Assembly: GCA_963768055.1 (NCBI GenBank)
Contig: CAVYGN010000002.1
Span: forward strand, 448,001 to 512,000
Reading direction: 5' to 3'
DNA: 64,000 nt
Source: an uncultured Spirochaetota bacterium
Lineage (GTDB): Bacteria; Spirochaetota; Brevinematia; Brevinematales; JAOACQ01
Below the pieces are notes generated by a model. That model searched no databases, was not told the origin of the DNA, and saw only the letters and a list, made by a program, of their open reading frames with translations. The position numbers and the translations under genes are program-made. Every line of letters starts with the position of its first letter. The stretch's first letter is position 1. Shown in pieces: positions 1 to 64,000 of the stretch.

Positions 1-1
1 T

Positions 2-910
2 GACCGTGAGATAGTTGTTGACAAGCCGGATGTCAAAGCGCGCGAAGCGATTTTAAAGATCCATACAAGAAAAGTCCCTGTCGACGACAATACCGACCTC
101 AGCGTTATAGCCAGGGGCACGCCGGGATTTACCGGAGCGGACCTTGAAAACCTCGTAAACGAAGCTGCTTTAAAAGCAGCCCGGGACAACAGAAAGAAAG
201 TAATACTTGAAGATTTTGAATTTGCCAAGGATAAGGTTATGATGGGCCCTGAAAGACGAAGCGCCGTGCTGACAGAGGAAGATAAAATGACTACCGCATA
301 TCATGAAGCGGGGCATGCGATACTCGGCCATTTTCTTCCCCTGGTGGATCCCGTTCATAAGGTTACGATCATCCCAAGGGGAAGATCGCTCGGCTCCACG
401 AGCTATCTTCCGATAGACGAAAGACGAAGCAATACTAAAGAGCAGCTCCTTCAACAGCTCATGGTGCTCCTTGGAGGAAGGGCGGCGGAGGAAATTAAAT
501 TCGGTAAGAAATGGATCTCTTCAGGCGCCTCGCATGACATAGAAACCGCCACAAAAATAGTAAATTCGATGGTTTGCGAGTGGGGTATGAGCGAAGTGCT
601 GGGGCCGGTAACCTATGGCGAAAAAGAAGGCCCGGTTTTCCTCGGAAAAGACCTTGTCGCCAGAAAAAATTTCAGCGAAAAGATACATGAAATAATCGAC
701 GAGGAAGTAAGGAGCATTATTTCTTCCTCGTATACAAAAGCTATAGAACTCCTAACGGAAAATATGGATAAGCTCGATAAACTTGCCAATTTACTTCTTG
801 AAAAAGAAGTGCTGAACAACGAAGAACTTAATGAGGCTCTTGGAAAACCGGATAAAAAAAGGTTCCCGCTCCTGGAACTTGTCGGTAAGAAAGCCATGGA
901 AACGATATGA
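2..910 (+). CDS. ftsH: ATP-dependent zinc metalloprotease FtsH, C-terminal part (5' end outside window)
   Basis: Frame open from base 2 (DREIVVDKPDVKAREAILKIH...RGTPGFTGADLENLVNEAAL), HEAGH zinc motif, GASHD and M41 peptidase region. Confidence 0.97.
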   Translation, partial: DREIVVDKPDVKAREAILKIHTRKVPVDDNTDLSVIARGTPGFTGADLENLVNEAALKAARDNRKKVILEDFEFAKDKVMMGPERRSAVLTEEDKMTTAYHEAGHAILGHFLPLVDPVHKVTIIPRGRSLGSTSYLPIDERRSNTKEQLLQQLMVLLGGRAAEEIKFGKKWISSGASHDIETATKIVNSMVCEWGMSEVLGPVTYGEKEGPVFLGKDLVARKNFSEKIHEIIDEEVRSIISSSYTKAIELLTENMDKLDKLANLLLEKEVLNNEELNEALGKPDKKRFPLLELVGKKAMETI

Positions 911-1227
911 AAGAAAAGCCTAAATTGAATTTTATTACATATGTATTTATGCTTTATCAATCCGGTCTGATCGCTCTGGGCAAGCTTGAAAATCCGATTA
1001 CCAAAACAACCAGTGTCGAATTGGAAGAAGTAAAAGGTATAATTGAGCTTCTCGAGCTTATCGAAGAAAAAACAAAAGGCAACCTTAACAGCGAGGAATT
1101 AAGGACACTTTCTATGCTCCTTTCAACCCTGAGAATGAATTTCGTAGAAGAAGCCAAAAAAGATGACAAAGGCAGCCCTCCAGGTAAACCCGAAAAGAAG
1201 GATGAGGAAAATCTGGAAATTCATTGA
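907..1227 (+). CDS. DUF1844-family protein
   Basis: ALGKLENP...IELLELIEEKTKGNLNSEE...LRMNFV pattern; ATGA overlap with ftsH stop. Confidence 0.8.
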   Translation: MKEKPKLNFITYVFMLYQSGLIALGKLENPITKTTSVELEEVKGIIELLELIEEKTKGNLNSEELRTLSMLLSTLRMNFVEEAKKDDKGSPPGKPEKKDEENLEIH

Positions 1228-1240
1228 AACGAGGAAAAAA

Positions 1241-1963
1241 TTGAAAAATATATTTTTTATTATTTCCCTGATATGCGCATCCTGTTTTCAATGCCTCTAC
1301 GCAAAATCCCTCTGGGATAATGGCATGAATATTTACAAGATTAATGTTAAACCCGGTGATATCATTAAGATAAGTTTTTTGGAAAAAACCATTATGAAAT
1401 ACAAACTTGAACAAAGGCAGAATGATTACGAATCGAAAAAGGGTGTGAAGGGGAAGGGGGATATTTTCAACTTTTTCCCCGATATCGAAGTAAATGACAA
1501 CGATACCGTCCGTAATCAAAACAACCTGTCCGTCGATAATGAAAACAGCTTTTCAATAAACGCCAAGGTTTTAGCAGTATCTAACAACACGGCAACCCTT
1601 GAAGGATTTCATACGACGCTGATCAACGGTGAAATTTTCAAACTTCAGATCAGCGGAGAATTCGATATAAATTCGCTTAGGTCGGGTTCATCGATAATGT
1701 CGACCGATATATATAATCTCGATTTCAGGGTATTAAACCAATCTCCCACCAATAATGCCGTATTTAACCGGGACGACCTTGTTTTTTCGACAAATTATAC
1801 GGATATTGTTACTAATCAGGTCATATCGAACAATATGACGAATAGCGAGGTATCGACAAATCAATCCTCATTCAAGCTGGAATTCACGGGAATAAGGGAT
1901 GATAAAAAAAAGGACCTGTTAATGAACTATCTGAACAGTATGATCAATCTTCTGTTCAGGTAA
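1241..1963 (+). CDS. FlgH (flagellar L-ring)-like exported protein
   Basis: Signal peptide, then KSLWD...KPGDIIKISFLEKT and INAKVLAV...LEG...INGE...ISG, resembling FlgH; TTG at 1241 follows GAGG RBS (ORF track starts at 1163). Confidence 0.6.
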   Translation: MKNIFFIISLICASCFQCLYAKSLWDNGMNIYKINVKPGDIIKISFLEKTIMKYKLEQRQNDYESKKGVKGKGDIFNFFPDIEVNDNDTVRNQNNLSVDNENSFSINAKVLAVSNNTATLEGFHTTLINGEIFKLQISGEFDINSLRSGSSIMSTDIYNLDFRVLNQSPTNNAVFNRDDLVFSTNYTDIVTNQVISNNMTNSEVSTNQSSFKLEFTGIRDDKKKDLLMNYLNSMINLLFR

Positions 1964-1986
1964 TTGCCTCTGTAAGGAACGAAAAT

Positions 1987-3858
1987 ATGTTGGAATCCGT
2001 GAATTATCCCGCAGATCTGAAAAAACTTAAAATCATGGATCTTCCGGTATTAGCCGGTGAGATACGCCAGTTTTTAATCGATAGCGTGACAAGGACAGGG
2101 GGTCACCTGTCTCCGAACCTGGGGGTAGTCGAATTAACGATCGCCCTCCATTATGTTTTTAATTCACCGACCGACGATATAATATGGGACGTCGGACATC
2201 AGTCCTATGTCCACAAGATTCTTACCGGCCGCAGATCCTGTTTTGATAAACTCAGAATGAAAAACGGGCTTAAGGGTTACCCCTGCCCCGGGGAAAGCCC
2301 GTATGACCCCATTCATACCGGTCATAGTTCCACATCCCTGTCTCTGGCCGCCGGGATCGCCCGGGCAAAACTTATGGCCGGAGATAATTCGAATACCATC
2401 GCAGTTATAGGCGACGGCTCATTCACAGGGGGCATGGCATACGAAGCTATAAATACGATATCTCATGACAACCTTCCGGTCATTATAATTTTAAACAATA
2501 ACGGCATGTCGATATCTCTCAATGTCGGAGGAATAACAAGGTATTTAAAAAAACTTCAAACATCCCGGCCTTATCTCCGTTTTAAAAGGAGCCTGGAATC
2601 TATTATGAAGAAAAGGGTTCCGATAATCGGCCGCCCCCTTGTCGGACTGCTATACGGATTTAAAGAACGGATAAAATCCATATTGATAAGGAAAAATTTT
2701 TTCGAGGACATGGGAATAAGCTACTGCGGGCCTATCGATGGTCATAACATAAAAAAACTTATAGCAACCTTCGAGGAAATAAAAAACATAAACAAATCAA
2801 TTATCATCCATGTAGTCACTACCAAGGGCAAGGGCTACAAACCCTCGGAAGATAATCCGGGACATTACCATGGAATATCCGGTATTGCTATCAACGGTGA
2901 CACCAGCATACCCATTGAAAAAGAAGAAGATAGTTATTCCAAGGTTTTCGGTAATACGCTTGTCAAAATTGCGAAGAAAGACCCTTTAATATTCGCTATT
3001 ACAGCGGCAATGAAAACCGGTACGGGCTTAAAAGAATTCGCCGACCTTTATCCCGACCGTTTCACCGATGTAGGCATCGCTGAACAGCACGCTATAGATT
3101 ACGCTGTCGGCCTTTCCCTTAAGGGTAAAAAACCGGTGGTTGCTATTTACTCGACATTTCTCCAGAGGGGATTCGATCAGCTCATCCATGACGCCAGCAT
3201 TTCAAAAGCGAGGGTCCTTTTTTGCCTGGACAGGGCCGGGTTGGTTCCAGGCGACGGTGAGACGCACCAGGGAATTTTCGATATTTCATACCTTAGAATG
3301 ATCCCTTATTTTACTGTTATGCTGCCGGCCTGTAAAACAGAATTAAGTATGATGCTGGAATTCGCGCTTTCTAATTTAAATTCTCCGATAGCCATACGGT
3401 ATCCAAAGGATGTTGCGCTTGATTATGCCGATTACAGCGCTCTCAAGTATCCAATTATAGCCGGAGAGGGCGTTAAAGTAACCGAAGGTAAAGACGCTGT
3501 TATAGTATCGACCGGCACACTGCTCCGGGAAGCTCTAAAAGCCGAGAAGGCTTGTAAAAAAAATAATATCGGATTAGAAATAATTAATTTGCGTTTTGCA
3601 AAGCCTATAAGTTATAATATGGTAAACCATCTGTCAGGGGACAGCAGGCCGATTCTAATCATTGAGGAAGGCATTCGTAACGGAGGTGTAGCGGAATACC
3701 TGATCAGTGAAATTCTAATTAAAAATAATAAAAAGAAACTGGATTCTATAACCATTCCTGAAGAATTTCCTTCGGTAGGGACCAGAAAAGAACTGCTTAA
3801 TCAGTATAAATTCACAAGCGGGGAAATAATTAAAAAAATTGAAAACCTGCTTAAGTGA
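1987..3858 (+). CDS. dxs: 1-deoxy-D-xylulose-5-phosphate synthase
   Basis: GGHLSPNLGVVELT, WDVGHQSYVHK, GDG...NN TPP motif, DVGIAEQH, DGETHQG. Confidence 0.97.
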   Translation: MLESVNYPADLKKLKIMDLPVLAGEIRQFLIDSVTRTGGHLSPNLGVVELTIALHYVFNSPTDDIIWDVGHQSYVHKILTGRRSCFDKLRMKNGLKGYPCPGESPYDPIHTGHSSTSLSLAAGIARAKLMAGDNSNTIAVIGDGSFTGGMAYEAINTISHDNLPVIIILNNNGMSISLNVGGITRYLKKLQTSRPYLRFKRSLESIMKKRVPIIGRPLVGLLYGFKERIKSILIRKNFFEDMGISYCGPIDGHNIKKLIATFEEIKNINKSIIIHVVTTKGKGYKPSEDNPGHYHGISGIAINGDTSIPIEKEEDSYSKVFGNTLVKIAKKDPLIFAITAAMKTGTGLKEFADLYPDRFTDVGIAEQHAIDYAVGLSLKGKKPVVAIYSTFLQRGFDQLIHDASISKARVLFCLDRAGLVPGDGETHQGIFDISYLRMIPYFTVMLPACKTELSMMLEFALSNLNSPIAIRYPKDVALDYADYSALKYPIIAGEGVKVTEGKDAVIVSTGTLLREALKAEKACKKNNIGLEIINLRFAKPISYNMVNHLSGDSRPILIIEEGIRNGGVAEYLISEILIKNNKKKLDSITIPEEFPSVGTRKELLNQYKFTSGEIIKKIENLLK

Positions 3859-3879
3859 CCTATTGTTTTCGGGGGTTTA

Positions 3880-5019
3880 ATGAGTAGAAAAAGGCCGACA
3901 CGTTCTCAAAGCCAGGATATTCCCGAACTTCAGTATCTTTATGTAAAAAAAGACAGGGCCATTAAAATCATTAAGGAAATGAGCGAATTCCTCAGGATAC
4001 TTGACCTCAGGGAAAGCGAGATCCTGAAAACAATGATCGTTAGGTTCGCAATAGAATCTGTCGAAGCCTCCCAGGGTTCCCTGATTGTTTTCGATGAAGA
4101 AAAAAAAATCCTTAAATATCAGAATACCTACGTTTACGATTCAAATAACAAAATTGTCCTAGATTCCAATATTGTCGAGGGATACAGCAATCTCCTGGAC
4201 ATTCATATAAAACCAGGGGAAGGGGTCGCCGGAAACGCTTATGAAAAGGGGATCCCTATTCTCGTATCCTCCATAGAAGACAGCCCTTACGAGAAACCGA
4301 TCATCGGAGAGATCATGAAAATAGATGTCGGTTCCATTATAGCAATGCCCCTCAAGATAAATAACGACATTTCCGCTGTTTTTGAAATAACGAAATCAAA
4401 ATCAAAACCGCCCTTTACTAACGATGACCTGGAAACTATAACTATTATCGCCAACTTTACATCCACGATCCTTGAAAATGCAAGATTGTTTCTGTGGGCA
4501 ATTCATGACAGTCTTACAGGACTTTACAACAATCATTATTTTTTTAAAGAACTCAGCGACGAAATAGAGAGGAGCAAGCGCTACGGGAGGGTATTTTCAC
4601 TGGCCCTTTTCGATGTGGATAATTTCAAGCAGATCAATGATACCTTCGGTCACAGCTATGGCGACAAGGCCCTGCAGAAACTCGCCGTTTCCATTGAAAA
4701 AACCATACGAAAAGATATCGATGTGGCTTGCCGTTACGGGGGCGATGAATTCATCCTTCTCCTGCCGAATACGGGTGTAGAAAGCGCTTACAAGGTATGC
4801 GAAAGGCTGCAGAACCTGATAAGGCCGATTAAGTTCCAGACGGATGACAATAAAGAATTCGGATTTAACCTTTCAATTGGAATCTGCGAATTTCCCAGAG
4901 ACGGGGAAGAGAATTACTACCTTTTTAACCATTCAGACGAGGCGTTATATTATTCAAAGAGAAATGGGAAAAACAGGATCACGATCTACAGCCCTCAGAT
5001 AACCGAAAGGACAGCTTAA
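3880..5019 (+). CDS. GAF-domain diguanylate cyclase
   Basis: GAF region (GEGVAG...IAMPL...F.DD), DSLTGLYN, DVDNFKQINDTFGH..GD, intact RYGGDEF. Confidence 0.92.
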   Translation: MSRKRPTRSQSQDIPELQYLYVKKDRAIKIIKEMSEFLRILDLRESEILKTMIVRFAIESVEASQGSLIVFDEEKKILKYQNTYVYDSNNKIVLDSNIVEGYSNLLDIHIKPGEGVAGNAYEKGIPILVSSIEDSPYEKPIIGEIMKIDVGSIIAMPLKINNDISAVFEITKSKSKPPFTNDDLETITIIANFTSTILENARLFLWAIHDSLTGLYNNHYFFKELSDEIERSKRYGRVFSLALFDVDNFKQINDTFGHSYGDKALQKLAVSIEKTIRKDIDVACRYGGDEFILLLPNTGVESAYKVCERLQNLIRPIKFQTDDNKEFGFNLSIGICEFPRDGEENYYLFNHSDEALYYSKRNGKNRITIYSPQITERTA

Positions 5020-5384
5020 GGAAGGTTAACCTCTATCGGCTTTACATCAGGAGGGCTCATGAGATTGCATTCCGGCATATAATGATCATAGAGGAAACGA
5101 AAGACTCCATCAATCTCCGCTTTATTCCCGATCAGGGCATAATTGAAGGCACATGTCGATTTATTAATTAGAGCGGCTATTTTTTCATTTTTTTCACCGG
5201 AAGAAAGATGGTTTTGGAGGCTTTCCTTCATCTTATTAGTATTCCCCACATAAAAGCATTTCCATTTTTCTCCGGCGTATTTTGTCCATAATACATATAT
5301 CCCGGGCATATCGTAAAGATTTTTAATGTTGACTTCATTTAATAACGCGAATCTGCTCCAGTTTATGTTTGCAAGCATGATCAC
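5016..5384 (-). CDS. Small GIY-YIG-like protein, possibly catalytically degenerate
   Basis: PGIYVL...FYVGNT motif and C-terminal Y.P.CN; GGAGG RBS upstream. Confidence 0.6.
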   Translation of the reverse strand: MIMLANINWSRFALLNEVNIKNLYDMPGIYVLWTKYAGEKWKCFYVGNTNKMKESLQNHLSSGEKNEKIAALINKSTCAFNYALIGNKAEIDGVFRFLYDHYMPECNLMSPPDVKPIEVNLP

Positions 5385-5427
5385 CTCCAGGGATACCTAT
5401 TATATATTTTAAAATTATCTAATTCTC

Positions 5428-5456
5428 AATATAAAAACCATAACACAAAATGTCAA
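5428..5456 (-). promoter_or_regulatory. Putative sigma70 promoter of the GIY-YIG-like gene
   Basis: TTGACA-17 bp-TATATT on the minus strand. Confidence 0.55.
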
Positions 5457-5512
5457 GCAACTCGACCTGCCGGAATATAAATTATCTATATAATACCGGT
5501 CTGAAGACTGCC

Positions 5513-5914
5513 TTACTTCTCCCCTTTTTTATTATTTATCATACTCTTGAGCCATAATTTAGCCTCGCCGTCATCCCTCTCTGAAAAATACTTAAATTTG
5601 CTCTTATCCCTGCCCGCAATCGATAATGCGACATTGTAGAGAAGCCGGATCTGGTTAGATATGCCGATAATGGCCGTAGCCCTGGCAAAAGGACCGTTAA
5701 AGCGTGAAAAGTTGGTGAATTCCCTTATCATTTTAGGGCTATAATTCACTCCGGTGGCGTCAACCAGAAATAAAATACTGTCGGGAGGACATTTCGAAAT
5801 TAATGCCTTGGATTCTTCCAAATATTGAGCGACCTCCTCGCTTTCGATATTCTTGAAATCAAGATAAAACAAGTCCACTCCCTGAAATCGAATAAAACAA
5901 GGTTTCTGCCTCAT
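5513..5914 (-). CDS. STAS/SpoIIAA-like protein
   Basis: YLDF...ILFLVDATG...ATAIIG...KYF...EAKLWL, typical of the SpoIIAA-like family. Confidence 0.6.
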   Translation of the reverse strand: MRQKPCFIRFQGVDLFYLDFKNIESEEVAQYLEESKALISKCPPDSILFLVDATGVNYSPKMIREFTNFSRFNGPFARATAIIGISNQIRLLYNVALSIAGRDKSKFKYFSERDDGEAKLWLKSMINNKKGEK

Positions 5915-5947
5915 AAAAATTCCTTTTCCCTTTTCCAGACCTGCTTG

Positions 5948-6985
5948 TTATATTTCAATTTCAATATTCGGCAATCCTATCTTGAATCCAGCCATGGTCC
6001 TGTCGCCCTGGTTCCTCGGCGTAAATATTTTCCCGTATGTCCCGTACAGGCTCCTGTTAGCCTCAATCACAAAAGCGCACTGAATATATCCCATTCCTGC
6101 CGAAAAATGTTCTTCAGCCGGGCAATCCCTCTTTTTTAACTCGGCCCTCAACTGTCCAAAGCAGATTGTGAAATAAGGGTAAAAAGATGTGTGCATACCG
6201 GCTTCAATACACTTAAAATATGGAGAATCATTCCAGTAATCTTCGAAGCCCTGGTTAATCGCAGCCATCCAGATTTCATCGAAATCGCCGTCCGTATATT
6301 CGCCCGGGAAAAAGCTCCGGATTACATTTGCGCATTCTGAAAACTTCTTCATTTCAAATTCCTGGCGGAGATCGAATTGCGCCAGTGCCTGTCCCGTTTC
6401 AATCCTTTTCTGGATCATATTCTGGGTCTTTTTCTGAATAAAGCCATGATTCTCTATTTCAATATGAAGATCGTTCTCTTTGATCTGCATATAAACTGTT
6501 ATATAAATCTCGGGAAATTTGTAAAGAGCAGGAACTTTTTCCCCTTCAAGGTAATACTCTTCGTTCAGTATCTTTCTCATCAGCATCAGAGGCGCGCACT
6601 GGATCTCTTCACCGATCAGCCCTGTTTTTTTTGTAATTAAAGTAATATTCTCTTTTTCACCATTCTTTATAATCTCACGGAGAAGGGTATCGATTTTTTG
6701 AGAGACCCCGGGGATGAAAGCATCACATATCGAATGGATCCTCTCAAAAACAAAAGGCGGCTGGGATGAGTAAAATAAAAGCTTCAGCTCCCTGTTTTTT
6801 TTAATATGATCGATAATCTCTATAAACCTGCTGCTTTCCGTAGGGATATCATTCAGGAGGATATCTTCTTGGCCGATGTTGATAAGCATTGGGAAACTGA
6901 TCTTGTTTTCAATAATTTTCTTAAACACAAGTTCCCTTTTAATTACTATTTTCGATATTTTATAATACTCCGATAAATCCCGCAA
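5948..6985 (-). CDS. Hypothetical protein with possible divergent GHKL/HATPase-like C-terminal region
   Basis: 345-aa ORF; LHIEIENHG and SAGMGY...GKI...TMAGFKIGLP resemble G1/G2 boxes; start codon uncertain. Confidence 0.5.
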   Translation of the reverse strand: MRDLSEYYKISKIVIKRELVFKKIIENKISFPMLINIGQEDILLNDIPTESSRFIEIIDHIKKNRELKLLFYSSQPPFVFERIHSICDAFIPGVSQKIDTLLREIIKNGEKENITLITKKTGLIGEEIQCAPLMLMRKILNEEYYLEGEKVPALYKFPEIYITVYMQIKENDLHIEIENHGFIQKKTQNMIQKRIETGQALAQFDLRQEFEMKKFSECANVIRSFFPGEYTDGDFDEIWMAAINQGFEDYWNDSPYFKCIEAGMHTSFYPYFTICFGQLRAELKKRDCPAEEHFSAGMGYIQCAFVIEANRSLYGTYGKIFTPRNQGDRTMAGFKIGLPNIEIEI

Positions 6986-7019
6986 GTTACTAGTAGCGAG
7001 TAACTAGTAGCGAGTTACA
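6985..7019. repeat. Heptamer tandem micro-array (AGTnnnn x5)
   Basis: AGTTACT AGTAGCG AGTAACT AGTAGCG AGTTACA. Confidence 0.8.
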
Positions 7020-7057
7020 CACTCCCTCGTTCCTGAAGTGAAATTTTTAAGCAACTA

Positions 7058-7086
7058 TTGACAATTTATGGCACCTGGTTTAAAAT
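7058..7086 (+). promoter_or_regulatory. sigma70 promoter of the sugar ABC operon
   Basis: TTGACA-17 bp-TAAAAT. Confidence 0.75.
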
Positions 7087-7195
7087 CTATGCTTCTTAGC
7101 CAGATTAATACCTCTTCGCAAGAGGCTGTGTGAAATGGGGGTCATTTCCGGGAAGGGTCTTGTCGCCATTAATTAGGTTTCCCGATAAAACGGTC

Positions 7196-7214
7196 TTTAC
7201 AAATAATTTGTAAA
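7196..7214. promoter_or_regulatory. Perfect palindrome, candidate operator
   Basis: TTTACAAAT-A-ATTTGTAAA just upstream of the AAGGAG RBS. Confidence 0.5.
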
Positions 7215-7236
7215 TTTATAAAAAAGGAGAGGTAGT

Positions 7237-8541
7237 ATGAAGAAAACCAGTCTTTTAGCAGTGTTTACTCTGGCTGCTATACTTTCTTCCATTAGTGTTT
7301 CTTATACGGCGCCAAAACCGTATAACAACGAGAAAGTCAGCATAGTAGTAGCCGTTTTCCCCCAGCTCGATGTCGCTTTTTCGGCATTTTTACCGGATTT
7401 CCAGGCTAAATACCCCAATATCTCCGTCGAGATCAAGAAACTTGGGTATAATGACCATCATAACAACCTTATTACTGTAATAGCTGCAGGCCAGGGAGCC
7501 CCGGACGTCGCAGCTATCGATTACGTTTATGTATCGGAACTGGGCGCGGGCGGAGGTTTTGATAACCTTCTAAAAGCCCCCTATAATGCCGGCGAATTTA
7601 AAAAGGATGAACCTGGTTACAGCTGGGCGCAGGGTTCCACCAGCCCTACGGAACTGTTCGCCTTCCCGGTCGATATCGGGCCTGCAACAGCGTTTCTTTA
7701 TAAACCGACATGGGACCTGAAAAAGATCAATTATGAAAAAAGCATCAAGACAATGGATGATCTTTTAAACGCGGGTAAAAAACTTACATTTGATTCTCAA
7801 AAAGACGGTAAAGTCGATCACTGGCTCGTTTCTCATGCATATCTAATATTCAAAATGATCTTCTTCTCCGATAAACAGAGATATTTCGATAAATCCGGCC
7901 AGCCGGCCCTTGACACTCCCAGGATCAGGAACGCATTTATGTGGGCCAAAAAATTCAGAGACGCCGGCCTTGACGCGAAACTAAACGACTGGTCCAACGA
8001 ATGGTTCGCAATGTGGGCTTCAGGGACAGCCGCTTTCATACCCGGAGGAGCATGGACTACGTCTTATCTTGAAGAGCAGTGGGCCCCTGACCAGAAGGGC
8101 AATTACAGGATAGGACTGCTGCCTGCTTTGGCAAAAGGCGAGAAACCCATGATGATGTCCGACGGCGGAACCTTCCTTACAATACCCTCGCAGATACCCG
8201 ACGTCAACAAATCCGCAGCCTGGGAATTTATCAAATTTGCTGCAACCCAGGTAAAATCGCAGCTCGCAGCTTTCGACAAGGCTCATGATTTTCCTTCTTA
8301 TAAACCTTCATGGACCGACCCTTCGATGTCAACCGGCGTAAGCTTCCTGGGCGGACAGAAAGCCAAATTGATCTGGATCGAAGTTGCAAAGGCCATTCCC
8401 GAAGTATACGTCAATCCCAAGGACAGCATAGCTGCCGGTGTAATAGCTTCGGCTGTGTATGATTACCTTGACGGCAAGAAAGATCTTAATACCGCTCTTG
8501 CAACAGCGCAGAAAGATCTCACTACAAAGATGAGCCAGTAA
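7237..8541 (+). CDS. Carbohydrate ABC transporter substrate-binding protein (family 1)
   Basis: Signal peptide; FQAKYPNISVEI, AGQGAPDV, FPVDIGP, GGTFLTIP, AAWEFIKF. Confidence 0.92.
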   Translation: MKKTSLLAVFTLAAILSSISVSYTAPKPYNNEKVSIVVAVFPQLDVAFSAFLPDFQAKYPNISVEIKKLGYNDHHNNLITVIAAGQGAPDVAAIDYVYVSELGAGGGFDNLLKAPYNAGEFKKDEPGYSWAQGSTSPTELFAFPVDIGPATAFLYKPTWDLKKINYEKSIKTMDDLLNAGKKLTFDSQKDGKVDHWLVSHAYLIFKMIFFSDKQRYFDKSGQPALDTPRIRNAFMWAKKFRDAGLDAKLNDWSNEWFAMWASGTAAFIPGGAWTTSYLEEQWAPDQKGNYRIGLLPALAKGEKPMMMSDGGTFLTIPSQIPDVNKSAAWEFIKFAATQVKSQLAAFDKAHDFPSYKPSWTDPSMSTGVSFLGGQKAKLIWIEVAKAIPEVYVNPKDSIAAGVIASAVYDYLDGKKDLNTALATAQKDLTTKMSQ

Positions 8542-8565
8542 TTTTGGTTTGAATAATATTCACCT

Positions 8566-8596
8566 GAGGTTTGCGGGCTTAAAACCCGCAAACCTC
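8566..8596 (+). terminator. Intra-operon stem-loop (terminator or mRNA stabiliser) after the binding-protein gene
   Basis: Perfect 12-bp stem GAGGTTTGCGGG / CCCGCAAACCTC followed by CTTT. Confidence 0.7.
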
Positions 8597-8624
8597 CTTT
8601 AATATTTACTCGGAGGACATTAAA

Positions 8625-9656
8625 ATGGCACAGAAAAACCAGGCTGTTCTTAGAAGCGGCGGCTGGAGCGCATTCTCCAGAAAAGCGACACCTTACGTCT
8701 TTATTGCTCCTTTTTTTATATCATTCCTGATCTTCTCGACATTTCCGGTTATATATTCATTTATATTAAGCATATCCCGGTGGAACGGCGTCGGCAACCA
8801 GCCTATGACCTTTGTAGGATTGACAAATTATATAAACCTGGTCGGCTTCGACGAATTTCATGTATTCTGGTACGACCAGGCCAAGAATTTTCACCTGATC
8901 TACATGGCTCCGAAAGACAGCCTTTTCTGGACATCCTTCGTCAACACCTTCGGCATAGCCATTTTTACAGCGCTTCCCCAGCATGCAATCGCCCTGTTCT
9001 TCGCTTTTATTTTGAACCAGGGATTTGTTAAATTCAAGGATTTCTTCAGGGGCGTCCTTTTCATGCCTTACATAACATCGGCTATCGCGGTAAGTGTTAT
9101 CTTCAGCGTATTCTACAGCGAAAGGACAGGAATATTGAACGGGTTCTTACAGTTTCTTGACGATATCAAGATTGTCGGTCCCCATAATCTCTTTCCCATC
9201 GAGCACCCGGTATTCTGGCTGAAATCCTTCACCTGGTTAAGCGTCTCCCTGGTTTCCATCTGGCAATGGACCGGATGGAATTCCATCATCTACCTTGCAG
9301 GCCTTCAGGCGATACCGGATAATCTTTACGAAGCAGCCAGGATTGACGGAGCAAGCTGGTGGCAGGTATTTTTCAGGATCACTCTTCCTCTTTTAAGGCC
9401 TATAATCTTTTTTGCAACAACGCTTACCATAATCGGCCAGGTTCAGCTTTTCGACGTGCCTATGGCCCTGCTCGGGGGCGCCAATCCCGCGGCAGCAGCC
9501 ATCTACGCGAACCAGGGGCTAACCCTTGCGGTATATATGTACCAACAGGCCTTCATGTACAGGAGCTTCGGCTCAGGCGCAGCCCTGTCATACATCATGT
9601 TCGCATTGATGGCAATCCTTTCGGTGATCAACAATAGATTTTTAACTGAAAAATAA
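8625..9656 (+). CDS. Carbohydrate ABC transporter permease
   Basis: Multi-TM; EAA loop LYEAARIDGASWWQVFFRITLPLL. Confidence 0.95.
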   Translation: MAQKNQAVLRSGGWSAFSRKATPYVFIAPFFISFLIFSTFPVIYSFILSISRWNGVGNQPMTFVGLTNYINLVGFDEFHVFWYDQAKNFHLIYMAPKDSLFWTSFVNTFGIAIFTALPQHAIALFFAFILNQGFVKFKDFFRGVLFMPYITSAIAVSVIFSVFYSERTGILNGFLQFLDDIKIVGPHNLFPIEHPVFWLKSFTWLSVSLVSIWQWTGWNSIIYLAGLQAIPDNLYEAARIDGASWWQVFFRITLPLLRPIIFFATTLTIIGQVQLFDVPMALLGGANPAAAAIYANQGLTLAVYMYQQAFMYRSFGSGAALSYIMFALMAILSVINNRFLTEK

Positions 9657-9674
9657 CAAAGGAGTTAATTAATT

Positions 9675-10586
9675 ATGGCTGATAAAAATACTATAGAGGC
9701 AAGGGTTTTAGCGAAGGATAAGGGATTCAGCCTGAAGGTTAAACCGAATCCTGTCACGGTAATCCTTAAATATTTCATATTGTACCTTCCGCTTATCATC
9801 TGGGCGTTAATTACCTTCTTCCCCTTCTGGTATATGATTGTCGTATCGGGGCTTTCGAGGGACAAAATATTCGTATATCCGCCCCCTATGACAATAGGCC
9901 ATAACTTTGTTGATCAATTCCTGGCCAATTACCATATTCTTCTTTCTAAAACCCCTTACTGGAGAAACATGTGGAACAGCGTGTATATAGCTTCCATGGT
10001 CACGCTCCTTTCGATATTTTTCTGCTCCCTCGGGGGATACGGGTTTGCAATGTATAATTTCAAGGGCAAGAATGCGATGTTCGGTTTTATGCTTTTTTCA
10101 CTTATGATACCACCCCTTTTAGGCCTTGTCCCTTACTACTTAATGATGAGGGCGTTCGGGTGGATAAACACCGCGAAAGCGATATATGTACCCGGCATAG
10201 CTAACGCGTTCGGGATATTCATGATGCGGCAGTTCATCCAGGCGTCCATACCGATCGACCTGGTCGACGCCGCCAGGGTCGACGGCGGAAACGAGTTTTC
10301 GATATACTGGCAGATAGTATTCCCGCTGATCGCCCCGGTGATCGGTTCATTCGGGATCATCACCTTCCTGGGAAGCTGGAACAGTTACCTGGCGCCGCTT
10401 GTTATATTTTCCTCTGAAAAAACCTATACCGTTCCGGTAGCTTTGACGACACTGAGGACAATGAGTACCTTCGAGGGAGACTCGATGGTGGCGACGGTAA
10501 TAGCCGTATTGCCGCTTTTGATAGTCTTTATTCTGACATCCAGACTGATCATAACTAAAGTAACCGAAGGGGCGTTAAAGGGATAG
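9675..10586 (+). CDS. Carbohydrate ABC transporter permease
   Basis: Multi-TM; LVDAARVDGG...IVFPL, FLGSWN. Confidence 0.95.
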   Translation: MADKNTIEARVLAKDKGFSLKVKPNPVTVILKYFILYLPLIIWALITFFPFWYMIVVSGLSRDKIFVYPPPMTIGHNFVDQFLANYHILLSKTPYWRNMWNSVYIASMVTLLSIFFCSLGGYGFAMYNFKGKNAMFGFMLFSLMIPPLLGLVPYYLMMRAFGWINTAKAIYVPGIANAFGIFMMRQFIQASIPIDLVDAARVDGGNEFSIYWQIVFPLIAPVIGSFGIITFLGSWNSYLAPLVIFSSEKTYTVPVALTTLRTMSTFEGDSMVATVIAVLPLLIVFILTSRLIITKVTEGALKG

Positions 10587-11375
10587 CCGGGCAGGTTTCC
10601 TGGCGTAGATTTCGAATGTATCGCCCATTCCGGCAAGTTTCTGGATAAATTTAAATATTCCAAGCGGAGGCAGCCCGATCCTCTCAGGGTGGAGGCCGAA
10701 AAATTCAAGCCTCTCCGGAATAAAGCCGTTACTCTTAAGGATAGATTTCATGCCTGAAGGCATCGGCTCGAAATAGTGTTCCTCCGGCCTTTTCATGTAA
10801 TATTCCCCGGGATTAAAACGTGAAAATGCCCCCGCCGAATTGGGGATTGATAGCGCAATTACACCCCCTTCTTTGAGAAGCTTATTAGCCTGTTTTATCC
10901 AGGAAAGAGGATCATTCATATGTTCGAGAGTAAACCATAAAGTAACGGCGTCAAAATTTCCCGTACTTTTTTCCAGGTCCGTCCAGGTAACTAAATTAAA
11001 CGCCTTTCTTGAGAAATCCCTGGCATAGGAAGATATTTCAATACCCTCCGCCCTGAAACCCATTTTCATTGCCTCATCGCAGAACAAACCCATAGCTGAA
11101 CCGATGTCCAGGATCCTTCCCCCTTCAGGGAGCATTTTAGCAAGACGCAGGAGCCTGCGCCTTGAAATTACCCTGATGTTCGACTCGTCCTCTATATACG
11201 TCTTCCCGTAGGCTTTTTGATGGCCCGTATTAAAATAATCCTCTTCATACCTGACCGGCGGATTTCCATGCCGGTTTTGAAAATTCGAACCGCAGTGAAG
11301 GCATAAATGAAGCGTATAGAACGAGCCATCGAAAAGCTTTCTGCTTGAATCTTTATGACAGAGGAGGCATTCCAT
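10575..11375 (-). CDS. Class I SAM-dependent methyltransferase with N-terminal CxxC pairs
   Basis: CLLC/CLHC, ILDIGSAMG, FDAVTLWFTLEH, LKEGG. Confidence 0.85.
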   Translation of the reverse strand: MECLLCHKDSSRKLFDGSFYTLHLCLHCGSNFQNRHGNPPVRYEEDYFNTGHQKAYGKTYIEDESNIRVISRRRLLRLAKMLPEGGRILDIGSAMGLFCDEAMKMGFRAEGIEISSYARDFSRKAFNLVTWTDLEKSTGNFDAVTLWFTLEHMNDPLSWIKQANKLLKEGGVIALSIPNSAGAFSRFNPGEYYMKRPEEHYFEPMPSGMKSILKSNGFIPERLEFFGLHPERIGLPPLGIFKFIQKLAGMGDTFEIYARKPARLSL

Positions 11376-11390
11376 TTTTTCTCCTTGTGT

Positions 11391-11966
11391 TTAAGAGTTT
11401 TCAATTATTAATAAAGTGCCTTTTTCCAGCGGCATAATTTTATAATTCTTTATTCCCGACTGAACCAGTTCTTCCTTGAGTACATTTTCTCTTCCCTTCA
11501 ACAGATAATAGGATAAGCACCCCGGGGCATGCTTGTCGCCCCATTTGATTATATTTGCAATCGAAGAATACGCCCTTGAGATGATCAAGCTCATTCCCTC
11601 GAAAATAAATCCGCGATTGATGTCGATCACGAGAGTGTTTATGCGAAGCTTATTAGTGGTATACTCCAGAAAAGCCAGTTTTTTCGAGTCTGTTTCAGTG
11701 AGATAAAACTTCTTTTTTGGGAGAAGAATGGAGAGGGGGATTGCAGGGATACCCCCTCCGCTGCCGATATCAATGATGTCGGGACATTCATTACTTTCAA
11801 GATAAGGGAAGAGTTCCAGGCTGTCTTTTATATGCGTTTCCCAGATATTTTTTTCGGTAGATCTGCCGATAAGGTTGACGGCCCGGTTCCATTTCAACAG
11901 TTCTTCGATGTAGGTATTAATAAGCTTTTGACTGTTTTCTGTTATTTCAATATCGAATAGAATCAT
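11391..11966 (-). CDS. rsmG: 16S rRNA m7G527 methyltransferase RsmG (GidB)
   Basis: LLKWNRAVNL, HIKDSL, DIGSGGGIPAIPL, SRA. Confidence 0.9.
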   Translation of the reverse strand: MILFDIEITENSQKLINTYIEELLKWNRAVNLIGRSTEKNIWETHIKDSLELFPYLESNECPDIIDIGSGGGIPAIPLSILLPKKKFYLTETDSKKLAFLEYTTNKLRINTLVIDINRGFIFEGMSLIISRAYSSIANIIKWGDKHAPGCLSYYLLKGRENVLKEELVQSGIKNYKIMPLEKGTLLIIENS

Positions 11967-12046
11967 ATTAAATTATAGAACTATCGTTTAAATTTAGCAA
12001 AGGGTATTATTTGATTTATAATTGCAAAAGAATATTAAACTTTGAA

Positions 12047-12112
12047 GATTTCATCCCACCCCCCTGGGGCGGGATAAACCCTTACAGGATAAACCCTTCG
12101 TCCGAAATGACA
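12047..12112. repeat. REP-like palindromic intergenic element
   Basis: GATTTC...CGAAATGACA ends, internal ATCCC..GGGAT hairpin, duplicated GGATAAACCCTT; shares CGAAATGACA with 55662-55690. Confidence 0.5.
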
Positions 12113-12167
12113 ATTTTTGAAATTTTTTAGTTTTTATATCATAATTAGCAGTAAGAGGTAGTATATA

Positions 12168-12731
12168 ATGAAAATAGAAGACGGGACCTGCGGGTTTAAT
12201 ATAAATGGAATAAATATTAAAGTGACCGCCCTGAACAATGTTATTCAGGGAATCGGGATATCTTTAGCAGGTCATGCCTTAACAGGGCAGGCAGCGATTG
12301 ACAGGCCGCATACATGGTTATACACCTATTTCAGGGATTTTATCAATGGAGATACGGAGGTTTTTGGACTTGAACTTGAATGGCGCAAACTGACACCTTT
12401 TCAAAAATCAGTTTACGTAGCCGCGGCCTCGATCCCTTACGGCAGTGTGACTACTTATCAGGAATTAGCCGAAAAAATCGGCGGTAAAAAATATGCCAGG
12501 GCTGTCGGTACGGCTCTTTCAAAAAATCCTTTTCCCCTTGCAATCCCCTGCCACAGGGTCCTGCCTAAAAATTCAGGAATAGAAAATCCTGGCGGATTTG
12601 CCGGAGGAACAACGCTGAAAAAAAAGTTGTTGAAAATTGAAGAAGAAATATCGAGGAGAAGGCATTGTTTGTTTATGGAAGGAATTCGATCGAAGAAGCC
12701 CTTGAAGGAAATATTACCCTTAAAAGAGTAA
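12168..12731 (+). CDS. ogt: Methylated-DNA--protein-cysteine methyltransferase
   Basis: TPFQ..VY..IPYG..TYQELA, ARAVGTA, active site PCHRV. Confidence 0.93.
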   Translation: MKIEDGTCGFNINGINIKVTALNNVIQGIGISLAGHALTGQAAIDRPHTWLYTYFRDFINGDTEVFGLELEWRKLTPFQKSVYVAAASIPYGSVTTYQELAEKIGGKKYARAVGTALSKNPFPLAIPCHRVLPKNSGIENPGGFAGGTTLKKKLLKIEEEISRRRHCLFMEGIRSKKPLKEILPLKE

Positions 12732-13381
12732 TTGTTGAGCGCGGTAAAGAAGAAAAGTATGAAAATCTGATACGGAGACTCAAACAAGCCGGATCGCCTG
12801 TGTCTTATCAAATGGATAAAACACTTTCTGATCTTGCCGGGACCTTCAAGCACCAGGGTATAATCGGGGAAATGGAATTGCCTGAAAATATAATAGATGA
12901 CGATAAAATAATTACCGACTGGTCGGTAATGGACTCCATTATAGCCCTCGATGGAATAACCGACACGGGAAATTTAGGGGCCATTGTAAGATCAGCCCTT
13001 TTATTCGGTTTTAAAGCCGTTGTGCTGCCCAGGGACAACAGCGCCAGAATAACACCCCAGACAATAAAGGCTTCAGCGGGGGCAATATACCATCAGAAAA
13101 TTATCTATGTAAACAGCCTGAACAATTTTTTACTTGAGGCCAGGGAATCCGGTTTTACCATTATCGGTCTTGCGAACGAAGCGCAGGAATCGATAAAAGA
13201 ACTTGATATAAAAAATAAAATCTGTTATATTATTGGGGCGGAGAGAAAAGGAATTCGAAGATCAGTGAAAAAATTATGTGATAAGTTAGTTTTAATACCC
13301 ACTACTCAAAAGTTCAATAGTCTGAACGCCTCCGTGTCAGGGGCTATAGCAATGTGGGAATTTTACCGAAAAAGGGGTTAA
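12665..13381 (+). CDS. rlmB: 23S rRNA Gm2251 2'-O-methyltransferase RlmB (TrmH/SpoU family)
   Basis: VYGRN, HQGI, LDGITDTGNLGAIVRSA, IGAE.KG, SLNASVS. Confidence 0.88.
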   Translation: MFVYGRNSIEEALEGNITLKRVIVERGKEEKYENLIRRLKQAGSPVSYQMDKTLSDLAGTFKHQGIIGEMELPENIIDDDKIITDWSVMDSIIALDGITDTGNLGAIVRSALLFGFKAVVLPRDNSARITPQTIKASAGAIYHQKIIYVNSLNNFLLEARESGFTIIGLANEAQESIKELDIKNKICYIIGAERKGIRRSVKKLCDKLVLIPTTQKFNSLNASVSGAIAMWEFYRKRG

Positions 13382-13458
13382 GTACCTTACATCAAAAACC
13401 GATATTTTAGTTTTTTAAGAGGCTTTTTCGGGGGAATTTTTCAACTAATCGGAGCGTT

Positions 13459-15117
13459 ATGGATAATCACTCGCTTAAAAGACAGTTGATGGGACTGTCT
13501 TCGTTTAAAAGCCTGAGTAAAAGGATAGTCCTTTTAATTTTTGGGGTTTATATAATCCTGTCTCTAGTAATTGCGGTCACTTTTATTGTCTATAACCGGA
13601 TTCAAGACCATTCGCCGCTTCTTTCTATTGCTCTTATCATAACAGAAATTGTTCTTGGCAGCGCTGTTTTAATCGCTGCGATGCTGAAAATCCTGCGGGA
13701 TAAGATCTGGCACCCGCTCTCAAGCCTGAACGATGCCATTATCAGCATTTCAAATAAAAACCTTTACGCCAGGGCCAACCATTACAATCCTGTGGGCGAA
13801 ATGGCGATTTTATATAGAAATTTCAACCAGATGGCTGACACGCTTAAAAATTTTATCGAGGAATCGTCCTCGGTAATCTGGACCGACATAATAACAAATC
13901 TTCCCAACCGCGACAGGATCCTGATCGATATTGAAAGGACTGAAAAACCATCGCTTATACTCGCCAATATCGACTTCTTTAAAGAGATTAACGATTGCTA
14001 CGGTAATAAGATCGGGGACCTGATCCTTAAAGAGACGTCCCACCGTCTTAAAAAGATGCAGGAAGAACTTGATTACCGCCTTTACAGGATGCCTGCCGAC
14101 GAATTCGCTCTCCTATTCGACTGTGACATCTGCCGTGAAAGCCTGATAGATATCGTCAAGCTTCTTTCAAATATCATAAACGAACGGCCTTTCATTATGA
14201 ACGGGCATGAGATCAACGTCAGGGTGACTTTCGGAATTGCGCTTGGCGACGATATATGTAATGATGAGATCACAGAGGGTAAATGGAGAAAACTTGCAAC
14301 TAATGCGGATATGGCCTTGAAACGCGCAAAAAGGCTGCAAAAAAATTTCATAATTTTCGATGAATCCATGGAGATCACAAAAGAATACGAAAATAATATC
14401 ATGTGGAAACAAAAACTCAAGGACGCCATCCATAATCAGAGGATAATACCGTTTTTCCAGCCGATAGTTAATAATTTTAACGGGAAAATTGAAAAGTACG
14501 AAACCCTCGTACGCCTCATTGACAAGCAGGGAACCATTATCCATCCCAATAACTTCCTGGACCTGGCCAAAAAATCACATCTTTACGATAATATTACAAA
14601 AGCTATGATTACAGGATCCTTCGCTATGTTTGAGAATCTTAACTATGAATTTTCAATAAACCTGACAGTCAATGATATTCTTGACGAGGATATCAATAAA
14701 TTCATCAAGGATGAATTGAAGAAAAATAAAAATACTGCAGGCCGCGTAGTTTTTGAAATTCTCGAATCGGAGGGAATTGAGAATTACAAGGAAGTCATGG
14801 TATTTATTGAAGAAGTCAAAGATCTCGGGTGCAAGATAGCCATCGATGATTTCGGTTCCGGTTATTCCAACTTCGAGCATATAATGAGACTCGATGTCGA
14901 TTACATCAAGATCGATTCCTCTTTGATTAAAAACCTTCCATATGATAAAAACTCTCAGATTATTACCAGGACCATAGTAAACTTTGCAAAGGAACTCGAG
15001 CTGAAAACCATATCCGAGTATGTACATTCCCGCGAAGTATATGAAAAAGGCGTCGAACTTGGCGTCGATTACTCCCAGGGGTTTTATTTCGGCGAGCCGA
15101 AGGAGTTTCTGGTTTAG
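13459..15117 (+). CDS. Membrane HAMP-GGDEF(degenerate)-EAL c-di-GMP phosphodiesterase
   Basis: 2 TM + HAMP; GGDEF replaced by PADEF; EAL variant ETL with FQP, IDDFGSGYSN, KID, SE, SQGF. Confidence 0.9.
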   Translation: MDNHSLKRQLMGLSSFKSLSKRIVLLIFGVYIILSLVIAVTFIVYNRIQDHSPLLSIALIITEIVLGSAVLIAAMLKILRDKIWHPLSSLNDAIISISNKNLYARANHYNPVGEMAILYRNFNQMADTLKNFIEESSSVIWTDIITNLPNRDRILIDIERTEKPSLILANIDFFKEINDCYGNKIGDLILKETSHRLKKMQEELDYRLYRMPADEFALLFDCDICRESLIDIVKLLSNIINERPFIMNGHEINVRVTFGIALGDDICNDEITEGKWRKLATNADMALKRAKRLQKNFIIFDESMEITKEYENNIMWKQKLKDAIHNQRIIPFFQPIVNNFNGKIEKYETLVRLIDKQGTIIHPNNFLDLAKKSHLYDNITKAMITGSFAMFENLNYEFSINLTVNDILDEDINKFIKDELKKNKNTAGRVVFEILESEGIENYKEVMVFIEEVKDLGCKIAIDDFGSGYSNFEHIMRLDVDYIKIDSSLIKNLPYDKNSQIITRTIVNFAKELELKTISEYVHSREVYEKGVELGVDYSQGFYFGEPKEFLV

Positions 15118-15395
15118 GGCCGTTCAAACAACATACTAACTTCTTTATGAAACAATTTTTTTATCGAGCGGGACTCGAATGCTTGAGCTGCAACGGCTCA
15201 AAACAGCAACAAGCGTTGATGGAATTTTTTTTTAATGAAAGAATATTTTTATTATTTATATTAATATAGAAATAGAATAAGCGGTCCCTGAAAAACACTT
15301 GCTTTCGCTGTTTTTCGCCGGCAGCTCCGACGTATTCTTCGTAAGGCTCGCTAAAAAAATTGTTTCCTAATAAATTGTATATTGTCTTGAATTCG
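15116..15395. repeat. Long self-complementary element E1
   Basis: Arms GAAACAATTTTTTTA (15149-15163) / TAAAAAAATTGTTTC (15352-15366), plus CGAGC/GCTCG, GAGCTGC/GCAGCTC, AAAACAGC/GCTGTTTT; AT-rich loop. Confidence 0.75.
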
Positions 15396-15450
15396 AGGAT
15401 GGACCGGGTCACAACTTCATTTTAAACCAACAGAAAAACGGTGATCGGCT

Positions 15451-15482
15451 AGTCTGCAGTCAATAGTTAGCAGTCGACAGTC
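15451..15482. repeat. Heptamer tandem micro-array (AGTnnnn)
   Basis: AGTCTGC AGTCAAT AGTTAGC AGTCGAC AGTC. Confidence 0.7.
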
Positions 15483-15490
15483 CCTTTCCT

Positions 15491-15706
15491 GCCGAATTAA
15501 GACAATATGCGGCTCTATTTGAAGTAATTTTTTTCTGCGCTCTTATGAAGATGGCGTAGAGCCACCGGGCGAAAAACGGATAAAGGAAGCGCTTACATCC
15601 ATTTTGAGCCCTTGTGGCTCATACCCTTCGGGCACAGGCGCTATCGAATACCGCGTAGAAAAAAATTACTTCAAAGATAAAACTGCATATTGATCTGGTC
15701 GGCCCT
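15491..15706. repeat. Long self-complementary element E2, inverted homologue of E1 (possible structured ncRNA or MITE-like element)
   Basis: 23-nt arms 15518-15540 / 15653-15675 pair with one G-T; CAATATGCGG/CTGCATATTG; GATGGCG/CGCTATC; GAGCCAC/GTGGCTC; side hairpin CC-TTCG-GG. Confidence 0.8.
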
Positions 15707-15726
15707 CCATAAATAGCCTCCTTTTC

Positions 15727-15755
15727 TTGACAAAACGGCCCCTTTTCCTTAAAAT
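15727..15755 (+). promoter_or_regulatory. sigma70 promoter of the rpsF operon
   Basis: TTGACA-17 bp-TAAAAT. Confidence 0.8.
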
Positions 15756-15760
15756 TTCTT

Positions 15761-15837
15761 GCTATCCTTCCTGCCGAAAGGCAGGCGTGTCCCGGAAAGC
15801 AGGGCTTTCCGGGACAATTAGTCCATAAGGAGGAGAA
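15761..15837 (+). promoter_or_regulatory. Structured rpsF leader (candidate S6:S18 autoregulatory RNA)
   Basis: CCTGCC-GAAA-GGCAGG hairpin, 13-bp perfect stem 15788-15816, and TCCTT able to pair with the AAGGA Shine-Dalgarno. Confidence 0.5.
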
Positions 15838-16128
15838 ATGATAAGGAAGTATGAGATCGCTTTTCTCATCAAAGAAGGCGAGATCGCCAAAGCAGCGATC
15901 GAAAGGATCCACGAGTATTTCAAAAAGATCAAAGCCGGCGTCGTTAATGAAAGCGATATGGGAACCCGCCAGCTTGCATACCCTATCCATCGCAACCGGG
16001 AAGATTTTAGAAGGGCGTATTACCACATTGCTAAAATCGAAATGGACACAAAAAATATCCCGGAATTCGAGCGCCTGATGAAATTCGACGAAGATATCAT
16101 TCGCCACATGCTCCTGACCGGAGAATAA
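15838..16128 (+). CDS. rpsF: 30S ribosomal protein S6
   Basis: RKYEIAFLI, GTRQLAYPI, IIRHML; position before ssb. Confidence 0.93.
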   Translation: MIRKYEIAFLIKEGEIAKAAIERIHEYFKKIKAGVVNESDMGTRQLAYPIHRNREDFRRAYYHIAKIEMDTKNIPEFERLMKFDEDIIRHMLLTGE

Positions 16129-16130
16129 AA

Positions 16131-16616
16131 ATGAGCTGGGATATTAATAAAGTCATAGTTGTCGGAAGGCTTTCCGGTGATGTGGAATTAAAATATACCC
16201 CAAGCGGAACCGCCGTGGCAAGATTCGGAATTGCCGTAGGCGGTAAGCCTAAAAACGATGGTTCAGACAGTGTTTCTTTCTTTAATGTGGTTGTTTGGGG
16301 AAAGGCGGCTGAAAACTGCAGCAATTATCTTTCAAAAGGGAAACAGGTAGCGCTTGACGGAAGGCTTGAACAGAGGAGCTGGGTAACGCAGGACGGCTCG
16401 AAGAGAAGCGTAGTGGAGATCATCGCTGACCGGGTGGAATTTCTCGGTTCTCCGTCCGGCGGGAAATCTCAGGGAGGCGGCAGGGAAGCAACCCCTCAAG
16501 CTAAACCACAGGAAGCCCCGATCGAAGATAATTTTTATGACAATACTGACTTTAACCCGGCGCCCGTAGAGCCGGTAAACGGCCAGGACAACGGCGGAGA
16601 TGAACCCAATTTTTAA
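16131..16616 (+). CDS. ssb: Single-stranded DNA-binding protein
   Basis: NKVIVVGRL, ELKYTPSG, GRLEQRSW, acidic tail DEPNF. Confidence 0.97.
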   Translation: MSWDINKVIVVGRLSGDVELKYTPSGTAVARFGIAVGGKPKNDGSDSVSFFNVVVWGKAAENCSNYLSKGKQVALDGRLEQRSWVTQDGSKRSVVEIIADRVEFLGSPSGGKSQGGGREATPQAKPQEAPIEDNFYDNTDFNPAPVEPVNGQDNGGDEPNF

Positions 16617-16640
16617 TCGCTAATAAAAGGAGATTCTAAT

Positions 16641-17066
16641 ATGCCTGAAGAAGTAAAAATCGAAAAAGACATAAGCCCTGATAAGGACGTAATCCCTGAT
16701 AAGGAAGAAATCTTAGAGGAAAAGCCGGAAGTAGATATCCAAATGCCTTTAGCGGCTGCCGCACCTGCTGTAGCTGAAGAGGCGCCGGTCAGGCAGGGCA
16801 GAGATTTCGGACCTGGACGCGGCTCACAGATGTCCGATAGAAAAAAATTTTTCTATACAAAAAAGGTCTGCAAATACTGCACCCGTCAGATAGACGAAAA
16901 AATGATCGATTATAAGAATATCGATACCCTTAAACGTTATGTTATGCCCAGCGGAAAGATACTGCCGCGCAGGATCAGCGGCAACTGCGCAAAACACCAG
17001 AGAAAGATTGTCAGGGAGATAAAAAAAGCCAGGATAATAGCGCTGCTTCCTTTTCTCGACAGGTAA
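16641..17066 (+). CDS. rpsR: 30S ribosomal protein S18 with long acidic N-terminal extension
   Basis: [39 protein letters not shown]. Confidence 0.95.
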
Positions 17067-17084
17067 AAAATATAAGGATAACGA

Positions 17085-17840
17085 GTGGAACTTTCCTTTT
17101 TTTGGGTTTTGCTCACTCTGTTCGTTTACTCAACTTTTTACTCGGGAATTTTCCTCCTCAAACCTGTGTTTTTTTTATTAAGGAAAGTTATTAAAAGGGG
17201 CCGCAGGTATTTTTATACCTTTTTGAAAATCCTTTTTTTTATCGGACTGGTGGCTTTCTGCTTTTTTTATATACCTTCGGCCGATAAAATTTGGTTCAAT
17301 CTGAAGGGTTTATATACAGGCTTAATTAAAAAGTCGTTGCTATCGGCGGATAAAGTTGATGTTGTATTCCAGACGGCCAGATTTTTCCGTTTTTTTTACC
17401 CCGCCGGAATAGCTTTCGGGGCGGCCCTTTTATTAATGATTTCTTCAGACAGGCACCTTGCATATTTCTGGCACAGGTTCTTGCTCAGGTTCAGCCACAA
17501 GCAGCTTATGCCGCTTGTGATATTTTGGACTTTTTTCTGGATCTTCGAGGTCCTGGGCGATTATATCGGTACCGGAATATTTGCCTCTTTTTTTGTTGAA
17601 ACACTTATGAATTGCTGCCTGTATTTTTCTTTTTTTTATATTATTTATGGTTTTTTGATTATAAATTACCTGATGAAAAAAAGAGGCATTCCATATACTA
17701 TAACTACTATGGTAGTTTATGGAGCAATTATTGTTTCAGGAGATTTTATAATATATATAATGATCATTCTTATGGGTTTTGGAATAACCGATGCATGGAT
17801 GGATTATACTAAAAAGAAAATAAAATTCTCCGGGGCATAG
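17085..17840 (+). CDS. Polytopic membrane protein (YybS/DUF2232-like)
   Basis: Hydrophobic ORF between rpsR and rplI; C-terminal GFGITDAWMDY. Confidence 0.6.
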   Translation: MELSFFWVLLTLFVYSTFYSGIFLLKPVFFLLRKVIKRGRRYFYTFLKILFFIGLVAFCFFYIPSADKIWFNLKGLYTGLIKKSLLSADKVDVVFQTARFFRFFYPAGIAFGAALLLMISSDRHLAYFWHRFLLRFSHKQLMPLVIFWTFFWIFEVLGDYIGTGIFASFFVETLMNCCLYFSFFYIIYGFLIINYLMKKRGIPYTITTMVVYGAIIVSGDFIIYIMIILMGFGITDAWMDYTKKKIKFSGA

Positions 17841-17865
17841 CCCTGAAATATTTGAGGAGGTCTTC

Positions 17866-18306
17866 ATGAAAGTCATTTTACTTGATAACGTCGTCGGGCT
17901 TGGCAGGGCCGGCGATATAAAAATCGTAAAAGACGGCTTCGCAAGAAATTTCCTGATACCCAAAAAGCTTGTTGAAGTTGCGACAAAAGGGAAAGAAAAG
18001 CACCTTCAGCGGATTGCATCGGCATTGTCTGAAAAAGCAAAGCAATACTATGAACAAGCCGTATCTATGAAGGAAAGGGTAGAAGCCCAGGAAATAGAGA
18101 TACACGCAAAAGCGGGAGAAGAGGGGAAGCTCTTCGGTTCTATTACCAACACAGACCTGTCGAAATTATTTATGGAAAAGGGGTTCGATATCGATAAAAA
18201 GAAAATCCTCCTCGACCATATCAAAGTGATCGGCGACCACATCGCGAGGATCAAGCTTGATGAGGGCGTCATAGCATCAGTAAAGATCAAGGTAACGGCC
18301 GATTAA
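17866..18306 (+). CDS. rplI: 50S ribosomal protein L9
   Basis: MKVILL..V.GLG..GDI..VKDGFARNFLIP, GKLFGSIT. Confidence 0.97.
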   Translation: MKVILLDNVVGLGRAGDIKIVKDGFARNFLIPKKLVEVATKGKEKHLQRIASALSEKAKQYYEQAVSMKERVEAQEIEIHAKAGEEGKLFGSITNTDLSKLFMEKGFDIDKKKILLDHIKVIGDHIARIKLDEGVIASVKIKVTAD

Positions 18307-18308
18307 TT

Positions 18309-19721
18309 ATGGCCTTCGATGATCTCTTAAAAAGGACCCCGCCCCACAGCATGGAAGCTGAGGAATCCTGTATCGGCGCGATGCTCATGTCTAAAAACGC
18401 CATATCAGCCATTCAGGAAATAATAAGAGATGATGATTTTTTCGATGAAAAAAACAGGATAATTTTTAAAGCGATTAACGATCTCAGTGAAAAAAACCAG
18501 CCTGTGGACACGGTAAGCCTCACGAACAAGCTGGAATCGTCCGGCCTGCTGCAGAAGGCCGGAGGAAACGCTTACATTGCAAGATTAATAGAAAACGTAC
18601 CATCCCTTTCAAATGTCCAGGCGCACGCACGGATCGTTCTTGAAAAATCCATGTTAAGGGAACTGATTAACTCCGCCAGGACCATTATTGATAATGTTTA
18701 CGAGGACCAGTCCGATGTCGAAAAGCTATCGGACGAAGCGGAGAGACTGATCTTCAATGTTACTAACCGTAAACTCCGTTCAAATTACCAATTGATCAAG
18801 GATATAATCCCGGACACCCTTAAAGGGATCGAGCGAATTTCCAAATCCAAACATGTTTATACAGGTCTGCCGACAGGTTTCACGGAATTGGACGACAAGA
18901 CGAGCGGTTTCCAGAACGGCGACCTGATAGTTATAGCGGCAAGGCCATCTATGGGAAAAACAGCTTTCGCACTCAACATAGCCTCCAATATAGCGAAAAT
19001 GAACGAGAATAATTCAGTGATGATTTTCTCCCTCGAAATGTCGTACCAGGAACTGGTCTTCAGGATGCTCTCAAGCGAATCGCGCCTCGATATGCAGAAA
19101 CTGAGAAAAGGGCAGCTCAGAACATCGTCCATAAAAGAGGAGGATGAATGGGAAAGGCTGGTTAATGCGGCGGGAACCCTTTCACGGATGAAAATCCTGA
19201 TCGACGACACCCCCGCGATAACTTTGAACGAGATAAGGGCAAAATCAAGAAGGGTAAAGGCCAGATTCGGGATAAAGGCTCTTTTTATAGATCATCTTCA
19301 GCTTGTTACCACTGTAGATTCGAATAAAATGATAATAAACAGGAACAATGAAATTTCGTACATATCCAGGAGCCTCAAAGCTTTAGCAAAAGAGCTCGAA
19401 ATACCGATAATAGTATTGTCCCAGCTTTCAAGGAAGGTCGATGAAAGGGGCAAGGACCATAGGCCCATCCTTTCCGATCTCAGGGAATCGGGGGCGATCG
19501 AACAGGACGCTGATATAGTAGCTTTCCTTTACCGGGAAGAATATTACAATAAAGACAGCGACAAGAAAAACAGAGCCGATCTCCTTCTTCAGAAACAGAG
19601 GAATGGCCCTATTGGAGACATTCAAATGGCTTTCAGCAAGGAAAGTGTCCGTTTCGATAACCTTGATAAATTTTCAGTATACCTGGAAGCCCAAAACGTT
19701 CCGGCAGAAGAACAATTTTAG
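18309..19721 (+). CDS. dnaB: Replicative DNA helicase DnaB
   Basis: PPHSMEAE, AARPSMGKT, FSLEM, IDHLQL, LSQLSR, SDLRESGAIEQDAD, KQRNGP; no intein. Confidence 0.98.
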   Translation: MAFDDLLKRTPPHSMEAEESCIGAMLMSKNAISAIQEIIRDDDFFDEKNRIIFKAINDLSEKNQPVDTVSLTNKLESSGLLQKAGGNAYIARLIENVPSLSNVQAHARIVLEKSMLRELINSARTIIDNVYEDQSDVEKLSDEAERLIFNVTNRKLRSNYQLIKDIIPDTLKGIERISKSKHVYTGLPTGFTELDDKTSGFQNGDLIVIAARPSMGKTAFALNIASNIAKMNENNSVMIFSLEMSYQELVFRMLSSESRLDMQKLRKGQLRTSSIKEEDEWERLVNAAGTLSRMKILIDDTPAITLNEIRAKSRRVKARFGIKALFIDHLQLVTTVDSNKMIINRNNEISYISRSLKALAKELEIPIIVLSQLSRKVDERGKDHRPILSDLRESGAIEQDADIVAFLYREEYYNKDSDKKNRADLLLQKQRNGPIGDIQMAFSKESVRFDNLDKFSVYLEAQNVPAEEQF

Positions 19722-19731
19722 GGTATTCAAT

Positions 19732-20499
19732 ATGGATAGGCTCAGGAATTTTTTCCTCGACCTCGCCAAATTCACTTTGTTTTCTTTCGAAGCTATACGT
19801 CTTATACCGAAAAGTATTGTCAAACCCTTTGAAATAATAAGGAACATTTCGGAAATCGGCGTCCAGTCTGTGTCGATTGTCAGCGCTACGGGCTTTTTCC
19901 TGGGATTGATACTCGGACTGCAGTTAAGCGATGCTATGGAAGCTATAATAGCCGGTACTTCTCTGTATATCAGCGGCGCCTTGTCAGTCAGCCTTGTCAA
20001 GGAGATCGGACCTGTGTTCGCTTCGCTTATAGTCGTAAGCAGGATCTGTTCTTCCGTGACGGCCCAGTTAGGGACCATGAAGGTTACAGAGCAGATAGAC
20101 GCGCTTAAAACCCTTGCGGTTAATCCGGTTGAATACCTTGTTACACCAAGGCTTATCGCCGGGATTATCTCTCTTCCTATCCTTGGATTTATTTCTATTT
20201 TAGCTTCAATGATCGGATCCTGGCTGATGGTTACAATTTTTTTCGACATACCTACTGAAACGTTCTTAGACGTCGCCCAATCCACTCTGCAGATCAGATA
20301 TGTAATAGAGTCTTTCTTTAAAATGATGGTAATCGGAGGAGTGCTGCTGCTGGTAAGCACTTACTGCGGATTCGAAACGAAGAACGGGGCCGCCGGGGTC
20401 GGAGAATCTACAATTCGTTCCGTCGTGGTCAGCAGCTTCCTCGTCATACTGCTGGACTATATACTTGGGACCGTATTTCTCTTATTTTCAGGAGTATAA
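19732..20499 (+). CDS. mlaE: MlaE-family ABC permease
   Basis: KEIGPV, AQLGTMKVTEQIDAL, YLVTPR, GAAGVG.ST..SVV; ATG at 19732 follows the dnaB stop. Confidence 0.92.
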   Translation: MDRLRNFFLDLAKFTLFSFEAIRLIPKSIVKPFEIIRNISEIGVQSVSIVSATGFFLGLILGLQLSDAMEAIIAGTSLYISGALSVSLVKEIGPVFASLIVVSRICSSVTAQLGTMKVTEQIDALKTLAVNPVEYLVTPRLIAGIISLPILGFISILASMIGSWLMVTIFFDIPTETFLDVAQSTLQIRYVIESFFKMMVIGGVLLLVSTYCGFETKNGAAGVGESTIRSVVVSSFLVILLDYILGTVFLLFSGV

Positions 20500-20504
20500 C
20501 TCAG

Positions 20505-21323
20505 ATGGAGTATAAGATCGAAATATTCTCTTTGTGTAAAATAATGAACGGTAAAAAGGTCCTGGATAATATGGATCTTAAGATCAAGGAAACGGAAACT
20601 TTTACTATACTCGGCCAGAGCGGGGTGGGTAAGAGCGTGCTGTTGAAACATATTATCGGACTTTTAACGCCGGACAGCGGTGAAATTTATATTGACGGGG
20701 AAAAGATTGATTACAGCAATCCCCAGGAAGCCGATAAATACCGTACAAAATTCGGAATGCTTTTTCAGGGAGGGGCCCTTTTCGATTCCTTATCTGTAAG
20801 CGATAATATACTTTTTGCTCTTGACCACCTCCGTCCTGAACTTATGGAAGTTGTAAAACAGGAACTGATGGAAAGGGCTCTCGAACTGGTCGAACTTCCA
20901 GGGATCGAAAAACTGATGATTTCCTCCCTGTCCGGGGGAATGATGAAAAGAGTCGCCCTGGCAAGAGCGATAGTAGCCGAGCCGTCCATCATTCTTTTCG
21001 ACGAACCTACTACAGGCCTCGATCCAATTACCGCAGCCAACGTCAACGAACTGATAATACACCTTAAGCAAAAGCTCAATACAACTTTTGTCATTGTCAC
21101 CCATGATATCAAAAGCGCAAAATATTTTTCAGACCGTGTAGGCATGCTTTACGGCGGAAAAATTATATTCATCGGCACTCCCGGCGAATTGGAAAAGACC
21201 GACAATCCCTATGTCAGGCAGTTTATCGAGGGAAGGTATGAAGGGCCCATAACTGACGATTATAATGCGGCCTTCGAGGGCATGCTGAAAAATAATATAA
21301 TATCGAAAAAAAGAGGTGGATAG
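20505..21323 (+). CDS. mlaF: MlaF-family ABC ATPase
   Basis: GQSGVGKS, FQGGALFDS, LSGGMMKRVALARA, DEPTTGLDP. Confidence 0.92.
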   Translation: MEYKIEIFSLCKIMNGKKVLDNMDLKIKETETFTILGQSGVGKSVLLKHIIGLLTPDSGEIYIDGEKIDYSNPQEADKYRTKFGMLFQGGALFDSLSVSDNILFALDHLRPELMEVVKQELMERALELVELPGIEKLMISSLSGGMMKRVALARAIVAEPSIILFDEPTTGLDPITAANVNELIIHLKQKLNTTFVIVTHDIKSAKYFSDRVGMLYGGKIIFIGTPGELEKTDNPYVRQFIEGRYEGPITDDYNAAFEGMLKNNIISKKRGG

Positions 21324-22248
21324 TATGGAAAGGGGTAAAAAAATCAACAGGGTAAATCTGGGCGCTTTCATATTCGCCGGAATCGTTCTCATGTTCGTAT
21401 TCATCTACTTCGCCGGAAAACTCAGCTTTCTCATCGGGGGCGGCTACACTCTTTCAATTCAGTATGATTTTCTCGATAATCTGCAAACGGGGTCTAAGAT
21501 TCGCGTTTCGGGAGGCCCGTCGGTCGGCTACATCGATAAAATATCCTTCGAGGGCGGCAAGATCGTCGTGAGAGCCCTCATCCAGAACAACTTCAGGATA
21601 AACAGGAACGCAAAGTTTTATATATATTCCACAAGTCTCGTAGGCCAGAAATATATCAACGTATCGGATTACGACCCGACAGCCTCGGAATTTTTTACAA
21701 ACAACGAATATATAATAGGAAATTCACCGATCGGTTTCTCCCGTACTATCGAACTGGCAGGGTCGATCGTGAACAGCCTCATATCATCCTCCAATAACTC
21801 CGATGTAGTCAATAAACTCAAAGACACGTTCCAGAACACTATGGATCTCATCGCGGGCCTCAACCGGGTCGTAAAGGAGAACGAAGGCGACTTGAGGCAG
21901 AGCATCTACAATCTCAACCAGGGCCTGAAAAATTCAGCCGAGGTCATGGGACGCGTCAATCACACGATAGAGAACCTGGAGTCTTTTACGAAGAAAATCA
22001 ATAACAGCATGAATTCGCTCACTCCGAATGAGATCGGCGATCTTATCAGCAATGTAACAAGCCTGAGTCTCGAATTGAAAAACCTTTCGGAGGATATAAA
22101 TAAGCTTTCTTATGATAAAACAAGCCCGCTTTATCTTATGAGGGATAAAGAAACTAAAACGAGGCTCGATACAACGCTGAAAAATTTTGAAATATTCAGC
22201 CAAAAAATCAGCTCGAACCCGTCAGCCCTTATTTTCGGAAGCAAGTAA
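21316..22248 (+). CDS. mlaD: MlaD/MCE-family protein
   Basis: N-terminal TM, L..GSKIRVSGG..VG.I, SLVGQKYI, helical tail. Confidence 0.88.
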   Translation: MDSMERGKKINRVNLGAFIFAGIVLMFVFIYFAGKLSFLIGGGYTLSIQYDFLDNLQTGSKIRVSGGPSVGYIDKISFEGGKIVVRALIQNNFRINRNAKFYIYSTSLVGQKYINVSDYDPTASEFFTNNEYIIGNSPIGFSRTIELAGSIVNSLISSSNNSDVVNKLKDTFQNTMDLIAGLNRVVKENEGDLRQSIYNLNQGLKNSAEVMGRVNHTIENLESFTKKINNSMNSLTPNEIGDLISNVTSLSLELKNLSEDINKLSYDKTSPLYLMRDKETKTRLDTTLKNFEIFSQKISSNPSALIFGSK

Positions 22249-22257
22249 GGACGAAGC

Positions 22258-22923
22258 ATGATTCCTTTAAGAGATGAGAACCCGCCTAAAAGTTTCCCTA
22301 TAATCAACGTTTGTCTCTTAGTCCTCAACGTTTTAGTATTTATTGTGCAGGTAACCTCTGAAAACTTAAACAGGGAACTTATTTACAGGTTTTCTCTTAT
22401 ACCCTCTTTATTTTTTAACGACCCGGCCGCAAACTGGTTCCGGCCGGTCACTTACCTGTTCCTGCATGGGGGATTCGTCCATATAATCGGGAACATGCTT
22501 TTTTTGTATATTTTCGGCGGCAATATCGAGGATATCCTGGGACATACACGCTATTTATTTTATTACCTCGCCGTAGGGATCTGCGGCGGTCTTTTCCAGG
22601 CAGCCCTTACAATGCATACTTCAGGGCCGATAATCGGCGCAAGCGGCGCAATTTCCGGGGTGTTGACGGCCTACATCCTGCTGTTCCCGTACAGAAGGAT
22701 ACTGACGCTGGTCTTTCTCGGGTTTTTCATTATGCCGGTAAGGATACCGGCCTTTGTCTATATAACCATATGGATCGGCGGGCAGTTTCTGGGGCTGGTT
22801 TCAAGCGTTTTCGGGGATAACGGAAATAATGTAGCTTATTTCGTCCACTTCGGAGGCATTATCTCGGGCTTCCTTTATATTTACGTGCAGAGACGGCAGC
22901 TTCTGAGAAAATATTACACTTGA
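22258..22923 (+). CDS. Rhomboid-family intramembrane serine protease
   Basis: MIPLRDENP, FLHGGFVHIIGNM, GASGAISG, VAYFVHFGG. Confidence 0.93.
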   Translation: MIPLRDENPPKSFPIINVCLLVLNVLVFIVQVTSENLNRELIYRFSLIPSLFFNDPAANWFRPVTYLFLHGGFVHIIGNMLFLYIFGGNIEDILGHTRYLFYYLAVGICGGLFQAALTMHTSGPIIGASGAISGVLTAYILLFPYRRILTLVFLGFFIMPVRIPAFVYITIWIGGQFLGLVSSVFGDNGNNVAYFVHFGGIISGFLYIYVQRRQLLRKYYT

Positions 22924-24209
22924 GGTGCGGTTTTTTCAAGGTATTTCAAACCCTTCCTGCCTATGTCCTTCCTGTAAGTGACGCCCTGGAAATCGATCCT
23001 GGTCGCCTTATCATATGCTCTCATTACCGCTTCCCTCAAGTCGCGCCCGAGGGCCGATACGCATATTACCCGCCCCCCGTCCGTCAAAAGAGTGCCGTCC
23101 GGGTCTTTTTTGGTTCCTGCATGAAAAACATATACCCCGGGTTCGTCCCCGATATCTCCCGTTATCTCGTAACCCTTCGAATAATTACCCGGATATCCCT
23201 GCGAAGCAAGCACGACGCCCGCACAGTACCCCGGAACCTGTTCGACTATGAGCTGCCGGAGGCTGCCATGCACCGATGCCGTAATTATATCAAGCAGGTC
23301 TGTTTTTAAAAGAGGCAGGACAACCTGGGCCTCCGGATCGCCCAGCCTTATATTGTACTCGATCACCGACGGTCCGTTAGCCGTCAGCATAAGGCCGAGA
23401 TATAGAAAGCCAGTGTATGGGCATTCGTCCCTGAGCATGCCGGCCAGAGTAGGCCTTATTATATTGTCCGTGATAATTCCCTTCAGGGTATCGTCCAGAA
23501 ACGGAACAGGCGCGAACGCCCCCATACCGCCGGTGTTGGGCCCAAGATCGTTATCGTAAATCCTTTTATGGTCCTGTGCAGGCGCGAGCCATTTAAAATC
23601 ATGCCCGTCGGTCGCTATGAAAACGCTTACCTCTTCGCCTTCCAGGAATTCTTCAAGTACGACCCTGTCACCCGCGCTCCCGAATTCCCTATCGATCATT
23701 ACCCTTTTAACGGCCGCGATTGTTTCTTCCGGCGTACTGCAGACTATGGCCCCTTTACCGGAGGCAAGGCCGTCTGTCTTAACAACATAGCGCTTGTCTG
23801 TTTTATTCACGAATTCGATAGCTTTGTCCGGGTCTTCAAAAATCCTGAATTTAGCGGTTGGTATACTATACCTTGCCAGGAACTCCTTCAAATATGCCTT
23901 GCTGCCCTCAAGCCTCGCGGCACCGGCGGAAGGCCCGAAAACCGCGGCCTTCGTTTTCTTAAGAATGTCGGCTATCCCGTCCGTGAGGGGCTTTTCGGGC
24001 CCAACTACAACCAGGTCGATCTTCGCGATTTCTATGAATTCCTCGATTTCGGTAAAGGGGCTGGCTATATCAACGGGCACGTTCCTCCCGTATTTCGAAG
24101 TTCCGCCGTTGCCCGGCATTACGAAGAGATTGTCGCATCTCGGGCTTTTTGAAAGCGCCCATGCGAGAGCGCTTTCCCTTCCCCCGCTGCCGATCACAGC
24201 TACGTTCAT
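22914..24209 (-). CDS. purD: Phosphoribosylamine--glycine ligase
   Basis: GSGGRE, PGNGG, VVGPE, LEGSK, KTDGLASGKG, QDHKR, GPNTGGMG, RLGDPE. Confidence 0.98.
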   Translation of the reverse strand: MNVAVIGSGGRESALAWALSKSPRCDNLFVMPGNGGTSKYGRNVPVDIASPFTEIEEFIEIAKIDLVVVGPEKPLTDGIADILKKTKAAVFGPSAGAARLEGSKAYLKEFLARYSIPTAKFRIFEDPDKAIEFVNKTDKRYVVKTDGLASGKGAIVCSTPEETIAAVKRVMIDREFGSAGDRVVLEEFLEGEEVSVFIATDGHDFKWLAPAQDHKRIYDNDLGPNTGGMGAFAPVPFLDDTLKGIITDNIIRPTLAGMLRDECPYTGFLYLGLMLTANGPSVIEYNIRLGDPEAQVVLPLLKTDLLDIITASVHGSLRQLIVEQVPGYCAGVVLASQGYPGNYSKGYEITGDIGDEPGVYVFHAGTKKDPDGTLLTDGGRVICVSALGRDLREAVMRAYDKATRIDFQGVTYRKDIGRKGLKYLEKTAPQV

Positions 24210-24332
24210 GAGAGGCTCCTGATTTGATTTTAGACGTTATTATAGCATGCCGGGATAGATTTTGGAAGACCGGGAGAAGGAACGGAAACAAAGATTACAC
24301 AGATCGCGATTAGATTTCACAAAAGCAGGGAG

Positions 24333-24737
24333 TCATTGAATTATTTCAATCCCCGGTATCATGTTAAAATCGTTTTCATTATAAGTGGCTATTATCGAGA
24401 GTCCGTTCGCTATCATAATCGATATAATTTCAATATCGAAAACCTTAATGCCGGCAGGCTGATATTTTGTTATCAGATCATTGAATATTGAATTTGACCT
24501 TTTATCTGGATAGATTAATTTCACAGTCGAACAGAAAACTCGGAGTGTCTGGATAATATCCTTATAAGGCATGAGCTGTAATTTTGAAGCGACAGAAATG
24601 AACTCGCTGATATTTTTATTAGTCAGGAAAAAATTAAATTCCTTATTTAACAGTAGGGATTTTGCTTTTTCACAATAAACGGAATCCGAATTTAACGCGC
24701 ATATCAAGACATTCGTATCGAGAAGTACGTCACTCAT
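24333..24737 (-). CDS. PIN-domain (VapC-like) toxin
   Basis: LLDTNVL, E, FD..I, ATYNENDF acidic PIN residues. Confidence 0.85.
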   Translation of the reverse strand: MSDVLLDTNVLICALNSDSVYCEKAKSLLLNKEFNFFLTNKNISEFISVASKLQLMPYKDIIQTLRVFCSTVKLIYPDKRSNSIFNDLITKYQPAGIKVFDIEIISIMIANGLSIIATYNENDFNMIPGIEIIQ

Positions 24738-24933
24738 ATACGATATCCCGCAATTTTTTTTGATCCAGGTCTTTTCCGAAATGATATTTACCCAGGATAT
24801 CCTTTATACCGGGATCAGGGGCGCCCGGCTGCTGAGAATCCAGCCTGATTTCCACACATGCCCTTATATTGGGCAAATCTTTATCGGTAATCCTGACTTT
24901 ACCGTGGTCGTAAATGCCATGCAAAATTATCAT
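24730..24933 (-). CDS. Putative antitoxin (AF2212/DUF104-like)
   Basis: 67 aa, LHGIYDHGKV motif, overlaps the start of the PIN gene, GGAG RBS. Confidence 0.65.
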   Translation of the reverse strand: MIILHGIYDHGKVRITDKDLPNIRACVEIRLDSQQPGAPDPGIKDILGKYHFGKDLDQKKLRDIVYE

Positions 24934-25048
24934 ATAAATTCTCCCTATATAATTTAATACCGGGAAGGAAAAAACGCAAGAGTATTGTTCAGCAATAAAA
25001 TTAAAGCCGAAGCCGATATTTTTTGCGGTAAACCATGATTGGTGTTAA

Positions 25049-25282
25049 ATGCTGCAGTTGTACGAAAAAGCCGGCGTAAAAGAATACTGGATAGTCGATC
25101 CGGGCAGCCGGGTCATTCACCAGTACGCAAATAAGAATAACCGGTTCGGCCTGGTGAAGATGCATGAAACCGAAAGTATTGTCGAATCGGCCGTTATCGA
25201 GGGCCTGAAAGTGAAACTATCCCGATATTCGAAGGGGAATAAACGGCGCCCTCGCTTCCGTCTTCAACTTTTTACAAACTAA
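25049..25282 (+). pseudogene. Uma2 (PDDEXK) endonuclease C-terminal fragment
   Basis: LYEKAGVKEYWIVDP...ESAVIEGLKV present; N-terminal half absent. Confidence 0.7.
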
Positions 25283-25700
25283 ACCCATTATCTTTATATA
25301 TGCCAAGATGCCTTCTAAATCTTTTTGGAATATCAATTTCAACATTGTAACCAGTAATTCTTAGAGCTTCTTTAATGGCATCAATCCCGTCATTATAGAA
25401 CTGATCAATTCTTCTTTCCCTGTTTTCGATGTTCTTATAGCCGGTAGGGCAAACGAAGGTCCAGTCGGCGCCTGTCTTACTCAAAACAACCCTGAAATAT
25501 TTATCAACATCAAGTTCATTATAATCAAGTTTTTTTAAAAGAATATTGTGTTCAGGAGCATCATCCATATTTGCCAGCAGCATTTCTTTTTTATCATAAG
25601 AAACCATCATGATTAATGGATAATCAAGACTCATTGCCTTTTCTACAGTGGTCTTATCCGGGTAATATTTAATATCCATTATCTTCTCCGCTGCAATCAC
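25272..25700 (-). CDS. Hypothetical protein
   Basis: 142-aa ORF, GTG start with GAAAGG RBS, natural-looking composition. Confidence 0.7.
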   Translation of the reverse strand: MIAAEKIMDIKYYPDKTTVEKAMSLDYPLIMMVSYDKKEMLLANMDDAPEHNILLKKLDYNELDVDKYFRVVLSKTGADWTFVCPTGYKNIENRERRIDQFYNDGIDAIKEALRITGYNVEIDIPKRFRRHLGIYKDNGFSL

Positions 25701-26012
25701 CGGCCTTTCTTTGAAATTGACACCTTTTTTTGGGTATTACATAATCCTTTCATATATTATACATACTATTTATGTACTTGTCAGGTTTTCAAATTTTATT
25801 TTTACTCCAATCCAATAACGCAATAACAGCCACCTTTCTGACTATTACGAAATCGCAGAGCTGGTGGGAGCTTCCGGATCAGTCAGCCGGATGGACACTG
25901 TCCCGGTCTTTATAGCTTTTTTAACTTATCCTTTCAGACAGCTACACATGGGTAGAAGTTCGTAATAATGAAGGCCGAATTAAACTGCCCATATAAAAAT
26001 TCCCATTTTTCC

Positions 26013-26041
26013 TTGACAATAAAAGTTTAACAAAATAACAT
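26013..26041 (+). promoter_or_regulatory. Putative sigma70 promoter of the expansin lipoprotein gene
   Basis: TTGACA-17 bp-TAACAT. Confidence 0.45.
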
Positions 26042-26105
26042 TTATATATTAAATATTTGTTATAATTTATTTATAAAATTAAAAACCGATAAAAGGAGTC
26101 CTGAT

Positions 26106-28589
26106 ATGTTAAAAAAAATTATTTTGTCAGGCTGTTCATTAATTGCATTCATTATCCTTATTTATGCATGTTCTCTTATAACCCCGGGCGGGGGCGGAGG
26201 AGGAGGGGGAGGGGGAAATAATTCATCGGGCGGGAGCACTTCTTCTTCCACTTCTCATACTTCTTCTTCTTCAGCATCGTCGTTCTGGGCGGACGACTCT
26301 GCAAACTGGGTCGGCGAGGTGTTTTACTGGGGGCCGCCGGAAACGCCTGACGTGCCGGGCCAGTCCCGGGCAAAATCGCCTGTTAAAACAACGGCGAGCG
26401 GAAGTTTCGGCGCAGTCAGGGCAGCGGCCCTGCCGCCCGTACAATACACGGTCGACCCGATATTCAACCCGGTCGGCGGGACTTATACTACTGCAAAAAC
26501 GATACAGATAAAGAGCACTACTTCGGGTTCGGTAGTCCATTATACAACAGACGGCAGCACGCCTACGGCGGCATCGCCGGTGCTGGGCACCCTGAAACTT
26601 TCCAGCGGCACCACGACAGTCAGTGCTATCGCGGTTACAAGCGGAATGGGGGACTCGAGGGTCGTCCAGTGTACATATTATTTCCAGCCGGCGGTCCCAG
26701 GGGGAACAGTCGGAGCGCCGGCTTTCAGCCCGGTCCAGGGGACTTACTTTTCTAATATAAACATCAAGATAAAGAGCCAGACAACAGGGGCTAAAATTTA
26801 TTATACTACCGACGGATCGACCCCTAATACATCGTCGAAGGTATATAGCGCCGCGATACCGCTTGCGCCGGGCTCGACGTTGACGATAAACGCATTCGCC
26901 TTCAAGGCAGGTTTGACATCCTCAATAGTCATATCTCAGACATTCACGGTAACCGGGATTGTCACCGATCCGGTTATTACTCTGGCCGACAACCCGACCG
27001 GAAAATATATAACGATAGCGAACACGACTCCGGGGTCTGGCATTTATTACACCCTCGACGGAACGGAACCTACGGCGGCTTCGACATTTTATTCGGGTGT
27101 GATACAACTGCCGGGTGCGAGCACTATAAACGCCATGGCTTTTGAAACCGGATGGACCGCGTCACATATGGTAAGCTATAACTATACAACTTCCGGAAAG
27201 GCCGCCAGTCCTGTATTTGGTACGGCAGGGGGAACTTACCAGTCGCCATTCAACCTTACACTTTCCTGTCCCACGACAGGAGCGGCGATTTTATGGTCTA
27301 TCGATGGGGGAACGACCTGGAACTGGAACCAGAATAACTCTATTTTGATCTCTTCGAGTATGACCGTTATCGCAAAGGCAGTCTTTACGGGAATGGACGA
27401 TTCGGACGCGGTGACTAACAGCTATGTAATTCAAAATCCGACATATACAGTTACATATAACGCCAACGGAGCTACCGGAGGTAGCGTGCCTATAGATAGC
27501 AATAACTACCTGCCGGGATCAACCGTAACCGTTTCAGGCAACACCGGAAACCTCCTTAAATCCGGATACTCATTGACCGGCTGGAACACAATAAGCGACG
27601 GGACCGGGATCAATTACCCTATAGGGGCAAGTTTTACGATCGGTCCGGCAAATGTCACACTTTATGCAGTCTGGACTCTTAGCTCGTCTTCATCGGCCAG
27701 CAGTTCAAGCTCTAGTTCATCTTCGAGTAGTTCTTCTTCAAGCTCGACTTCCATATCATCGAGCAGTTCAACATCAAGCAGTTCTTCGTCGAGTTCATCA
27801 TCAAGCAGTATTTCATCTTCGAGCAGTTCTTCTTCATCAATTAGCAGCAGTTCATCGTCGAGTTCTTCGTCGAGTAGTTCATCCAGTTCATCAGTTACTG
27901 CATGCAATATAACCGGTTCTTCTCCTCCTGGATCGACATTTACCTATTATTATTTCGGTCAGGGAACTCAAAAACAAAATAGCTATTATAATACAGCTTG
28001 CGGTTATTATGGAACCGAAAATATTAGTTTGAATCAAACCAATTGGTTGAATAATATTGATTCGGTTTATAATATTTCTTATCCTAATTATTTTGTTGCG
28101 ATCCATGAATTAGGATCGGGGGCAAATTGGGCTACAAATTGCGGAGAATGTGTTCAAATCACTTATGGGAATAATACAATTATAGCAACTATTATTGATA
28201 ACTCAATTTTAGGAACAGGAGGAGATCTTGATCTCAGTACATCCGCCTGGAGTGCTTTAGGATTACCGGCAGGAGGAGATCCTAGCAAGGGGTCATGGAA
28301 ATATGTTCCTTGCCCGGTCTCCGGAAATATTGTTATTCGTTTCAATAATGGATATACAGGTGATATTTATATCCAAAATACGATTACCCCAATACAGTCG
28401 GTTACAGCGAATGGTCATACTTGCTCACTTTCTCAATACGGATATTGGAATTCTTCCGCCATTAATGATTTGAGGGGAGTGACATTGGTGTTAACGGATA
28501 TACTGGGCCGCTCTGTAACCGGTACGGTGCCTACAAGTGATAACACTACAGGTGCTAGTATCGGCGTCCAGTTCCCAGGCTGTCAATAG
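26106..28589 (+). CDS. Surface lipoprotein: Fn3-associated/chitobiase-C-type repeats, InlB B-repeat, Ser linker, C-terminal expansin (EXLX)-like domain
   Basis: Lipobox IYA-C; four P.F.P.GG.Y...IYYT.DG..P-type units; YTVTYNANGATGG...GW...VTLYAVW; ACGY, NCGECVQI, IID, DLDLS..AW, WKYVPCPVSGN. Confidence 0.8.
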   Translation: MLKKIILSGCSLIAFIILIYACSLITPGGGGGGGGGGNNSSGGSTSSSTSHTSSSSASSFWADDSANWVGEVFYWGPPETPDVPGQSRAKSPVKTTASGSFGAVRAAALPPVQYTVDPIFNPVGGTYTTAKTIQIKSTTSGSVVHYTTDGSTPTAASPVLGTLKLSSGTTTVSAIAVTSGMGDSRVVQCTYYFQPAVPGGTVGAPAFSPVQGTYFSNINIKIKSQTTGAKIYYTTDGSTPNTSSKVYSAAIPLAPGSTLTINAFAFKAGLTSSIVISQTFTVTGIVTDPVITLADNPTGKYITIANTTPGSGIYYTLDGTEPTAASTFYSGVIQLPGASTINAMAFETGWTASHMVSYNYTTSGKAASPVFGTAGGTYQSPFNLTLSCPTTGAAILWSIDGGTTWNWNQNNSILISSSMTVIAKAVFTGMDDSDAVTNSYVIQNPTYTVTYNANGATGGSVPIDSNNYLPGSTVTVSGNTGNLLKSGYSLTGWNTISDGTGINYPIGASFTIGPANVTLYAVWTLSSSSSASSSSSSSSSSSSSSSSTSISSSSSTSSSSSSSSSSSSISSSSSSSSSISSSSSSSSSSSSSSSSSVTACNITGSSPPGSTFTYYYFGQGTQKQNSYYNTACGYYGTENISLNQTNWLNNIDSVYNISYPNYFVAIHELGSGANWATNCGECVQITYGNNTIIATIIDNSILGTGGDLDLSTSAWSALGLPAGGDPSKGSWKYVPCPVSGNIVIRFNNGYTGDIYIQNTITPIQSVTANGHTCSLSQYGYWNSSAINDLRGVTLVLTDILGRSVTGTVPTSDNTTGASIGVQFPGCQ
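27678..27893 (+). repeat. Poly-serine linker encoded by mixed TCN/AGY codons
   Basis: About 70 residues almost entirely Ser between the B-repeat and the expansin domain. Confidence 0.85.
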
Positions 28590-28596
28590 TTATTTT

Positions 28597-29994
28597 GTGA
28601 GAATAAAATTGATAACACACGGGGCGGTTTTGCTTTTATACATAACATGTCTTTCCTACTCGCAGGAAACTCACAAAGGTATAATTAAATGGCATGAGAG
28701 TAATTTCGATAAAACACTCGAACAGTCCAAGGCAGAAAACAAAGATATCATTGTTTTCATCTATGCGAAATGGTGCAAGCAATGTGAATACATGAACGAT
28801 AACATACTTACAATTCCTGAAATAGGTAATTTCATTGATTCTAATTTCATCCCATACAAGGCTGAAGATATAAATCCTGAAACCAAAAAAATAATGAACA
28901 AATACGATGTTACGGCATTTCCTACATTCCTCTTTATTGCATCCAATGCCGTAGAGATCGCAAGGTTTGTCGGCCGGGCTGAAAAAACCAATTTCCTTGA
29001 ATTAATAAAAGAAATAAAAGTCGATAGGACTTCTATAAGCGAAAACCTCATTAAATTAAAGGCGTTACCGGGTAATACACAGATATTGTACACTCTATTT
29101 TCCCTTTATATAAAAAGGAGGGATATCGGGAATGCCGAGAATTTTAAAAGCCGTATTAAAGCGAATGATACCGGTTTTTATAACGCTAATGAAGAAAATA
29201 TCCTTTCAACACTTGCCGACGCTTATTTTTATTTAAAAGATTATCCCGGTGCTATAGACAATACAAAAGAATTGATACAATCCGGCCAGGTCAAGGACAT
29301 AAAATCAAAATATTATTTCATAGCCGGGTGTTATAACAAAATGGAAAATTATAAGCGGGCCCTTGACACTTATTATAAGATATTGGAGTTGGATCCGGAG
29401 GATAATTCATCCTATGTCTCCATCATTCAACAGTCATATATATACAACATCGACCTGGATAATTCAATAAATACTGCTTTGAAAGGAACTTTAATAAAGG
29501 CGACAAATGATCAAAAGGCTGAATTATATTTCGAACTGTCCAGGGCATACAAGAAAAAAAACAATAATAAGAAAGCTCTTGAAATGATTGACAACGCTAT
29601 AAGTTTATATCCGATGGCTTTATATAAAAACTTCAAAGACCAAATTACAGGAACAGCAGCCAAAAATGATCTGAAAAAGAATGAGGATCTCTTATCGTTT
29701 TCGGACAAGGCCTGGAATTTCGGAACTGTGAAAAAGGACTCGACCGTCGAATACATAATAACGCTTGAAAATCACTGCGGCTATCCTGCGGAAATACAGG
29801 TTATTAAAACCTGCGACTGTTTAAGCGCAACTCCTGAAACAATAAAACTGGATAACGAAAAAAAGATACAGATAAAACTAGCATATAATTCGTCCGAAGA
29901 CGATGGAAAAATCGAAAAGTATTTCGTCATTAAAAGCGATATAAAAGGATTGGAAAGGACCCTGTTCACAGTTACCGGGACAGTTGAAAAATAG
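28597..29994 (+). CDS. Exported thioredoxin-fold + TPR + DUF1573-like (Ig-like) protein
   Basis: YAKWCKQC, YDVTAFPTFLF, TPR units (ALDTYYKILELDPED), WNFGTV...KTCDCL; start codon uncertain. Confidence 0.75.
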   Translation: MRIKLITHGAVLLLYITCLSYSQETHKGIIKWHESNFDKTLEQSKAENKDIIVFIYAKWCKQCEYMNDNILTIPEIGNFIDSNFIPYKAEDINPETKKIMNKYDVTAFPTFLFIASNAVEIARFVGRAEKTNFLELIKEIKVDRTSISENLIKLKALPGNTQILYTLFSLYIKRRDIGNAENFKSRIKANDTGFYNANEENILSTLADAYFYLKDYPGAIDNTKELIQSGQVKDIKSKYYFIAGCYNKMENYKRALDTYYKILELDPEDNSSYVSIIQQSYIYNIDLDNSINTALKGTLIKATNDQKAELYFELSRAYKKKNNNKKALEMIDNAISLYPMALYKNFKDQITGTAAKNDLKKNEDLLSFSDKAWNFGTVKKDSTVEYIITLENHCGYPAEIQVIKTCDCLSATPETIKLDNEKKIQIKLAYNSSEDDGKIEKYFVIKSDIKGLERTLFTVTGTVEK

Positions 29995-30004
29995 ATCGAT
30001 CGAA

Positions 30005-31075
30005 TCAGGAGATCAAATTAATAACCCCGAATGCCAGGAATAAACAAAAGAAAATCAATTTTATAAAACCCAGTTTGTTTCCAAGGAAATCCCCGATCTT
30101 TTTTGAAGATATTCCGAAATATACAAGAATGAAAATTACGGCTAATGGAATTATGAAGGCTAAATTATACAAAGTTAAATAAATAAAACCGATTATTTTT
30201 ACCTTCATATCGGAAATATACCCTATAATCGGAAAATATATTTGGCCGGTGCATAATATTTCAAATAAAGAAACCAAAAAGCCAAGGACTATCGAACTTA
30301 ATATAATCCTGTAATTTTTCATTTCAAACCTTATAGCTTCTCTTATTTTATTCTGAAAAAAATCGGGAAGCTTTAGGAATAATTTCCCCCTGTTATCCTT
30401 TGATCTCATCAATTTTACAAAATCAGATAAATTCAATACAGCAAGTACAAATAAAAATATTGTCAGGGCATATTTAAAAATTTTAGAGAACAAAGGGAAG
30501 ATGTTCAGCATTCTTACAAAACCAAATATACCAAGGCCGATAAAAAAATATGTGATAAAAACCGTCACTATATAGAAAATTCCTGAGATCAAGACCAATT
30601 TCCTACTTTTTAAATTAATAAACAGATATGAAATCAATAATATTATTACTGTAAAAACGCATGGATTCATACCGTCCAATATTCCAGCTAAAATAATTAT
30701 TCCCAAGCTAAAATTGCTGTGCTCAATGCCCTGTGCATTATTATTCGCTAAAAAGGTATAAATTTGATCGTTACCCACATAAAATTTATCATTATAAAAT
30801 AAAATAGGGAGTTCGGGGAATTGAGAAAAGATATTAAACTTTTTATTTAATTCTTCGAGTTTATTCCAGTTCTTCTCATCAGTTAAATCATAAACTTTTA
30901 TAACTATATTTTTGCTGTTCTTATTAGACCATTGTTTAATATCACCAATTGTCTTCTGGCATTTACTGCAGGACATATAATATGCATAATATTCCATTAA
31001 TACCGGGTTCGAACTTGAAAAAGCGATGCCCGTAATAATAATTGTGAAGAAAATAATCAGATTAATTTTTTTCAT
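30005..31075 (-). CDS. Thioredoxin/glutaredoxin-like domain fused to DsbD/CcdA-like membrane domain
   Basis: Signal peptide, CSKC, then GILDGMNPCVF and EILCTGQIY in TM helices, YNLAFIIPL. Confidence 0.75.
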   Translation of the reverse strand: MKKINLIIFFTIIITGIAFSSSNPVLMEYYAYYMSCSKCQKTIGDIKQWSNKNSKNIVIKVYDLTDEKNWNKLEELNKKFNIFSQFPELPILFYNDKFYVGNDQIYTFLANNNAQGIEHSNFSLGIIILAGILDGMNPCVFTVIILLISYLFINLKSRKLVLISGIFYIVTVFITYFFIGLGIFGFVRMLNIFPLFSKIFKYALTIFLFVLAVLNLSDFVKLMRSKDNRGKLFLKLPDFFQNKIREAIRFEMKNYRIILSSIVLGFLVSLFEILCTGQIYFPIIGYISDMKVKIIGFIYLTLYNLAFIIPLAVIFILVYFGISSKKIGDFLGNKLGFIKLIFFCLFLAFGVINLIS

Positions 31076-31211
31076 CGCTAAAAAATTGAGGAACATATCA
31101 TCAGTAGTATACTTTAAATATCGAAATAATTCAAAACTGTAAAATGGTTTTATTTCCAGTACAGTAACTTTACCTTTCCCCGTCACCGGATCAAGCTATG
31201 TTTATATAATA

Positions 31212-32708
31212 TCAAGGAACATTAATATAATTATATGGAGAGTTATCGGTAATAATCTGACCGTTTGTTTTAATATTAATAGAATGATTGGTAATACAAA
31301 TGCCACCGCCCGCATTGTTACTAACCAAACCAGTAATATTATCATTAGCCTCATTGTTAAAACAAATTCCTCCGCCATTATTATTTGCTTTATTAGATAT
31401 GATATTAGCAGTTATAGTATTGTTGTGGCTTCCGAATAAATATATGCCTCCTCCTAAACTAACAGATGTTAAACCACCAGAAGCATAATTATTACTTATT
31501 ACACCGTTAACAGTAATAAATGAGCTTCCTTCAATGGCAATGCCCCCGCCTCCATTTGCAGTATCAGATTGATTGCCACTATTATTTATGACAGGACTGT
31601 TAATAAAATCATTGCTTTCAGAGTATATAAAAATACCGCCGCCGTCACAAACAGCCATGTTAAAGCTGATATTAGCATTTATTGTATTATTATAGCCGCC
31701 TTCTAAACTTATTCCACCGCCATTATAACCGATTTGAGTACTATTATTACTTATTAAACCATTTAAAGTTATATTATGAGAATTCAATATGGAAATACCT
31801 CCTCCATCACTTGCAGAGTTGACATTGCCGATAATAATAGCCGAAATGATATTCCAAGGAGAATAATAAATATATACCCCCCCTCCAGGATTATTACTTA
31901 TTATTAAATTTGTTAATACATTATTAGTTGAATTAATGAATCCAATACCTGTATTATAACTATTTTCTACCGTAAAGCCGTCGATTAAAGAAAAACCACA
32001 ATTGGCTATTTGAATTGCATAATTACAACTAGCGGCGCCATTCATATTAATAACACTAGTTCCACTAGTGTTCCGGACTTGGAAATTACTATCCCATCCG
32101 CCCAGGATATTAATATTTGAATGATCAACATTCAAGTAGAGTCCGGCACTGTCATTAAAAGGGTTGAGTTCACCACCAGCTGTTGTATAAGTCCCCGCCG
32201 CTACATAAACATATCCGGGCTGGCCGTTTAATTTAATTATATTGCTTAATGAATTAGCTCCTTGCTGTATAGATTTAAACGGGCTTGCAGGGGTATTTCC
32301 TTTATTAGCCGTGTCGCTCCCGCTAGTCGCCACGTACGCCGGCACATTGTAAATAAAATTCTTCGAGTCCTTCACGTTCCCGCTTGAATCTTCGAGCTGG
32401 ACTGATACCTTATGAGGTCCGCATGAGAGATTAAGCATGCCGGTCGACCATGCCGGATAGTTCATAGTGGCCAGCATGGAAGTCCCGCCGTCTATCGAAA
32501 CATAGACATTGTACCCTTTTACATAAGACGTATAAGTCCCGGTGAAGTTGGTGACGCCCGGGCCGATTATTTCGCTCATCGGCGTGATCCCGTTCGTGGG
32601 GCTGCCTCCCACTGCGGCCTTGTTATTGAAGTCGGGGTTGTAGAAGAGCTGGCAGGAAGACATGAGAACTGCTGCTAGAACAGACATTAAAATTTTTAAG
32701 TATTTCAT
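31212..32708 (-). CDS. Right-handed beta-helix lipoprotein, paralog 2
   Basis: Lipobox LMSS-C; YVATSGSD...SPFKSIQ..VYVAAGTY; repeated N..GGGI.I motifs; ATG at 32708 with GGAG RBS. Confidence 0.8.
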   Translation of the reverse strand: MKYLKILMSVLAAVLMSSCQLFYNPDFNNKAAVGGSPTNGITPMSEIIGPGVTNFTGTYTSYVKGYNVYVSIDGGTSMLATMNYPAWSTGMLNLSCGPHKVSVQLEDSSGNVKDSKNFIYNVPAYVATSGSDTANKGNTPASPFKSIQQGANSLSNIIKLNGQPGYVYVAAGTYTTAGGELNPFNDSAGLYLNVDHSNINILGGWDSNFQVRNTSGTSVINMNGAASCNYAIQIANCGFSLIDGFTVENSYNTGIGFINSTNNVLTNLIISNNPGGGVYIYYSPWNIISAIIIGNVNSASDGGGISILNSHNITLNGLISNNSTQIGYNGGGISLEGGYNNTINANISFNMAVCDGGGIFIYSESNDFINSPVINNSGNQSDTANGGGGIAIEGSSFITVNGVISNNYASGGLTSVSLGGGIYLFGSHNNTITANIISNKANNNGGGICFNNEANDNITGLVSNNAGGGICITNHSINIKTNGQIITDNSPYNYINVP

Positions 32709-32736
32709 AAATAACTCCAAACTAACCAATTTAATA

Positions 32737-34434
32737 TTATTGATTAACAATGTTATCCGGCGAGTTTCCGGTGACTATTGCGTTATTAATATAGGCACTT
32801 TTATAAGAATAAATACCGCCTCCATTATTGCCGTTTGCCGAATTATTTGTAACAGGGCCGTTAATAACGTCGTTAGTTTCATTATTAAGATAAATCCCGC
32901 CACCGCCAATATTTAGGCTGAAATTTTCGGCCACAATAGCGCTAATTATGTTTCCGTAACCAATTGATATAAATAGTCCACCGCCGTTTTGTGCTGAACT
33001 ATTGCTGATTATAGAACCATTTATAGTCACATTTGTTGAACTGAATATACAATAACCTCCCCCTGCCTGCCCCGCCGTCGCATTAGAAATAACGCTTGCA
33101 TTTAAAATATCTTTTAATTCGTCTATAGCATAAATCCCACCGCCATAATTTGCGGAATTGCAGGTTACAAGCGCGTTAATAATGTTGCCGTAGCTGTTCG
33201 TTAAATAAATGCCTCCGCCGTCAACGCTTGAATAATTGTTGCTTATAATTCCGTTAACGGTTATATTAGAGCCGTTTTCTATCGCAATCCCTCCGCCGTT
33301 TACACCGCTCGAACTATTTGAAATTATATTGCCGTTAATGATGTCGTTATATTCATTAGTCAATAAAAGCCCGCCGCCGCCGTCGGCGGTATAAACATAG
33401 TTACAGGTTATCGTTGTATTGATCGTATTATTATAACCTCCGCTTATATATATTCCGCCGCCGCTACAATGTTGTGAATAATTATTACTTATTATTCCGT
33501 TGATTGTATTGTTAAAACTCCCGGTCATATATATTCCGCCGCCGGGATTTTTAGGGGAATTGTTATAAATGCCGGCGGATATGATATTACCGGATGAATT
33601 ATTAATATATATACCACCCAGATTATTCGAAATTATCAGGTTGGTCAATATATTATTGTAAGCATTGTTAATGAACATACCTAAACAATTACCTGCCCTA
33701 CATAAAATAAAACTATCGATTATAACAGCGGTACTTCCTGATATTTGTATAACATTGCGGGAAGCTGATACATTTCCCTCATCAAGAACACATATTCCAC
33801 TCCTGCTTTGATAATTATTGACAAATCCGCCCAGGATGTTAATATACGAATGCGGAGCATTTAAAATAAGTCCATTTAGAGGTGCATTATTAAGACCTGA
33901 TCCCGGTGTATATGTTCCCGCCGCCACGTAAACATAACCCGGGCATGCATTGACCTTCATTAAATTGGTTACAGAATCCGCTCCCGCCTGCAATGAGAGA
34001 AAAGGGCTTGCAGGGGTATTTCCTTTATTAGCAGTATCGCTTCCGCTAGTCGCCACGTACGCCGGCACGTTGTAAATAAAATTCTTCGAATCCTTCACGT
34101 TCCCGCTTGAATCCTCGAGCTGGACGGTGACCTTGTGGGGGCCGCATGACAGATTCAGGCTGCCGGTCGTCCAGGTAGGATAGTTCATAGTTGCCAGCAT
34201 GGAAGTCCCGCCGTCTATAGATACATAGACATTGTATCCTTTTACATAAGACGTGTAGGTCCCGGTGAAGTTGGTGACTCCCGGACCGATTATTTCACTC
34301 ATCGGCGTTATATTGTTCGTGGGGCTGCTACCCGCTAAAGTCTTATTGGTGAAGTCCGGGTTATAGAAGAGCTGGCAGGACGACATGAGCGCCGCAGCGG
34401 CTAAAACCATTATTAAACTATATATTTTTTTCAT
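32737..34434 (-). CDS. Right-handed beta-helix lipoprotein, paralog 1
   Basis: Lipobox LMSS-C; same N-terminal domain as paralog 2; many NGGGIY/GGGIA repeats. Confidence 0.82.
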   Translation of the reverse strand: MKKIYSLIMVLAAAALMSSCQLFYNPDFTNKTLAGSSPTNNITPMSEIIGPGVTNFTGTYTSYVKGYNVYVSIDGGTSMLATMNYPTWTTGSLNLSCGPHKVTVQLEDSSGNVKDSKNFIYNVPAYVATSGSDTANKGNTPASPFLSLQAGADSVTNLMKVNACPGYVYVAAGTYTPGSGLNNAPLNGLILNAPHSYINILGGFVNNYQSRSGICVLDEGNVSASRNVIQISGSTAVIIDSFILCRAGNCLGMFINNAYNNILTNLIISNNLGGIYINNSSGNIISAGIYNNSPKNPGGGIYMTGSFNNTINGIISNNYSQHCSGGGIYISGGYNNTINTTITCNYVYTADGGGGLLLTNEYNDIINGNIISNSSSGVNGGGIAIENGSNITVNGIISNNYSSVDGGGIYLTNSYGNIINALVTCNSANYGGGIYAIDELKDILNASVISNATAGQAGGGYCIFSSTNVTINGSIISNSSAQNGGGLFISIGYGNIISAIVAENFSLNIGGGGIYLNNETNDVINGPVTNNSANGNNGGGIYSYKSAYINNAIVTGNSPDNIVNQ

Positions 34435-34443
34435 AATTTACTC

Positions 34444-35859
34444 CTAGAACTTGAGGCCTATCGAGGGCGACACGAAGAACTCATTCGCCCCGAAATCGTA
34501 GCTTAAAGCGACCTTTAAATTAAACCATTTCCACTCGCCTACGACAAAAACTCCTGCGGAGTAGCTGTATGTACTGATAGAGGTCATGTTCAGGTAAGCG
34601 GGGTTTATATTGTTAAATGCGTCCGAGGGAAGGTAAATGTAATATGAACCGGTGACGCCCGCCCCGAACCTGAAATCGGTGGACATGTCCCCGTAAAAAT
34701 AATAGCCAATGTCAAGATACGGCGATAATTCGGACAGGGTGGCCGCAAGGGCCTCTGAATAATAAGAGGAATATCCGCTCCCCGCTTCGAGCCATAAATA
34801 CCGCCAGGGGAAATACTCCACGCCGAGGCCGCCGAAGCTGCTTCCCAGGAAGTAGGCCCTCACATGGATAGGCCCTCCCCATTTCTCCGAAGGCGACACA
34901 TGGGTTGTAGCCCCGTCCAGAACATTGAAAGGGGACTTGTAAATAATGTTTGAATTCTGGTCCAGCACGGTCAGGGTATGATTCGAAAGCGCGTTCATAT
35001 TGGTAAATTCCTCATTTTCATATGCGGGGCTGCCGTCGACAAAATAGCTGTATTTCCTGCCCGATATGCCGTAACTCACCGGATCGATTATCACATTGCC
35101 CGTCGCGAAATATGTCACCCCGAAATTCTCCTTCGGGCCGAGGACCCTGGCGGTATTGTAGACGGTCTTTCCATCCTGCGCCCTTATTACGCTTATAGTA
35201 TAGGACTGGCCGCCCAGCACGCTCATGCTCTTTCTATAATCCTGCTTATTGGCGGTATCGATAAATTTATTATTTATATAGATATCGTATTTCCCTGCAC
35301 CGGCCTTGACGTCGAAGTCGATCCTCGCAAGCGAATAATCTATTTTCAGCACGTCTTCTATGACATTTTTAAGGATCATATCGATGCTGTCGAAGATATC
35401 GATATCGGTTGTCGTTACATAGGACCTGGAGAAAATGTTTTTATTTTCAGACTTGGACCACACGCCGATCTTGATCGTCACTTTTTCGGGATTTTTCTGG
35501 ATCAGGTCGTAATCCCCGTAAAGGATATAATCGGCGTCGTACACCACCTTGGGGGCGGTTTCGGCTTTGATCCTCTCCCATTTTGCCAGGACCGGAGAAA
35601 GCCAGAAAAGGTCGTTCATCAGCTTATCGTCGGGGACGTCGAGCGAGGGAATGATCCTCATAAAGTTGTAAATGGACCTGAATACGACAAGCTGGAAAGA
35701 GTTCGATTTCGAGCTCTTGGTGTCCTCGATGGGAAGTATATAGAACTTCGACGCCTGCTTGATGGGAAGCGTCGAATTAGTGAGTGCGTCGCTCCAGGCT
35801 GGGCCTGAAAAGAATATTGATGATGCAAATAATAGGCTATACAAGGCTAAATTTTTCAT
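34444..35859 (-). CDS. Exported protein with putative C-terminal outer-membrane beta-barrel
   Basis: Signal peptide; alpha/beta N-domain (ADYILYGDY); alternating aromatic beta-strands (GLGVEYFP, LEAGSGY, LDIGYYF) ending in GLKF; ATG at 35859 with GGAGG RBS. Confidence 0.65.
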   Translation of the reverse strand: MKNLALYSLLFASSIFFSGPAWSDALTNSTLPIKQASKFYILPIEDTKSSKSNSFQLVVFRSIYNFMRIIPSLDVPDDKLMNDLFWLSPVLAKWERIKAETAPKVVYDADYILYGDYDLIQKNPEKVTIKIGVWSKSENKNIFSRSYVTTTDIDIFDSIDMILKNVIEDVLKIDYSLARIDFDVKAGAGKYDIYINNKFIDTANKQDYRKSMSVLGGQSYTISVIRAQDGKTVYNTARVLGPKENFGVTYFATGNVIIDPVSYGISGRKYSYFVDGSPAYENEEFTNMNALSNHTLTVLDQNSNIIYKSPFNVLDGATTHVSPSEKWGGPIHVRAYFLGSSFGGLGVEYFPWRYLWLEAGSGYSSYYSEALAATLSELSPYLDIGYYFYGDMSTDFRFGAGVTGSYYIYLPSDAFNNINPAYLNMTSISTYSYSAGVFVVGEWKWFNLKVALSYDFGANEFFVSPSIGLKF

Positions 35860-36269
35860 TATGAAAAACCTCCATAAAATTCTTAAGATGCTCATCGCGG
35901 AGACTCCGGCCCCCTGGAATTACCGCGCAATTGCGAATTGAAATAGACACGTTACAAAAGATTTGAGTTTGAAATAATTGTTGATTTTTAATTAGCAGGG
36001 CGAACACCGCTTATGCGAAGCTGCCCCTTAAAAACGGAAGCCCCATCTAATCGCCTGATTATAAATCGGGCGAAAAAAAAGGGCAAATTATTTATTTATA
36101 CGGTAATAATAATGAAATTATTACTATACCTTATATAATACGCGCCGGTTTACAAAAAAATGAAATAATTTGAAAAAATATTCTTCCCCTTACCCGCCTT
36201 CGCGGGCACCCCCAATTGAATTGATAAATATCCCGTCGTTTCTTATAATATCATATTCATTAATCGGGA

Positions 36270-37166
36270 GTGTTTATGCTGACTTTTCAGGATTTAATAT
36301 TTAAATTAAAAGAATACTGGGGAAAAGAGGGCTGCCTTATCAGGGAACCTTACGACCTTGAAAAGGGAGCCGGGACATTCAATCCCGACACCTTTCTTCG
36401 CTCGCTCGGGCCCGAGCCATGGAAAGTGGCCTATGTAGAACCGTCCCGCCGGCCTGCCGACGGAAGGTACGGAGAAAACCCCAACCGCCTTGGATATTAT
36501 TTCCAGTTCCAGGTAATAATAAAACCGTCTCCCGACAATATCCAGGACCTCTATCTCAAAAGCCTGGAATTCCTGGGGATAGTTTTACAGGAACATGACA
36601 TACGTTTCGTGCATGACGACTGGGAATCCCCCACTCTCGGAGCCTGGGGGCTCGGCTGGGAGGTCTGGCTCGACGGAATGGAGATAACCCAGTTTACATA
36701 TTTTCAGCAGGTGGGGGGGATCGATCTTTCCCCTATCCCCGTGGAGATCACATACGGGACGGAGAGGATCGCAATGTACCTGCAGAACGTCAATCATTAT
36801 AAGAACATCCGGTGGAATTCGGAATTCACCTACGGCGACCTTCATGAGGAACTTGAACAGGAATTTTCAAAGTATAATTTCGAGATAGCCGACATAGATC
36901 TTTACCGGAGACTTTTCGACGATTACGAAGCCGAGTGTTTCAAGACGCTTGGAAAAGACGCCGTCCTCCCGGCTTACGATCTCACGATGAAATGTTCCCA
37001 TGTTTTCAACATTCTTGACGCGAGAGGCGCTATTTCGGTAACCCAGAGAGAGAGCTACATCCTCCGGGTGAGAAAACTAGCTTCGGCATGCGCCGCGGCA
37101 TTTTTAAAGAAAAGGGAGAAGCTCGGCTTTCCTCTATTGAAAAAGAGTTTAGCCCTGACCGCATGA
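36270..37166 (+). CDS. glyQ: Glycine--tRNA ligase alpha subunit
   Basis: [61 protein letters not shown]. Confidence 0.98.
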
Positions 37167-37783
37167 TTAGAAGGAATTTCTCCCTCCCATTCATAAAACC
37201 CGGGATCGGGGACGTCTTCGGCCGTCTTGGATACAACCCGAAGAAATCCAAGCTCGACGACAGGACTCTCAATCTGGTGAAATATGAAATCGATCGCGCA
37301 TTGCGCTTGATGAAACCGGCAGGCATCAGCATCGACTGCGCTGTTTCAGAAAACGTCAATGAAACAGTCATGCTCGACTGCGGGTTAGGTTTTCATTCCA
37401 GGAAACTTTCCCTGATAATGAAAAATTCTTTATCCGCCACGCTGATGGTTTGCACTGTCGGCCCTGAACTGGCGGGCGAGATCGCCGGGTTATCTTCAAA
37501 GGGAGAAATGTCCAGTGCGGTGGTCCTGGATGCGGTTGCCAGCGAATCTGTAGAGGCTTTTGCCGGATATATAACGGATATACTCGCACGGGAAAAGATC
37601 CTGATGAATCTGAAACCGGCAATGAGATTCAGCCCCGGTTACGGAGACCTTAAAACGGATATACAGCCTCTTATCCTCAAGCTTCTCGAAGCCGATAAGA
37701 TCGGGGTTACCTGTCGTCAGGACAGTTTTATCCTGATTCCCGAAAAATCCATAACTGCCATCATAGGATGGGATAAAAAGTAA
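37163..37783 (+). CDS. Stand-alone B12-dependent methionine synthase activation-domain protein
   Basis: [40 protein letters not shown] overlap with glyQ stop. Confidence 0.8.
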
Positions 37784-37903
37784 CCTTATACCGCTTTCAC
37801 ATTTATCAAACACGGTACAATTGATTTATTTCTGAAAATCTGTTAAAATATAATGCTGTTGAATATTTGCCCTATCGGCCCCGGACGGAGGTGATAGGAG
37901 GAC

Positions 37904-38914
37904 ATGGAAAATATCGAATTAAAAAAGGATGTCTATCAAAGCCTCCGGAATGGAGAATTGGGGCCGGCGGAAGAGTTGGTCCTCAAAGGCATGGAAGAGG
38001 ATATTCACAATCCGGACTATGAAAAATTATTAAAAGTTATAAAATTCTGGCAAAACCGCAGGGAACTTTTCAATTTCGAGGGGGGAGGAGGCGAAGTCCT
38101 TATAGGGGAATGGGACAAGTTCCTTGAATTTTGCAAAGACCAGAGTATTGATAATAAAAAAGCCGTTTTATCGATAAAGAATTATGTTTACAGCAGAGCC
38201 GTGGAATTCCTTGTCGAGAGTTACAGGCTCTCCCCGGTCCCGGAAAGGGACACCCTTATCCTTCTGGGCCAGACTTTTTACGAGATTGGTATTCTCGACA
38301 GGGCTGTTGAAACTCTTGAGTATGCCCTGTCGTTGGCGCGAGGGGATGACGATATAAGGATTTACATGCTCCTCGGCGATATCTATTTCGAAATCGGTGA
38401 AAACGATTCGGCTATGGTCATGTTCAATGAGGCTTTTTTGAGGTTCCCCCAGCTTGTGAATATTGAGACAATAGAATATCCCGCCATTAAAAAGCTTCAT
38501 GCCTCGGTTTCCGAAGACGGCTTTTCGGATAATGAGGTCCTCGAGTGGATCTCCGTTTACGGATACCTTTACGAGGGTTTGACGGCCAGAAAAAAGATGG
38601 AATACAACGACTACATGGAAATGAAAGAAAAAATACTGGATTATGAAAAGTCGTTGAAAATCGATAAAAAGGTCAGGAATATTATAGTTCCCAGGCTGAT
38701 TAATTTTTACCTGTGGATCCTTGATTATTATATTTACCAGCTTGGGGCATACCAGACGGCTGAAAATGTCTTAAAGAGAATACAGGACTTGATAAGTATC
38801 GCTAATTGCCGCCCGGAAACGAAAAACAAACTTTCCGGACGGGTGTCGGTTTTATTTAAAAGCCTCCTGGCCAGACAGGATGTAAAAAAAAGCGCCGAAA
38901 AGGCAAACCCCTAA
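37904..38914 (+). CDS. TPR-containing protein
   Basis: LGQTFYEIG...AVETLEYAL and LLGDIYFEIG...A...FNEAF TPR pair. Confidence 0.75.
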   Translation: MENIELKKDVYQSLRNGELGPAEELVLKGMEEDIHNPDYEKLLKVIKFWQNRRELFNFEGGGGEVLIGEWDKFLEFCKDQSIDNKKAVLSIKNYVYSRAVEFLVESYRLSPVPERDTLILLGQTFYEIGILDRAVETLEYALSLARGDDDIRIYMLLGDIYFEIGENDSAMVMFNEAFLRFPQLVNIETIEYPAIKKLHASVSEDGFSDNEVLEWISVYGYLYEGLTARKKMEYNDYMEMKEKILDYEKSLKIDKKVRNIIVPRLINFYLWILDYYIYQLGAYQTAENVLKRIQDLISIANCRPETKNKLSGRVSVLFKSLLARQDVKKSAEKANP

Positions 38915-38926
38915 TAAGGACGGTTT

Positions 38927-39841
38927 ATGTCAATCGTGGCTGTAGGAAGTCTAGCATTCGACAGTATTAATACGGCAAAGGGAAAGAGGGATAGAATTCT
39001 CGGCGGTTCCCTGACCCATTTCGCAAACGCCGCCAGTTTTTTATCAAAACCGGACCTGGTAGGCGTTGTCGGCGGAGATTTCAACGAAGATCACTGGAAT
39101 TTTTTAAAATCAAAAGCAAACAGTACCGAAGGGATAAGCCTGTTAAAAGATGAAAAGTGTTTCTTCTGGGAGGGCGTATACTCTGAGGATTACGAAAAAC
39201 GGGAAACAATTACAACAGAACTTAACGCCTTCGCCAAATTCGACCCGATCGTTCCGGATTCCTATACAAACAGGCCTTTCATCCTTTTTTTAGCCAATAT
39301 AGACCCGTTAATACAGAAAAAGGTCGTTCTGCAAAGTAAGAAAAGCACTTTAAAGATCCTCGACACAATGAATTTCTGGATACTCAATAACTATGACAAC
39401 CTCTCCCTTGTTCTCGGCCTGGTTGACGGTATCATAGTTAATGAAGAGGAAGCGTTCCTCCTGACAGGCCAGAAGAACATTGTAAGGGCTGCTGAAAAAT
39501 TGTTCAGGCCTAATTTCAAAATGATCATTGTAAAAAAAGGCTCCAACGGGGTCATGGTTTTCGGTAAGGATTTTATTATATCGCTCCCTTCATATCCCCT
39601 GCGGGATATCACCGATCCTACCGGCGCCGGAGACAGTTTCGCAGGAGCTTTTATAAGCTACCTTGACCGCCTTGGGACGAGGTTTTATGACCGTCGAAGT
39701 CTTAAAAATGCGGCCGCTTATGCGACTGTAGTTGCATCATTCACTGTAGAGGATTTCGGGGTCGACGGGCTTAAAGGGATTTCAAAAAATGATATAAATA
39801 AGCGCCTGCGCGAATTCCGTAACATAACGTCTTTCAAATAA
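38927..39841 (+). CDS. PfkB-family carbohydrate/nucleoside kinase
   Basis: VGSLAFD, LGGS, DTMNFW, KKGSNG, DPTGAGDSFAG. Confidence 0.92.
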   Translation: MSIVAVGSLAFDSINTAKGKRDRILGGSLTHFANAASFLSKPDLVGVVGGDFNEDHWNFLKSKANSTEGISLLKDEKCFFWEGVYSEDYEKRETITTELNAFAKFDPIVPDSYTNRPFILFLANIDPLIQKKVVLQSKKSTLKILDTMNFWILNNYDNLSLVLGLVDGIIVNEEEAFLLTGQKNIVRAAEKLFRPNFKMIIVKKGSNGVMVFGKDFIISLPSYPLRDITDPTGAGDSFAGAFISYLDRLGTRFYDRRSLKNAAAYATVVASFTVEDFGVDGLKGISKNDINKRLREFRNITSFK

Positions 39842-39862
39842 ATAACAGGGAGTGAAACAGAA

Positions 39863-42574
39863 ATGACAGAAACAATTATTAAAAAGAAAGAAGATATATT
39901 GCTCGATATAGAAGAAAAGCTTAAAGAAGAAAAATGGACCAGGGCGGCTATCGAGAGCTACAGCGTAAGGAACTTTATCGAACTCGACAGCATAATCCGC
40001 ATGTCCATCGACGACAACTTTAAGGACGATCTTAAAAACCTTTGCAGGGAGAACCTCAAGCACTACCAGAACAGCGTTGTCGGTTTATATATAATCGGGG
40101 TACTTTCCCTGGAGGAATCCTCGGTTGACGACACCCATATTCCTCAGATCATAAAACTTTTCATGGACAATAAAAAGCTTAAAATAGCCGAATTCCTGGC
40201 TGAAAAGATACTTTCATACCGCGAGAATAAATTTGCGCTTAAAACCCTTGAAACCGTTTACGAGGATTACGGGAACCAGGACGAATTATTCAATATCAAA
40301 AAAAGGCTTGTACTTATAGACAGTAAGGATGCCGCCAACGCCAAGTATCTCGGCGAATACTACGAGAAAGAGGGCGATAAGGACCAGGCGATGTTTTATT
40401 ACCGCCTGGCTATGGAACGCTATATAAAAGCAAGAAGCGTCAAGATGGTTGAAGATTTATGGAACAAAGTCATAAAACTCTACCCTGAAGACGCCGGCCT
40501 TGTCATCAGCATGTCAAAAAAAATTACCGAAGTTCTGGGCGAAGAGAGAACGGCAGATATGGTTTTCAATGATTTTATAAGACAGGCCATTAAAAATGAA
40601 AAGTTCAGGGAAGCCCTGAAAGTGCTTAAAGTAATTATCGATTTCAAACAGTCTGAAAAACAGTTTCGTAAGGCGATTGAGGATTGCTACAGGAATATTT
40701 ACAAAGACCACAGCCAATTGGAAAAATATCTGAAGCTTTCGGCAATCGGTCAGAGCTGGAAACCGCATAAAGAGGCAATAAGGATCTTCGAGACTCATAT
40801 CGCTTTCGATCAGGGAATCTATGTTTCTCATAAAAGCTGGGGGATCGGCCTGGTTAAGGAAATTCAGAACGATAAGGTAATTATTGATTTTGAAGAGAAG
40901 AAAAACCACGAAATGTCGCTCGAAATCGCGCTCAGGGCCCTCGATATCCTTGACCCCGACAACATCATCATCTGGAAAAAACATAAAACGGAGGAACTTC
41001 GCGGCCTTATCAAGAGCGATCCCCTTAAGGTCATAGAGATAGTGCTTCGAAGCAACAGGGGAGAGATTTCATCCTCCGAAATCAAAAGTTATTTCGTTCC
41101 CGATATAATGAAAGAGAGCGAATGGAACAAGTGGTGGCTCAGTTCTAAGAAACTTCTCGAAACGAGCGAAACCGTCATTCAGAACCCGACAAAAAGGAAT
41201 ATGATCGAACTCCGTGACAACGAACAGAGTATTGTCGATGAAATAATCAGCAAATTTAAGAAAACAACAACCTTCGAAAACAAGGTCAAACTATTCATAG
41301 ATTTCGTCCTGAGGGGGGGGAGTGTGAATTCCGCTCCTGCAGCAGCCCTTGTAGATTACTTTACTGAAATTATCAAAGCTTCGAGCGAATCCAACGAAAA
41401 ACAGCTTGTATCCCTTGTGGCGCTGAAATACTCGAACTATGAAAAATACAGCGACAGCGATGTAGATAGTTCTAACTTTTTCGAAATAAAGAATTTATAC
41501 GATCTGTACGACAAGCTTGACCCGGAACTCAAGAAGACTTTTCTCATGCTTTTAATGAAAAAACTAAAAGACTGGGACCTGAAGTTCGCGGATATAATCG
41601 CTCATTCGGCTGTTGTCAAGCTGAACCGGTTTATGCTGAATGAGCTTGAAATGTTTGAAAAATTTGACGTTATTAACAGTATCTTCGTAGCCTCCATGAA
41701 CGCTTTTCATGAAAACCCGGAATTGTTCCTCTGGATATCCAAGGTCCTGTTCGAAGAAAGCACTACTAACCTTAAGGGCAAAATCGGCGTCAAGGAAAGC
41801 GAAGTCATGTTCAGACTGCTTTCTCTTATCGATATCCTTAACGACGAGATCGAATCTAAAACCAACATAGCCAGGAATAAAAAGATCATCCAGGGAATAT
41901 ACGATATCCTGTTTAAAAAGAATATGTTAAAAGAATTGATCACGAAATCCGATGAGGCAACGGCGAAATCTATCCTTTCCCTTCTATACTCTACTCTTAC
42001 GCTTGAAGCTGATCTCAGGGAGGAATACGTAAATCAGATAATTGCTCTTTATCCGTCTTTGAAAAAGATAAGCAAGCAGGAAAAGATCTTTATCAGGCAT
42101 CCCTTCCTGGTTACCGCTATATCGCTTGAAACTAAGAAGCGGGAGCTTGCCCGGATAATGTCGGCCGATATTCCCGAAAACAGCCGTGCGATCGGCGAAG
42201 CTATGGAAAAGGGAGATCTACGGGAGAACGCGGAATATAAAGCGGCTCTGGAAAAACAGGACCAGCTCAAAGCCTCCGCTTCCAAACTTGAAACGGAAAT
42301 CAACCAGGCTAAGGTCCTTGATAAAAATAAGGTCAATACGTCAATTGTTGACGTCGGCGTAAAAGTTACTGTCAAAGCGGATGACGGCACTATGGAGGAA
42401 TACCGGATACTTGGCCAATGGGACGTGGATTTTAACACGAAAACTATTTCTTATCATTCCCCTTTGGGCAAGGCCCTGCTTGATAGGAAAATAGGCGACA
42501 ATATTGATTTTGAATACAACGGTGAATTGAAAAAATACGAAATTGTTAAGATTACTCTTGCGGATTTTAAATAA
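39863..42574 (+). CDS. greA: Transcription elongation factor GreA with large N-terminal extension
   Basis: C-terminal IPENSRAIGEAMEKGDLRENAEYKAA, ISYHSPLGKALL; long TPR-like N-region with VSHKSWGIG. Confidence 0.92.
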   Translation: MTETIIKKKEDILLDIEEKLKEEKWTRAAIESYSVRNFIELDSIIRMSIDDNFKDDLKNLCRENLKHYQNSVVGLYIIGVLSLEESSVDDTHIPQIIKLFMDNKKLKIAEFLAEKILSYRENKFALKTLETVYEDYGNQDELFNIKKRLVLIDSKDAANAKYLGEYYEKEGDKDQAMFYYRLAMERYIKARSVKMVEDLWNKVIKLYPEDAGLVISMSKKITEVLGEERTADMVFNDFIRQAIKNEKFREALKVLKVIIDFKQSEKQFRKAIEDCYRNIYKDHSQLEKYLKLSAIGQSWKPHKEAIRIFETHIAFDQGIYVSHKSWGIGLVKEIQNDKVIIDFEEKKNHEMSLEIALRALDILDPDNIIIWKKHKTEELRGLIKSDPLKVIEIVLRSNRGEISSSEIKSYFVPDIMKESEWNKWWLSSKKLLETSETVIQNPTKRNMIELRDNEQSIVDEIISKFKKTTTFENKVKLFIDFVLRGGSVNSAPAAALVDYFTEIIKASSESNEKQLVSLVALKYSNYEKYSDSDVDSSNFFEIKNLYDLYDKLDPELKKTFLMLLMKKLKDWDLKFADIIAHSAVVKLNRFMLNELEMFEKFDVINSIFVASMNAFHENPELFLWISKVLFEESTTNLKGKIGVKESEVMFRLLSLIDILNDEIESKTNIARNKKIIQGIYDILFKKNMLKELITKSDEATAKSILSLLYSTLTLEADLREEYVNQIIALYPSLKKISKQEKIFIRHPFLVTAISLETKKRELARIMSADIPENSRAIGEAMEKGDLRENAEYKAALEKQDQLKASASKLETEINQAKVLDKNKVNTSIVDVGVKVTVKADDGTMEEYRILGQWDVDFNTKTISYHSPLGKALLDRKIGDNIDFEYNGELKKYEIVKITLADFK

Positions 42575-42721
42575 TTAATGGGCCCTTCTAAAAACTGCCC
42601 CTTTGGGGCAGCAAGGTAGGGCCCATAGGGCGGAATTATTAGCTTCAATTTTTTTAAATTTTTGAAGAGGTGAGTTTTTGGAACCACCCTAATGAAATAA
42701 AATTAAAAATAGGAGGGAAGA

Positions 42722-42991
42722 ATGCCTCTTTGGGTTACATTGCCGATTCAAATGGTAGTAGGGGCTCTCGCCGGCCTTTATTACATAAGAATTATGAAGA
42801 AGCCCATGTTCGGACAGCTCTGGGGAGCGGTAGTTTTCGGGGTTGTCGGCGGTATTCTGGGCGGGTTTTTCCTGGGCAGCCTTACTGAAATCACCCAATT
42901 TCTTGTAAAGAACTTTTTATCCGTCGATTTCGTGGCAACCCTGTTCGGAGCGTTCTCGCTTCTCTGGCTGTTTTCAAAGATCGCACATTGA
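42722..42991 (+). CDS. Small membrane protein (GlsB/YeaQ-like)
   Basis: Three Gly-rich hydrophobic helices; GGAGG RBS. Confidence 0.6.
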   Translation: MPLWVTLPIQMVVGALAGLYYIRIMKKPMFGQLWGAVVFGVVGGILGGFFLGSLTEITQFLVKNFLSVDFVATLFGAFSLLWLFSKIAH

Positions 42992-43017
42992 TAAAAATAA
43001 TTCTGGAGGTTTAAACT

Positions 43018-43422
43018 ATGGCAAACGAATTAGATGAAGTTAAGGTAGGTAAAATCGGCATTCAAAAACCTCTTACCGTCACCCTCGATATGCCGGTTTC
43101 TAAGGCCGCTGAAAAGATGCTTCGTGAAAAGGAGCATAGCGTAATTGTAGTCGATAAGACAGCCAAGCCTGTCGGAATAGTATCCTCATGGGATATATTG
43201 AAGATCACCTTTTTAGCCGACAGCGCGAGAGAAATGCAGGTATCCAAGCTTATTGAAGGGCAGAAGCTTTTGTTCGTCTATACCGAGGTCAGCGTCAGGG
43301 ACGCGCTTAATCTGATGATTGAAAAATCGGTCAGCGCCCTGCCTATCCTTGACGAAGGCGATAATCTTATCGGTAAAGTCAGCCTTTCGGATGTAGCCAA
43401 GTTCGTTAAAGAAAAATTATAG
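43018..43422 (+). CDS. Tandem CBS-domain protein
   Basis: Two CBS repeats (VVD...PVGIVSSWDI; LPILDE...LIGKVSLSDV). Confidence 0.88.
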   Translation: MANELDEVKVGKIGIQKPLTVTLDMPVSKAAEKMLREKEHSVIVVDKTAKPVGIVSSWDILKITFLADSAREMQVSKLIEGQKLLFVYTEVSVRDALNLMIEKSVSALPILDEGDNLIGKVSLSDVAKFVKEKL

Positions 43423-43441
43423 CTTTTCTTCGGGAGATTCT

Positions 43442-45475
43442 ATGCGTAAATATCTTGTCACATCAGCCCTGCCGTATGCCAATGGTCCCCTGCACCTCGG
43501 CCACCTGGCCGGCGCTTACCTGCCTGCGGATATATTTGTCCGTTTTAAAAGGCTATGCGGAGAAGATGTCGTTTATATATGCGGCAGCGACGAGCATGGC
43601 GTACCGATTACGATACGGGCAGAAAAGGAAGGAGTGAGCCCAAGGGCCGTAGTGGATAAATATCATGCCGAAATGGTCGAAAGCTTTAAAAAAATGCGGA
43701 TAGATTTCGATAATTTTTCAGGAACTGCAAGGCCCAGGCATTACGAGATTTCACAGCGATTTTTTTTGGACCTCTATGAAAACAATCACCTTGTTACCAA
43801 AACAGAGGAGCAGTTTTTCGACGGCAGAAAAAAAAGATTTCTCCCGGACCGTTATATAGAAGGGAAATGCCCCCATTGCGGTTATGAAAAGGCAAGGGGC
43901 GATCAATGCGACAATTGCGGCCGCCTTCTTAACTCTATGGACCTTATAAATCCATTGAGCATATTATCCGGAGAAAAACCGGTTATTAAAAAGACAATGC
44001 ATTGGTATCTAAAGCTCCAGGATTTCGAAGAAAGGCTGATTGACTGGATTAAATCGAAAGAGAACTGGAAAGACAATGTGCGAAATTTCGTCCTGGGCTG
44101 GATAGACAAGGAAGGCTTAAGGGAAAGGTCGATAACGCGGGATATAGATTGGGGGATCCCTGTCCCGATTAAGAGCGTCGAAGCGGAGGGGAAGGTCCTT
44201 TATGTCTGGTTCGATGCTCCTATAGGATATATTTCTTCAACAGTGGAATGGGCGGAAAAGATAGGCCAGCCCGAAAAATGGAAGGAGTACTGGCTTTCGC
44301 CGGATTCAAAGATCATCCATTTTATCGGAAAAGATAATATACCGTTTCATGCAATTATATGGCCTGCCATACTGATGGGTCAGAAAACCGAATATCAGCT
44401 CCCCTATGAAATACCGGCCAATGAATACCTGACCCTCGAGGGTGAAAAACTTTCAACATCGCAGAATTGGGCTGTTTGGGTCGACGAATATCTGGAGGTT
44501 TTTCCTCCCGATCCTCTCCGTTACTTCCTTGCAGCAAACGCCCCTGAAACCAAGGACTCGGATTTTTCCTGGAAAGGCTTCCAGACGAGGAATAACGAGG
44601 AGCTTTCCAATATCCTGGGGAATTTTGCGAACAGGACCCTTTCATTCCTTAAAAATAACTGCAGAGGCCTTATCCCGGCCGGAGATTATAAAAAAGAAGA
44701 CCTTGCTGTTTTCAAATCTCTTGAAAGGCTTATAGGCGAAATCGTAAGTAATTTTGAAAAGTTCCATGTAAGGGAAGCCGTGAAGACAATAATGGATATA
44801 GCCCGCCTGGGCAACAAATATTTTGACGACTCCAAGCCATGGGTGCAGAAAAAAGAAAACCCGGAAAGAATGGACACCTCTATAAACGTCTGTATGAATA
44901 TTTTAAGAGTCCTTGCGGTCTCTATGTATCCGGTTATCCCCGACTCGGCGGCCAGACTCTGGAAAATGATCGGCGAAGAGAGCGATATTGTCAACCAGAG
45001 ATGGGATAATCTTAAGCTGACACGTATAAAAACCGGCCTGAAAATAAACGAACCTGAAATTCTTTTTGTAAAATACGACGATAAAATCATCCAGGCTCAG
45101 ATTGACCGCCTTATGAAAAAGTCGAACAGGGAAGAGGGCCGGGACAGGTCCGTCTCCATAGATGAATTCAAAAAATTCGACCTGAGAGTCGCCGAAATAT
45201 TAGAGGCCGTCCCATTGGAGAAATCTAAAAAACTTTTGAAACTGAAAGTCCGTGTCGGCCGGAATGAAAAGCAGATCCTGGCAGGCATAAAACCCTATTA
45301 TGAAGCCGAAAAACTTGTGGGAAGAAAAATAGTTATTATAAATAACCTTGAACCTGCAACACTGATGGGGGAAAAATCGGAGGGAATGCTTCTCGCAGCC
45401 TCGGACGAGGGGCATACGAAGGTGATTTTCCTCACGCCCGAATCCGATATCGAGAGCGGGTCTAAGGTAAGCTAG
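43442..45475 (+). CDS. metG: Methionine--tRNA ligase with C-terminal tRNA-binding domain
   Basis: SALPYANGPLHLGH, CPHC/CDNC zinc knuckle, YVWFDA, KLSTS, DLRVAEI...SEGMLLAA. Confidence 0.97.
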   Translation: MRKYLVTSALPYANGPLHLGHLAGAYLPADIFVRFKRLCGEDVVYICGSDEHGVPITIRAEKEGVSPRAVVDKYHAEMVESFKKMRIDFDNFSGTARPRHYEISQRFFLDLYENNHLVTKTEEQFFDGRKKRFLPDRYIEGKCPHCGYEKARGDQCDNCGRLLNSMDLINPLSILSGEKPVIKKTMHWYLKLQDFEERLIDWIKSKENWKDNVRNFVLGWIDKEGLRERSITRDIDWGIPVPIKSVEAEGKVLYVWFDAPIGYISSTVEWAEKIGQPEKWKEYWLSPDSKIIHFIGKDNIPFHAIIWPAILMGQKTEYQLPYEIPANEYLTLEGEKLSTSQNWAVWVDEYLEVFPPDPLRYFLAANAPETKDSDFSWKGFQTRNNEELSNILGNFANRTLSFLKNNCRGLIPAGDYKKEDLAVFKSLERLIGEIVSNFEKFHVREAVKTIMDIARLGNKYFDDSKPWVQKKENPERMDTSINVCMNILRVLAVSMYPVIPDSAARLWKMIGEESDIVNQRWDNLKLTRIKTGLKINEPEILFVKYDDKIIQAQIDRLMKKSNREEGRDRSVSIDEFKKFDLRVAEILEAVPLEKSKKLLKLKVRVGRNEKQILAGIKPYYEAEKLVGRKIVIINNLEPATLMGEKSEGMLLAASDEGHTKVIFLTPESDIESGSKVS

Positions 45476-46482
45476 GTACATCGGGGATCACCGTAAAGCC
45501 GCGTCTCTGCGGCGAAGTCCTTCCCTTCCAGCGCCCTTTCAAGACGCTTAATATCGTTCTCCGTATGCATCATGCACAAAAACCCCGTGCCGCTCTCCAT
45601 CATTACGCCGTATTTAAGCAGGCCTGCCGGTTCAATCGAGTTTTTTATCTTGAAAATGCTTCCTTTTTGACAGGATACGGCGGCGGAACCGATTGAAATC
45701 TTTTTTTTATATAGATCGTTATTTCTTAAATACACCTTCATTGTTTCAAGGACGGCGACCGATTTAAAAGCGGGAATATTCTCGCCCTCTATCCCCCTTT
45801 TTGAAAAGATAACCGCGCAGTCCAGGCCGTTTGCGATCGAAGGGCCGCAGAGTATAAAAGGAACTTTATCGAGGTTATTTGAAAAACACCTTTGCAGGCG
45901 AAAGGCCGTCCTGGTTTCTACGGAGCATTTCCACACGGCTTTAAAATTCTCATGGCCGTATTCCTTTAAATCAAGATCAAAGTCAAGAGGTTCGAAAAGA
46001 AACAGGTCGTAATGCTTTCCGGCAGCAGCCATTTCCACGGATATGCCCGGCAGAGCATTAAATGCCAGGTCCAGAAGATATGAGGAACTGACGCCTATGC
46101 TGCCGGCCCCAAGGGATTTTACAAGTGAAACGATTGCAGAAACGGTGCTTCCGTAAAAGGAAATATAACCGAAATCGATAACGGACTTAAAGAGTCTGAC
46201 CAGAGGATAGCGGAACTTATCGATCAGGCCTGATGAAGTGCCTGTGGAAATGCCGTTTTTTATATAGCGGGTTAAAGTTTTAAAATTATGTCCATAAATT
46301 ACAGCCCCGTTGTAAAGTGAAAAATCGGCATACTTATTTCCATCGATATCATAGATATACTGGTCTTTCTCCCTTTTCACCACAACCGGTATGCCTGCAA
46401 CGGGCAGGCAATTCTTTAATGAACGGATCCGGGCTTCTGAAATACTTGTCGAGAAGCTTAGAGCGTTGGGAAAGTCGGACAT
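45472..46482 (-). CDS. HemL/class III aminotransferase-like protein lacking catalytic residues
   Basis: YIYDIDGNKYADF..GAVIYGH; DEVxTGFR appears as VETRTAFR; GKxxGGG appears as GPSIANG. Confidence 0.65.
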   Translation of the reverse strand: MSDFPNALSFSTSISEARIRSLKNCLPVAGIPVVVKREKDQYIYDIDGNKYADFSLYNGAVIYGHNFKTLTRYIKNGISTGTSSGLIDKFRYPLVRLFKSVIDFGYISFYGSTVSAIVSLVKSLGAGSIGVSSSYLLDLAFNALPGISVEMAAAGKHYDLFLFEPLDFDLDLKEYGHENFKAVWKCSVETRTAFRLQRCFSNNLDKVPFILCGPSIANGLDCAVIFSKRGIEGENIPAFKSVAVLETMKVYLRNNDLYKKKISIGSAAVSCQKGSIFKIKNSIEPAGLLKYGVMMESGTGFLCMMHTENDIKRLERALEGKDFAAETRLYGDPRCT

Positions 46483-46490
46483 CCTATCAC

Positions 46491-48023
46491 CTACTTGGCA
46501 TACTCGACTACCCTTGTTTCCCTGATCAGGGTAATTTTAATCTGTCCGGGGTACTTCATTTCATTTTCAATCTTTTTAGCTATATCCTTCGCAAGAAGGT
46601 AGGCGTTCTCATCGGTGACGGCTTCGCTGGAAACAAATACCCTTACTTCACGTCCGGCCTGTATGGCGTACGCTTTTTCAATTCCCTGGAAGGAAGTAGC
46701 AATGTTCTCGAGGTTCTGCAATCTTTTCAGATACTCTTCGAACGACTCGCGCCGGGCGCCGGGCCTTGACGCTGAAATGGCATCGGCCGCCATAACGATA
46801 GAGGCTTCGACATACTTTAACTCCGCTTCGCCATGATGAGCCGCAATAGCGTTCACTATGTTGTCAGGCATACCGTATTTATGAGCGACCTCAGCCCCGA
46901 CAAGCGAATGGACACCTTCGCCCGTAGTTCTTATCCCTTTCCCTATGTCATGGAGAAGCCCCGCAATTTTGGCCTGATCGACATTAGTCCGGAGCTCTCC
47001 GGCAATCATGCCGGCTATATTAGCAACCTCGATCGAATGGAAATAAACGCTCTGACCGTAACTCGTCCTGTATTTTAGCCTTCCGATATAAGGATAAAGC
47101 TCCCTGGGAAGGCTTACTTTGAGATCGAGGCAGGCCTGTTTTCCAACTTCTATTATCTCGAGGTTCATATCCTTTTCTACTTTAGCGGCGATCTCTTCAA
47201 TCCTCGCAGGATGTATCCTTCCGTCTATTATCAATTTTTCAAGAGATTGCTTGGCAACCTCTCTGCGATAGGGATCGAATGAGGATATGATAACCACTTC
47301 CGGCGTGTCGTCGATGATAAGGTCGACGCCGGCGATAGATTCGAAGGCCCTGATATTCCTGCCTTCCCTGCCGATTATCCTGCCCTTCATTTCGTCGTTT
47401 GGAAGAGTAACAGTTGAGATTGTTCTCTCAGCGGTGACTTCCGCTGCGTTCCTCTGGATTGCGGAGACGATAATCTCCCGGGCCTTGACCTCACCCTGGT
47501 CCCGGGCCTCGTCCTCGATTTTCTTGATGATATTGATGGAATCCCTTTTAGCCTCTTCGGTCATTTCGATTATAAGCTGCTGCTTCGCTTCAGCGGCTGT
47601 CATTTGGGCTACTCTTTCCAGTTCGCGGAGATGCCGTTCATAGGCTTTTTTTAACTCTTCAGCGGTTTTTTTAAACTCTTTTTCTTCGTTCTCCAGCTCT
47701 CTTTCTTTTTTTTCCAGAGATTCGAATCTTTTATCAAGCGCGTCCTCTTTCTGCACCAGTCGTCTCTGTGCTTGCTGAAGTTCAAAATTCCTTTCTTTAA
47801 ATTCTCTGTCTAACTGCTTTCTTTCCTCAATTAATTTGTCTTTAGCTTCAAGAATAATTTCCCTTTTCTTTGCATCAGCTTCTTTATCAGCAGCGGCCAG
47901 AATTTCTTTAACTTTTTCTTCAGCAGATTCCAATCGAAACTTCGCGATCAGCTTTCTCACGAAGTAGCCGGCAATGCCTCCGGCCAAAAGAGAGGGGAGA
48001 GCCGACAATAAAATGATCAACAT
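46491..48023 (-). CDS. rny: Ribonuclease Y
   Basis: N-terminal TM, coiled coil, KH MKGRIIGREGRNIR, HD LLHDIGK, SASRPGAR; probable ATG at 48023. Confidence 0.97.
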   Translation of the reverse strand: MLIILLSALPSLLAGGIAGYFVRKLIAKFRLESAEEKVKEILAAADKEADAKKREIILEAKDKLIEERKQLDREFKERNFELQQAQRRLVQKEDALDKRFESLEKKERELENEEKEFKKTAEELKKAYERHLRELERVAQMTAAEAKQQLIIEMTEEAKRDSINIIKKIEDEARDQGEVKAREIIVSAIQRNAAEVTAERTISTVTLPNDEMKGRIIGREGRNIRAFESIAGVDLIIDDTPEVVIISSFDPYRREVAKQSLEKLIIDGRIHPARIEEIAAKVEKDMNLEIIEVGKQACLDLKVSLPRELYPYIGRLKYRTSYGQSVYFHSIEVANIAGMIAGELRTNVDQAKIAGLLHDIGKGIRTTGEGVHSLVGAEVAHKYGMPDNIVNAIAAHHGEAELKYVEASIVMAADAISASRPGARRESFEEYLKRLQNLENIATSFQGIEKAYAIQAGREVRVFVSSEAVTDENAYLLAKDIAKKIENEMKYPGQIKITLIRETRVVEYAK

Positions 48024-48129
48024 ACATTTCCCCTGCAAAATATTCAAAAAAATTAACACTATAATTTAAAATCAATTTTAATTACTGTCAAGGTATTGCA
48101 GGCTTATTTTGTTAGAATATCCTGATATC

Positions 48130-49005
48130 TCAATCCCTGCTCTTAAAAAATACGTTTATAAATTTCTGCCATCCGGAATGTTCTTCTGAAAATTCCATGT
48201 TCAACACCCTCCGTGCTATATGGTTTATACAAACTGAAACATTAGAATGAGGGCTGTATATGATAAACGGCGTCTGTTTTCTTACCGCTTCCCCGATCAG
48301 CGGGTCTTCAAAAATAAAGCCGAAATTATCGATTTTAATGTTAAGAAACTGGGCGCAGATGTCAATGATCTTTCTGGAGACCTTGTTTGCCTCGACTGTG
48401 GTCCTCACCCTGTTGAGGATTAGTTTTATATTCGGGTTTTCAGATTCAGTTACTATTGCTTTTATAATGCCGTACGCGTCGGTCATCGATGTCGGTTCGG
48501 GTGTCGTTATTACAATAGTTTCATGCGCAGCGATCACAAAACTAAGTACATTTTTCGATATGCCCGCCGAAGTATCGATTATTATGTAATCGGCGTAGCT
48601 TATCTCTTTCATGGCGTCGATCAAATTCTGTTTTTCTTCATCGCTTAAGTTGGCAAGCTGAGTAAAACCTGAAGCTCCTCCGATAATATCCACCCCCAGT
48701 TCCGTTTTATAAATTATTTCGATCATCTTTTTCTGGCCCTTGATTACATGATAAAGATTATACTTCGGGATCAGCCCCATGAGCACATGAATATTTGCCA
48801 GGCCCAGATCAGCGTCAAAGACTATGACCTTTTTCGGATTGTCTTTCATGTTGGCAAGGCTGATCCCCAGGTTTAGCGCAAAGCTGGTCTTTCCTACACC
48901 TCCCTTGCCGGAAGTGATAGCAATGATCTGAGTATTAGTCCTGGGAAAATCGCCCATCATCCTGCGAAGGCCCTCTGCCTGGTCGGGTCCAAGAAGAGTA
49001 GACAT
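48130..49005 (-). CDS. flhG: Flagellar number regulator FlhG/FleN (MinD-like)
   Basis: DQAEGLR, TSGKGGVGKT, DADLGLAN, TTPEPTSMTDAY. Confidence 0.93.
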   Translation of the reverse strand: MSTLLGPDQAEGLRRMMGDFPRTNTQIIAITSGKGGVGKTSFALNLGISLANMKDNPKKVIVFDADLGLANIHVLMGLIPKYNLYHVIKGQKKMIEIIYKTELGVDIIGGASGFTQLANLSDEEKQNLIDAMKEISYADYIIIDTSAGISKNVLSFVIAAHETIVITTPEPTSMTDAYGIIKAIVTESENPNIKLILNRVRTTVEANKVSRKIIDICAQFLNIKIDNFGFIFEDPLIGEAVRKQTPFIIYSPHSNVSVCINHIARRVLNMEFSEEHSGWQKFINVFFKSRD

Positions 49006-49027
49006 AAAGATACCTCTAACTCGGCGT

Positions 49028-50323
49028 TTATTTTAAAGAATCGGCAATTAATCGATCGACATTAGCTATTTCAAAATCTTCAGGCACTCCCTGCCCGTTT
49101 GTAATAAATGAAAGCGGTTTTTTTGTCTGGTACAGGGATGAAACTACCGACCCCAGATACATTGTTTCATCCAGTTTAGTGGCGATTATATGTGAAAAAT
49201 CAAGGCATGAATAACTTTCGACCACGAGGTCTAGGTCTCTTGGTTTAGTTGTAGCGCTGACGACCAGGTGTATATCGAATTTTAATTTTGTTTTTTTCAG
49301 CCAATCTGAAAGTTCCCTGATAACAATCGTGTCTTTCGGACTTTTCCCGGCCGTATCTATAAAGGTGTAATGGGTTTCGTCATTTTCAAGTATATTATAA
49401 AACTGGTCTTCCTTGTTGATCGGGTAAAATGGGGCTTTCATCAGGTCGGAATAGGTTTTCAATTGTGAATCGGCTCCAACCTTATATCTGTCAATCGATA
49501 TGAAACGCAGGGATTTCTGGCGGATTACCGCGATATGGGCGGCCATTTTTATAATACTCACAGTTTTACCGACCCCTGTAGGCCCGACAAATAATATATT
49601 CTTGCCGTTGGAGTAATTTTCCATCAGAATGTCTTCCCTGTTTATGTTAGTCCTTAAATAATCCCGGATTGTAGTAACTATCTGGGCTTTATCGATCAGG
49701 ATGTCATTTTTCTGGGTCTTAAGATACTCAAGAATTTCATGAATAACACCGGGATGGAATTCTCTTTCCCTAAGAAATTCCTCAGCCCATTGTATGTTCT
49801 TCTGGGAAATTTCAAGATCCTGCATGATCTTTTTTTTATTTTCAAGAGAAGCATTCCGGCTGGTTTTCATCAACCCCTCTTTGATCTCATCGAACTCGCT
49901 TTTAATATAATTCTGGATATCCTCGAGCGAACTTTTGAGATTTTTGACCTCTTCCTCCAGTTTTTTATTCCTTTCGGCTCCCGGCGCTATTGGAGGCTTT
50001 ACTCCGTAAAGTGCAGATGAATTTACCGTCCTTTGATATGTTCCGTCCCGGCTTAAAGGTTCAGGCGTATCGTCTTTGAAAAGATTCGGCTGGCTGTCGC
50101 CCTTCCTCATGTTCTTCTTTTCTTTTTCAAGTATCCTGGCTTCATCTATGCAGGCCGTCGCTATCCAGACAGTTTCTTTTCGCAGGCCCAGAAATTTTTT
50201 TCTTTCCTCGGGGTATGTCCTGATCAGCATCGTCTCTTTTATACGGTTTTCCATTCTTGCCGCCATAAACATTTTATCGACGGCTTCCTGCTTCGATTTC
50301 CCCTCATAAATAGCATATCTCAT
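49028..50323 (-). CDS. flhF: Flagellar biosynthesis GTPase FlhF
   Basis: GPTGVGKT, DRYKVGA, DTAGKS, TKLDET, TNGQGVPED. Confidence 0.93.
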   Translation of the reverse strand: MRYAIYEGKSKQEAVDKMFMAARMENRIKETMLIRTYPEERKKFLGLRKETVWIATACIDEARILEKEKKNMRKGDSQPNLFKDDTPEPLSRDGTYQRTVNSSALYGVKPPIAPGAERNKKLEEEVKNLKSSLEDIQNYIKSEFDEIKEGLMKTSRNASLENKKKIMQDLEISQKNIQWAEEFLREREFHPGVIHEILEYLKTQKNDILIDKAQIVTTIRDYLRTNINREDILMENYSNGKNILFVGPTGVGKTVSIIKMAAHIAVIRQKSLRFISIDRYKVGADSQLKTYSDLMKAPFYPINKEDQFYNILENDETHYTFIDTAGKSPKDTIVIRELSDWLKKTKLKFDIHLVVSATTKPRDLDLVVESYSCLDFSHIIATKLDETMYLGSVVSSLYQTKKPLSFITNGQGVPEDFEIANVDRLIADSLK

Positions 50324-50345
50324 AACTCGATCTCCTTTTTAATTT

Positions 50346-52415
50346 TTAAGGATTAATACTTATTATCCCAATCTGGTCCAGGGAATAATTTGCAGGAATC
50401 TCCGAATAGGAAAGCACTCCGATCCCGGGAAAATGCCTTTCGATCAGTTCCCTTACAAGCCTTCGTATTTTCTGGCTCGACAGTATTACAGGCTGGCGGC
50501 CGGTTTTTACAACACCCTCGATAACCTGGCTCGCTCCTGTAATGAATTTGTTTACCAGATCCGGTTCAAGCGTGGATACAAGGCCCTGCTGGGTCTCATG
50601 GATAGAATCTGTAAAAATCTGCTCGACTTCAGGATCTATAACTATCGCTTTAAGGGTGTTCGCCTCGTCGGCATAACTTGAAGCAATCTGTTTGCCCAGT
50701 GATTGCCTGACATATTCGGTGATCAGGTCAATATTTTTCGATCCATAATCAGAAATAGTTTCAAGGATTGAAAGCATATTTCTTATCTTTACCCCTTCCT
50801 TGAGAAGGTTCTGGAGCACTTTCTGGATATCTCCCACGCTCGAGTTTTTCAGAGCCTCCTCGGTGACAACCGGATACTCTTTTTGCAGTGCGTCGATCAT
50901 TGCTTTGACGTCCTGCCTTGTCAGAAGTTCTCCTGCGTTCTTCTTGATAACTTCAGTTATATGCGTCGCAATTACCGACGGAGGATCGAATATATCGAAC
51001 CCCAGGCTTTCCGCCTTCGCCCTTTCCTCATTTGAAATCCATTTCGCGTCAAGCCCGAAAGCCGGTTCCTTGACTTCTATCCCTTCGATAGATTTAAGCT
51101 CAAGTTTAGGGTTCATGGCAAGGAACCTGTTCACGTAGATTTTGCCCCTGCTGGCCTCCGAACCCCTGATTTTCAAAATATATTCCGAAGCGTCAATGCC
51201 TACATTGTCAATTATCCTTATCGGAGGCACCAGGATTCCCATATCCAGCCCTATACGCCTCCGGATCAGCTTGATCCTGTCCAGCAGATCACCCCCCTGC
51301 TCTTTATCCACAAGAGGTATCAGGTTATATCCTATTTCGAGGTTCATAGGATCTATCCTGATAATATCCTCGACAGTGGTAACCTGATCGGTAGCCTGTT
51401 TCGATTTCGAACTTTCTTCTTCCTTTTTCTTCATACTCAATTCAATCGAACGGGTCATTGAATACCCGATCGCTACAATCGCTGCCCCGATGACCAGGTT
51501 GAAAATCGTCGGGAAACCAGGTACGAATCCCATCAGGAAGATAGCCGCTCCGGCTATGTATAAGACTTTCGGAGTAGCTCCGATCTGGGTAACGACATCC
51601 TTTCCGAATTTTTCGCGGGACGCTGTCCTCGTCACGATCAGGCCCGTCGCGGTAGAGATCATAAGAGCGGGTATCTGCGATACGAGGCCTTCCCCGATCG
51701 TAAGAAGCGTATATGTCTGGGCGGCCTCCCCGACTGGAAGGTTATGGACAAGCACTCCGGTGATGAGGCCTACGACAATATTTACAAGCGTAATAACGAA
51801 AGCAACCTTCACATTGCCCGACACGAATTTTGAAGAACCGTCCATGGCCCCGTAAAAATCAGCTTCCAGCCTGAGTTCATCCCTTCTTCTCCTGGCCTCA
51901 TCCTCAGATATCAGGCCCGCATTGAGGTCTTCGTTTATTGAAAGCTGTTTACCGGGAAGGGCGTCCAGGGTGAAACGGGCTGCTACCTCGGAAACCCTTG
52001 AGGCCCCTTTTGTAATTACGAGGAATTGTATGGCCAGGATAACTATGAATATCGTTATCCCTACTATATAATTGCCCGTTACTACAAAATCGCCGAATGC
52101 CTTGATAACCTTTCCGTCGAATGCAGGCCCAAGGGTCAGGATGAGCCTTGTTGCAGAGACATTCAGGCCCAGTCCGAAAACAGTGGTAAGAAGAATGAGC
52201 GAGGGAAACGCAGAAAAATCCGAAGGTTTCTTTACATACAGTGTGCTTAAAATGATCATTATTGAAAGTGCGAGATTGATTATAATAAGAATGTCGAGAA
52301 GGAACGTGGGAATAGGTATGATCAGCATGAGGACAACGACTATAAGAGAAACGGCAACTAAAATATCGATATTATCCGTAAGCCCTAATAAACCCTTTTT
52401 TGGTGAAGCCGCCAT
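50346..52415 (-). CDS. flhA: Flagellar export protein FlhA
   Basis: RVSEVAARFTLDALPGKQ, FYGAMDGSSKFV, LLTIGEGLVSQIP. Confidence 0.97.
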   Translation of the reverse strand: MAASPKKGLLGLTDNIDILVAVSLIVVVLMLIIPIPTFLLDILIIINLALSIMIILSTLYVKKPSDFSAFPSLILLTTVFGLGLNVSATRLILTLGPAFDGKVIKAFGDFVVTGNYIVGITIFIVILAIQFLVITKGASRVSEVAARFTLDALPGKQLSINEDLNAGLISEDEARRRRDELRLEADFYGAMDGSSKFVSGNVKVAFVITLVNIVVGLITGVLVHNLPVGEAAQTYTLLTIGEGLVSQIPALMISTATGLIVTRTASREKFGKDVVTQIGATPKVLYIAGAAIFLMGFVPGFPTIFNLVIGAAIVAIGYSMTRSIELSMKKKEEESSKSKQATDQVTTVEDIIRIDPMNLEIGYNLIPLVDKEQGGDLLDRIKLIRRRIGLDMGILVPPIRIIDNVGIDASEYILKIRGSEASRGKIYVNRFLAMNPKLELKSIEGIEVKEPAFGLDAKWISNEERAKAESLGFDIFDPPSVIATHITEVIKKNAGELLTRQDVKAMIDALQKEYPVVTEEALKNSSVGDIQKVLQNLLKEGVKIRNMLSILETISDYGSKNIDLITEYVRQSLGKQIASSYADEANTLKAIVIDPEVEQIFTDSIHETQQGLVSTLEPDLVNKFITGASQVIEGVVKTGRQPVILSSQKIRRLVRELIERHFPGIGVLSYSEIPANYSLDQIGIISINP

Positions 52416-52429
52416 AAATTTCTCCTCCG

Positions 52430-53587
52430 TCAGGCCACGACGCTCTCTTTCATATTATAAATAAGTTTAAAGATATTCGCCACCGCTATGAAAAGCTCCT
52501 GCGGTATCTCCTGTCCCACTTCGACTTTCCTGTACAGTTCGCGCGCCAGCGGTTTATTTTCCAGAATAAATACTTTATACTCCCTTGCTATGCTTTTGAT
52601 CCTTTCAGCGAAAGGCCCTTCGCCTTTAGCTACCACTTTCGGCGCTAACATAAAGACAGGATCGTATTTAAGAGCGACGGCAATGTGTGTCGGGTTCGTA
52701 ATAACGACGTCGGCTTTTGGTATCTCCTGGATCATTCTCCTGGAAAGGAGCCTTCTTTCCATTTCCCTGATCTTTGCCTTTATCTCGGGGTTGCCTTCAT
52801 TTTCTTTAAATTCCTCTTTGATCTCCTGCTTTGTCATTTTCAGGGATTCTGTATAGACCCAGCGCTGAAAAGCATAATCCCCTATAGCGAATATCATCAG
52901 AAGCACACCGGAAATGCTCACAAACTGAAAAAGTATAGACCAGATAAGACTGAAAGCATCTACCAGATCCATCCTGGAAATAGCGATCATTTCAGCCAGC
53001 CTTTGATTAATAATTATAAAAGCCACGGCGAAAACACCGACAACCTTCGCTAATGACTTAACGAGGTTGAACATCGCTTCCCTGGACCAGAACATCTTCA
53101 TGAAATTCTGTCCCATATTGGATATAATCTTCCCAAAATTTAATGATATCTTTTTCGTGGAAAATACTATGCCCCCCTGGATAAAGCTCGCCGCGACCGC
53201 GGCAATGATCCCCACTATCATAAGCGGGAGCACGCTGGACGATGAAAGCCAGAGCATATCCAGGAAAAACGGGACTATACTGTTCTTGCTGAGGTGTATT
53301 GTGAGAAGGTTCTCCACATAATATCTCATAATCCTTACTAACGAATTATATATGAAGCCCCCGATAAGCGCTATAGTCCAGAAACCCATCAGAAATACTA
53401 TAATCGCCGTCAGTTCCTGCGATCTCGGAATGTTGCCTTCTTCGCGGGCCTTCCTCCGTTTATACTCTGTCGGCTCTTCAGTCCTTCCCTCGTCTTCCGC
53501 TGCGAAAAACTGCAGGTCGAATCTGAACAAAGGAAATTCGCCACTGAGAAGCAAATCCGATAAATCGATGAATTCGTAATTTTCCAT
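52430..53587 (-). CDS. flhB: Flagellar export protein FlhB
   Basis: TEEPT..KRRKAREEG, EGNPEIK, NPTH autocleavage motif. Confidence 0.97.
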   Translation of the reverse strand: MENYEFIDLSDLLLSGEFPLFRFDLQFFAAEDEGRTEEPTEYKRRKAREEGNIPRSQELTAIIVFLMGFWTIALIGGFIYNSLVRIMRYYVENLLTIHLSKNSIVPFFLDMLWLSSSSVLPLMIVGIIAAVAASFIQGGIVFSTKKISLNFGKIISNMGQNFMKMFWSREAMFNLVKSLAKVVGVFAVAFIIINQRLAEMIAISRMDLVDAFSLIWSILFQFVSISGVLLMIFAIGDYAFQRWVYTESLKMTKQEIKEEFKENEGNPEIKAKIREMERRLLSRRMIQEIPKADVVITNPTHIAVALKYDPVFMLAPKVVAKGEGPFAERIKSIAREYKVFILENKPLARELYRKVEVGQEIPQELFIAVANIFKLIYNMKESVVA

Positions 53588-53594
53588 ATATTAC

Positions 53595-54383
53595 CTAAGC
53601 CGGCTTAAAAAACCGGATCAATTCGCCGGTATCCCTGAGCATGCCGTTTATTACATTCCCTCCCAGGTCTACGATCGACGGCAGTATCAGCCAGATCACA
53701 AAAAACCCTACGAGAAGCTTGATATTAAAGCCCATTATCATCACGTTAAACTGCGGAGCAACCCTTGCGATGATAGCCATTGCCATATCGAGAAGGATTG
53801 AAACCCCTATTATCGGCAAGGATATTTTAAGGCCGATGTCGAACATCGTCATAACAGCCGAAATAAAACCCTTGATCATCGCGCCGATGGAAGTCGCCCC
53901 CAAAGCCTGTACGTTTCTAAAACTATCGATAATAAGCTGCATCATAAAAAAATGCGCGTCAGCCCGAAGCAGGAGGAGAAGTATAAGGACGCCGAAAAGA
54001 TTTCCAATAGCCGGAACCTGGGTCTCCGATACCGGATCGAATACCTCGTTCATTCCAAGCCCCATCTGGATGCTGAAGATCTGCGCTGAAACCTGGAAAG
54101 CCGAGACTATGATATAAATGAACATCCCCACCCCTGTGCCGAAAACGAAACTGGTGAGGCAATTTAATCCGAATGCAAGCAGGTCTGACCCTTCTTTAAA
54201 ACCCATCTGCACTACGAGAGGGACGGCAATAAGGCTCATAAAAAAACCGAGGGCAAGTTTAAACCGCATCGGCAAGGCCTGGCCTGAAAAAAACGGAGCC
54301 GTAATAAAAAGGCCGATAAGCCTGAGCAGGATTAATAAAAATACCTGGAAATATCTTACAAATCCATCGTAAAGAGTCTCCAT
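53595..54383 (-). CDS. fliR: Flagellar export protein FliR
   Basis: LRLIGLFITAPFF, QMGLG...DP, RVAPQFNV..GF. Confidence 0.93.
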   Translation of the reverse strand: METLYDGFVRYFQVFLLILLRLIGLFITAPFFSGQALPMRFKLALGFFMSLIAVPLVVQMGFKEGSDLLAFGLNCLTSFVFGTGVGMFIYIIVSAFQVSAQIFSIQMGLGMNEVFDPVSETQVPAIGNLFGVLILLLLLRADAHFFMMQLIIDSFRNVQALGATSIGAMIKGFISAVMTMFDIGLKISLPIIGVSILLDMAMAIIARVAPQFNVMIMGFNIKLLVGFFVIWLILPSIVDLGGNVINGMLRDTGELIRFFKPA

Positions 54384-54394
54384 TGCATGTCCTT

Positions 54395-54664
54395 CTATAT
54401 TTTCGCCGTTCCTATCAGGCTGAACAGATTTTTAGTGAAATCAATAAGATTATTTCCAAAAAAAGATCCGGCGATCATTAACATAATTATAATAACAACA
54501 ACTTTCGGGACAAAGGTAAGGGTCTGCTCCTGGATCGAGGTCGTCGCCTGGAAAATACTGATAATAAGCCCCACAACCATGGCCGCCCCGAGCAGGGGAA
54601 CCGACAGAACGAGCATCTCGTACATTGACTGGTTCATAATCGATAAAATTAATCCCTGACTCAT
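54395..54664 (-). CDS. fliQ: Flagellar export protein FliQ
   Basis: VGLIISIFQATTSIQEQTLTFVPK. Confidence 0.96.
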   Translation of the reverse strand: MSQGLILSIMNQSMYEMLVLSVPLLGAAMVVGLIISIFQATTSIQEQTLTFVPKVVVIIIMLMIAGSFFGNNLIDFTKNLFSLIGTAKI

Positions 54665-54673
54665 AATTTAACC

Positions 54674-55438
54674 CTACATCCTGAAACTTAAGATCAATTT
54701 TTCGACAAGCAGGTCCCACCCGTCGACAACATAAAACAAAAGTATCTTCAGGGGGAAGGATATCATAATAGGCGGAAGCATCATCATGCCCATTGACATG
54801 AGGACGCTGGCGACTACAACGTCTATGATTACGAAAGGGATCAAAATAAGCATACCCATATAAAAAGAGAGGGTAAGTTCATTAAGAATAAAAGCGGGGA
54901 TCAGGACATAAGTCGGAACATCCTCCGGGCTTTTCGGCCTTTCCACCTTTGATATCTGTATAAACCTGTAAATATATCTCTCGGCGGTCTGCCTGAACAT
55001 GAATTCCCTGACCGGCTGGATGGCCTTTGTATAACCGGCCTCAAGCGTTATCTTACCGTCAAGATAAGGCCTTACCCCATCGTTGTAAGACTTGCTGAAT
55101 ACAGGGAACATAACGAAAAGGCTTATGAAAAGCGACAGGCTGATTATGATCTGGTTTGGGGGTATATTCTGAGTAGCGAGACCCCTGCTGACAAAGGAAA
55201 GAACTATGAATATTCTCACAAAACTTGTAAGTACGATGAGAAGGGTCGGGGCGAGGCTTATTATAGTTACAAGAAAAAGTATCTGGAGAGATAAAGCAAC
55301 CTGCCTGGGCGTCCTGGCTTCCTGAACATTAAAATTGAGGGTCGGTATAGGAACATTTTGACCCCCGGTCTGCTGAGCGTTTACAGGTGATGTGAATAAA
55401 AAAAAGGAGAATAGCAATAATATCCCGTATTTATTCAC
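54674..55438 (-). CDS. fliP: Flagellar export protein FliP
   Basis: TSFVRI, PPNQI, LIPAF, SVLMSMGMMMLPP, PLKILLFYVVDGW. Confidence 0.96.
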   Translation of the reverse strand: MNKYGILLLFSFFLFTSPVNAQQTGGQNVPIPTLNFNVQEARTPRQVALSLQILFLVTIISLAPTLLIVLTSFVRIFIVLSFVSRGLATQNIPPNQIIISLSLFISLFVMFPVFSKSYNDGVRPYLDGKITLEAGYTKAIQPVREFMFRQTAERYIYRFIQISKVERPKSPEDVPTYVLIPAFILNELTLSFYMGMLILIPFVIIDVVVASVLMSMGMMMLPPIMISFPLKILLFYVVDGWDLLVEKLILSFRM

Positions 55439-55606
55439 GGAACCCCTCCCAATCCTGCAAACCCAAAATGCACAGGCAGTGCTTAAATGTGCGCTATGCG
55501 AAGAACATTAGTATTTTTTTTACTACTAAATTATATTATTACATACGTAAATAAAAATTGCAATACTTTTTATGAAAATATTTCTATCTGATTGATCGAT
55601 ATCTAT

Positions 55607-55635
55607 TTGACGTAAATTGAAAATCAAGTTATAAA
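55607..55635 (+). promoter_or_regulatory. Putative sigma70 promoter of the tat genes
   Basis: TTGACG-17 bp-TATAAA. Confidence 0.4.
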
Positions 55636-55661
55636 TAATCGGGAATTTTAGATACTTAGTA

Positions 55662-55690
55662 TGTCATTTCTCGCTCCGCTCGAAATGACA
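55662..55690. repeat. REP-like palindrome
   Basis: TGTCATTTC-TCGCTCCGCTC-GAAATGACA, 9-bp perfect stem. Confidence 0.6.
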
Positions 55691-55727
55691 AGGGGATGAC
55701 TGAGAATAATAGTTAAGAGGCTGCTTA

Positions 55728-55961
55728 ATGAAATTATCTGAAATATTAGTTGTAATCCTGGTCATAGTTCTTGTTTTCGGCGCATCCAGGCTTCCGCAGC
55801 TAGGCAAGGCCATCGGCGAAGGCTTTAAAGAATTAAAGAGGGGATTGCGTGAAGCCGAGGAAGAGGAAAAAACCGCCCGCGATGAAGAACCGGTTAAACC
55901 AAAGGCCGTGAGTTCCGCTAAAAGAAGCGCCAAAAAAACTTCATCCAAGAAAAGGGTATGA
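55728..55961 (+). CDS. tatA: Twin-arginine translocase subunit TatA
   Basis: TM + FGASRLPQLGKAIGEGFKELK amphipathic helix. Confidence 0.9.
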   Translation: MKLSEILVVILVIVLVFGASRLPQLGKAIGEGFKELKRGLREAEEEEKTARDEEPVKPKAVSSAKRSAKKTSSKKRV

Positions 55962-56671
55962 AGAAAACAAAAACCGAGGCGCCTTTCTGGGACCATGTGG
56001 TGGAATTACGAAATCGAATGCTCTGGGTTGTCGCGGCTGTTGTAGTATTTTCTATAGCAGGTTATATTATTTTTCCTTATTTTGTTCAGTTTATATCGGG
56101 GATCCTGGGTGAAAAGCTTTATATCAATACCATAGCCGAGGGGTTTTTCACAAGGATGGATGTTTCTTTAATATTCGGCTGCATCTGCGCGCTTCCATTA
56201 TTTATTATCCAGGTTTGTCTTTTCACTTTTCCAGGACTTACGGGGCATGAAAAAAAAATCGTGCTATGGTCGATTATCGCCGCATTCGCTCTTTTCTCGA
56301 CAGGCATATTTTTTACCTTTCAATCCGTACTTCCGGCCTCGCTGAGATTTTTTAAAGCGGAGGGAATTTTCCCGGGTAATGTAGGGATGATGATTAATTA
56401 TTCAAAGTTCATCGAGTTTATTTTTAAGTTCATGCTGGCCTGCGGGCTCTGTTTTGAATTTCCTGTAGTCCTTATAGTGCTTCTCCAGTTCAATATACTC
56501 ACTACAGCGATCCTTGTAAAAAATTTAAAATATGTGATTGTAGTCATTTTCATTCTTGCGGCCGTTCTGGCCCCTGACGTGATCTCCCAGATAACCCTTG
56601 CCTTGCCTATGGTTATCCTTTATCTTTTGACATTAATGGCCGCTTCATTTTTCAGAATAGGGGCCCGGTGA
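55958..56671 (+). CDS. tatC: Twin-arginine translocase subunit TatC
   Basis: PFWDHVVELRNR, FPGL..E, GLCFEFP, APDVISQ...PM..LY. Confidence 0.93.
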   Translation: MKKTKTEAPFWDHVVELRNRMLWVVAAVVVFSIAGYIIFPYFVQFISGILGEKLYINTIAEGFFTRMDVSLIFGCICALPLFIIQVCLFTFPGLTGHEKKIVLWSIIAAFALFSTGIFFTFQSVLPASLRFFKAEGIFPGNVGMMINYSKFIEFIFKFMLACGLCFEFPVVLIVLLQFNILTTAILVKNLKYVIVVIFILAAVLAPDVISQITLALPMVILYLLTLMAASFFRIGAR

Positions 56672-56961
56672 TGCTCGATAACTGGATTGGCGAGATCCTC
56701 CTTATAATGCTTCTGATATTCTTTATCTGCCCGCGGGATATTCCAAAAATATTGCGGGCAATAGGAAAATTCTTAGGGTCTTTGAGCAAATACCGGGAAC
56801 AGGCGGAAGCCTTTCAAAAAGAATTGATCGCCGGGCTTAATGCAGATGACCTGAAAGACGGTATCGACGAACTCCGGCAGGGGGTTGCAGATTTAAAATA
56901 TGGCATAAAAAAACCCGTGATTAAAACCTCGTCGAAAAGAAACTCTCGACCTCGCGGATGA
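56668..56961 (+). CDS. TatB-like subunit
   Basis: GEILLI...CPRDIP..LRAIGK resembles the TatB GP..LP motif; GTGA overlap with tatC stop. Confidence 0.65.
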   Translation: MMLDNWIGEILLIMLLIFFICPRDIPKILRAIGKFLGSLSKYREQAEAFQKELIAGLNADDLKDGIDELRQGVADLKYGIKKPVIKTSSKRNSRPRG

Positions 56962-59407
56962 TTGAATTCAAACTACCGCTGATGATCCTTGCCGGAGGGA
57001 GCGACGATAAAAAAACCTGGCCGTATTTTTTTGTTTTTATCCTGTTATCGAGGATTGCTATCACGCCTTTATCGCTTTTGCTGCGGATCAGCCTTCCCAT
57101 CCCCTGCTTGAGCCTGAGGACAGCCCGCGGCAGGCTGTAGCTCATAAACGGATTGATATCTTTATATTCCATCAATTTAACCTTGGCTTTATAGATAGGA
57201 TCGGCCGGGGAATCGAAGGGCAGTTTTTCGATTATCACGCACCTGAGATTATCGCCCTGTATATCGATACCTTCCCAAAAACTTGAGGTTGCGAATAGCA
57301 CAACATTAGGATGTTCGGACATCCTGGCCAGGAGTTCTCCCCTCGGAGCTTCTCCCTGTTTTAAAGGGTACAAACCCTCTTTCGACAATTCATCCTTCAA
57401 AATTTCATGCATCTGGTTAAGCCTGACATAAGATGTAAAAAGGGCAAGGACCCCGCCCTCGCTCATCAGTGACAGTTCTTTTACAAGCATGGTCTTTTCT
57501 TTCGTCACGTTGCCATGATCCAGATCGTCTTCCAGGATATATATCTCGGCCTGCCTGCTGTAATCGAAGGGGGATGAGAGGCTGACCTCGTCCTTTTCCT
57601 TGTTTTTAGCGATTTGAAGGCCCACGCCGAGAGTAAAATAATCGAACCTGTTATTTATCATGAGGGTGGCAGATGTAAAGATCGTGAAATCCTTTTTTGA
57701 AAAAATAGAATTTGCAAGGAAGTCGCCGACTTCAAGAGGGCTGTAATAAAAGCGGATATTTTTCTTAGTGATCTCGATCCATTTAACAAAGTTTATCTCA
57801 TTTTCAGTGTTGAAAATAAGGTTGTAAATAATATTCGATTCGGACAAACTCGACATCCTGTACCCTATCGTTTGAATAATATCCAGGGCCTCCCTTCTAA
57901 CAGCCATATCCTTAAGCCTCTCCGAAAGCCTTTCAAAATGTACCGTAAACTGGTTTAACCTTTTAAATATCCCGCCAAGCGCACCGGAAAGTTCGGAAAA
58001 ATCGGGACTTTTGATAAAGTCTTCGTCAATTCCTATTGAATTCGTCTCCCTTGTCCATTTACTCAAAACGTCCTGCATGTCTAATAAAAATTCCGAGAGT
58101 ACCCGGGTAAGCTCCCGCTGCATTTTCATCATTTCTTCAAAGGCAAGCGCCGTTTCAGGATGGGAATCGATATCACTCCTTTTTTTAAGCAGGGTGAACA
58201 GTCCCAGTCCCTTTCCCTTCTTCTCGCTGTAAAGTTTCCGTAGCTGGTATAGAAGGGACTGGACTGAGAAGTCCTTTGAAAGGGTCTTGAGTGAAACATC
58301 CTCGAGATGATGCGCTTCATCAAAAACTATACCCGAAAAGAACGGCAGCATGATCCTCCGGCTTTCTTCATCGATCGCGCTGAAGACAAGCGAATGGTTG
58401 GCTATTATTATATTGGATTTTTCAGCCTGGAGCCTTGCCCTGTAATAAAAACAATCCCTGTAATATTCACATTTTCTCCGCGGACACCCGGCTGAGTCGC
58501 AAGCCACCTCTTCCCAGATCTCTTCACTGACATAATCGCCGAATTCGCCGATCGTTCCCTCCTCGCACCTTCTGCACCATTCCTCAATATCAAAGATCAC
58601 GCTCGTCCGCCCTTCATCTCCGAAAAGCGAGTCCTGCTTTTCCTTATCTTTTATCAGGTCATATAACTTCTTTTTACAGAGATAATTGCCTTTGCCGATA
58701 AGCACCGCATAATTTATTTTTTTCTTTAGGTAGGCTTTAATGACTTTCTCCACTATAAGCATGTCTTTACCGGCTATCTGCTGCTGGAGATTGATAGTAT
58801 GGGTGGAAACTATCACCCTTTTCTTGTTCTCCAGGGCCCAGACAGCGGCGGGGATCAGATACGACAATGATTTCCCGGTCCCTGTTCCTGCCTCGGATAT
58901 CAGTATCCTGGATTCGTTAACAGCTTCTATTACCGATTTGACGAGCCTGATCTGCTCCTCCCTTGGTTCAAAATTCCCGATGTTCTCCGAAAGTATGCCC
59001 CCATCCTCGAAAATGTCGGCGACTTCTCCCGCCTTCAGGTAAACCCTGCCCTCCGGTTTAAAAACAACATTTACAAAGGTAAGGGTATTATCGACAATAT
59101 AAAAACCTATTTTTTTATTGGCTAATTCTGCGGCGAGCTGTATATCATTTTCGGAAGCCCTTAGAAGGTTTCCACCCGGGTCTTCTCCCGGGTGGTTATG
59201 AATAAGGACATCGCCCTGTAGTGTATCCATGAGTACCACCGGGGCAGAAACCTCGTTTCCATAGGCCATTGCCTGCGCCTCATTTACAATTCCGTTCCGG
59301 TCTACGCTGCCGACGAAAGAAACCTCCTGGCCTGAATTAGACAGGATTTCGTTCCTGATAAAATCTATCGCTTCGGGTGTAAAACACTCAGATGCAAGTT
59401 TTTTCAA
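56921..59407 (-). CDS. dinG: DinG/XPD-family helicase with N-terminal JAB/MPN domain
   Basis: EAGTGTGKS, Fe-S cysteines, DEAH, LFTSY, FWEGID, QGMGRLIR; N-terminal E...HNHP...ASEND. Confidence 0.9.
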   Translation of the reverse strand: MKKLASECFTPEAIDFIRNEILSNSGQEVSFVGSVDRNGIVNEAQAMAYGNEVSAPVVLMDTLQGDVLIHNHPGEDPGGNLLRASENDIQLAAELANKKIGFYIVDNTLTFVNVVFKPEGRVYLKAGEVADIFEDGGILSENIGNFEPREEQIRLVKSVIEAVNESRILISEAGTGTGKSLSYLIPAAVWALENKKRVIVSTHTINLQQQIAGKDMLIVEKVIKAYLKKKINYAVLIGKGNYLCKKKLYDLIKDKEKQDSLFGDEGRTSVIFDIEEWCRRCEEGTIGEFGDYVSEEIWEEVACDSAGCPRRKCEYYRDCFYYRARLQAEKSNIIIANHSLVFSAIDEESRRIMLPFFSGIVFDEAHHLEDVSLKTLSKDFSVQSLLYQLRKLYSEKKGKGLGLFTLLKKRSDIDSHPETALAFEEMMKMQRELTRVLSEFLLDMQDVLSKWTRETNSIGIDEDFIKSPDFSELSGALGGIFKRLNQFTVHFERLSERLKDMAVRREALDIIQTIGYRMSSLSESNIIYNLIFNTENEINFVKWIEITKKNIRFYYSPLEVGDFLANSIFSKKDFTIFTSATLMINNRFDYFTLGVGLQIAKNKEKDEVSLSSPFDYSRQAEIYILEDDLDHGNVTKEKTMLVKELSLMSEGGVLALFTSYVRLNQMHEILKDELSKEGLYPLKQGEAPRGELLARMSEHPNVVLFATSSFWEGIDIQGDNLRCVIIEKLPFDSPADPIYKAKVKLMEYKDINPFMSYSLPRAVLRLKQGMGRLIRSKSDKGVIAILDNRIKTKKYGQVFLSSLPPARIISGSLNSIIREVESFFSTRF

Positions 59408-59423
59408 TTAAGGCTCCTTGTTG

Positions 59424-61994
59424 TCACTGCTCCTGCTGCTTTCCGTTCAATAAATTGTTCATTTCATCAGTTCCAATAAGAACTTCCCTTGGTTTGCTGG
59501 AAGTCGTGGAGGGCCCGATTATCCTCATTTTATCCATCGCCTCGATAAGACGGGAAGCCCGGTTATAACCGATCCGAAATCGGCGCTGAAGATATGATGC
59601 AGAAATCTCTCCGTTTTCAACCGCCGCCCTGAGCGAATCCGCGAAGAGAGGGTCGTCGCGGTAATCCACGTTGTACGCAGCTTCAACTTCCTGGACCGGA
59701 ACAGACATCAGATTTTCAACATCGATAATATAATCGGCGTTCCCGTTCCTCTTCAGCTCTTTGACAAGGTTTTCAACATCATTATTCGAAACATTCGGAG
59801 ACTGGATACGCAGCATATCGGTAAAGCTCGGCGTCATAAAAAGCATGTCACCTTTCCCGAGGAGCTTTTCCGCCCCGCTTTTATCGAGGATGGTCCTCGA
59901 ATCTGTCTGGGAACTGACTCGAAAGGCTATCCGGGAAGGAAAATTCGCTTTTATTATTCCTGTGACTACATCGACGCTTGGCCTCTGTGTAGCGACGACA
60001 AGATGGATTCCTACAGCCCTTGCCATAGCCGCGATCCTTGAAATCACTTTTTCGGTTTCCTTGGGAAGCCTGAGCATTAAATTGGCAAATTCGTCGATTA
60101 CTATGACTATATATGGAAAATACTCGAAGGCTATTTCTTTTTTATCTCTTTCCGCCGGATTTAATTTCTTAACCTCCCTGTTATAATCTTCCATATTCCT
60201 GACCCCGAAATCACTTAAGAGTTTGTACCTTTTATCCATTTCAGCGGAGGTCCATTCAAGAACGGCAATCGCCTCTTCCGGTTTAGTTATCACCGGGGCA
60301 AGTAAATGGGGAATGCCGTTATAAAGTTCAAGTTCGACCATTTTCGGGTCTATAAAAATAAATTTCACTTCATCGGCTGTCTTTTTGAAAGTTATCCCTC
60401 CGATCAGGGAATTTATATAAACGCTTTTCCCGCTTCCGGTCGTTCCGGCTATAAGCAAGTGAGGCATTTCAGTCAGATCCTCGATAACTATGTTGCCTGC
60501 GATGTCCTTTCCAAGGATAAGCGGCAGTTTTGCCTTAGTTTTGCCGAACTCTTCACTTTCAATTATCTCCCTTAAAACGACTGTCCTCCTGAACTTGTTT
60601 GGTACCTCGACACCGATAATGCTTTTGTTGCCGATCGGGGCAACGATGCGTATATTGCGCGTCCCAAGATTAAGGGCCAGATCGTCTGTAAGATTGACAA
60701 TATTTTTCAATTTAAGGCCCGAAGGAGGAACTATTTCGTACCGGGTGATCGCGGGACCCCTCGAATGGCCGGAAACCCTGATTTCTATTTTAAAACTGGC
60801 AAAGGTATTTTCTATGATCCTGGAAACCCTGTCAATTTCCTCATTCTCCTCAGCCCGTGAAAAAGTCTCGAGCCCCTTTTCCAGTTTATTTTTATCAGGA
60901 AATATATACGGCCCGTTCAACTCCTCGACCGGAAAGAGCTCCTCAACAGGAGAAATCTCTTCGACCTTCCTCGATTGCGCTACCTCGGCATAATCGGCTT
61001 CTCCGACTATTTCTTCCACTTCCAATCCATCATTATCGATAATTTCATGCACAATTTCCTTTTCAATATTTTCTCCGTCCCGATCCGTCTCTTCCAGAAC
61101 AATGCCGTCACTAAGGATCGGAACAATTTCATCCTGTAAAGCCTTGCCGGGAAGGGGTTCATCCCGCCCCTGCGGGAAGCTGGCTTGTAAAGACGGCTGT
61201 TCATCAAACTCCCCGTCAAAATGCCTGTCTATTTCAGCCAATACCCCTCCGGGCCCTTTTTCGTCCAAAAGCCATGCGGGAGCTGCTGCATTATCCTCAA
61301 TTATATGTGCCTCTTTTGCAGGCTTTTGCTTTAAAAACGCGGGTTCCACACCCTCAGGATGCGATTTCTCTTCACCTTCTCCGTCCCTGCGAATCGACAG
61401 GACGTCCCCCCTTTCGAGGGCAAGCCCCCTTTCGATGATTTCCTCTTTGTTGAACAATAGGCCGAATAGCTGAAAAGGAGCGAGGATGAACAGGCCGACT
61501 ATCCTTGCCAATCCGTAAGTCATACTTCTGAACAGCTTCATTGCAGAGGTCAGGGAAAAAAGGAGAAGGAGTGAGAAAATCCCGATAATGATATAACTAT
61601 TAATCAATTCCGAAAGACTTTTCGATATTGCCAGCCCCAGCAGGCCTGCTTCTATATAAGTCGTTTTAGGATAGACTTCCGCAATTATAACTGAAATGCT
61701 TATCGTCACAAAAATGAACAGGGCTGCCTTGATGAAGATCCTTCCTATCTTTGACCCGACCATTATGTTTATGCCTATAACGAACATACCGAATGCAACA
61801 GCCAGCGAGGCATATTTTCCGTAAAGTAATACCAGGGGCGAAGAAATCCATACGCCGAATGTTCCAGCCATGTTCATAGCCGGCCGATTCACCTTTGACA
61901 CGAGAAATGCAGAGTCCATAGGATTAAAACTGAGGAGAGCCAGGACCAGGACGGCTGACAGGGCAATAAAAGAATATCCGAAAAAAACTCTCAT
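59424..61994 (-). CDS. ftsK: DNA translocase FtsK/SpoIIIE
   Basis: N-terminal TMs, acidic linker, PHLLIAGTTGSGKS, IDPKMVEL, ATQRPSVDV, gamma domain LQRRFRIGYNRA. Confidence 0.96.
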   Translation of the reverse strand: MRVFFGYSFIALSAVLVLALLSFNPMDSAFLVSKVNRPAMNMAGTFGVWISSPLVLLYGKYASLAVAFGMFVIGINIMVGSKIGRIFIKAALFIFVTISISVIIAEVYPKTTYIEAGLLGLAISKSLSELINSYIIIGIFSLLLLFSLTSAMKLFRSMTYGLARIVGLFILAPFQLFGLLFNKEEIIERGLALERGDVLSIRRDGEGEEKSHPEGVEPAFLKQKPAKEAHIIEDNAAAPAWLLDEKGPGGVLAEIDRHFDGEFDEQPSLQASFPQGRDEPLPGKALQDEIVPILSDGIVLEETDRDGENIEKEIVHEIIDNDGLEVEEIVGEADYAEVAQSRKVEEISPVEELFPVEELNGPYIFPDKNKLEKGLETFSRAEENEEIDRVSRIIENTFASFKIEIRVSGHSRGPAITRYEIVPPSGLKLKNIVNLTDDLALNLGTRNIRIVAPIGNKSIIGVEVPNKFRRTVVLREIIESEEFGKTKAKLPLILGKDIAGNIVIEDLTEMPHLLIAGTTGSGKSVYINSLIGGITFKKTADEVKFIFIDPKMVELELYNGIPHLLAPVITKPEEAIAVLEWTSAEMDKRYKLLSDFGVRNMEDYNREVKKLNPAERDKKEIAFEYFPYIVIVIDEFANLMLRLPKETEKVISRIAAMARAVGIHLVVATQRPSVDVVTGIIKANFPSRIAFRVSSQTDSRTILDKSGAEKLLGKGDMLFMTPSFTDMLRIQSPNVSNNDVENLVKELKRNGNADYIIDVENLMSVPVQEVEAAYNVDYRDDPLFADSLRAAVENGEISASYLQRRFRIGYNRASRLIEAMDKMRIIGPSTTSSKPREVLIGTDEMNNLLNGKQQEQ

Positions 61995-62185
61995 CGAATA
62001 AGCCCCTTTCTACCACCTTTTGCCATTACTAATTATAAAGCATTAAGCGGAAAAATAAAATAATCTTTACACAAATGTCAAAAATTGACGGAGGATTTAC
62101 TCAAATCGTTAATCGCTATTCGTAATACTTGACTTTTTCAACCCTTTGTAAAAAAATAAAGCGCCCTAAGCACAGGATATATATT

Positions 62186-64000
62186 ATGGATAAACCCAAA
62201 ATTCTGATAGTAGAAGATGAAATCATTATCGCGAAAGAACTTGAATCCAAACTCAGGAGTACGGGATACGCCATCGCCGGAGTAGTAACGTCCGGCGAAG
62301 AAGCAGTAGAAGAAGCCCTTAAAAAAAAGCCGGATATCATCCTGATGGACATATCCCTGCAGGGGCTTATGACAGGTATAGATGCGGCAGAGGTCATCAG
62401 GAAAACTCAAAACATACCCGTTATTTACCTTACAGCCACTTCCGATGAAGCCACGATTAAAAAAGCCGAAAAAGGAGCCCCCTACGGCTTCATTATTAAA
62501 CCATATACAGACAGAGAACTTCAGACAAATATTGAGATTGCGCTTTTAAGGCACAAGCTTGAGATGCAGTTTATCGATAGGGGAGACTGGCTCACTTCGA
62601 CTTTTGACAGTATGGGCGATGCCGTCATTGCCACGGACAGGAATAGCATCATACTCAAGATGAACCCGCTTTCAGAAAAATTAACCGGATGGGGCAAAGA
62701 CGAGGCGATCGGTAAAAAAATTTCAGAGGTTTTTCAGACAATCGATGAAAAAACAGGTGAAGACCTCACAAACAGCCTTTTAAAAAATATTGAGAGAAAA
62801 TTAAGCGACAGCCTGCTCAATACCCAGATCCTCATTTCCAGGACCGGCGAAAAAATATATATAGATAAAAACGCTGAACCTATCAAAGATGAAAACGGAA
62901 GGATACTGGGAGTCGTCCTGATATTCAGGGATGTAAGCGAAAAAAGGACGCTCCAGCAGAGAATACTGGATTCCGAAAAAAAATTCCGTCATATATTCAA
63001 CCAGGCCAACGACGGTATTTTTCTCTTTGAAAAAGATATATTAAGGGACTGCAACGATAAAGCCAGGAAGCTTTTCGGCTTCAAAAAAGAGGATATAATA
63101 AACTTCCCGGTCGAGAAGCTTTACCCTTATATCCGCATGGAGCCGCCGGAATTGCCCGCCAGAGAAGCATTCGTTAAAATGCTAAGGAATAATATCCACA
63201 AAGGCGAATTCATGATGAGAAAGGCCGACGGATCTCTTATCGAGGCTGAAATCAACCTTTCCAGTGTAGAAATCGACAATAAATCGATGGAACTTGTCTT
63301 CGTACACGATATAACCGAAAGGAACAAACTGGAGGAAGCGCTTCAGAAAAGTGAAAAACAATACAGACAGCTTGTAGAGCTTGCTGAAGAGGGCATCTGG
63401 TCCATCGATAATAAATTCGAGACGACATTCGCAAATCCAAGGATGGCCGCGATGGCAGGTTATACAGTTTCCGAAATGAAGGGAAAATCATTCTATTCCT
63501 TTTTTAGTCCTGATGAGATCAAAAATTTCCCCAAGAACGGCGGAAGAAAAAAACCAAAAAACAGCAATAGTATAGAAGCCCGATTGATAAAAAAAGACAG
63601 ATCGTCTATTTTTGTACGCATGGCAGGTTCCCCCGTAACGAGAGAGGAAAGAATAACTTCAGGTTATATTTTTGTCGTAACCGACATTACCGACATAAAA
63701 AAAGAGCAGGACGAGATAAGGAAACTATCATATGCGGTAGAACAAAGCCCTACCAGTATAGTCATTACCGACGTTGACGGGAATATAGAATATTTCAACC
63801 CCAGGTTTATGGAACTTACCGGATATTCGAGAGAGGAGCTCTACGGCAGGAACCCCCGGATTTTGAAATCGGGAGATATGCCCCGTGAGGATTACATTAA
63901 ATTATGGAATACCATCAGGGAGGGAGGAACCTGGCGAGGTTTGTTTCACAATAAGAAAAAAAACGGAGAATTGTACTGGGAATCCGCGTCCATATCGCCG
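62186..64000 (+). CDS. Receiver + multi-PAS signal transduction protein (3' end outside window)
   Basis: Own translation (absent from the ORF track): MDKPKILIVEDE...PDIILMDI...IYLTA...KPY, then several PAS repeats (SMGDAVIATD, EQSPTSIVITD). Confidence 0.88.
   Translation, partial: MDKPKILIVEDEIIIAKELESKLRSTGYAIAGVVTSGEEAVEEALKKKPDIILMDISLQGLMTGIDAAEVIRKTQNIPVIYLTATSDEATIKKAEKGAPYGFIIKPYTDRELQTNIEIALLRHKLEMQFIDRGDWLTSTFDSMGDAVIATDRNSIILKMNPLSEKLTGWGKDEAIGKKISEVFQTIDEKTGEDLTNSLLKNIERKLSDSLLNTQILISRTGEKIYIDKNAEPIKDENGRILGVVLIFRDVSEKRTLQQRILDSEKKFRHIFNQANDGIFLFEKDILRDCNDKARKLFGFKKEDIINFPVEKLYPYIRMEPPELPAREAFVKMLRNNIHKGEFMMRKADGSLIEAEINLSSVEIDNKSMELVFVHDITERNKLEEALQKSEKQYRQLVELAEEGIWSIDNKFETTFANPRMAAMAGYTVSEMKGKSFYSFFSPDEIKNFPKNGGRKKPKNSNSIEARLIKKDRSSIFVRMAGSPVTREERITSGYIFVVTDITDIKKEQDEIRKLSYAVEQSPTSIVITDVDGNIEYFNPRFMELTGYSREELYGRNPRILKSGDMPREDYIKLWNTIREGGTWRGLFHNKKKNGELYWESASISP

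Follow-up and report, generated by a model that had tools for sequence, protein, structure and literature searches.

The two long hairpins that lie between an EAL-domain gene and rpsF in this spirochaete genome are likely to be copies of a lineage-restricted, non-coding foldback MITE of the ERIC/Correia kind, probably co-transcribed as 3′ UTR. The repeat belongs, as a new family, with the small palindromic intergenic repeats already known and is not a new RNA gene. An earlier note, made from the letters alone, had offered two readings of the pair: an unannotated family of structured ncRNAs, or a hairpin substrate of the MITE, REPIN or attC type. What stands of the first is that the family is uncatalogued, its Rfam matches being chance ones; stand-alone ncRNA genes do not fit elements with no strong promoter or terminator of their own and no wobble asymmetry. 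Within the second, a MITE is the best fit given the 68 loci, their presence or absence between relatives and the non-coding nature of the copies, while REPIN and attC fall away, with no Y1/RAYT transposase match in the 94.75% complete genome for the one and, for the other, no integrase above the cut-off, dispersed copies and a length of 275 nt. Three features had escaped the note: the non-palindromic tail on each hairpin, the internal deletion in E2 together with its different subfamily, and the genome-wide anchoring at stop codons.

Two inverted copies between the EAL gene and rpsF

In the window, the whole stretch of 64,000 nt that was analysed, the EAL-domain gene (13459-15117, + strand, from the ORF list) is followed by element E1 (15116-15395, +) and then by element E2 (15491-15706, -). 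E1 starts inside the TAG stop codon at 15115-15117, as had been claimed, the gene ending in ...GGTTTAG and GGCCG following directly. The two elements are self-complementary and, with E1 read forward and E2 in reverse, colinear, with 128 identities over 197 aligned positions (65%) between E1 and the reverse complement of E2. The + strand from 15110 to 15400 folds into a single long hairpin with an MFE of -81 kcal/mol (z = -4.9), and the - strand from 15485 to 15712 reaches -93.2 kcal/mol (z = -8.7); in both cases none of 200 shuffles was as good. A repeat search recovered the inverted arms (I1, 25 nt at 92%; I2, 23 nt at 96%) as well as the cross matches from E1 to E2 (I3-I5). The earlier note had also described both arms as changing together, and this is borne out by mapping the arm-to-arm pairs of E1 on E2: 39 are unchanged, six carry a one-sided change with pairing kept, ten are altered in both arms with pairing preserved, and the remainder comprise 17 lost and five gapped pairs.

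E1 is a full-length copy, consisting of a left arm, an AT-rich apical region and a right arm, of a foldback repeat of ~275 nt; it is the top nhmmer match to the family model (positions 1-275), and its nearest copy lies at G000:C2:1282302-1282593 (82% identity), where G000 denotes the present genome. It is followed by a non-palindromic 3′ extension, the E1 tail (AGGATGGACCGGGT...; 15396-15426, +), whose boundaries are approximate and which, by comparison of the right flanks of 39 copies by eye, is similar to the RGGAAAGGAC(T/G)GGG tail found after most copies. The nhmmer matches of E2 cover model positions 1-103 and 175-273, and its alignments mark it as an internally deleted copy of a different subfamily, lacking the 83-nt apical part owing to an internal deletion: it shares 192 of 212 positions with G000:C1:146153-146446 and 179 of 195 with G000:C1:123003-123277, both of which retain the apical part. 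The C(TTCG)G side hairpin of E2, correctly read in the earlier note, is CCCTTCGGG at 15624-15632; in the alignment it falls inside a 17-nt insertion (side-hairpin region 15620-15643, -, with C(TTCG)G on the + strand) in the left arm, an insertion common to G000:C1:146153-146446 and present with a few differences in G000:C1:828898-829195. The E2 tail (15427-15490, -) is made up of GGCAGGAAAGGGAC, five AGTCNNN-type heptads (15451-15485 on the + strand) and CACCGTTTTTCTGTTGG, which repeats part of the inner right-arm motif, and homologous tails occur at G000:C1:1307826 and G000:C2:182059. The heptads were detected by a pattern search alone (three overlapping matches against 0.16 expected), Tandem Repeats Finder having reported nothing on them.

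The two units stand tail to tail and occupy nearly the whole space from the EAL stop codon to the rpsF promoter (TTGACA-17-TAAAAT, 15727-15755, +; 11/12 matches in the promoter scan). The outer end of E2 is 20 nt upstream of the -35 box, and ~590 of the ~610 bases between the stop codon and that box are repeat-derived. The rpsF promoter itself is native and outside the repeat, since it is conserved in all four congeners, two of which (G001 and G004) have the EAL gene upstream and an unrelated spacer with no family match. The EAL C-terminus (..EFLV, ..EFLL or ..EFIL before the stop) is of the same length in congeners without the element. For annotation, this means that E1 and E2 should not be taken as a regulatory RNA of the EAL gene or of rpsF, and that the rpsF promoter and leader should be treated as native.

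Extent of the family and conservation of the hairpin

Iterated nhmmer searches of this genome gave 131 matches that resolve into 68 non-overlapping loci, 35 of which are near full-length, with a match over 240 or more of the 275 positions of the model. The loci are dispersed on both contigs with housekeeping genes nearby, and not in arrays. The unit is a ~275-nt imperfect hairpin with two ~100-nt arms and an AT-rich apex, followed by a non-palindromic tail of 30-65 nt; its terminal inverted repeats (GCCGTTCAAACA... pairing with ...TGTTTTGAA(TC)CGGC) are continued by pairing over the whole length, and the element end sequence is GGGCCGTTCAAAC. Single arms occur alone and adjoining full copies, as at G000:C2:181957-182057 by 182060-182344 and at 601150-601251 by 601253-601526. 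No ORF is conserved across the copies, ATG-led frames stopping after ~3-12 codons in most subfamilies (alignment by eye). The pairwise identity among the 35 full copies has a median of 0.66 and a maximum of 0.95, so that even the youngest pair is just 95% identical.

The further copies that the earlier note had proposed to look for in related spirochaetes were found as well, and became visible through a sequence-only model of the arms, with matches in G001 (7), G002 (13), G003 (12) and G009 (6), that is, diverged copies in three of the four congeners and in one other genus. The matches span up to model positions 8-271, and an ORF ends no more than 25 nt from the predicted 5′ end in 6 of 16 copies. 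BLAST of E1 in 40 relatives returned pieces of 27-57 nt only, the arm model had no match in seven other genomes of the same bacterial family, and the repeat was not found in 23 genomes from other families of the order. With a median identity of 66% between its copies, the repeat family is old, and it resides in two genera of one family. A distant-mode blastn search of E1 with its tail against plasmids and phages gave no match, and an Rfam scan (E <= 10) gave chance matches only, far under the gathering scores; the best were plant miRNA precursors (23-25 bits against gathering scores of 140-195), as is typical of a generic long hairpin. The literature on Brevinematales repeats and spirochete MITEs, supplements aside, yielded no description of the family, and that on repeats at stop codons, with the same restriction, no closer precedent. 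A known Rfam or IS-end match, which the earlier note had named as removing novelty, was encountered neither in the Rfam scan nor in the ends of three DDE_Tnp_1 IS families.

Among the full copies, 82.2% of the cells of an 80-pair consensus hairpin are paired, compared with 73.6% after shuffling, where none of 500 runs attains the observed value, and with 36-46% when the hairpin is slid. Double-sided change is seen in 52 of the 80 pairs, in 270 cells where 98 are expected, and RNAalifold independently gave double changes in 16 of 23 pairs. The arms within one copy are 79% complementary on average, and consensus helix 1 is 73% paired. The covariation in these alignments indicates that the hairpin is conserved by compensatory change, in line with the earlier claim that the structure has been conserved more than the sequence; in its single-stranded form, the hairpin is under selection. 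The near-invariant columns are an A run (A84-A87) and a T run (T195-T199) that flank the inner GC stem, so that the inner core consists of A4, a GC-rich stem and T5 on both strands. A canonical intrinsic terminator consists of a GC-rich stem closed by a 3-8-nt loop and followed by a T run. The inner stem is not of this type, because the apical region above it measures ~70-90 nt (15 nt in E2), and a scan for canonical terminators between 14900 and 15950 returned 0 sites.

The excess of G-T mismatches on the + strand that the earlier note saw in E2 did not hold up, the fold containing three A.C and two G.U mismatches. When the two arms are compared in each of the 35 full copies, the transition mismatches number 104 G.T and 122 A.C in total (p = 0.26), without strand asymmetry. 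A folding-based count (126 G.U vs 44 A.C) was set aside as biased, since the folder scores G.U as a pair. The absent G.U excess on the sense strand counts against a purely sense-strand RNA function, which predicts one.

Placement at gene ends and the choice between explanations

The 5′ end of the repeat is anchored at the stop codon of the co-oriented upstream gene far above chance. It faces a stop codon in 22 of the 35 full copies, lying within ±5 nt of it in 14 of these and within -18 to +3 nt in 18, against 1.3 on average within 5 nt under uniform placement, a null that ignores very short native spacers, which may in part account for the closeness to stop codons. Of the 35 copies, 12 face a stop codon with their 3′ end, which is never 5 nt or less from it. 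In co-directional spacers, 13 copies are in sense and three in antisense orientation. Given this position, the repeat is probably co-transcribed as 3′ UTR of the upstream gene. Nine of the 35 full copies lie between convergent genes, and in 13 the 5′ end faces the start of a divergent gene; an outward promoter is found at the 5′ end in 5 of these 13 and in none of the 22 facing a stop. The left flanks had looked richer in TTGAC by eye, and the stricter promoter scan supports only those five. No fixed target word was seen 5′ of the element in 57 left flanks (by eye). In regards to replication, 14 of the full copies are in leading and 21 in lagging orientation, the GC skew being weak. A canonical terminator was found in 10 of 32 spacers with the element and in 165 of 1372 without it, a comparison that is uninformative because element-bearing spacers are longer.

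At orthologous sites, compared between species only, the repeat is found both gained or lost and shared. The empty sites that the earlier note had asked for do exist, the EAL-rpsF spacer of G001 and G004 being one case. Another is locus L094, where the G001 copy lies between the stop codon (AAATAA-C) and an intrinsic terminator, and where the G000 site is empty with a C-terminus of equal length. The element is absent from the G000 sites matching the G001/G002 copies L088, L093, L094 and L098, and the copy at G000:C1:1013084 is absent from all four congeners. After the gene whose product ends in ..DCEWDPY, on the other hand, the element directly follows the stop codon in G000, G001 and G003, while at the same place in G002 and G004 nothing but a canonical terminator is present. 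The three copies at this site are 50-55% identical and still fold (z = -10.3 and -6.3), and they differ by 11-18 pairs altered on both sides with pairing kept. The G000 copy shares 83% identity with the copy closest to it in G000 and 55% with its G001 orthologue, and from these identities repeated insertion or gene conversion, instead of retention, could underlie the shared site.

This site bears on the reading that we hold possible, though well behind the MITE, namely that the hairpin is mainly a host-selected, cis-acting 3′-UTR element anchored at stop codons and no parasite. Its A4 / GC stem / T5 core would work as a terminator or RNase III gate that is portable and acts in both directions, and copies would be kept because they set the 3′ ends or the stability of mRNAs nearby. 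The occupation of one site in three species with the hairpin kept through so many double changes, and the canonical terminator at exactly that place in two species without the element, agree with it, as do the near-invariant A and T runs beside the inner stem, the lack of wobble strand asymmetry (which fits a fold needed on both strands), the nine copies between convergent genes and the occurrence of a canonical terminator-like site in only ~12% of the 3′ spacers of this lineage. However, the apical region far exceeds that of known intrinsic terminators, of which none was found in the scan around E1 and E2, and in G001 at L094 the element is upstream of an intact terminator, which it therefore does not replace; presence also differs at most of the orthologous sites compared, one being shared and the four listed above being empty in G000, and the 13 copies whose 5′ end faces a divergent gene start are no 3′ UTR of that gene. 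The notion that the hairpin serves only for recognition by an enzyme, as a REPIN-like or other ssDNA substrate of a RAYT or IS200-IS605-type Y1 transposase, is improbable. The inverted doublet architecture, the lone arms and those adjoining full copies, the absence of wobble asymmetry and that of a target duplication (as Y1 transposition would give) are all compatible with it, but PF01797 (Y1/RAYT transposase) had 0 matches in this genome, which is 94.75% complete, while 6 of 14 control genomes were positive; the arms are ~100 nt and not 20-40 nt long, no conserved GTAG-type head or fixed 5′ tetranucleotide was found at flanks or heads, and orientation is not biased with respect to GC skew. 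In the target-site duplication test, for which the exact 3′ end of the element (beyond the tail) is uncertain, flank matches averaged 2.97 nt as opposed to 3.11 nt after shuffling; 2 of 35 copies had a match of at least 5 nt, and no duplication is seen in the filled/empty pair at L094 either.

Independently transcribed structured RNAs, that is, a family of trans-acting ncRNA genes, would account for a covariation-supported structure outside any Rfam family, and are nonetheless highly improbable: neither E1 nor E2 has a strong promoter or a canonical terminator of its own (a 9/12 promoter-like site in E1 is at chance level), the 68 loci at 66% median identity have a fixed placement at gene ends, and internally deleted and one-arm copies persist. 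A recombination site of gene cassettes deserves even less credence. An attC site is 57-141 nt long, has R″/R′ core sites of the form RYYYAAC ... GTTRRRY and directly follows the stop codon of the cassette. The 5′ end at stop codons and the imperfect palindrome with bulges recall it, but the element is 275 nt long and its ends (GCCGTTCAAAC ... GTTTTGAATCCGGC) do not resemble the cores by eye, the best match to the integron integrase model TIGR02249 scored 87.8 bits against a cut-off of 265, and the copies are dispersed beside housekeeping genes on both contigs and not in arrays. Finally, the fallback of the earlier note, that the pair is a local inverted duplication in decay and restricted to the EAL-rpsF spacer, draws on nothing but the side-by-side position of E1 and E2 and has next to no probability; it is refuted by the copy number, there being 66 further loci in the genome, and E2 is nearer to copies on the other contig (~91-92%) than to E1.

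The ERIC/Correia-like MITE is the reading that we prefer. Such a repeat would be multiplied at the DNA level by a trans-encoded enzyme; its copies would survive solely in the interval that separates a stop codon from the functional signal following it, be it a terminator or a -35 box, and would there be transcribed with the upstream gene as its 3′ UTR. As the most likely reason for the selection, we consider that the imperfect RNA duplex of ~100 bp could act as a 3′-end barrier, a terminator-like element or an RNase III site, and the same fold may also serve mobilisation. A further proposal, that the stop-codon-anchored ~100-bp RNA duplex with its A4 / GC stem / T5 core is not junk but a retained 3′-end module, serving as an RNase III gate or as a portable transcription stop effective in both directions, appears to us rather unlikely.

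Relation to known repeats

MITEs are non-coding elements of less than ~600 bp that have many dispersed copies and terminal inverted repeats. The present repeat is likewise short, non-coding and dispersed, has terminal inverted repeats and is present or absent at orthologous sites; the search for an autonomous parent among the three DDE_Tnp_1 IS families was negative, as their ends are unrelated. A pair of family ends 1.6 kb apart (G000:C1:472002-473625) was considered as a parent and rejected, since it holds two lipoprotein-like paralogues and chimeric repeat pieces and no transposase. MITEs are described as abundant in Spirochaetes, in the part of PMC11602168 that treats them, and the family adds a structurally well-defined spirochaete case without a known mobilising enzyme. 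It also offers a clean and deep case in which selection keeps the hairpin of a foldback repeat, over two genera, pairwise identities from 95% to ~50% and one site in three species. With a 5′ end tied to the stop codon, it is well suited to the question of whether repeats of this kind persist by moving or by shaping mRNA 3′ ends, a question common to ERIC, REP and Correia elements.

The repeat is like ERIC/IRU (~127 bp) in being a dispersed, intergenic imperfect palindrome over its whole length, with copies that diverge while the fold is kept. According to the relevant passages of Delihas (2011, PMC3184786), many such repeats are found at the 3′ ends of genes, with which they are co-transcribed, and mRNA decay can be affected by an ERIC located downstream. 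The TA flanks and target duplication given there for ERIC-type elements (PMC3184786) were not found in the repeat described here. The latter is also twice as long, its apex being large and AT-rich and its tail non-palindromic, has no sequence relation to ERIC, and belongs to a spirochaete host and to no Rfam family. Correia elements have a TA target and an IHF site. In the account of Correia elements (CREE) of Neisseria in the same review, they are non-autonomous MITEs of 100-160 bp whose parent is not known, at gene boundaries, and with a presence that varies between close relatives (PMC3184786). Only their ends are inverted repeats, whereas the present repeat pairs over its whole length and no target duplication was seen in it. 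The bcr1 repeat of the Bacillus cereus group (~155 bp) is portrayed in that review as a transcribed dispersed repeat with a duplex kept by compensatory changes and a distribution that varies between strains (PMC3184786). It is flanked there by 5-bp direct repeats (PMC3184786), none of which was found for the present repeat, and is unrelated to it in size and sequence.

REP, BIME and REPIN units are palindromic and occur singly, as inverted doublets or in mosaics with other motifs, often near stop codons, in the portion of Nunvar (2010, PMC2817692) dealing with their arrangement. REP units measure 20-40 nt, carry a head of the GTAG type and have a Y1 transposase as their cognate enzyme, in contrast to the ~100-nt arms, the absence of a conserved head and the lack of any PF01797 match in the present, 94.75% complete genome. 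Liang, Rudd and Deutscher are said to have found in 2015 that REPs within 15 nt of stop codons have a role in translation. The pneumococcal SPRITE (~105 bp), as outlined in the review cited above, is a dispersed repeat with a fold like that of a Rho-independent terminator (PMC3184786). While the present repeat differs from it in its apical region of ~70-90 nt and in the negative scan for canonical terminators, the two are alike in the inner core, which here is an A run, a GC stem and a T run.

Two copies of a dispersed family

The spacer between the EAL-domain gene (ORF 13459-15117, + strand) and rpsF holds two units placed tail to tail: E1, one long imperfect hairpin (15116-15395, +) with a non-palindromic extension of its right arm from 15396 to about 15426, and E2, whose tail (15427-15490, -) precedes a second long imperfect hairpin (15491-15706, -). 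With their tails they span about 590 of the roughly 610 bases from the EAL stop to the rpsF -35 box, E2 lying 20 nt upstream of this native box. The earlier note had described two self-complementary elements, colinear when one is reversed, with arms that change together and with E1 starting in the upstream stop codon, and all of this was borne out: none of 200 shuffles equalled the fold energy of either E1 (z = -4.9) or E2 (- strand, z = -8.7), E1 aligns colinearly to the reverse complement of E2 at 128 identities over 197 aligned positions, 10 of the arm-to-arm pairs of E1 mapped onto E2 are altered on both sides with pairing intact, and E1 begins within the TAG of the EAL ORF. The G-T bias that it had read in the mismatches of E2 amounts to 3 against 2 and carries no weight.

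BLAST and iterated nhmmer searches of the window's own genome (G000; 3.69 Mb, contigs C1 and C2) returned 131 matches at 68 non-overlapping loci, 35 of which span at least 240 of the 275 model positions, the others being single arms, short variants and fragments. E1 and E2 belong to a dispersed family, and the fallback of a decayed local duplication was thereby dropped. Compared in pairs, the 35 full copies are 0.66 identical at the median and 0.95 at most. E2 is no close relative of E1: it matches two other-contig copies at 192/212 and 179/195 identities but is without their 83-nt apical part, and is therefore an internally deleted member of another subfamily. In most copies the right arm is followed by a non-palindromic 3' tail reading RGGAAAGGAC..., often with the inner right-arm motif TTTTTCGATGGCAG partly repeated after it.

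A 'one-and-a-half' arrangement, where a single arm of ~100 nt directly abuts a full copy, occurs at G000:C2:181957-182344, C2:601150-601526, C1:876668-877041 and C2:273966-274360, and its junction is constant across the four sites (left-arm end, after ...AAGCGCTG(G/A)). The E2 tail contains five tandem AGTCNNN-type heptads (15451-15485, +; 3 overlapping pattern matches against 0.16 expected), to which Tandem Repeats Finder gave no score. In the rpsF leader (15756-15837, +), a short hairpin CCTGCCGAAAGGCAGG at 15769-15784 varies on both sides across five congeners (CCTCCCCTCAGGGGAGG, CCTGCTACTACGCAGG, CCTGCCCAAAGGCAGG) and is bordered by the conserved blocks TTGCTATCCTTCC and TTAGTCCATAAGGAGG; such a leader may serve ribosomal-protein autoregulation, and Rfam gave only a weak chance SAM-VI match for it.

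Conservation of the hairpin

An 80-pair consensus hairpin, drawn from folds of individual copies, was scored on the alignment of the 35 full copies. Standard pairs occupy 82.2% of cells versus 73.6% in column shuffles (0/500 reach 82.2%), and sliding the partners by 1-3 columns lowers pairing to 36-46%. Altered on both sides are 52 of the 80 pairs, with 270 such cells seen against 98 expected, although these figures overstate the number of independent events because the structure was derived from the same sequences and the copies share ancestry. Several pairs take three or four different Watson-Crick types, and a separate RNAalifold run gave double changes in 16 of 23 pairs. Across the aligned copies the hairpin is maintained through compensatory change. 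A fresh inverted duplication at the origin of each subfamily is disfavoured, given that conserved arm asymmetries are common to subfamilies.

Position, gain and loss

With crude, ORF-based gene calls, the 5' end of 22 of the 35 full copies faces the stop codon of a co-oriented upstream gene, the distance being within ±5 nt in 14 copies and within -18..+3 nt in 18, and all three stop codon types are represented. With uniform placement in the present spacers, a mean of 1.3 adjacent copies is expected, a null that is generous to the finding since native spacers are very short. The 3' end is turned towards a stop in 12 of 35, always at a distance of at least 29 nt, the gap being filled by the tail and by fragments of a second repeat family. 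Where the 5' end looks onto a divergent gene (13 full copies), five have an outward-pointing sigma-70-like promoter with a -35 box that begins 0-12 nt away from the element; the 22 other copies have none. In sum, copies tend to extend over the available space as far as the closest functional signal. The left flanks share no conserved word, and the copies in G000 show neither an orientation bias relative to GC skew nor a difference between strands in wobble mismatches.

Searched with a left-arm model built from sequence alone, three of four congeners (G001-G004) and a single genome of another genus proved to carry the family; neither the other 7 genomes of the same taxonomic family nor 23 from other families of the order gave a match. 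Loci fetched from the carriers match the family model up to positions 8-271, and an ORF ends within 25 nt of the predicted 5' end in 6 of 16 copies. Copies are gained or lost between species. The EAL-rpsF spacers of G001 (~120 nt) and G004 (~290 nt) hold unrelated sequence in place of the repeat, with an EAL C-terminus of the same length and a conserved rpsF promoter. The copy at G000:C1:1013084 is missing from all four congeners, where the convergent genes nearly abut. Empty orthologous sites, which the earlier note had proposed seeking, include the G000 counterpart (TAA-C-AAAAAAACCCCGCC...) of a G001 copy (L094) situated after a stop codon and before an intact intrinsic terminator. The G003 loci L090, L095, L099 and L104 (G003:C3:528998-539403 and others) are longer units of ~345 nt that enclose the family's conserved inner core (model positions ~35-260) between outer arms of another kind. 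Several of these copies fall inside a stretch of about 10 kb, and additional weak matches are clustered at G003:C3:586447-602509.

G000, G001 and G003 carry the element directly after a gene ending ..DCEWDPY*, a site with a canonical terminator in G002 and G004. The three copies there are 50-55% identical, keep strong folds, and differ by 11-18 pairs altered on both sides with pairing intact. This sharing could be retention in place under selection. It could also represent repeated replacement, by conversion or re-insertion, because the G000 copy is 83% identical to its nearest relative in its own genome.

Classification and possible role

The family is a dispersed, old, non-coding foldback whose hairpin is selected and which is anchored at stop codons. 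It matched no Rfam family, plasmid or phage, and we found no description of it in the literature searched. The earlier note had suggested a MITE/REPIN/attC-like substrate, and only the first part stood. REPIN/RAYT and attC failed in their defining tests, G000 having no Y1/RAYT transposase and no integron integrase above cut-off. Most features of MITEs are present, the exceptions being a parent IS (the ends of the three DDE IS families of G000 are unlike those of the repeat) and a target duplication, for which the flanks agreed no better than in shuffles, the 3' boundary after the tail being approximate. The family is real and belongs to the known class of palindromic MITE-like repeats. In the comparison, which drew on parts of a 2024 MITE census (PMC11602168), the closest kinds include the whole-length palindromic ERIC/IRU and bcr1 as well as Correia elements, going by sections of one review (Delihas 2011, PMC3184786), and the modular arrangement is best matched by REP/BIME mosaics, as portrayed in part of another source (Nunvar 2010, PMC2817692). 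Its interest is moderate and lies in the depth of structural conservation and the stop-codon anchoring.

The element would have spread as DNA through a trans-acting enzyme, survived only in the interval from a stop codon to the next signal, and then been transcribed together with the upstream gene. A terminator-like or barrier role in the host is suggested by the conserved inner core (A run, GC-rich stem and T run, readable on both strands) and by the canonical terminators that element-free species have at the same place. We nevertheless consider such a role rather unlikely, given the large apical region, a canonical terminator scan that finds nothing, and the coexistence of the L094 copy with a terminator. 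By a simple scan, only 165 of 1372 (12%) G000 gene 3' spacers of at least 40 nt hold a canonical intrinsic-terminator-like site.

G000 carries three DDE_Tnp_1 IS families, with 2-3 copies each. Its second family of palindromic repeats (ends TGTCATTTCGAGGA...TCCTCGAAATGACA, inner motif GACGAGAAATCTTCC) occurs in the window at about 55660-55690 (-) and genome-wide (e.g. G000:C2:732493 and G000:C1:1543880-1543940), the word GTCATTTCGAG being found 59 times. Its copies often come directly after long-hairpin tails, and one stands where G002 has a long-hairpin copy. Heptad runs akin to those of the E2 tail (AGTCTGC AGTCATC..., GAAGTGC GAGGTGC...) flank second-family copies elsewhere. Chimeric units at G000:C1:472002-473700, made of a long-hairpin left arm, half a second repeat, and a long-hairpin right terminus and tail, lie upstream of each of two paralogous small membrane/lipoprotein-like genes (222 and 197 aa).
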